Shown here: positions 1 through 39,581 of the stretch, piece by piece
Position numbering within the stretch: the stretch's first letter is position 1
Layout of the letters: the number at the start of each line of letters is the position of its first letter
Program-made: the position numbers and the translations under genes
Source: Sphacelaria rigidula
Taxonomy: Eukaryota
Assembly: GCA_964200075.2 (NCBI GenBank)
Contig: CAXNAA020000011.1
Span: 1-39,581 of the forward strand
Length of the DNA: 39,581 nt
Reading direction: 5' to 3'
Notes under the pieces: model-generated
Told to the model about the DNA's origin: nothing
The model's database searches: none
The model's input: the letters and a program-made list of their open reading frames with translations, nothing else

Positions 1-123
1 GACGTGTAGCTGTAAGCACACGCAAGGGATGGAGGTGAAGTAAAGCACACGTGGAATAGAAAAAATGACTCACTCAAAGGGAATGATCAAAGCCACTCTC
101 CATCGTATCATCTTCTCTCAATC

Positions 124-2168
124 TCACGAAAACACTGTTTCTTGTCCGTATGGCGTGCGAAGGGTATTTTCGGCGGGTATAGGGCCGGAATCACCTCCAA
201 GAAGTGATTTCTTCTCACTGTTGCCCATAGCCAACGCTGTGATGTGGTGGTAAAGTTGGGTCAGTACGGTGCTCATCAGGCACACCCACCTCTGTTGTAT
301 TGCAGCGGTACAGTTTGTTACAACCTGAGTGCGGGCAGGTTGTAATGCGGTGCGTGCGCGGAGGCAGTTGGCACCGCTGTCGAAAGCTGGCACGCACATC
401 CACGATACAAATAAGCGTGTAACGGTCTGTAGACTGGTTTCAGCGACAGGGATGGTTAGGTTTGGTTGAGCCTCCTGGACGAGACACTTACTATACACCA
501 GGACCAGAGTGCATAATGAAGCAGTAGACATTGGGAAATTTTTGTACACAATGGTTGACAGGGATAACTCCAAGATTTTAGACTCGATATAATTCTCTAA
601 AGATATATGGTTTGGGGCAGGTGAGCAGTGGACCCCGCTCGCCCAGGACGTGTTTTTGTCGAAATCGGTGTTTTTCGCGACGATTCGAAGTCTGCCAACG
701 CACACTTGGCCTAGGGGTATCTATGCACTTTCCTTGCCCGAGGGTCTTGTGCGCCTTGGGTCGGGGTTGGGGTTTGAGCTAGAGTATAGAATTTCGAAAA
801 CACTAGAATTGCCGACTTTGGCCGGAGCATTGTCACGCGTTCGAACAGTAAATATTTTCCTGCATCGAGGACACAGTAGCGGTGAAGTAAGCTTTGTAAT
901 CGTCGAACCATTCTCGTGTAATCGTCCATACGCGAGGGTCAACTATTCTACGCGGTCGACCATTTCACGATCAAACACCAAATTCCTCAATTGAAGTCTA
1001 GGTGAAGCGGGGAAATCCAATATTTCGCACGTGACCTGCGTGATCCAGCCCAAACAGTTTGACATTCACCTCGTACATCCCAAATCTCATCACACGGGGT
1101 CATGCTAACAGCGCGACCAGGCGCCCAGTGACACCAACAGCACCTTCAAGGCTCGACAAAATCAAATCTAATGGACGGCAGCAGTCATGGTATGAGCAAT
1201 ATTGAGGGTATGAATTCCTTACATTGCATGCAGCAGCAAGCAGCAGCGACGATTTCGATGGTGGCCTCGCACGTTTCGTATATATACTTACATATATATG
1301 AATGGGAAGCGTGCAACGCAAAAATATGGAAACTCTTTTGTTTCACGGACGGTCGTGAGACACACAGTCAAGCAGTTCCAACCCTCTTCAACTAACCACA
1401 CTCGTACGCAACCCCTACGGCAGAACATCCCAACCAAATACGCCACGCCGGTCACCCGTCCAGCAACAGGTATGTGTGTCTATGGTACAAAATCCGTGGA
1501 CTACGCCACTGTTGGTGGGAACACCACTCCCGTGCAGTTTAGTCTGAAATTACCGCCCTGACACGGCTTGCTGCCGGCAGCGGCTGATGCAAGAAATATC
1601 CTTGACGCTGGCAACGGTCTTTTCCACGTAAGGATTGTCTCTCCACCATGCACAACCACCATTCCATATCCCCAGCAAAAAAAACAACGCGATCAACTGA
1701 CGCATGGGCTGAACCTCGTGAAGGGATTTCTCGTGCTTCCCCGCTCACGAACCGTCATTTGTGCAACGCAGTTCAAATTCCGCCGGGGAAAAGTCGATCT
1801 CGTCCCACGCTGAATACACACATGCCACGAAAAATATGGATCGTGTAAAAATGGATAAATACACGGTAGGGAGGGGGAAAAGAGCCATCTGGTGTAGCTT
1901 GTAATTAACACACTTGTTTCTCCGAAAGTACACCTCGCTTACAGCATACCTCGTTTTCCTACGTGAGGTACTCACTGTAAACAGAGTATCCTCATCAGCA
2001 TCAAGTGTCACCGGCTAAATAGTGCAGAAAAGCGACGCACCGGGGCTTATCCAGCACGGCTGTCGCGGTCATGTCAAACAAACATTGGGGTGTTTCGGTG
2101 TCACAAACAGGATCGCGAAATCGTAATTACACTATTTGAATTTCCGTGGAATAACACCGATTGCCCAT
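124..2168 (-). other. Possible poorly conserved multi-exon gene downstream of SMT (model unresolved)
   Basis: A short exon-like segment PVTLDADEDTLFT (2014-1976) is flanked by a TTTAG acceptor and a GTGAGT donor. A possible start MGNRCYS lies at 2168, and an open frame runs 124-705. No recognisable domain. Confidence 0.2.
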
Positions 2169-2615
2169 CCTACTGACACCCTCTCCTAAAACACCACCAC
2201 TGGCGTAAAAATGGATGGAAATGCGCACAAGATTCAGGCTCCCTATGTAGGGCGCCTCCACGAGCTGAATTATAAACATCAGCGCATCAACTTGAGTTCG
2301 TGCTGTCGCAAGCATCAAGTCGAACGCGCCGAGCACAATCCACGCAACTAAACACTCGTCACCGTTTCCTCCACAAATAGCTGCAGAGCAACGTCGACAA
2401 CGAACGCATTGCCCTTCCGCGGGAAAACTAGAAACGAGCAGCATAGGCGACAGATTAATTTTAAGATGATACGTGACAGCGTACAGACCTCATGGTTTGG
2501 CCACCCCCAAGGGAACAGCACTTGCTACGAACTACAAAACTGAAACACATCGACAATTTTCGCTCGCCAATACCCTCGTCAACGTGCCAGGACCGATCAT
2601 GCAAGCATTATAAAA

Positions 2616-3544
2616 TTACTTCTTCCTGGCAGCGAAAAAGTAGCTCGGTGTGAAGATCTCGAGCTTGCCAGCGTCGACGATGTCGATCGCTGTTTTGTTC
2701 AGGAGCGTAGAGACCTTCAGACAGACAGACACAAGCATAAAAGAAGAGAGTCAAGAGCAGAACACGCAAACAGTACGTGCGCTGTTGCATGGGCATCTGA
2801 ACCCTAACCCTAACCCTACCTAACCCAATGAAATCAGCATAATTGCGGAGCAACTGTGCTCCGTCACAGACCATCACGTGCCCATCATGACCCGCCACAG
2901 AACAAGTAGAGCAACTATTCCGTGACATTAACAGTCAGCTGCTACACGTTCCCTCTACACCGCTTTGTGTACATTGGCAAGGGCTACCGCTTTCATAGTG
3001 TTGTTCCAGCTTCGAATCAAGAACCCGTTTTTTCTTTCCTTGACTCCATCAAACAAAGGCGAGATGGCGTCAACCCTCCCAGGATCCGCTGCATCAAATC
3101 AATCAAATTCGCGTCAACGACCCTGAATCCACAAGAGGCGCCGAACCAAGGAAAATAGCCAAGCCAAGAAGCGCGACGAGGCAACTATACTTACAAGCTT
3201 GCCAAAGGGGCACTTCAGCAATCGATTCAGCACCCTTGATATCTACAAGAGGTGAAAACGCGAGGTTTGACGAAGCCACCTGGGCCACAGTTTCAAGCAT
3301 CCGACGCTCGTGCTACCGAGTACACGACCCGCAACACGGTCGCTGTGAAACTGGAATATCTCTGCGTCATGACGTGGTACAGGCGGGTCTCATCACTTGT
3401 GGGTTGGGCAAGTCTGTGGCAATTCCTTACTTGGGTTTTGAACGTCAAGAAATGATTTTTTTTACAAGAGGTGCACATCGACGATTCGAACGCCACTACT
3501 CGTTCTTTTATCCTTCGGAGTTGGGGTAATTTAAATGAATTTCG

Positions 3545-3579
<35 letters not shown>

Positions 3580-6500
3580 ATCCCCAACTCCAGCATTAAA
3601 ATACAAGAGAGCAGCAGTGATGATGGCCATCAAATGGTCGATGTACATACCTCCGAATTTTTCAGGTCCTGACTCTCAAACTTCGATTGAGGAATACAAC
3701 TTGTGCAGATTCCCGTTAAAATCCTAGACATCGTTGTAAACGTTCCCCACATGTTTGCCTTGGGCATCAATTTCAAACGACAAGTTAGGTGTTGATTGAG
3801 GTATTGTCATTCTTCCCTCGTTATCATCGACGCGAATCTCAAACTTCGGGGGAATGAACACTGACTCAATTCTGTTGATTTTTGTATCAATTCGTTCCAT
3901 AACTATACGATACCGGATATGACGGCACAGTTCAACATGATAAAAGTGCCCGAATCATGGGATCAGAGAGCGCGGGGCGCGGGGCACTCCGGGGTGGTCG
4001 TCCTGCAGCAGGTAATCTACTTCTCGTGTTACATTTGCTGCTTCTCGGCCTGTTTTCCCCCAAGGCTTTTCCCTGGAGTAGATAGGGGCATCAGCTATCC
4101 CAATTTTTTGTATCACCACCGGGACATCAGTCAAATGAACGCGAGCTTCACATTACACTGTGCAAATGCTGCTGATAGCCCCCCCCCCACTGGCATGACA
4201 ACTGACGGTGAAAACTAAAAGGCACACGTACCTGAGCCGATCCCCTGGGAGCAATGCGTAGCGTCTCCAAAGTACTCACAAGCCCGTGCGTGCACACTCT
4301 GCCCAAGCGGGTCATTCGAAATCCAGACAGGCTGAAGCTCCCGCACAGGGTCTGGTACCAAGGTACTTCCATCGCGTCGTGCGTAGTTTCGTTGGCGTTG
4401 TAGGCGTATACCACCTATCCAGCAGCGGCGAAGGGCACCAAAATGTTCAAGGGTCGGGGACATCTTGGCTATTAACAGTTACAAAAACCAAACCCACGAT
4501 TTCTGGGGGCTGGTGCTCGAAAGAGAGAAACAACGTCGACCGCGGATCAAAAACGTCTCTACACAAATTTGCGCCATTCCACATGCCTGGTGTACAATGC
4601 TGTGAAGACAGCCCGGAGATTAGCTCGTATGATACGAATCATTTCATACGACCCCTGGAACTGCAACAATCTAACATCTTATATGCGCTTGTTCAGGATG
4701 GCTGGCAATAGATTATTTTCACAGCCCAAATGCGAGAGGAAGGGAACGCACTTGAGAAGGATAAAATCGAGAGATTCCGACGAAGCATTTGTAGACATGG
4801 TGCAGCATACTTGAACATTGCACATCACCTCGAATCCAGCTTCTTCGAGGTTCGCCTTGATGATGGCAGGGGTCGCTAGAGTAGGCAAACCATTCCCGAC
4901 CTCGATGCCTTCTTTCAGCCGCACGTGATCGGGGTTGCTGGCATCGTATTTGTCTGTCACCACCCATTCGTAACCTCCAAACATCCCCCCCTGCTTCAAG
5001 ACGCGACATACTTCACGGAACACTTGAACCTGAGAGACCCAATTTGAGGCGAAGGCAACCACACGCAAGGAGAGGGCGCACCGAAAAAGTATCGAGATAG
5101 GGTGGTGCGTGACCGCGGGAGTCCAGACACCGATTGTTCCACACGAGAACATGCGACATATTTTAATCACGAGTCCCACAATGGTGTAAGTGATTCAAGG
5201 CCTTTCAACACTTACTGGCGTCGAGCGAAAGGGACGACAAGCAGAGCACGCGACATGCGAAAAATATTTAGATAAAAACAAATCCGTTTCACCTTGTCCG
5301 GTGAGTGGCATGTCGCTTCAATCTGGTAAGCCGCGTCAAACTGTGCAGCCGAAAACGGGAGTGACTGGAAGTCGCCTTGGGTAGATCTGCAGCGGTCGCC
5401 CAAGCCTGCCTCACCGTTGTACTTGTTGCCCACGTTCACCTAAGCAGTAAACAGGAAAGACGTCGCTCAAGTGCATGTGCATGTTCTCAACGGCCAAGGC
5501 ATGTCAAACTTGCATCAGCTTAAAGCACGTTGCACACGGACGTTTTTTTTTTTGGCCAATGCATGCTGTCAATTGCAGATACGTGGTGGCGTTTGAGACA
5601 TCAACATACAAAATAATACCCCCCTCAATGGTCTGATGACTATGGCATGCATGATCATGAGTACACCCTCAAAGTTACCCTAGCAATGCTCACTTGTAAC
5701 AGAGTGCGAGCAAGCACCAAGAACCAAGCACCGAGCACGAGAACAATTGATGTACCTCGACATCTTCAGCTCACGTGAGAGAACGTGATTTCGTGATGTC
5801 CGTGGTCCTGTTCACATGAGGTCATTACTTTGTGCTGTCGTAACAACCGCGATTCAAAAAACATTTTCGCAGGCCATCAGCAATATTGCTCACGTACCCT
5901 CTCCAACACACGAGATAAGGCGCACCGGTTGACCATCACTCCCCAAAGCGGAGGGCGGCCGATCGATCACAGGAACGCCTTCCTCCATTTCCATCATTTC
6001 CACGTGTATACCGTTCCACTGCTCGCACTGACACTAACCTGGTATTGGTTGATTGTGATTCCCGTGATGTCGCAATCCCCGAAGACGGCGATGTTGCGCA
6101 TAGGCCCGCCTACTCCGCAGCCGACATCCAAGACCTTACTGCCTGGCCGAACCTAGATGTTCAGCATAGCATGACGTGGGAATACCGGCACTTGGGTAAG
6201 CCGTAATCGCCAAACGAGCACACGCACATGTTGAAACAGGATTATTGGCAAGAGCACCAGTGCATCTCGAAAGGGGAGGAAGGAACAAGACCAACCCAGC
6301 ACAAACGAGTCTGCCACCGTTGACGCCGTTAGTTGCTGCGGCGTGTTGTAGCATATCGACAACCCAGCACACACAACGACCACATATTGAATTTCGGTAG
6401 CTGAGGATCCGTGATCGTCGCATGAGGACTCACCACACCTTGCCACGACCATGCCGAGCGAATTGCACGACAGGGTATTCGGTTGGCGATGACTGAGGGT

Positions 6501-9500
6501 TGCGTAGGGCCGGTGCCATTTTTGCTTCTCCTTCGTAGTATTAGCTTGACTCGGTTCAACTTGAATTTAAAAATAGGGTTCTTCGACATATTTTCACTAC
6601 AGACTTCTCACGCCACTTGAAGATGAGAAAAAAGTTTCCCCGGCGATCGTTCACTCGAGGTTGGAGGGCAATGACACAAAATTACGAGAGGTGTCATCAC
6701 TAGCGGCGTTTTCATTTCGACAATGGTTTTAAGCTGAGTAAATGCAACGTAGTTTCCGTGATACCGGAATCACGTCCAACTCCCGGATGAAGGAGTAAAA
6801 ACACCGCTCGTGATGCCCCTCGAATGGCCGATGCGCCCTCCTCCTTGAAACCCAAGGTCTCAACTCTCAAACCTCGAGTGGACAATTCAATAGAGGTAGA
6901 TCTCCAAGGGTGTGATTATTTTCCCTGCCAACCCTCTCGGCCATAACTTTCGCATGGCGATGAGTTACGAGCTGGGCCAGCCGAGAGGCGTATTTGTCGG
7001 TTGCAGGCTCATCGCAAGGTCAATATTTAGAGTTGGATCCTGAAATTTGGTATGGACAATGAAAAAGGAATAATAAAAAACAACCACCAGTGCACACAAG
7101 TTTTTTTCTTTCTTTCATGAGTTGGGGCGTTGTACTGATACCGAAAAACTGATTATTGCCCTCAACTCATGAAAGGAATAAAGAGCCTTGTGTGCACTAG
7201 TAGCTGTTTTCATCATGCCCCATTCATTGTCCATATCGAATTTCATGGTCCAACTCTAAATACTGGCTGTGCAACGGGCCGTTTAGTGACGGGGTCAGAA
7301 AAATTCGGAACAGTATTTTGCATGCCACTCACCGGCCCAAGCTCGGTGTTTGTGTATTGAAACTTTGTGTGGGCCGTAGCTAGGGCATCATTGATGAAAC
7401 AAAGTGGGTCGGGTTTTTTTCTTTCCTTCACTGATTTAAGGCGTTTTCGGATGGAAACCGTCAGTGTTCTACGAGATCGCCCGAACTTCTCCCAAAAAAA
7501 CCGAGGGCCCATTTTTTTCATTCAGCATAACTGTGGTTCCTTATCCTCAGTTTCAAATCATAATTTTACAAGTTCAGCTCAAGAAATCGAGATGAGGCCC
7601 GAAAGCAGTGTTACTCCTCCTAAAAAGTGCGCCAAAAACTCGAAAAAATGAAAAAAACTAAAAAATTGAAAGAGCCGTGTTTTCAAGCTTTACTATGCAC
7701 TAGCGGTTCTCCATACGAAATTTCGTTGCATAACTCTCGAAAACTAAGACGCGATATCCAGGTTTAGTTCATCTAGTGCATCCGCTCGTAGTATCCTGAT
7801 TCTAGTATGGAGACCTATGTGCGCCATATCTCGAGATAGATTACGAATTGGGTGGGGGTGAGGGCATCTATCGTCGCCCCGTGCTCCAGGGAATGCCCAC
7901 ACCAAAATTCGCCATCCGCCGAATCCATCGATCGGGGGTTTCACAGAGATTCTAGTATGGACGCTATCTCCGTTAGGTGAAGGAACTACTAGGCATGGGG
8001 TATAATCAACGAGAAAATATGGGCGCAAACTTTTGCGCAGATGGGCACCCTCCCCATGATTGTGGCCCAACTCGTCCGTGTCTAGGTTGGCCCAGCTTGT
8101 AGGAGCCAAATCAGATATCCTTGTTCTTGCCTTCATGTCAGCTACACGTCCACAGATTTTCAGCGCATTAGGACAAGAATTGGGCACCTTTATCTGTTGT
8201 ATCACATCGCCACCAACGATGTGTACCGCCACCAGACCTGTAATTGGTGTCCCAGAATAGTGTGAAATGAAAGTGCATAGAGGGTCAATCACTACACGGC
8301 GCACTCCAGGTTGGCTATACGACTGCAGGGAACCCAGTTGTGTTGCTTTTTGCTGTTGTGCGCCCTATTTAGACTGGAGAAATTCCTTTCGGTCGAGTAG
8401 TGGGGACGGACCTGTAGTCAGGTAGCTGATGAATGACGTTAGAGCTCAATTAAATGTACGCCACCACACACCAGCCCGCATACACCAACAAGTTTCCACG
8501 AAGAGAAAGGCCAGCGGTCACTACACTTGAAATCCGTTTCATCAAATAGTTCTCAACGAATGTGCGCTCGAACAGACTCACACTGCTGCATACTGGATGC
8601 CGACCGACGCAGTGCATATCCACTCACCTCGATGCGGCTCGCCAACACGTACTCTGCACGCAGGATAGACTCGTGGAAGGTTTCACCCTTACGGCGTGGC
8701 GCAAAATGGAAGGATTGCCCCCATCCCCACTCGTAAAAGTCCGTGACCAGGTTGTAAAAGCTGGTGAAAAAGGGGCCACAAGGTACAATATTAAGGCCAT
8801 AAGGCCGGCAGAGAGAGCGGCAAATCTGTTCATGTGTAAAATGGCACTATCATAGCTAGTCCAACTAAATATATTTGCGGAACTTCGCGTCGGGACATTT
8901 GGTGATGCTCTTTTGCGTGGTGGGTGTGGTACTGCCTCCGACACTGCCCATGTCGCATGCACTGCGCATGAACATGGTCCACCAATCAAATACATCCTGC
9001 ATTTCGTACATACGAGGTACATCACACTGCTTTCAGAAACATCCATCGCCATGGCTCGGCACACGAAGCGCGCCGTCACGTATCTCGCTCGAGCCTAGGA
9101 TAATTCACATGTCACGACGGCCGTGGAGGAACACTAGAGTAGATACTCTACACCATTTCTACACAGTAATACTCCAAGAACGCATGGTCACTGAGGAGAC
9201 TGGTACGCGCTGTAGGCGGCTGCATGCGAACACTCCTCACCTGTTCACCATCTTCTGATACTCTGTCTGCCGCTTCTTGATACTTTCTTCCGTCGTGATG
9301 GCGCCGTGCTGTTGATTTTTAAAGCCAACGCGAAGGTTATATCAATATGGTGGCAATTCAACCGCGATGGACGGGGAATGTAGATGAGACATTTGGATGA
9401 GGCGTTCCCGCTGTCGAGGGCGGGCATGCACGTGAACAAGCTACATATTTTTCACGTCTGAACGACACAAATAGGACTGAACGCCACTACTATTTATAAG

Positions 9501-12500
9501 ACCTTGCTTCGGATACGAGATGGGAACAGAGTGCATATACATGGGAAGTAGGAAAAGGGGTGGGCAACGGTGGACATTTTTTACAACATTTGGAATGACC
9601 TAGGGATGGAGTGCTTGCGAAGATACACTGTGTATGCCCACCCTCGTGCATGCCCGCCTGCAACCATCAATGTGAGCTTCCAAATACCATTACATTTTGG
9701 GTGCTTCCAACAATCGTTGTCATCGCACGGAACATGAGTCACAGTATCGCAACCTCGCTGAGGCTTGCCAGACCTTAAACTTCGGCGGCACATAGGTCGT
9801 TGACGACCGGATAACACAGCGCTCGTGAATGAGCTTGCGCCCTGCCTGTCCCATAACAATGAGTCCTGTGCTGCTTCGCGCAGACGGCCGAGAATGTTAC
9901 ACGGTTCGGATGAATCAGAGGTCATACGGGTGGACTCCCCATTAAACGTTGAATGCGAATCATGTACCAAATCATCATCCGGTATGAATCACCGATCGTG
10001 AAGTTGTACGTTCAATATCATACAGCACGAATCACGAACTCGGAACATGTACACTCCAAGGAGTATCAAACGAACCGAGAGTACAACATATGTACGAATT
10101 ACAATTCCCGGATGAATCCTGGGTGAGAAAAATGTACATATGATTCGTCACGTATGAATCAAAGGTAGGAAAAATGTGCGTATGATTACTGTTGCATGAA
10201 CGGGAAATGGGAAGCATGTACGTCGGCAGGTTTTCGTACAATATATCATCCTCAAAACACAGTGCCCAAATCAGTGCTAGATGGTGTTATCGGGCGAAAC
10301 GAGTAAATACACTGTTCATCAGGAGGGTGTTATCGACCGTGAAACACAGATTTTCGGCTCTAGTGCAATGAGTAGGCAGAATTTCAAAAAAATGTATCTG
10401 TATATATTTTCATAAATTTGATCGGGACAAGCTCGATCGACTGAAAATACCGAAGAGTAAGAGTCTGGGCTGAAACGTTGCAGGACCCCCGATGACCGGT
10501 CAGCCCTTAAGGCACTCAGTATTGAGTACAGATTTTTTTTTCTTCTTGGAATGTGGAGCGGATACAAATATCTTCGGATCCCCAATGTCATGAGCGGTGG
10601 CAAGCGAAAAGAGCCCAATAAATCGCCAATTACGAAGAAATCACAAAATGCCTTAACATGGATAGTGAGACCGCCCACTACTGTGTGATTCACCCTAAAT
10701 GAACGGAAAATGGGAAAAATGTACCTGTGATTCACCTTGTATGAAAGGAAGGGGAAGAACGTGTGCCGATGACTCATACGCTGCATGGATGAACGGGGAG
10801 ACACATGTACGCTTGATTCTGTGTATGAACGCAAGGTGGAAAACATGTACATGAATCACATAATTCATGCTCCATGACTCAAAGGAACACAGAGCAGCTG
10901 TAATAAAACAATCAATTCAGGCACACCGATGTGTGCCCTGCCATGCTGTACTGTTCTGTCCGCGGACTGCAACGTACACTCCCGTATTTTGCCAGTTTTG
11001 CCGAAAATTTCAGCGAGCATGCGGGGGCGACTCGTACTGGTGCTGTATTCTTTGCAAATGTTCGTGGTACTACTACATACAGTATTTTCAGGTCAACTGT
11101 ACCGTACAACATAACATAAAACCACAAAGGCTGTCGTGAGCATAGCTCGGAAAGAGAAACTTACTAGGAAGATCGCTCGGGGCCCGCAGGCGCATGTGGT
11201 ACGATAGTTGATGTGTTACGTGAGTACAAAATTGAAATTGTTGTCATTGCGGATTTGGTTCTTGTGGAGTTCGCGACGTGTACGCGCGCTCATTTGCCCA
11301 TCCCACCTGCGAAAAGGGCCGCGCCATCGAAGAGTCGCACCTCATGATATGACATGTGAGAAACAACATAGTTATATCATACGAGCAGAAGCCGGGGAAC
11401 GTGCACGTATGATTCACGCTGATTACCGAGTTGTATCCCCCCCCCAAAACCATTTTTTTGTAACAGAATATGACCGCTCTCCCCTCTAGTGCGCACAGCT
11501 ACAGCACACAGCACCAGACGTGGCGACGTGGGACTGTTGACTGTGGTTCGCACAGCATATGAGCGAAGTTTCAGCGCCTCGCAGCGGCTATAGCGCGCGT
11601 CATTAACTGCCAACCTTTTCAGACTGTATGCCAATCGGTACCCTACAGATGGTCATGATCCAGAAAGGGTCCCCGTACAGACCAGTGTCAGCTCGCTACT
11701 ACATCGGCCGCCCAGCCTCTCAACATGACTAAGTTGATGCATCTGCGCGTACATGTATGTTTTGACCCGTAGCGCGCAAAGTCTCAGCTGCTGTTCAGCC
11801 GATTTGAGGGCGCATGGACCGCATTCCCCGAAATCTCTCTTGGCCATGTAGGAAAGTCTGGGGGCTCAATCCCGTGGATGCCTCGCACATATTGGCCGAC
11901 AAGTGCGCAGAGCTTCATGATGGAGCGCGCGGTCGCGGGCGAGAAATCAACAAGCAAAGTTGCACTGGAAATTGCGAGTTTACCGTAGGGAAGTATCACA
12001 GGAACCGTACCGAGCGTACCCCCAGTATTTACCGGGGTAATCGTGGTTGTTATGCGTGGGTATCGTAGGTATGGCATTTGAAAAATACCCGATTGGGCAG
12101 GTGTGGCAGGTACCGGTATCTCGAAATACCGTGGAATCGTACGTATCGTAGGTATGACATTTGGAAATACCCGATTTGGTCGGTATCGGTAGGGGATGGG
12201 ATGTCCCAAGTACCAGTGCTGGGTACCTGCCTTGCCCTCTGTGCCAGTTCCAAAACGGTCATCCGGCAGTGCGGGGAAAGCGTTTCAGGCCGTATGTCAG
12301 CACTTTTCTCTCTGATCGAAAAAATGGGGCAGTGGAATTGATTTGAGCGAAAATTGCTCATTTATCCAAAGTTGGTTCGAAGTGAATTTCGAGCTTTCGA
12401 TCGAAAAAAGACTGGAATCAATGAAACGGTACATGTTCACTCGTGTACAGTGGAGTCTGTACTGTCTGCACTGCTTGCAAGCAGCGTCTTGAGTGTGTGT

Positions 12501-15500
12501 GCGCGTGTTTTGTACAGTAAGATTTTAAAGAGAAGCGGGCAACTTGGAGTGCAGACAGCCCAGGACTATCAGTTCTCTCTGCTCACTGTGACGTGAAAAG
12601 GACTTCAACAACGTGCAGCTTCGTACTACCTGCACTGTCCATAAGCGTGTACGTAACTCGGTTGCCCACCGAACCGCGCAGTTCCGTCGCTAATCCTACC
12701 ATGAAAGAAGATGCACAAGTTTTCGCCAACTAAAATAAAGAAAGCGTACCCAAATACTGCAGGGTGTTCATCCCTGTGCTCGATTCATATTCGTTGCTGT
12801 AGGGTTGCGGTGGTAGCTGAGAATGAGTCGGATGGAGTTAGCATGGTTTTGTGAACGGGTGTTATCTGTCGTCGAGGTCTGTGAGATAGGAGTCAAGTGT
12901 TGCCGCGTGCCTTTCAACCGCATTTTTTTAATCGAAAGAGCTCTGAGTTCTTGTTTTGTAGTTTCTATTCGCGCGCCACTAATCACAAGTTAAGTTGAAG
13001 TCTTAAAAGAACAAAAATGTGGCGGGCCTATCAGATCGAGAAAAAGAATTCCACCGCACTTCAGACTACATGATATTAAGTTCATTCGAACTGATCCAAA
13101 CACAACGTCAGGGGTAAGCTGGGTATGTATTACTCGTGAAAACAATATGAACCTGCTCCGACAACTTGTATTTGTGTAAGTTGGGACCAGCTGCTACATC
13201 GTGCATCGCGTCCTGTATTTACCGGGTATACCCCCCGTATTCGCCGGGGTATCTCATACCGTGGTGTGCATGGGTATCGTGGGTATGAGTTTTCGAAATA
13301 CCCGATTAGGCGGGTACGGCAGGTATTGAAATATTGAAATACCGTGGTACCGTAGGTATGAGTTTTGGAAATACCTGATCGAGCGGGTACGGTAGGTGTT
13401 GACATCTCGAAATACCGTGGTATCATGGGTATCGTGGGTATGACATTTGGAAATACCCGATCGGACCGGTATCGGTAGAGTATGAGGTGTCCCAAATACC
13501 GGTACCGGGTACCTACCTCACCTATGGTGCCTGTGGAAGGTATCCGAATAAACATGAGATGCGGTTATGCCTTGGTCACGCCGCATATCAGATGCGTGTA
13601 CGCGGTATTACGGTATAGGTATTGTCTGTAGACCGTACATTGCATCAACGTATCATACTGCACTTTATAGTGGTCATGACAGAGTTTTTACATTTGGAAG
13701 CCATCAGCCGCGCCGCCAGACATGGATGCAGACGATCGTGTCATTCCCGGGAGCAAGGATCCCGGTGTCGGAGGTGAGGGTCCCACTGGATCGGCCGGCA
13801 CCACAGCCGCTACTAGCGGTGGCGGCGCTGGAGTTGCCATCCCCTCCCGATTGTGGCACGTTGTGACTGAATCTGTATCTGTCTCCCCACCGACAGTGGC
13901 CGTAGTCCAGAAAGACGGAGCACGGCTGGCTCCGCCGCACCCGTTTGGCCGCCAAGTACCTGCCATTCCCGCGGTGCCCCAATTCCCTGCACCCCGGTCG
14001 CGGTAGCCCGATCCACTCCCCCCACCACCCCCAGCGGTGGCGCTTCCTGTCCCCTCCTCCTTGCGACGCGTCAACGTACGCGTCAACGTACGCCGCTCTA
14101 ACAAATCGCACTGCGTCGCACCCGGTCTCGATGAACAAGCGTAGCTAAGGAAGGGCGAGAACAGGCGAAGGGAGAACGCCGGCCGACGGCGGCGGAGAGC
14201 GATTGTTCGCGAATAAGTGCTGCGACCACTGTGCCAAGGCATCAGACCACTTGCCGAGGATAGAGTTGATGATGAGGGTCGTGGTATCAGTACACGCGCG
14301 CTGCGTCATCATATCGAAGTGGGCGTTGGTGTACGACCGAAGATCGGAGGTCATCTTCGCAAAGGCCGCCGTAAGCGCCTCCACCCAGCCGGCACACATC
14401 GCGTCCTCTGCACCGGACGGCGCTCCCGAACCGGCACCCAGCAAGCGCCCGAGCGCTTCACCCATCAGACCGAAACGGTCCGGCAGGGATATCTTGTCGC
14501 TCGAACTAGAACCCGCAGCACCGCGCGGCATGATTGCTGCAACGTCGAGTAAGGAGAGAGTGCGGAACATGCTCGCCACCTTCGAAGAGACACGTATCAT
14601 GGCACTCAGGACCTCCTGCAACTCAGGTGGACTTAATGACCGTACTGGCGGTTTGCCGGTGAGGAGCCACCACTTACGTGACGCGGCGTCCTACCAAAGC
14701 TGCACAAGATTCCGCACCCCATACTTTCGTCGCTGCTCCACCTCAGCTCAAGCTGCAGCCTGGTTTGCCGCTGGCTGCTGTCCACCCCACGGCTGCACGT
14801 TGGTCCACGCCCCGCCTCCACCCACGGATCCCGAACCGACAAGGTTTGCGGTCTGGAGGTAGGTGTTGTCCCAACGAGCAGCGAGGGGCGCAGCTTGTGC
14901 TACCGTTGAACCGATGTCGAAGGTGCTTGATCCCTAGCCAGCCTATGCAAATTCCCCGCGCGGCTCAGCGCGTACCCTTGGCGTACCTGGCCATACCACC
15001 GTTGGACGGGCCGGTGACCGCAGGGACATATCGCCAGCGACGGTAGTGAGCGGCCTAGCCGCCTCTGCGCCATGACCCCTGACCGCCGCGCGGGAAAAGT
15101 TATGATCGGGGCGGCTGACGGATGTTACGGGTCTTGCCCTTGATAATTTTTACTGTTGGACCACCTTCCCCAAGTGACGAACCTCGTCTGTAACCGATGT
15201 CATATTGGACCCCAAATCCTCCAAGCTCGTCTCGGTGCCCTCAAGGTTGTCGGCGATGGTCTCCACGTGATGGCTAATGCGGCCCATATTTTCGGTGATG
15301 TCGCCCACCCGGTTGGTCAGAGTGTCGATCTGGATCGTAACCCGCGGCAATCCCACCGCCATCTCATCATCGAGGGCGGGCCACCCCGACGTAGTGTCAT
15401 CACTGTGCGTGTCCCCGCTGTGTGCCGCAGACCTACTGGAAGACGACCTCGTCTGGGATGCAAGCGCGGAAGCGGGCGCCGCGGCCTTCTGTTTATCATT

Positions 15501-18500
15501 AACCCCCGCCCCCGCCGAAGCTCCTCCTGACGACGGCATGTTGGTCAGAGCCGTGAGAACTGCACATGAAAACTTCAGAAAACACTCGGGACGCACGAGC
15601 TACGGCAGCGATTCGAGATGTTGTAACTCGCTAATAGTCGCGACGTCCGTATCCCGTAACTCACACACCTCGAACTCACTCCACACCCCACCACTGTCGC
15701 TCAGTCGTGCTTGCACTTGCCCCTGTATCTCGGCTGCTTCGCACACTCTGAGGCTCTGAACTAACTCACCCACACGATCACATCACGTCCGAAATGGCTC
15801 CAAGATACTCCAACCGCAATCCAGATCTGGAAAATTCCTATCCGCTTCCGCACAAAAGCTTGATTCTTTTCAAAGACAGAATCGAATAATTCTCGTCTTC
15901 TTTGAATGCACTTGAGATGCTTCCTTGTCAGGCGGATTCTACACTCCATATACTACGCACTAGGTGTGATGCACTGGAAGGCGAAGCGTGGTCGCCACCT
16001 ATCGTCGTACAAGGGGCGCGCAAGGCACTCGTACCGAGCAATACCATGCACACCACCGAACGCGGGGCATGATCACGCTCCAAGCCTGAAACTTGTGCCG
16101 ACGATCCAGCCTTGAACAGGGCTTTTCAGATGTGCCGTGTGTTGGGCCGTAGGTCGTCCCTCTGGGGGACATCGCTCGTGTGAACTACACCTACTTTGCG
16201 GCTGATCCCAGCTGATAATTTATAAAAAGACTCTTGTATGCGAAAGTCGGTACACATTCAACCTTTTTCTTTGGCGCAACATTGATGAATAAAAAGTGGG
16301 AAGCATGTATACTTGATCCATTTCGTATGAATAGGGGCAGGGAACATGCACGAGTACATATGATTCAGGCTGCAGCAATATAAATTGTAAATCATGCACG
16401 CTTGATTCACCTCGTATGAAGGAAGATGGGAAACATGTACGTATGATTTATCCTGCATAAACGGTAGTCGGGAACCACGTACGCTTGATTAACTTTCTAT
16501 GAATGGGGGTGAGGAACGTGTGCCCATGATTCATGTTGAATTGATGGGAATTGGGAAACATGTACTCATGATTCACACCATACAAATGGAAGGTAGGAGG
16601 GGTCTACCTTCGACGGTGTACCGCATGAATCACGAGCTGGGAATGTGTACACTCAGAGAGTGTGGTATGAATCACGAACCCAAAACATGTACATATCACA
16701 ACTTGTTCACGTATCGTATGATTGATTCGTACCAATGTTGAATATGAGTCGAATCACGATTCAATTCGTCCGAACCGTGGAATGTTACTGAACAACTGCG
16801 TGGTCGGCACTTCTTGTAGCCAACAAGCCTTGCTAAAAATGTTCTAAAATGTCTGTGTTCGAATCTTCACAACCCCATTTTTCGGGTGAAGATACTTGCG
16901 CGCCCGTTGTACATGTACCAGAATGTGAAGAAAAAACGTGCGTAGTGCTATATACCATTTCAATCAAGTTAGCAAAGGTTGATATTACCTCGCAAAACAT
17001 TGTGCAGTAAAACGCTGATAATCTCACGCATATGGGCATCGGCTGCGAGACGTCGAAAGCGGTGTCATACGACCTCAGCTGTTTTTCGCAAGACTATGAA
17101 GCTGGTGCCCGCGGAGGGTGGGCAACACCAAAGCAGCGACAAACTCTGCCTTCCCTCGACCCCCGCAGCCTCATTGTCCTTTGAAGTATCGATAGACTTT
17201 CGTACCAAAGCCGTACACTACAAACCAGTCTTGCGCCAAAACAAAACAAACGGTTGTTTCTGAACAGAATTGGAGCTCTCATCATCCCTTCGCGCACTGC
17301 TGCAACGCTCAATCCCAGATCTAGACGCACGGGCTTGTTGATTGTGGTAAAGTTTCAGCGCATAGCAGCGACATGGCGTGCACGACTGTGCTTCCTGCCC
17401 TGACCATCTCTACAGTCGATACCGGGATGACTTTTCTGCCGATTGTCCTTATCCAGAGGGTGTGCCAGTACTGATTCACGTTCGTTTGTCAGCACTGTAC
17501 CCTCCCAGGAGATCATGATATGGAAGTGAATGCACCGCCATGTCCACATATGGTCGTTTTGAGGGCATATCGACGGTATATCGGTATTCGCATAGTTTAA
17601 TTCGCGAAAGGGAAACTTGGTGCACGTACCGCCCATGCTGTGTCCAACTACTGCACCAAGTTTCATGGTGGTGCCTTTGCCCACGGTCGAGTAATGCACA
17701 AGCAAGTTTCCGTACAAAAGTGCAATGATTCTTGTATGAGCGCCAAGTGCGGGCTGTCACAAATGCAGGGCGGGCATTCCGGTACGTTTCGTTTTTCCCG
17801 CAAGACTGAATCGTTTTTGGGATCTATCACACACGCCCAGTGTGCTCTAGCGATGTGAGGGTCAAGTGTGCATCTTGCACGAAAACCCGGTGAAGTATGT
17901 GATTCATCTGCTGTAGGAAAACACGGAGGCGTTGATGCATTTAAAAGCACTTGTGACTTGACTCAGCTCGTAAGCTGAATGATAACGCTGGCATGCATTT
18001 TATCCGACCCTCCTCCTACCGGATATTTCTGGCAATCACGGAGATTCGGAGTCGACATCCGTCAGAAACCACGTATATTCGGCAAGAACGCGCGGAAGGA
18101 GGATTGCACCTTTTCGGGACTCTCTACCCCACAATCGTGTGTTCGCGGCAGTTATCTATTTGTGTTGCTTCCAAGTCAAAATGATCAGAGGCGCCCTCTT
18201 GTGAATCGGCATAATACTCACTTAAAGACTAGACAAATGGATACCTGCCGCTGACACACTATTGCGGGGGGAAAGTGCACCGGTCGGGCAAATAAATGAT
18301 CCGTGTGGAAATTGCTTGATTTTAGTGTTTTTGATTTGTGCCGTAGGAATCAATACTTGGGCTTTGTTTTCAGCGTTGCGACCCAGGTAAGCGCAGCCCA
18401 GGCACGCGGAATGGCGCAAAAGTTGCGTGGGAACCTTTTCGACCATCGCTCGACATTCTTTCCTCTTTCGAGCAACCAGGCCTGAAAGATAGTGGATTTG

Positions 18501-20053
18501 GTGATTACAACCGGCGATAGTTCGTCCGAACCGTGGAAAAGTGCCACAAATATACCATGGTGGGGAGTCCGGTCCCAAAACGGAGTAGGGAAACATGCGT
18601 TTAGCGGGGGCAGGAGGATTCTAATTGGCCAATGAGTTGAAGCAACGAGTTGAAGTTACAGTACATGTGATTCATTGGTCTTTTGAATGATGAATGCGCT
18701 GCTCGTAATGTTAAAACACTCACTGGTGGGCTGCTGCATGTCGTCGCACACGCTACAGCGATTACCATTTCACGTGGTGGGAGCATGGGCAGAAGCGTGA
18801 GCACAAATTCGGAAGGGCGCCCTCGACAGTCGTTCGACTATTTGATCGAGAGACTGCAACTACAATCACGAGCCAGGATTCGTAGACTTGCGAAAGGAGC
18901 GCTCAAAGACTTTTGTGCCATGTGTGTTGTCATCTCATTTATTCTGAACGCCAGTCTACACCTTGCCGTGTATGTGGTCGAGGAAGGTCGAAACAGGAGT
19001 TTTTTCATTTCTTTCTTTATTGTAGCAGCCCACCTTCCTTTTGCGGTCCTTGCTCTATTTTTTATCCCGAGAAGGCCTCAGCGGCACTACTGTAGCTGTA
19101 GGGACCACTGTACCACCGTACCACTTTCATGATGACCCAAATATGCTTGAAACTTCGACCCTGCAGTACCTGAATCGCTACAAATACCCCGGTGTCTGTA
19201 CTGGTCATGTAGGCTCACCTCCTTACGAGCGCCGGCAAAGAGTTCTTCATAGCCATCGATAGCGTCTTTCACATCATCCTTTGGGAGCACGGATTCCGTA
19301 TTATTGAGCACGTGTGTGACCCCAGACATGGACTTGTAGTCCATACCATCGCGCTTGGTCTGCGGTGTAGTATTTGGAACAGGAGGGTAAAACAGGATGC
19401 AGAGAAAAGGAAACAACATTTGTGACCACATACGAAGGATCCAGCCCCCGGCCATGCATACATGAACATACTCGCCGACAGCGGTGAATTGAAACCAGGA
19501 AATGGACCAAGAGCTGGCCCTGCTCAAGGTGATAGCCACCAACAGTGCAGTAATCAGTACGAGGACCTAATTCCCGCGATGGCGCGCTCATCGTTTACTT
19601 TCCGTCACCAGTGCTTTGCCCTCATTTATCGACCCTACGGATACAGAACTTCCCAAGGGGTATAGAACTTCCAAGCCCTCCGAACCGCACGGTGGTCGGT
19701 GTGTTCTTCGATAAAAGCGGGGAAACGTAGATCCAAATACACCGTCAGTTAGATTTTTCGCCAACAGCATTGCACTTCAGGGTATGAGACGTGCCAGCAG
19801 TTCGAGCCGGCCATCGCACAACAGCGATGATCGCAGCTCATAATCATCGCACTCATAACACTCTTGGCCAGCCACGTTCACTTGCCGTTGAACCTGCCGT
19901 TAAACTGGAGAATCGCACCTGGCGCTTGGTGAAGAACAAGACGTAGATCATGCTGACGCCAGCGACGGCTGCAATGGACGCCGAAGTGCGTGGGTTATCC
20001 CTCGCAGCATCCAGAGCCTTTTCCAAAGCAACCGATGGCTGGGTACTCTTCAT
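2616..20053 (-). CDS. SMT: SAM-dependent sterol 24-C-methyltransferase (ERG6/SMT family, SMT2-like signature), 9 exons, about 406 aa
   Basis: Exons on the minus strand, all with GT-AG introns and consistent phase: 20053-19919, 19359-19219, 9308-9241, 8760-8628, 6152-6039, 5439-5293, 5029-4829, 4414-4232, 2714-2616 (TAA). Motifs: [20 protein letters not shown] (sterol-binding region I), [13 protein letters not shown] (SAM motif I), [31 protein letters not shown] and C-terminal [17 protein letters not shown]. An alternative in-frame ATG lies at 20104. Confidence 0.96.
2800..2826. repeat. Short interstitial telomere-type (TTAGGG)n repeat
   Basis: AACCCT AACCCT AACCCT ACCT AACCC, within SMT intron 8. 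Confidence 0.8.
3548..3577. repeat. (AT)15 microsatellite
   Basis: Perfect 30-bp dinucleotide run in SMT intron 8. Confidence 0.95.
6649..6883. repeat. Imperfect inverted repeat (MITE-like)
   Basis: GTTCACTCGAGGTTGGAG pairs with CTCAAACCTCGAGTGGAC. Internally, CATCACTAGCGGCGTTTT pairs with AAAACACCGCTCGTGATG. Confidence 0.65.
7021..7266. repeat. Long imperfect palindrome (foldback/MITE-like) with arms of about 110 bp
   Basis: 7021-7129 aligns with the reverse complement of 7157-7266 at TATTTAGAGTTGGA, TATGGACAATGAA, AGTGCACACAAG and CTTTCATGAGTTG. The loop is about 27 nt. A weaker extension reaches about 6968 and 7346. Confidence 0.85.
10125..10890 (+). repeat. Degenerate tandem array of about 42-bp units (left part), interrupted by an insertion at about 10225-10682
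   Basis: Units resemble GGAAACATGTACGTATGATTCACCTTGTATGAANGGAAGATG at 10125-10225 and 10683-10860. One further unit lies near 11395-11425. Confidence 0.75.
10246..10594 (+). repeat. Dispersed repeat of about 350 bp, copy 1 (TE fragment)
   Basis: Colinear with 21352-21702. Shared blocks include GTTCATCAGGAGGGTG, GGGACAAGCTCGATCGAC, ATACCGAAGAGT, GGACCCCCGATGACCGG and TGGAATGTGGA. Confidence 0.85.
11566..11980 (+). repeat. Diverged dispersed repeat, copy 1 (inside the hAT-like element)
   Basis: Blocks colinear with 17350-17725: AAGTTTCAGCGC..GCAGCG, TTTGAGGGC, (C/T)TTCATG.TGG and CGAG.AAT..ACAAGCAA. Confidence 0.55.
12020..12233 (+). repeat. GGTAT/GGTAC-rich repeat module, copy 1 (two internal units of about 83 bp)
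   Basis: The unit core GTATCGTAGGTATG(A/G)CATTTG(G/A)AAATACCCGAT occurs twice. It ends in CGGTATCGGTAG...TGTCCCAA.TACC.GT.C.GGGTACCT.CCT, shared with 13212-13520. Confidence 0.8.
13212..13520 (+). repeat. GGTAT/GGTAC-rich repeat module, copy 2 (three internal units of 73-82 bp)
   Basis: Same start (GTATTTACCGGG), units and terminus as 12020-12233. Confidence 0.8.
13704..15539 (-). pseudogene. Decayed intronless gag/ORF1-like frame (612 codons) with an N-terminal coiled coil and a C-terminal CCCH zinc finger; probable retroelement relic, possibly Ngaro/DIRS-type
   Basis: ORFs 15150-15596, 14145-14621 and 13704-14138 are all in one minus-strand frame. It is interrupted only by in-frame stops at 15150, 14943, 14934, 14748, 14691 and 14145. 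It contains a heptad-like [39 protein letters not shown] segment and C-x8-C-x5-[Y]-x3-H ([20 protein letters not shown]) at 13922-13863. The segment is GC-rich relative to its flanks. Confidence 0.65.
16285..16600 (+). repeat. Degenerate tandem array of about 42-bp units (right part, same orientation as the left part)
   Basis: About 7 units, for example GGGAAACATGTACGTATGATTTATCCTGCATAAACGGTAGTC and GGGAAACATGTACTCATGATTCACACCATACAAATGGAAGG. Confidence 0.75.
17350..17725 (+). repeat. Diverged dispersed repeat, copy 2 (outside the hAT-like element)
   Basis: Same ordered blocks as 11566-11980. Confidence 0.55.
18278..18535. mobile_element. 258-bp MITE of the same TIR family as 9900-16779
   Basis: Right TIR TTCGTCCGAACCGTG ends at 18535. 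The degenerate left TIR CACCGGTCGGGCAAAT matches the consensus at 12/16. The flanks GGAAAGTG (18270-18277) and GAAAAGTG (18536-18543) form a 7/8 TSD. Confidence 0.7.
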
Positions 20054-20104
20054 GATTGCAGCTGATATTCCAAGCAAAGGACGGGGCAGCAATTCATTAC
20101 TCAT

Positions 20105-20736
20105 CGGCGAAGAGAGAGGCGCCAGCGAGGCCACCCACCCTGCGCAGAGCACACCTCGAATCGAACACTTTTTTTAACGTGTGAAAGCACAGAACTAACT
20201 TACAATGGCAGTGAGGGAAGGTGAGGATAGTGCCAACCTAAAGGCACAGCAAGTTTGGCCTTCAGAATGAAACGTTTTGGATGCATTGGCTACGTCTGTC
20301 GATGGGAAATAAGAAACTTACCTCGCTTGGTGGATAAGGTTCCAGCTTGAAGAAGACCCACAGGTATAAGCTATGGGGTCCTTGAGCGATTCCCCGAAAC
20401 ACTCCATAAGGTGGTTCTCGCCACATTCGATCTATCTCTGAAAAGTATACCCGTTGATCAAAAGTGGACACACAAGGTGGATCACTTCCTTGCCGAACAT
20501 TATCTGGCGATTTACACTGCGGGTAAATTGTCGCATGCTATGTCTTGAAGGAGCGGTTGAGTAGAAAGCTGCACCTACGATACAGATGAGCACAACAGGC
20601 CCGAATCCCATCTCTTAGACACAGCTACTCGGTGCTCTGTGAAACGTAGCCTGGGCCCTGCGGGATCTTGGTTTTGCCCTCCAGGATCTTGGCTTCGAGT
20701 ATCACGAGTGCAGTACAGGTATAGGCACAACAGACG
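20105..20736. promoter_or_regulatory. Putative bidirectional promoter / 5' UTR region between the divergent genes
   Basis: Only about 630-680 bp separate the two start codons. This rests on position alone; no specific promoter element was validated. Confidence 0.45.
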
Positions 20737-23700
20737 ATGGTGGAAACGCAGGGTTTGCAACCCACCCGGACTCCGTGCAATAGCGTTGCTGGGAGCCTCT
20801 GGGTATTCTCCTGCCTCGGACATGCATGTGTGCGTGTTAGTGACGACGAGGAGGACCGAAAAGGCTTTGCGACGGGAATCAGGCTCAACGTTCCAGACAC
20901 TGTGCTATTTGAGGACGGCTCGCCCAAATTCTGGCTCTGTACTCATGACGGCAGATTGACAAGGCGCGATGTGTGCGAGCACGTAGGCTCGAAAGAGGGC
21001 GGAGTGCTACAGAAAAGGAACAGGGAACCTTCAATTAACGAAAGCATGAGACATGTAATAGAAGGCATGGCCCTTTTTTGGCACCGGAGCAACAGCAAGT
21101 CGACCTCGGGTACCTGCAGTCCCGTCTGCGTGGTACGCAATCTTATACGAACATTTGTATCCAGAAATACAAAGGCCGGACAGCCGGCGCCATAATGACG
21201 TCGTCTCTGTTTTCAAACTCCTTCACGAGTGGTATCAGCTATAGTACCCCAAATTCGAAATGGTCACGGCCTAAGTCGGGATTTTTCCCGCGTATACTCT
21301 TCGATGGATCTTGAATTTTCTAGCGTCAGTAGACTTTAGTGAAATAAATGGATCATCTTCACCTCCCAGTGCCTAAGTTAGTGCTAGTCGATGTTATCGG
21401 GTGATACGAGTAGATATCCCGTTCATCAGGAGGGTGCTATTGACCGTGGAATACAGTTATTCGGCTCCATTGCAATATGTAGATAGCATTAAAAGAAAAA
21501 AAACTTTAATTTCTTCACAAATATGATGGGGACAAGCTCGATCGACCAAATATACCGAAGAGTCAGAATCTGAGCTGAAACTTGGCTGGACCCCCGATGA
21601 CCGGCCAGTCCGTAAGTCACTTAATATTGATTACAGTACCGATGATTTTTTTTTCCTGGAATGTGGATCGTACACTAGTATCTTCAGGTCCCCATGATGA
21701 GCCATCCAATCTGCTTATCGCCGCTGGGCCGTTTTGTTTTCTCGTTACCGTAGGCATGGTACGTGGACGGTGCGTGCGAGCGGCTCGAGATACGTCAACT
21801 GAGCAAGCTCTCTGCTGACTTTACCTGGAGAAACCAACTCGCAGCAGTTCAGGGCCACGTGGTCCCCAAGCACGTGGAGTACGGTCTCTACTGCGCAAGC
21901 GAAGATGTAATAAGTTTCACTCGAGCAGAGGGATTTTTCACCTTAGGTGCCCCGACATCCTACCGACCAGCAACAACAGAAGCTATACCAGGTTCCTACC
22001 GAAGCATATGTTCCTCCCATCTATTTGTAGTGCCAACCAGCCGGCGGCATTGTTGACCTAACCATCTGGCGATGGTGCTCATTTCGGCTTATTTACCATG
22101 TCTACGCAACGCAGTCATTTTGATCATGCTTCCCTCTGACGAGATGCTTGTTGGACTCTGTGCTTGTTTTGCCAGGCTATCTTTGGCTCCGCAGGAAGCA
22201 TTCGATTCGGGGCAGCCACGGTTGGTTTGAACATGCTCACTCGGGCTATTGCAAAATGCCTCCAGATTGGGCATGGCATCATGTTGGCGTCAATGAGGGC
22301 GGTGTATGTCGTCGATTCTCAGGGAATATTGTGGTTTTCGCACGCGGACTCCATTCAGACACAAGTGTCCTTTGCTCATGACCAACCGGACAAAACTGGC
22401 AAGCATGTTGCACAAGGAGTCCCAGTCGCTGCTCGCTTGGTGGCAGCGGAATTCCAATACCTGCTGCAGCGTGCGATCAGCTCGGGCATACTTTGGGAAG
22501 AGTGTTTTTCACACTTCAAGTGCAGCTCTAGTGGGTACGTGATTGAGCAAGCGGAAATGCGGGGCACTCATAGGTAGATAGTGACTGGGGAAATTCCCTT
22601 GAAGGTCGAGCGCTTAGAGCTTGGTCTGCGACACCCCTTGGGCAAACCTTTGAGTTTGGTTCTGGTTGTAGCCTCGTGCTCATTCAAAGCACTTATCTTT
22701 GCGAGGTTCGATGGCACCTCTCGCACGTTGTCCTTGACTTGGTTAACCTTTGACCACCTGGAGGATCATCTGTCGGGTAGGCATCATTTTTACTTGAAAA
22801 AAAGACCCGGAGACCCAGATGATCCATCCCGGCGGTCAATGAGATACGTTTCCCGCCTACTCTATGCTCATCTGGCCAATGTTATACCCTCTTTCGATTC
22901 AACAGGTATGTTGCATGAATACCCATAATACCATTCGGCTAACGCCTGGAACTACAGTAAGAGTTGTCAGGTAAACTGCAAGCATTGCATACCCTGAACT
23001 GAAATCAACCGGCCATGTGAGAAAAATCGGTACCTTAGACGTGACGTTTTTCAAGGTTCGGACGAATCATCGTCGGTTCGAATAACTGAATCCACGATTT
23101 TCTAGACCTTTTCTCTAGGTCTGATTGCTCGAAAGAGAGGAAAAAAGGGCCCGCTAATGAAAAAAGTTTCGACGCAATTTTTGCGCCACTCCACGTGCCT
23201 GGGGTGCGCGTACCTGGGTTGCAACGCCGGAAACAGTCCAAGGATTGATTCGTACGGTACGAATCAAATCCAACAGTAAGATCAAGTAATTTCCAGACTA
23301 ATCATCAATTCGTCAGACACTTGAAGTTTTTGATGTAGCGACACAGCCGAGACAAACACAACCCCCGTCACGTAATAGAAGCCGGATAAGCTGGGCCGCG
23401 AATGTGCTGAAACCTGAACCACCTTCAATCCGCGCGTTCTTCAAACCGTGAGAAAATGGCAGTCCGTTTTTTCTTTCGAATGCTCTATATGACAGGGCTT
23501 ACTTGTCACGAGGCCTCAGGCAACGGACCGGTACGGGCTGTTTCTCGTAACAAGCCCTGGTGTTTTGTCATGCAGATGTTGCAGAAGGGACGGCAAACTT
23601 CTCCTTGGTAGTGATGCATCCGGTTTTCTTTCGTCACCACGAGCGAGCGGCGAATATCCCCAGTGCTCTTCCACCACCATATACTTGCAAGCCTGGCCTG

Positions 23701-26700
23701 AAGCGTATCTACTTCATGGTACGTCTGCAGACGTTCACGTAGTCTAAACGCTTCATACTGACAGTCGGTTTGCACACAGTGCAGAGAGTAACACGATGTT
23801 CCCTCATTGCTATTTGCGCAGATGCGTTGACGCACACAGTCTCCAAGATGGACTTGAAAATCTCGGTATTGGCATAACGACCGATGTCGCCCACGCGTTG
23901 GTGCGATTGGTGGGGAATGACACATCGGCCTCCTTTCGACTACGTGATCTAGCGTCGTTTTGCGCGAACTATGATTCCTCGAGTGGAAGGCTGCACGGAA
24001 AACTACCATCACCGATGAATTTGGCAACAGTCAATCCTCCAGACAATCCCCACGGAGCTGATTCGACGGAGCGGGTACCGAGTATTTTAGAGCGTTCGCC
24101 CGATGGCGTTGCCGATGAGGCCATTACCAGGGGTAGTGATCCCGACTTGACGAGAGTGACCACCCCCACTGATGCGGTCAGCAGTTGTGGGCGTGGGCAG
24201 AAGTTTTCACCGCGAAAAGGGGTGAAGAACCAAAGAGTACTGAAAACAGAGGATTCCACTCAAGAGGACGCACCACCGTTTGCCTGGTTTGAGGTCAGCA
24301 AGGCTCCACATCGGATATCTGGGCCTGCGGTCGCCGCTTTTGCACGTTCAAAGCAATCAAACATCTCAAAAACAAATGGTTGGGGTGACTTGCCGTGCTG
24401 GGTAAGAGAATCCTCGAAAATGGCCCTGCGTCAGCTGATGGGACGTCATATAAGGTGAGGCATACTGCATTACGAAGTCTCATGGGTGCCTGCGCAATCA
24501 ATTGTCAATTTTTCATGGGCAGAAAGAACCATAGAGCCTTGGGCGGAGAGATGAACGAAAACGAGTATGACTTGTTGCCGCTGTAGCACACTTCGAATAC
24601 CGGGATGTGTTGTGACGGTGGTTATACCGACCATTGATACTCTTTGAAGTTGCAAACTCGACTTACCGTGTGCTAATAAATTGTATTAAACAGATCCTTG
24701 AGGCAAAAGCGCTGCAGACACCCGGCGGACTGGGTGGGTGCATCAAAACGCGAGAAAAATCTGTCCGATTGTGACGCAAAAAAAACTGTTGCGCCATCAG
24801 ATGCCCAACTCGTCACCTCTCCGATCACTCTATCCTACCGAAAGCAAGGTGGGCATGAAAGCCCTCGGTCTTCAACCGGTCGACTTGACTTCCCCCAGCA
24901 CGAACGGATACAGCATAACCGTCGCACGGAAGTATTCCAAGATACCAAAGTTCATGTGGGAGGCGGCAATATTATGTCGTACCGCTGGATCACGCGCGCA
25001 ACAGCACGACCGGGGCATAATGGCTCCGTCCTTGAGGCTACCGTGGCTCTGAGTACATCTAGAGAAGCGATGGGGCTTGCCGTAAACAGGAACGAAGATT
25101 TTCTCCTCATCATTTTACCAGATTTGTTGATGACAATGGACTCTATGGAAAGTCGTCTTGGCGGCATACTGGAGCTGAATCCCCACGGAAGACTACTTTT
25201 GGTTAGTCACTACGTCGTGGCACCCGTAGGTGCATCTGCATCCCGTACCCTCAAGTATCAGAACGATAGAATAAAAAAAAGTACACATCACGGCAACGAT
25301 GAGTTTAACCAAATTTGCATAGAAGTGAAGACTTGTCGTGTGTGCTTTTCCCTCGAAATTATTCAGCCTTATGCTCATCTGCTGTCATGGGCGAACGTCA
25401 GCTGTTCATGAAATAGGCTGGCTAGCATCATATGTACGGGAAGCTACTCTGACAAGACCTTGACGTGTACGTCACGTCGACGCCCGCCGCAATGTTACTG
25501 CAGCTCTTCCGGTTAAGGCTCACGCCATCGCATCGAAACGATGTTTGGGCAGGTGGGTTCCCTGGGGTTGCCGGGAACCAAGTGGAACAGAGGAGAAGTT
25601 CTCGATGCTCAGCTGCAATCGCGAGGGTTGAGCACCTTGCTGCTGGAGCTTGTCCAGCGAGGAGAACTGCACATCGAACCCGACCTCTGCGTCGTCATGA
25701 TGGGTCTCGGATGTGGAGCGAATGCGCTTCTTCACTTTGCAGCCACAAAACCCCTCGACCCGGACCTCGTAGTTTTGTTAGATTCAACACGGTTCCTCGT
25801 AGTCATAAATCCACTCCCTCTTGCACCGACGAGTAGCACCGAGGCTCATCAGGTGAAGCGGTCTATCCAGACACTGAAAAGAGTACTAGAGAGAGGAAAA
25901 CACCACGAGCAGCTCCAAGCCTTGACGACAGCATTCTTTTCGGACGAGTTCATATCACAGGTCAGCTCTGGCTGCCATCTACACCTCCGCAGAAAAGTAG
26001 CAACGTCGATTTTGTGCACATGGCGCTCATCTGCTTACGTTGAAGAATTTCCTAGGGCCGTTCTACAAAAGCAGCATTTTGCCGAGCGAAGTGGGGTTCT
26101 CCTGCGGCTCACACCTCCATATCGTGATGCGTTGCTGTCGGCTTAACTCTCAGCCACAATTTTGGGTTGTTCAGGTTCTAGTAGTAAGTATACCTCTTCT
26201 CGATCGCAATGCTTCCTCCAGCATGGTCGCACGAGCGTGCTGAAAGAATTCTGGTCACAAAGGCGGGGATTGAACCTCCCACGAGAAAGGAGACCGGTGT
26301 CAGCCCCCAGTATACTGAGGGCAAGGGGTAGGCGCGAAAACAAGTCAAGAAATATGAAGGACCCAACGCGGCAGCCACTCGACGGGGGAGAAACAGTACA
26401 ATGCCTGGATGGTATCCTGCATGGGGTCAGCATTGGACCGCTGTGTGCAGCTGTTAACCTACCGATCCTTCTGATTGCATCAACAAACGATGCTTTGGAC
26501 TCGTCACCGACGGCTAAGGTAAGTAGTCGCCTGAAAACGATTTGCAATTGTAACCGCGGCATAACGAGCATGGCGTTTGTTGTGACTTGAGTAGTTACAA
26601 ATCCCCACGACTCGAAATCTTTGATACAGCTGTGCCCAGTACGAACCCAGAGTTTGCCGCGATGTATTAGGAACTGCGTGACCACCTGAGTTATTTTTCG

Positions 26701-29700
26701 AGTTCCCAAGCCTGAGGTTCCTTGCCACAACTCTTCCTTACTAGCGAGTAAGTGAAACGACTTAAGCGGTATATCGGCTTGTACACGTTGTAGATTCAAC
26801 TACACTAGAGCTACGTTTGGGTGTTCGAGTAAGTACACATCTTAGAATCATGCGTATGTCATACGCTATATTGTGCCGAGGTGAAAACCGGTGGACTAAA
26901 CGGGGAGAGTGACAACTTTAGCGACACGGCATATCTGCACAAATCGTCTTCTCACGAATCGAGCCACAAGGGTTCTACTTGAGACCTGGAGCCGTCTGCA
27001 TCCCTTCGCTTCTATCGCAGCACTTTCCCATTTCATTGGACGCCCAAGAAGTGAATTCCCTATTCGATCTGGTGAACGGCCAAAAGCGCCGCAGGGTCCT
27101 AGTCCTTCCTGTCTCGGCTGGGCGAGAAGTCTTGCAGGAGGATCCCAGTCGAATACTGCAAATCCTCCTCGAGGCAATCAACGCTGCCCAGGCAAAGTCG
27201 TTCGTTGTGTCAAGGAGGAATGGGAAGCATCCCAACGAGGAACCGACAAGCGAGAACATATGGGAACGCAATGAAACGAATTCCACCGATCGCGACGTCA
27301 TGAAAGAGTTACGGCCAGGTAGTTCCGAGAGTGGCAACGAACGACGGGTCTGCGTAACGTCGGACAACCCAAGCACTGCAAGTGACAGGGAAACGGATCA
27401 AGCTGCTCACAAAACCAGGGTTGTCCATGAAGATTCATCTGTTTCTGCGACTCACGCCGCCAGGGGCAAATCGCGGCGCGCACGCGAGTTCGATCTCCGA
27501 AAGGAGCGGGCGGCCGAGCGCAAAAGGAGAAACGAGCGTCTGAGGAGGCAAGACGAGATTGCGAACTTGAGGAAGGCCAAAAACCAGATGGCGGAGCGCG
27601 GCAACGAACAAGGCGAACTAGCTGTAATGCAGCGAGAAGATGACCGGAGTAGAGCTGCGGACAATTATCTGAGGTGAACGTCGACTTGTGTGTCTCGTTC
27701 GCTAGGACCGCATTAGTTCGAGTGTAGCGTCTGCATTTCCAGTCCCGTTTTGTGATTTGAGGCAACACGCTGACGATGGACTCGACTTGCCCGAGATAAA
27801 CCGACAGCAAACATTAACTTTGTGCACCTCTATTCTGACCCCGACTATTCCCGGTTGGTGCTTGGGTTCAACTAAGTACTTATTCTTTCGTCTGGGATTC
27901 GGGTTCGGTGGTGGCAGGCTATGGCTTCGGAAGGTACGGGTGACGGTAAAAACGAAATAAGTCGCAGTTGATATGTCTTCCGAGAGAGAGCACGAACTTC
28001 AGAAATGTTACACGTTTGAGGTAAGGAATTGTAGAGGCTAATGCAGCAGTCCGCCCTTCGTCAAGCGTTGTTGTGAACTTGGTCGGGCCTTCTGCTTCCT
28101 CTCACCGAGATGTCGCCCAAGACAAGAGGCGTTTATGGGCGAACATCATTTAATTGACGACAGGAAAAACACAAAAAATATACAGTTCACTGTCGAAAGA
28201 ACGAAGCACGTATGAGGAAGGGTTTGACCGAAACAGCTGCGAGGAATTAACGCTTTCGTGGCTCCACATTTCACCACTTGCATTCACTGGTAAGCTTTAC
28301 GTATAAGCAATCCGAAAATCTGAACTTAATCCAAAGGGCAAATTCCGCTCCGCAGCAAAAGTAGATCCCAAGGAACAGAAAACCTTCATTTCCACTGCAC
28401 TCATTAAGCTTTGCTTTCCTTCGACCCACACTCCCCACTTCCAAAGAGAACTCGAAGGATGGACCTTGAGTGTTGCAGAGGCAAAAGAGCGCGCATTGGA
28501 GCTAACGGCTACCAGGGACCTGGGAGAGCGAAAACTTGCAGAGGATGATGTAGCTCGCGAGCGGGCAGCCAATCATTTGCAAAGGGTAGAACTATTTCAG
28601 CGAAAAAAATTGGACATCCTCGCAAAATGCGAGGTTGATAGCAGCAACGAAGCATTTTTTTGCGGCAAGCATGCAAGCGCTGAGCTCGCGCGTACAACCT
28701 GCGAACAGTTGATGGAACAATTGCGTTCGATTATGCTGGGAATCGTCGACACTTTTAAAATGGAGCAACTTCGCCGAGAGCAGTTGACAACGTTTGAAAC
28801 GCAATACCGGAAGCTCGAGTCAGCGCTTGGCAAGGCGGAGCGACTTCGGCGCACATACGCACGGGGCCGCACAGCAGCTGACGTACTTGGTGAAATGAAT
28901 TCACAACAATCAATCGAGATAGAAGTGACTGTTGCGAGGCAACAGGTTCAGCTCAGCAGTTATCAGTCAGTCTTGAAAGAGAGGCAGGAAGTGTGGCGCA
29001 TGGTTGTTCATCATCTGCAGAACCTGAAAATCGCGTTGCGTAACAAGCAAGAAGAGGTACGGACTACTATCGACGAGATTCGGAAAGCGGCAGCTAGTCT
29101 GAAAAAAAAATCTGGGCGACTGAAGGCTAGAAACCTAAATTTGGTTGCGCTCAGGGCTAGCGTGGATTCGAAGGTAGCCAGAACAAGACTACGCAGACAG
29201 CGCTTGGAGCACGAACAATTGAGGGTTCAAGCAAACCCCGGGTCACTTTTCGACACGGACATCTGGCAAGAGGGGGTCATGCAACGGATAGTTACGGGTA
29301 CATTGGCCGAATACTTACAGGTACGACGCGGTATCTGTGTTTTTCAATAAGGCAATGGAATAAACGAGAGTGCGGACAATTGCTTGGTCTCGAGTCTCCA
29401 TGCACGTTGCCCGTTGTCAAAATACGGAAGGGTTGGAATGCGTGATTTACTTCAGTTGCTACGGTGCTGCTGACGTGCAGGTTGAACTCGAGACCACACG
29501 TTGTTTTATCGAGGAGAGCGAGCAACACATGAAACGCATCGACGGAACACTCGAGGTCGATGCTGTGGCCGCTCAGGAGATCGGTTTGAAATCCCAAAGA
29601 CTAACGCAGATTGTACAAGCTACGGAAGTAAAACTGGACAGAGCGGCCGCAACGACGATTACGCAGCAGCTACAAGCTTCATTAAATGCAGAAGACGAGA

Positions 29701-32700
29701 TGAAAACAATCGCCGTGACACCAACACAAGATCGGATGAAGGGCAACATGGCGGACGAGGTGAGCAATTACCATGCTGTAGAACAATGTTTAATCGCGTT
29801 TTGACGTAATTTGGAATTGCACGATTTCTTCTTCATATTTCGCCTTCCCCGCCTTCTTTTGGCGAGTGGCGAGTGTTTTCGATTGCTTACCTCCTCTTCG
29901 GGTATGCCCATCTTGCGACCACGGCTGGATTCGTACAAATACAGTAGCGGATCAAGTACTGTTCATGTGGGACAATCCATTTTTTTGGTATCAAGAGTGC
30001 CTTGCCCCGCCCCCCTTCCAGCAAGTGGAGGTGCGAAAGAAGTGCGCAACTCTCAGCATACCTGATATTATACTGTTCAGATTCGCCGCAAGCCCAGCCA
30101 CGAACGGACTGTGGAGGAGAAGCGGTGGGTCGCGTTGGATATTCTTCTGAACGAGGAGCTGTACAACTCCTTATCTGCTGTCGAGCAAGAGGAGCTTCAG
30201 CTTAACGACGAATACAAAACACAGCTTCGAGCAGAGAATGTGGCCAGGATTCTGGAGCTTCCTCACGAGATACAGCTGAGCTTGCCACATCTTGCTTCAC
30301 AGGCAGAGATCGAGGCACATGGACTATTGATGAAATACACGCACGAACATGGGGATGCAGAATTCTCAAAGGCAGATGAAGGTAACCAAAGCGTGGAGAA
30401 CGTAGACACAGTGAAGACACCGTGGCAACATGAATGTTCAGCGCCCAAGCAGAAGAAGATCGTTGTGTATGAATCGATGTCCGATGTTGGCATGCAGACA
30501 ACGCACTGCCCTCAGAACTACCACGCGGTAGTGCGCATCGAAGAACGTGAGGTATACTGCTCCGCTGGCAACGTACTGGCACCCCAGCAGTCGCGCGCTC
30601 ACAGCTTCAGCATCAGAGACACGGATCCACTTTATGCTACGGACTTGACGGTGCGTGCGTGGCGTCTGAAGACGTTTCCACGGGAACACCGCAAACATAT
30701 CTGCAGCGTGAAGCACCCGAAACATTGCTTCGACGTTCGTTCGTGTTCACTAGGCTCCACGGTATGCCAGAAACACCGCAAATATACTAACGGATTGCAG
30801 ATGTACTTGGCATGTTCACCGACGATATCTGGTCTCATCAGACGTTGATTAAATTACGTCTGTAATTTGCTGCTGTCTGCCGTTGTTGCAGTCAGATTAG
30901 TCCCTACCGAACGAACGTGAATTGCCAAATACGTGCTTAAACAGGTTGTTGTCAAATTCAAAGGCTGTATGGATGTGCGGGGCTTCGGCAAGGGGAGAGT
31001 CAGTGCTGTTCTTATCCGAACGTCCACCGATGAGGGAAGCGTTCAAATTTCTGCAAAGGAGTGCGTAGGATACGCCCCCCATGGCAAGCAAACGTTGAAT
31101 ACTGGCGATCAGTTTCATCAAACGCCCGGGGCGATCGTAATTCATCACCGTCCAAGGCGTGTCTCAATAGCTTCCGGCACGTTCGATGTGTTGGTGAACG
31201 CTCTAAGTTTGACGGAATACTCTGTGCTGGTCATGGCCGGACAATGCGAACTGTGCACGAGCTTGATCGATAAACGGCTGCAGGAAGCGGAGCGTCTGAA
31301 GGTAAATATTCGCGTTTTTATTGGATTCCGTACTCGAATTGGCGGAATCGTCAGTACACATAGGCTGCAAGTCTCTCGCCAACACAGCGCTCGGTGGCAT
31401 CAACATCCGTGCTGGGCTGAAGGTAGTATTGCGAGCGAAATAGAGGACACCATTGTATACGTTCAAGGTATGTCGCCTTTAGAGTCCAGTTGACCCCGCA
31501 AAAGTGTGCGATCGGTCTCAGGTCAGCATGGGGTTGCGCCTTTAATACTGCAAATGGTAATAATTGCCGCGCTCCGGTGGTCGAATGGTACAATTGACTA
31601 CAGCAGGTGGGAATAGACGCGGGGTCGATACCCGTCAAATACGTCTAGTCTGACTTTTCTCCCGGAGGAGTCTGATTTCCGTCGTTGAAAACCTGAGGAC
31701 GTGAGTACAAAAAAAAATTGTTCGGATAAGTTTATCACACGACAACTGACGCAGTGCGGTAGTGCCGATCCAATCTGCGATACCAAAATGTAAGGCGTCT
31801 CCTCGGAGAGAGTGTGGGTTGTTAGAAGTGAGACAAAAAAACCCATCACAGTCGTGAGCGGGTCTAAAAATGGTGCTACAGCAGATCCGACACTATAACA
31901 TACGACTGGTAAATCCATTAGGTCCATGTTCTAACGCCCTACCCCCCCTGCCGTTGCGGTCTGCTTAGCAACCCCGCAGACCGCTCAGGTTGGTATCGTT
32001 GTCAGCATGGGGGATTCTCTGTAAAACATGTCCACACCCCATATATGCATCTTGATACTAGAGGGCTGATGAGACCGAAGTACGCATAACTTGGGCGCCA
32101 GACGCCTACTCTTCGATGTCGGTCGTGGTGTGCTTCAAGTTAGGGATACTGAAGTTTGATTGATTTGGCAGTGTCGCTTGCCACTCCACCTGTACCTCCC
32201 CACACGAGTCACTGCTACAGGTTCGCCTGACTAATCTCGAGGGTGAGCTGAGCGACACCTGGGAGAGCGTGCGGCTACGAGAACGTCAGTACGATGTGTG
32301 CAAAACATTAATTGCAGAAGCGGAGAAAGAATGCGAACGTTGCCAAGAAGCTATCGACGACATATGCACAGATCTTCTCACATACGACGAAGTGCCACTT
32401 ATGTCCACAGCCGGTCAAGGAGAAGCGAAGGTCGGGGAGAATAGTAACGTAAAGTCAGGAGCAAGTCATTTGGGCTCCACGACGAGTTTATCGGCCAGAT
32501 CAACAAGGTCAAGCGGTGATACTCCGTCGGATATGTCTGAAGCAGAAAGAGAAGAGACTTGGAACGAGGCTGCTGCTTTCGAGCTTGAGCACACCCACTG
32601 GGGGCGTATTTTTACAACTCGATGTCAGGAGAAGGTCAGCGTGAAGAAAGCCCTGGACCGGCTGATGAAGCTTCGTAGAGACCTCACCGCAGAGAAGGCT

Positions 32701-35700
32701 GGCATCGAGGCCAGACTCCTCCACATTGCAGAGGAGGTCCCGCACGCCGTCGCAACTGTGCAAGGTCTCGACGCGGCCACTAAGGTTGCAGTGCAGCTCA
32801 GCAAAGCTATTGGCGCGAGTGATACTTTTCAGCGTTCTCAGATGCTCGGTGCCGTCGCAGACCTGGCAACGTCACTTGTTACGCCGGCAGAGACAATTCG
32901 GAAAGCGTTCGAAAGAGAGGGATGGCACTCACTAACGTTGGAGGAACAACAGTGGGTCACGGTGGATCAAAGCATGTGTCCCGAGAAGTACTCTTGGCTT
33001 CGGCAGCAACAGCAGGAAGAAGATGAGAGAAGGACGAGAAAGGGCGGCAAACAGAGAAAGAAAACTCGCAAGAATCCTGCTATTGATCAATGTAGGTTTC
33101 ATAGAGACGAGCTGCAGCGTATCCTTGCAGAGCCTGTCGAGAACCTGAATCGCAGAGAGATGCACGTGCGTAAGCTTGTGAACAAATTCCACGATGACCC
33201 TCAGCTTATTCAGAACGCTGGCACGCAAGAGGCGGCTTGCCGTGACGTCAGCACATTAGCACAAAGAACACGGAGGAAGACCAGAGCTGAACTCACCGTT
33301 GACGAGAAGGAATGGATTTCGCTGGATAAGATCCTGAACCCGCAGGTAAGTTCAATTCTTTACCATCACTTCATGCCGTGAGGATATCATTTTTTCTATT
33401 CGTCGCTTCGAGACGGGCACAAAAGTTTCCAAATGTAGCCATTAGAGTGGCATTTCACGCTCCCACTCGCGCTTTGATGAAGGCTGCTGGACGAGCTGCA
33501 CCCGAACTAACGTGCGACAACTGACGATCCTGAACGAAGGTATGGGAAGGTGAGGTGGACGATACTCTCCGGACTGGAAACGGCGACTGTGAATTGACTC
33601 TCCAAGAGGAGCAGGTGACGGTAGTTGCTCTCGTGAGGATTTTGTGCTTCTCGTTTCTACGGCGCTTCATCACCGATTACGAGTCATATCCTGAAAATAA
33701 ATAAACCCTTCTCTCCGCGACGTGCAGATGTACAGTCGTGGAGCTGTGGACATTCGTTCTGATCTCGTGCAACCTGCCGGCCGCGTTTCATTACACAAAT
33801 GCTCACGTTGTAATTTCTTCCTGCGCTACGCCAGGAACCACGGCGATGTCGGCTCTCTCGAAATGAACTTCTACGAATATGGAAATGTTGCAGAGGTTCT
33901 CCAGAAGCAACTGCCGACGGAAGACGAATCTTCAGTCTCCTAACAACGTTTAACGGACCGTACCAGGTAGAGAAGCAGTAAGAACCAGCAGTGCCTTCAT
34001 AGAGAGAAAACTTAATACTCATTAACCAAGCATTTTTTACCAGTCAAACGCCACTTGAAAAAATAGGTTTATCATAATGCTCTGGGTACGAACAACTACT
34101 TCATCGTCGGTTGTGGGTTGTGTATGCAAAAGGAGCAAGGAGTTAACCGCATCCTTCGTCGCATCCACACCAGGCGGAGAGGCGGACCAAGGACACCAAA
34201 GCCTGGAGGGGGATTCAAATGGGGAAAACCGGTGCAAGTCTTTATACAGATGTCGACAAGCGTGTACGAGAGTTACAGCTGGAATTGGATCGAGTATCTC
34301 ACAGCAACAACCCACAAATGAATAGCTCTGCGCTGCGTGTCGTGCCACAGCGATACCCGAAAGGCACATTGCGACTAGAGCTGGAGCGGCAGCTCGAACT
34401 TTTGCTCCGGGAGCAGGTAAGGTCATTAACATCGGTGACTTCCATAAGTAACAACCATACGGTTTTTGCCCGACTTACTCTGTGATATCGGTGCTCATCG
34501 AATGCCAGGTGCAGCAACGCGAGCGAAAAAACAGCTACCTTGTCGAGGATTGCAGTAGCAGTGAGGACGAGCAGAATGATGGCCCTGCTGACGAACAAAT
34601 TCTACGAATCACAAAGGCGGAGAGGAGGAAGATGCGCCGATTGAAGCGCCGAGAAAGTCGTGGTGGTGTTAATATCTTCGCCGCTCGTAAACGTGTACTG
34701 CTAGAAGCGAGCAGGACAGCACTTCAGAAGGAGAACGCGAGGAAAGTAGCTCAACTTGGGCCTGGCGGATGCCAAGCGTGCATGACAAATCCCTGCAGCC
34801 ACACCCCTGTGCTCAATGTTGAGGTAAACACTATTGGAGTGTCACATGCGTTTTATGAAGAAGATGCGACCTGTCGTGCCTTGGTACCTCGCTGTGTTTC
34901 GTTGTGTACATCGTACGAGAATAACTCAAGTAAAGCGCTGTACATGTAATCAATCCTGCTCGACATGTCGCTTCCGGCAGTTGCACAGAAGACAATGCAG
35001 AATAGCGTGTTCACCATCTTGTGTTAATTTTAATTGTACACCGATGTGCACTTTCGTCTTGTGAGTGTTGCTGTGTCTCCGTAATTCGCACAGGGTACCA
35101 ATGCTCGCTTGAGACGGGTGGCTGACGAGCTCTACTACGCAAGGATACACACCGAGGATGTAATTGAAAGCACTGTGCCATTGTCCACAACAAGGAACGG
35201 CAAAACAGTTTTTCGTCGAACTGAACTCATCGAGGAGCTGAGCTCGGAGCTCAAGTGCTTGAGGTTCAAGTTGAAACTCCACCTCATCGACCACGAGCTC
35301 CACGAAGCCAACCAGACCACCAAAGAGAACATCGAGAGCGTCGCCTTGCACGGCTATCGTACGTTCTTGTGGACAAAAGACGCAATAATTGCCCTTGAAC
35401 GAGAGCACAATAGACTTGTAGCCCGACTCGTGGCAATTGAGATTACCGACGACATACTAGAGTGGATGCTGGAAGGATGGCACTTCGGAGAGCGTCAATC
35501 CAGATACGAGGCGGTGGGCTACGTGCCTAGCATAAGAAAAGACGGGTTCGTCAAACCTGGTGTAGACACGAAGGTAATTGCTCCGGTCAAATAAGAAGCG
35601 GTGAGAAATGTCTTTCGTCGATCCATTGCCCATCCCTTCATGCTAAAGCTTCTCGACATATCGCGGTTGCTCAAATGCCAGATAAAGGACCAACCAGACG

Positions 35701-36639
35701 TGGAACAAGAGATCACACTCCAGGAGCAAAAAGAAGACAAGGCAAGCAAATTCACTCTTCCTCCGGGAATTGCAACCAGCAGCTGGAACAAGAGCGCCGA
35801 GCGTGTTGTAAAACCCGGTGGTGTACATGATGAGGAGATTAGCTTTTTGGAGAGAACACTGCGTTTTGGTCTGTTTTGCGTGGCGGTGATGTACTTCAGA
35901 GCGAAATGGCTTCTCGCTCGACAGAGGCAAGGGGTGGCTAGCTTCAAACTTGGTTGGACGATTGATGTCGGCGTGCCCGCGAGGGCTCAGCGTAGAGCTG
36001 CTACTGTCCTCAGTGTCAACAGCATGCAAGCCGGGTACCAACGCGTCAAGGTGAGAGATACCCTTATTATTACAGTACAACAATAGTGCCGGTTCAACGC
36101 ATGGTGCCCGAATTTGTGTAGCATATGTGATAATCAATCGACACAACGCGCCAAGTGACTGTGTTTCGGGAAAATATCCCTCACGAAACTCCCGTCGACG
36201 CTATGCGGTCGCAAAAATGTCCTTGTTGCAGGTACGAAAGGAGAAGGAGCAAGCGGAAGTCTTGGCGGACTTCGCGGGATTTCTGGCGGTAGAACGAAGA
36301 GAAGTAGAGGCTACACAGCGTATACAGCGAATGTATCGCGGACATATCGGGCGCAAAGCAGCCCAAAGATGGGCTGCAAAACGAGCCGAGTACAACGCCA
36401 CGAATGCACTTATGGTGTCAGCTGCTGTATCTTTACAACGACTGATGAGAGGCAGCTGGGGAAGAAGCCGCGCGAAGACTGTCCGAGCTGGAATAGCTAG
36501 GTGGATAGCGCACTTGTTTGACGACGAAGCCCGGGACTTCGAGGCCGAAATATTGATGAATAACAAAGTCGAGGCCCTAAAGCGAGGACTTAGAGAATTG
36601 GGTGCAGGCAACGGCGACGATGGCGACTCAGACACATAG
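20737..36639 (+). CDS. Giant uncharacterised multidomain protein, about 2,877 aa, 20 exons: degenerate EF-hand pair, inactive alpha/beta-hydrolase (NDRG-like) domain, coiled coils, internal repeats, two IQ motifs
   Basis: Exons with GT-AG junctions and consistent phase total 8,634 nt in one open frame: 20737-21132, 21754-21906, 22176-22534, 23822-24454, 24694-25201, 25553-25960, 26222-26518, 27021-27673, 28447-29320, 29481-29759, 30081-30650, 30945-31301, 32221-33345, 33540-33614, 33835-33966, 34174-34416, 34509-34823, 35094-35573, 35682-36050, 36232-36639 (TAG). IQ motifs are IQRMYRGHIGRK and LQRLMRGSWGRS. The small exons 14-15 and the exon 8 acceptor are the least certain. Confidence 0.85.
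21352..21702 (+). repeat. Dispersed repeat of about 350 bp, copy 2, in intron 1 of the giant gene
   Basis: Same blocks in the same order as 10246-10594. Confidence 0.85.
22743..22842. mobile_element. Hairpin element of about 95 bp, possibly a piggyBac-type MITE relic
   Basis: TTAA precedes CCTTTGACCACCTGGAGGATCATCTG, which is inverted as CAGATGATCCATCCCGGCGGTCAA. The right-hand TTAA is not preserved. Confidence 0.4.
23052..23271 (+). mobile_element. Orphan left end of the CACGGTTCGGACGAAT TIR family
   Basis: CAAGGTTCGGACGAATC lies at 23052. A palindrome TTGATTCGTAC-G-GTACGAATCAA lies at 23245-23267, and its arm GATTGATTCGTAC also occurs at 16720-16732 near the large element's right TIR. Confidence 0.5.
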
Positions 36640-36845
36640 CATTTCTGGACGCCGACAGCGACGGTGAAGGCCGACGACAGCGAACAGTTTAAAAGAGAGT
36701 GCCATGGTACTTTAACGCGAGGGAGTTTCGTATAATCGATCACTGTATGTATCTCATTTGTTGGGACGATGGTTATCCCCATACATGACGTATTTGAGAA
36801 AAGTCACGATATTTGCCGTCAGGGATACATCTGGCTGCCACCGCA

Positions 36846-38740
36846 TTACCGCTCCTCCACTTGAAACCCTGCTGAGTTCTCGTTGAAAGTCTCTTCAACT
36901 TCGAATCCCTTCTGGAAACGCACCGCCTCAGCCACCACACCTTCCACTGCAGCATGAGGCACTTTCGTTCGGTCTTCGCAAGTCGCGTCCGCCAAATCTC
37001 TGACGGGGGGAGTGCAATGTTACGTTGAGAATCGCAAGTGAGATCTACAGCAATACATGAGAACACGTCCGGCGATGGCGGGTCCGTGTATGACACGGTA
37101 TTTCTCCGCGAAAATTCCACAGCAGGCACGCTTAGGAGGGGTTAGGATTGGGTGTGTGGAAGCCAGTCTCCCGCCAACCTTTTGTGGGTGCAGTTACAAT
37201 GAGGCGAAGCAGCTTGTTTGGTTTTAACCCGCCGCTGTACGCCGTGACGGTTGCAGAGCGCGGTTTATTGGTGCCACAGGACGTCGTGCCTTCGGAAGAA
37301 AGGTGTCGGATAAAAGTTGGGTTTTGATATACGCTCTTAACCCCTTCCCTTCCTCGAGACAAGGGATAAACCCATCTCTATCCCGTTCCACGCCTTGCAT
37401 TTTGGTTTCGCGGAGTGGGTCAGCACTCGCGCAACACCCCGCAGTGCGTCAGCTCTCGTCAAACAAACTCAGCCAACTACTTTTCGGCTACTCACGTCCT
37501 CATGCCTTCGACGGCGGAAATCAAATAGTGTACATCGAACAAAAAAAAACCGCACATCCGGCGGGAATCTTACCCACAGTCTCTCCACCCTAGTGGTGAC
37601 AGTCAGACAACTACAGTAGACCACCGGGGCGCGAGAAAAGGCCCTGAAATCACGAAATTATCTAATTCACATAACGTGGGACCGAACTTCGGCTCATCGT
37701 ACGTGAGGCCAATTTCCGTTAAGCATCCCACAACCAAGTAGGTTTCAACACCGCAGGAAAAACAGTCGGTTCTTGAAATCCATGCGGAAATCAGGTGACT
37801 GGGTAGGTCTTTCTGAGTACCCCGGTTATATTCCCCCTTCTCTTCCCAGTTTCCCGCCTTTTCAACTTTTGGGGATGACCTCAAGCCGAAATAAGATTGA
37901 CTCTCCTTGGGCATACCTTATTTTTGTGGCGACCCGAGTTGCATGTCGCGTGGCTTCCTTGATCAAGTCATCACCCTGAGATCGAGCGACGCGTTTTTGG
38001 GCGAACTTCACAAGGTTAGTTAAGATCGAATTCATCGCTTGTAGCGTGGTATAGCCGGCGTGAAGTTCGCAGTGACTCTCTTACCTTCGTATCGGCATGC
38101 TGAAATTTTATTTCCCTTTGCCACAATGAAATAGCCTGCAGCATTCCGCGAGTATCGGCTACCTCTCTCTCGAGATCAGTCCTGTGGATTTGTGTCTCAA
38201 GCTCGTTTTCAGAATCCGGAGAATCCCCCAACTTGACCCATGAGTGAGCTGCACGGTACCAGGGGTGCCGGGCTTCGAAGCATTCTGCGCAGTAGAAACC
38301 ACGCCCACCTTTGAACCTTGAACAACTGTAGCACTGAATGGTCGCCTTCGTGTGGCCGCAGCACACTCCAATTGTGCAGATGAGTGGTGAAGGCTGGAAA
38401 AGCGCGCGACGAGCAAACGCACGATTCTCAGGGTTGTCATGGTCGTCGCGGTTTTCCCGCCTTCCTTCCTCCTCTTTCAATACATTTTTCATGCACGTTT
38501 CCACTCCTGTCGTTTATACTCATGCGTCCCTTACACTGTACAAAATGTGCATCGCCGTGTATCATCGCTAGCGCTGGGTCACATGCACTACAGGTGCATG
38601 CGCAATCACGAAACCGTACGTACCACATCTGCTCTAAACTGCAGTTATGAGCGCGTTGTTCTTGGGGTTGCTCCAGTTGATTTTCGGCACGGCGGAGTGG
38701 GTATCCAAAGTGAAAAAGTCTCAACACACTGAGATCGGCC
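36846..38740 (-). CDS. Partial multi-exon gene encoding a B-box-type zinc finger followed by a helical/coiled segment; probably extends beyond the window
   Basis: Exon 38506-38085 (AG acceptor, GT donor) encodes CTIGVCCGHTKATIQCYSCSRFKGGRGFYCAECFEARHPWYRAAHSW, a B-box-like Cys/His pattern. The next exon, 37975-37917, encodes GDDLIKEATRHATRVATKI. A candidate last exon lies near 37000-36846. Other exon boundaries are unresolved, so the start and end are approximate. Confidence 0.6.
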
Positions 38741-39581
38741 TGGAATCTAACCGGGTGGCCAGAGGCCTTAATGATGTAACAGCTGTTTCCAATCCCCTCG
38801 TCTGAAAAATCGACACACTAGTCCATCCCTGGTCATTTCTCTCCCTTCATGTGCCGATGGACGCCTTTTTACACGTGTGAGGTACGTCAACATTTTCGAC
38901 CTGACTCTTCGCAGTTGACCATATTGTACCTTGCATCATTCAGGGGTCAAAAGCAACCGTGCGGAAGTTAGACGCGTTTTCATTGAATAGAGAGCGGTCC
39001 CATGGTTGAGATCTGAGACTCTGAGGCGAAATACTGTTGTGGGCGACACCTCCTGCAGCGGCGATGTGATTCAGCTAACGCTCAACTGGTCAAAGACGGT
39101 AGAGTGATATCTAGCCTAGGATCAGCCTTGAGTAATTGCTTGAAGAGTTGTATACTCCGCGATGCTCACAATCAATCACCTTCAACACAAATAATACTGT
39201 ACTACGCCGTACTTTACAATCAATAAGAAGCTTCAACTCATTGGTTATCTTTGTTATTGAGGACTTGTTCACCCGAAGCGGGTCGTGGCTGGATGTACAG
39301 CAGATGATCGAAACCTTGGAAATGTGTTTAAATTAGTTTATACTAAAATGCTGACCTCCAAAGCGACGGTTTGAGAACGAAGTGATGCCAGGTGGCGATG
39401 ACGTATTGTCGAATCATCGTACGAGCTGGGTCAGCCAAGAGTAGGTGTGAATCTCGCTCAGGCGACGCACGGCGCGATATTACGAGTTGGACGCTGAAAA
39501 ATTGACAGCAGCTTTCAACAGTGGATCCTAGAAAATGGGGTTCATACAAAATATGGGGCTGAAGTGGCATTTCTCTTTTGC

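Follow-up and report, generated by a model that had tools for sequence, protein, structure and literature searches.

A strongly diverged alpha/beta-hydrolase-fold domain with altered catalytic residues, encoded by four exons of a giant-protein gene of Sphacelaria rigidula

Can a protein domain keep the fold of a hydrolase, lose the residues needed for hydrolysis and serve another purpose inside a giant protein? The question is raised by a 39,581-nucleotide stretch of Sphacelaria rigidula DNA (assembly GCA_964200075.2, contig CAXNAA020000011.1, positions 1 to 39,581, forward strand; hereafter the window), in which a preliminary description, made from the letters alone, had proposed a catalytically dead, NDRG-like alpha/beta-hydrolase domain within a 2,900-aa EF-hand/IQ protein. 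The reading that we favour, with a probability of nearly four in five (0.78), is that positions 24694-27673 are four exons of a 17-exon gene, and that they code for a diverged, non-catalytic hydrolase-fold module in a scaffold protein belonging to a conserved giant family.

Gene model and its RNA junctions

In the translation of the window, all six hydrolase-fold motifs that had been listed were found in the claimed order and frames, and the three diagnostic sites are where they had been placed: 25703-25717 reads G-L-G-C-G, the Asp codon GAT occupies 26489-26491 and the Arg codon CGA occupies 27123-27125. The exons that carry them have GT-AG borders and are joined in phase 0 throughout, with GTTAGT following 25201, AG preceding 25553 and GTCAGC following 25960, AG preceding 26222 and GTAAGT following 26518, and AG preceding 27021. 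The gene as a whole comprises 17 exons on the forward strand, at about 22140-36642, and the hydrolase-fold domain occupies four of them. Assembled from RNA junctions and four predicted GT-AG introns, the spliced model is a single open frame, 2,681 codons long and closed by its only stop. The likely start Met lies inside the first exon. By this model the protein is ~2,650 aa long, and the length of 2,900 aa has to be corrected. Rfam and tRNA scans of the window returned no matches.

The junctions come from contigs of four runs (X1-X4) which are presumed to be RNA, although not recorded as such; the contigs do carry spliced GT..AG junctions. The 15 GT..AG junctions listed, out of 20, fix 12 introns of the gene and reveal two exon-skipping forms. 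Introns 24455-24693, 25202-25552, 25961-26221 and 26519-27020 are not among these 15 of 20, and were placed by frame, consensus and homology. The zero cover of X4 in 26508-27008 was left out of the evidence.

The upstream coding exon (22140..22534, the first coordinate being an approximate 5' end) encodes a helix and loop 1 of an EF-hand-like pair (..CFSHFKCSSSG). It is in frame, shows BLASTP similarity to P0016, P0019 and P0027 in their EF-hand regions and is joined to the following exon by the junction 22534>23822 (GT..AG), found in contigs of X1, X2 and X3. That exon (23822..24454, with RNA junctions at both ends) completes the pair with its second half (LQDGLENLGIGITTDV..) and also encodes a linker. 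The domain itself starts in exon 24694..25201, which codes for a basic linker, the β1-β2 hairpin, β3 (LLIILPDL), helix αA and, at its end, the first residues of β4 (RLLL). Its acceptor (AG at 24692-24693) was predicted from the frame and the AG dinucleotide and its donor is GTTAGT; neither border has an RNA junction among those listed, and the exon aligns to P0011, P0015, P0016, P0017 and P0023. Exon 25553..25960, whose acceptor is used in an X1 contig and whose relatives are 45-90% identical, continues with the rest of β4 (VGSLGLPG), αB, β5, the GLGCG elbow, with the nucleophile-position Gly codon at 25709-25711, then αC, β6 (FLVVINP) and the start of the cap. The cap helices follow in exon 26222..26518, together with a lineage-specific basic insertion, β7 (LPILLIAS) and the Asp at the acid position; this exon aligns gap-free to homologues at both borders. 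The last of the four, 27021..27673, encodes β8 (RVLVLPV), the Arg at the His position within SAGREVLQE, αF (to ~27190) and a charged linker into the rod, and its donor is fixed by the junction 27673>28447 in contigs of X1, X3 and X4. Downstream lie the first rod exon (28447..29320, with RNA junctions at both ends) and ten further exons in the same frame (29481..36642), which include a region strongly conserved in P0021, the IQ-like motifs and, at the end, the stop codon; RNA junctions cover the nine introns within this last interval and the one preceding 29481.

Some of these contigs could be read as the product of a decaying or mis-spliced locus, in which exon 24694-25201 is skipped or introns are retained and no full-length domain protein is made. 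A junction found in X1 only, 24454>25553, the sole one listed at the 25553 acceptor, does skip that exon and runs out of frame into a stop 25 codons later, and introns 25202-25552, 25961-26221 and 26519-27020 are covered by unspliced contigs (X1 25662-27673, X2 25502-26526). However, unspliced contigs also run across introns whose removal is proven (X1 27644-28474, X4 31115-32053), and since the same runs are unspliced there, those over the domain introns say little either way. Further, a decaying gene would hardly retain an uninterrupted frame as long as this one, and exons 25553..25960 and 27021..27673 keep 42-90% identity to their relatives with the same residue states. We consider decay or mis-splicing highly improbable and continue with the four exons as part of a protein-coding gene.

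Relatives and predicted fold of the domain

The spliced domain is no product of chance. It is collinear with independent proteins; the match to P0016 has an E of 1e-29 and that to P0018, over query residues 48-537, an E of 1e-27, and its exon junctions fall gap-free in both alignments. The complete gene model can be aligned collinearly with P0018 (residues 47-1276) and, up to residue 2033, with P0021, the P0021 match reaching 32% identity over model residues 1515-2033 (BLASTP, E 2e-64). Three of the 17 relatives (P0009, P0012 and P0014) were dropped; their matches are short and split over several stretches, and in Pfam they show TPR repeats or scattered unrelated families. The gene is a member of a conserved giant-protein family for which Pfam has no model and databases give no annotation.

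Searches by sequence did not retrieve a hydrolase. The four exon translations gave nothing relevant against Pfam, including no Abhydrolase-type profile match, and 10 full-length homologues gave sub-threshold signals only, from Hydrolase_4 in P0018 (E 0.088) and from Abhydrolase_2 in P0025 (E 0.27). Against PDB sequences, exon 25553..25960 had a chance match alone (E 1). A first profile (A1) was dominated by calmodulin, because its full-length rows included the EF-hand, and was replaced by a domain-only alignment (A2); the A2 profile, searched at E up to 10, returned designed helical proteins only, with E of at least 0.056, and no hydrolase.

The fold emerged from structure prediction. An AlphaFold model of residues 85-438 of the homologue P0025, computed with a 26-row alignment, had a pLDDT of 87.9 and a pTM of 0.87. 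Foldseek related this model to esterases and haloperoxidases (E 2.9e-14, probability 1.00), and VIA-align superimposed it on 8qzu with a Z of 27.4 and an rmsd of 2.4 Å over 261 residues; among the best 50 neighbours in each of two VIA-align lists, all were alpha/beta hydrolases except for designed fusion constructs. ESM Atlas features led to AB-hydrolase-1 clusters (0.98); with the abhydrolase clusters left out, scores did not exceed 0.87 and are treated as leads only. The modelled homologue is only ~25-29% identical to the window's domain, and the fold is carried over to the window by the collinear alignment. On this basis, the hydrolase fold that had been proposed is borne out, and the window's domain is predicted to be a strongly diverged version of it. 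In the secondary structure of the model, the six motifs map to strands β3-β8. The interval 25100..27185 first given to the domain does contain all of them, but it starts too late, since the β1-β2 hairpin 'VHVGGGNIMSYRW' already begins at ~24947.

The closest structures among those listed are bacterial and archaeal esterases, cofactor-free haloperoxidases and C-C hydrolases (8qzu XhpG, 5h3h EaEST, 1va4 PFE, 1a8s, 1zoi and 2xua among others), which align to the model with Z values of 25-27 and rmsd of 2.4-2.9 Å over ~260 of ~270 target residues. The likeness extends over the whole fold, from the β-sheet core through the cap helices to the strand-turn-helix elbow. In contrast to these enzymes, with which it shares only 12-17% identity and no sequence-profile match, the domain has Gly instead of Ser as nucleophile, lacks the His in the window's clade and sits in a giant multi-domain eukaryotic protein.

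Residues at the catalytic positions

Members of the superfamily have Ser, Cys or Asp as the nucleophile in the β5 elbow. In the model, strand 139-144 and helix 146-157 are separated by one residue, in the β5/αC turn; this residue occupies the nucleophile position, and it is Gly. The same residue is found in 23 of the 24 sequences that cover the site, P0017 having Ser. As for the acid after β7 and the His after β8, the window retains the Asp, as do 12 of 13 sequences, and replaces the His by Arg. This Arg is present in all four members of the window's clade (P0029-P0031 each read AGRE), while the ten other informative sequences, all of them distant relatives, have His. The turn after β3 is Pro-Asp in place of the usual His-Gly. 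Aligning orthologues had been suggested as a check on the two substitutions: Gly is kept almost throughout, and Arg within the clade. The nucleophile Gly is ancestral in the family, and the change from His to Arg is characteristic of the window's own clade. From the Gly, the Arg and the Pro-Asp turn we infer that the domain would be incapable of serine-hydrolase chemistry.

It could still be an enzyme with non-canonical chemistry, for instance general-base catalysis by the acid/base pair with no covalent nucleophile, for which cofactor-free alpha/beta-fold oxygenases offer a precedent. In the wider family, the Asp and the His are conserved more strictly than would be usual in a dead site, which hints that the site still does something; for those relatives, a His/Asp general-base chemistry is conceivable. 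However, the uniform Arg of the window's clade, the near-invariant Gly and the altered β3 turn all speak against catalysis, and a location inside a 2,650-aa rod protein suits a structural role better. We regard such an enzyme as unlikely and prefer a non-catalytic module.

The comparison with NDRG raises a different possibility, that the domain is a true NDRG/Ndr family member by common descent and works as those proteins do. NDRG proteins are small and single-domain, unlike the window's domain, which lies between an EF-hand pair and a rod. The likeness consists of the hydrolase fold (NDRG2 2XMQ, NDRG3), the Gly at the nucleophile position and, in the window's clade, the absence of the catalytic His. 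PMC3069448 places Gly132 of NDRG2 in an equivalent G-x-G-x-G elbow, and names as its two nearest neighbours 1zoi and RsbQ 1wom, both of which are also neighbours of our model (Z 25.6 and 22.6). In the same paper, the pseudo-triad of NDRG2 is Gly-Gly-Ala and a conserved His186 on helix α7 fills the pocket; there and in PMC7022630, NDRG proteins are regarded as non-enzymatic. However, the NDRG pseudo-triad (Gly-Gly-Ala/Ser) agrees in its first position alone with the Gly-Arg-Asp of the window and the Gly-His-Asp of the wider family: in NDRG, the His position is occupied by Gly and the acid position by Ala or Ser, compared with Arg or His and with Asp, respectively, in the present family. The Ndr profile (PF03096) found nothing at E up to 10 in the four exon translations or 10 full-length homologues, a search in which the HMMER filters discard most matches above about 0.1, and nothing at E up to 0.1 in 14 proteins. 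Nor did the A2 profile, searched against PDB sequences with E values allowed up to 10, retrieve an NDRG chain. The matches listed by structure contain no NDRG chain (lowest Z listed 22.1), which says little about kinship, as a family may lie outside such a list. Descent from NDRG seems improbable to us, and the term NDRG-like is best kept for an analogy; what we retain is a strongly diverged, non-catalytic hydrolase-fold module.

Neuroligins and gliotactin, of the cholinesterase-like branch, offer a second analogy. These proteins have also lost triad residues and kept the fold as an interaction module, as may be the case here, and they are named as hydrolase-fold pseudoenzymes in PMC7022630; unlike the window's protein, they are extracellular adhesion proteins of a different branch.

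Flanking regions and a possible role

The EF-hand pair of the preliminary description stands as an EF-hand-type region fused N-terminally to the domain. A family profile over this region, including exon 23822..24454, matches calmodulin at E 1.1e-12, and P0015 matches the Pfam EF-hand_7 model at 6.5e-16. In the window's own loop 1 (KCSSSGCVDAHS), loop positions 1 and 12 do not carry the acidic residues that are usual there, and the Pfam EF-hand models found no match at E up to 0.5 in its pieces, each half being scanned alone because an intron splits the pair. To judge from its residues, the window's EF-hand looks degenerate.

The long helical region reported next to the domain is supported by an AlphaFold model of the first rod exon (mf62a3adc98c0, pLDDT 86.5), with helices at 2-68, 75-147 and 152-262 (67, 73 and 111 residues) and strands at 267-274 and 277-282. 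The helices are followed by a β-hairpin motif, DTDIWQEGVMQRIV, that is conserved across the family. The region after the domain, about 1,700 aa, is predicted to form a long helical rod. Two IQ motifs had also been proposed. One match to IQ (PF00612) was obtained in the last exon, at E 0.0014 and 18.7 bits, below the Pfam cut-off of 20.3. A second IQ-like stretch is seen by eye alone.

The domain stands near the N-terminus of a ~2,650-aa protein, proposed to be a scaffold, in which it is preceded by the EF-hand-type pair and followed by the very long helical rod with its IQ-like end. Given the loss of the catalytic Ser and His, it would most likely be a binding module of this rod-shaped scaffold, for a partner protein or else for a small ligand. 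Such a role may come with calcium or calmodulin control, and the place in the flagellum or cytoskeleton that had been suggested is a guess. A more speculative proposal, which we hold to be rather unlikely, is that the protein represents an undescribed class of calcium-linked giant rods in which the nucleophile was lost at the root of the family while the Asp-His pair (in the window's clade, Asp-Arg) remained functional. The pair would act as a receptor to which a phosphorylated partner, or else a small anionic or lipid ligand, binds, and would couple the sensing of ligands to a scaffold of the cytoskeleton or flagellum.

The preliminary description had not recognised this architecture as described, and our full-text literature searches likewise found no description of a protein combining EF-hand, dead hydrolase, rod and IQ-like parts. 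What is new is the family; the hydrolase fold and the idea of hydrolase-fold pseudoenzymes were already known. Hydrolase-fold pseudoenzymes, such as NDRG proteins and neuroligins, are a small and informative group, to which this case adds a family invisible to sequence profiles. The domain becomes detectable only once its four exons are spliced and a predicted structure is used, and automatic pipelines can therefore be expected to call such genes 'hypothetical'. Within the family, the split between Gly-Asp-His and Gly-Asp-Arg subfamilies is a natural experiment on the role of the residual site.

Gene model and transcripts

The DNA of the window is eukaryotic, with a G+C of ~50%, and the hydrolase-type domain is coded on its + strand, where, as the preliminary description had noted, no single open frame holds it. 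The library type of the four sequencing runs with contigs over the locus (X1-X4) is presumed to be RNA; their contigs nonetheless carry spliced GT..AG junctions, at least 15 across 22500-37500. On the + strand these fix the introns 22534>23822, 27673>28447, 29320>29481, 29759>30081, 30650>30945, 31301>32221, 33345>33835, 33966>34174, 34416>34509, 34823>35094, 35573>35682 and 36050>36232. Four further + strand GT-AG introns (24455-24693, 25202-25552, 25961-26221 and 26519-27020) are predicted from frame, splice consensus and homology. Around the domain the + strand borders are canonical and in phase 0: exon 5 ends at 25201 before GTTAGT, exon 6 (25553-25960) lies between AG and GTCAGC, exon 7 (26222-26518) between AG and GTAAGT, and exon 8 follows an AG at 27021. 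Once the junction-fixed and the predicted introns are removed, a 2,681-codon open frame with one terminal stop is obtained, giving a protein of ~2,650 aa, counted from the first Met codons of the first exon, instead of the 2,900 aa proposed earlier. Phase 0 is found in 13 of the 16 model introns (22140-36642), among them all from 29321 onward.

Junction 27673>28447 joins the exon bearing the Arg discussed below to the rod, and one X1 contig splices the EF-hand exon to the exon-6 acceptor at 25553. The parts of the protein therefore share common transcripts. Three observations count against the gene model. That X1 junction (24454>25553) skips exon 5 (24694-25201) and shifts the frame to a stop at 25631, 25 codons on, so that the isoform is probably unproductive. 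For the three introns in the domain region, no supporting junction is among those listed for the X1-X4 contigs. Finally, unspliced contigs span domain introns (X1 25662-27673, X2 25502-26526), which carries little weight because the same runs show unspliced cover over introns proven removed (X1 27644-28474, X4 31115-32053). Further downstream, one X2 contig (33966>34509) skips the 243-base exon 34174-34416 with the frame kept; the other three runs include it.

Inside the intron 22535-23821, many contigs part at 23138-23267, with loose ends at 23216, 23238 and 23267, and the bin 23001-23501 reaches a contig depth of 342-687 across the four runs, versus ~4-18 in adjoining bins. This segment, which has no Rfam or tRNA match, looks like a dispersed, transcribed repeat. 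On the - strand, 38016-38513 holds a 165-aa open frame with a Cys/His-rich stretch (C..C-x2-C...C-x2-C..H) that may represent a small zinc-finger exon from an adjacent gene.

Fold and relatives of the hydrolase-type domain

All the motifs on which an alpha/beta-hydrolase domain had been proposed are there, in the order described, and the codons at the catalytic positions read as reported: 25703-25717 encodes G-L-G-C-G, with GAT (Asp) at 26489-26491 and CGA (Arg) at 27123-27125. Sequence methods fail to recognise the domain. Scanning the exon translations found no Pfam family, the homologues gave sub-threshold matches only (Hydrolase_4, E 0.088; Abhydrolase_2, E 0.27), and a search of PDB sequences with a domain-only profile (A2), at E up to 10, brought up no hydrolase. 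We modelled the fold on residues 85-438 of the homologue P0025, using a 26-row alignment that held the window exons as separate rows (pTM 0.87, pLDDT 87.9). Foldseek matched this model to esterases, haloperoxidases and an enol-lactonase (E 2.9e-14, probability 1.00). VIA-align against 8qzu gave Z 27.4 and an rmsd of 2.4 Å over 261 aligned residues, and all 50 representatives among the matches listed had Z of at least 22.1. ESM Atlas features fell in AB-hydrolase-1 clusters (0.98), agreeing with the structure matches. The homologue model thus argues for the hydrolase fold originally called. Mapped on it, the six motifs are core strands β3 to β8. They are preceded by a β1-β2 hairpin, placed near 24947 in the window, so that the domain begins upstream of 25100. 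In the gene model it takes up residues ~425-805.

With exon 6 as query, an exhaustive HMMER search (E up to 0.001) returned 17 proteins. P0009, P0012 and P0014 were dropped, as their matches were confined to short parts of the query, in several stretches; Pfam finds in them either TPR repeats or scattered matches to unrelated families. The remainder form two groups. One consists of single-exon open frames of close relatives, with 90% identity for P0001 and 43-55% for P0002-P0008 and P0010; the other comprises longer proteins (P0011, P0013, P0015, P0016 and P0017). The P0016 domain as query retrieved 12 proteins of 769-2,055 aa, P0016 itself counted, and exon 8 retrieved three relatives, P0029 (82% identity), P0030 (52%) and P0031 (42%). 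The spliced domain is collinear with homologues (P0016, E 1e-29; P0018, E 1e-27 over 48-537), and the junctions between exons 6 and 7 and between exons 7 and 8 align gap-free. When the whole model is compared, model residues 47-1276 run collinear with P0018, and the match to P0021 extends to residue 2033. Such collinear, full-length homologues indicate that the gene belongs to a conserved family of giant proteins. Outside the hydrolase domain, the best-conserved part is ~30580-33345 (model residues 1515-2033; P0021, 32% identity over 525 residues, E 2e-64), which includes the β-rich-looking stretch VVKFKGCMDVRGFG and for which no Pfam family was found.

Catalytic positions and comparison with NDRG proteins

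In the P0025 model, strand 139-144 and helix 146-157 are separated by a single residue, the middle Gly of G-F-G-I-G, which occupies the nucleophile position. Strand β7 is followed by H-S-T-E-D, whose Asp is the acid, and β8 by K-A-G-H-E, whose His is the base. At the nucleophile position (window 25709-25711, Gly), Gly is kept in 23 of the 24 covering sequences, the exception being P0017, which has Ser and stops short of the acid and His positions. The acid (window 26489, Asp) is Asp in 12/13, with Asn in P0019. The His position (window 27123) is Arg in all four members of the window's clade (the window and P0029-P0031) and His in all ten other informative sequences; P0024 and P0026, which end just ahead of it, were left out of this count. 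No sequence compared has Ser, Asp and His together. It follows that the nucleophile was lost in the ancestor of the family, and that the change from His to Arg is particular to the window's clade and fixed there. The family comprises two subfamilies, AGHE and AGRE. Alpha/beta hydrolases usually have a His-Gly turn after β3; in its place most family members have Pro-Asp. Judging from residue identity, the Gly nucleophile, the Arg base and the missing His-Gly turn would together exclude serine-hydrolase chemistry for the window's protein.

The domain had been called NDRG-like. In the structural paper on NDRG2 (PMC3069448), this protein has an alpha/beta-hydrolase fold with Gly132-Gly279-Ala251 at the Ser-His-Asp positions and a blocked pocket; its nearest structures are RsbQ (Z 25.5) and 1ZOI (Z 25.0), and the authors, whose paper includes a hydrolase assay, consider that it may be non-enzymatic. 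NDRG3 resembles NDRG2 (PMC7022630). Compared with NDRG2 as so described, the window domain shares the Gly at the nucleophile position, and the P0025 model the structural neighbourhood (1zoi, Z 25.6; 1wom, Z 22.6). However, it has no Ndr profile match and differs from NDRG2 at the two other pseudo-triad positions, so kinship with NDRG is not supported, although by analogy the domain would act in the manner of an NDRG-type pseudoenzyme. It is a new family, invisible to sequence profiles, within the known hydrolase-fold pseudoenzymes.

Flanking regions and proposed role

The N-terminal region of the family is an EF-hand pair (family profile A1 against calmodulin, E 1.1e-12; P0015, EF-hand_7, 6.5e-16). 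In the window an intron interrupts it, and its pieces have no Pfam match when scanned separately. EF-hand loops usually carry acidic residues at positions 1 and 12; both are absent from the window's loop 1, KCSSSGCVDAHS. Calcium binding by the window's protein is doubtful. For the exon after the domain, the model (pLDDT 86.5) predicts three helices, which are 67, 73 and 111 residues long, and then the conserved β-hairpin DTDIWQEGVMQRIV. Of the two IQ motifs claimed, one is a match in the last exon under the Pfam cut-off (E 0.0014, 18.7 vs 20.3 bits) and the other an IQ-like stretch recognised by eye. Like the preliminary description, which knew of no such architecture, we found no account of a protein combining EF-hand, hydrolase-fold, coiled-coil and IQ regions in full-text searches of the open literature. 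As a whole, that description was right on fold, dead site and architecture and overreached on NDRG kinship and calcium modules.

Most likely the domain is a module that binds rather than catalyses, carried on a long, rod-like scaffold protein; a flagellar location for it would be a guess. Because Asp-His, or Asp-Arg, is so strictly kept, the old active-site region seems to be still in use, for which it could act as a structural salt bridge or as a site for a ligand or partner.
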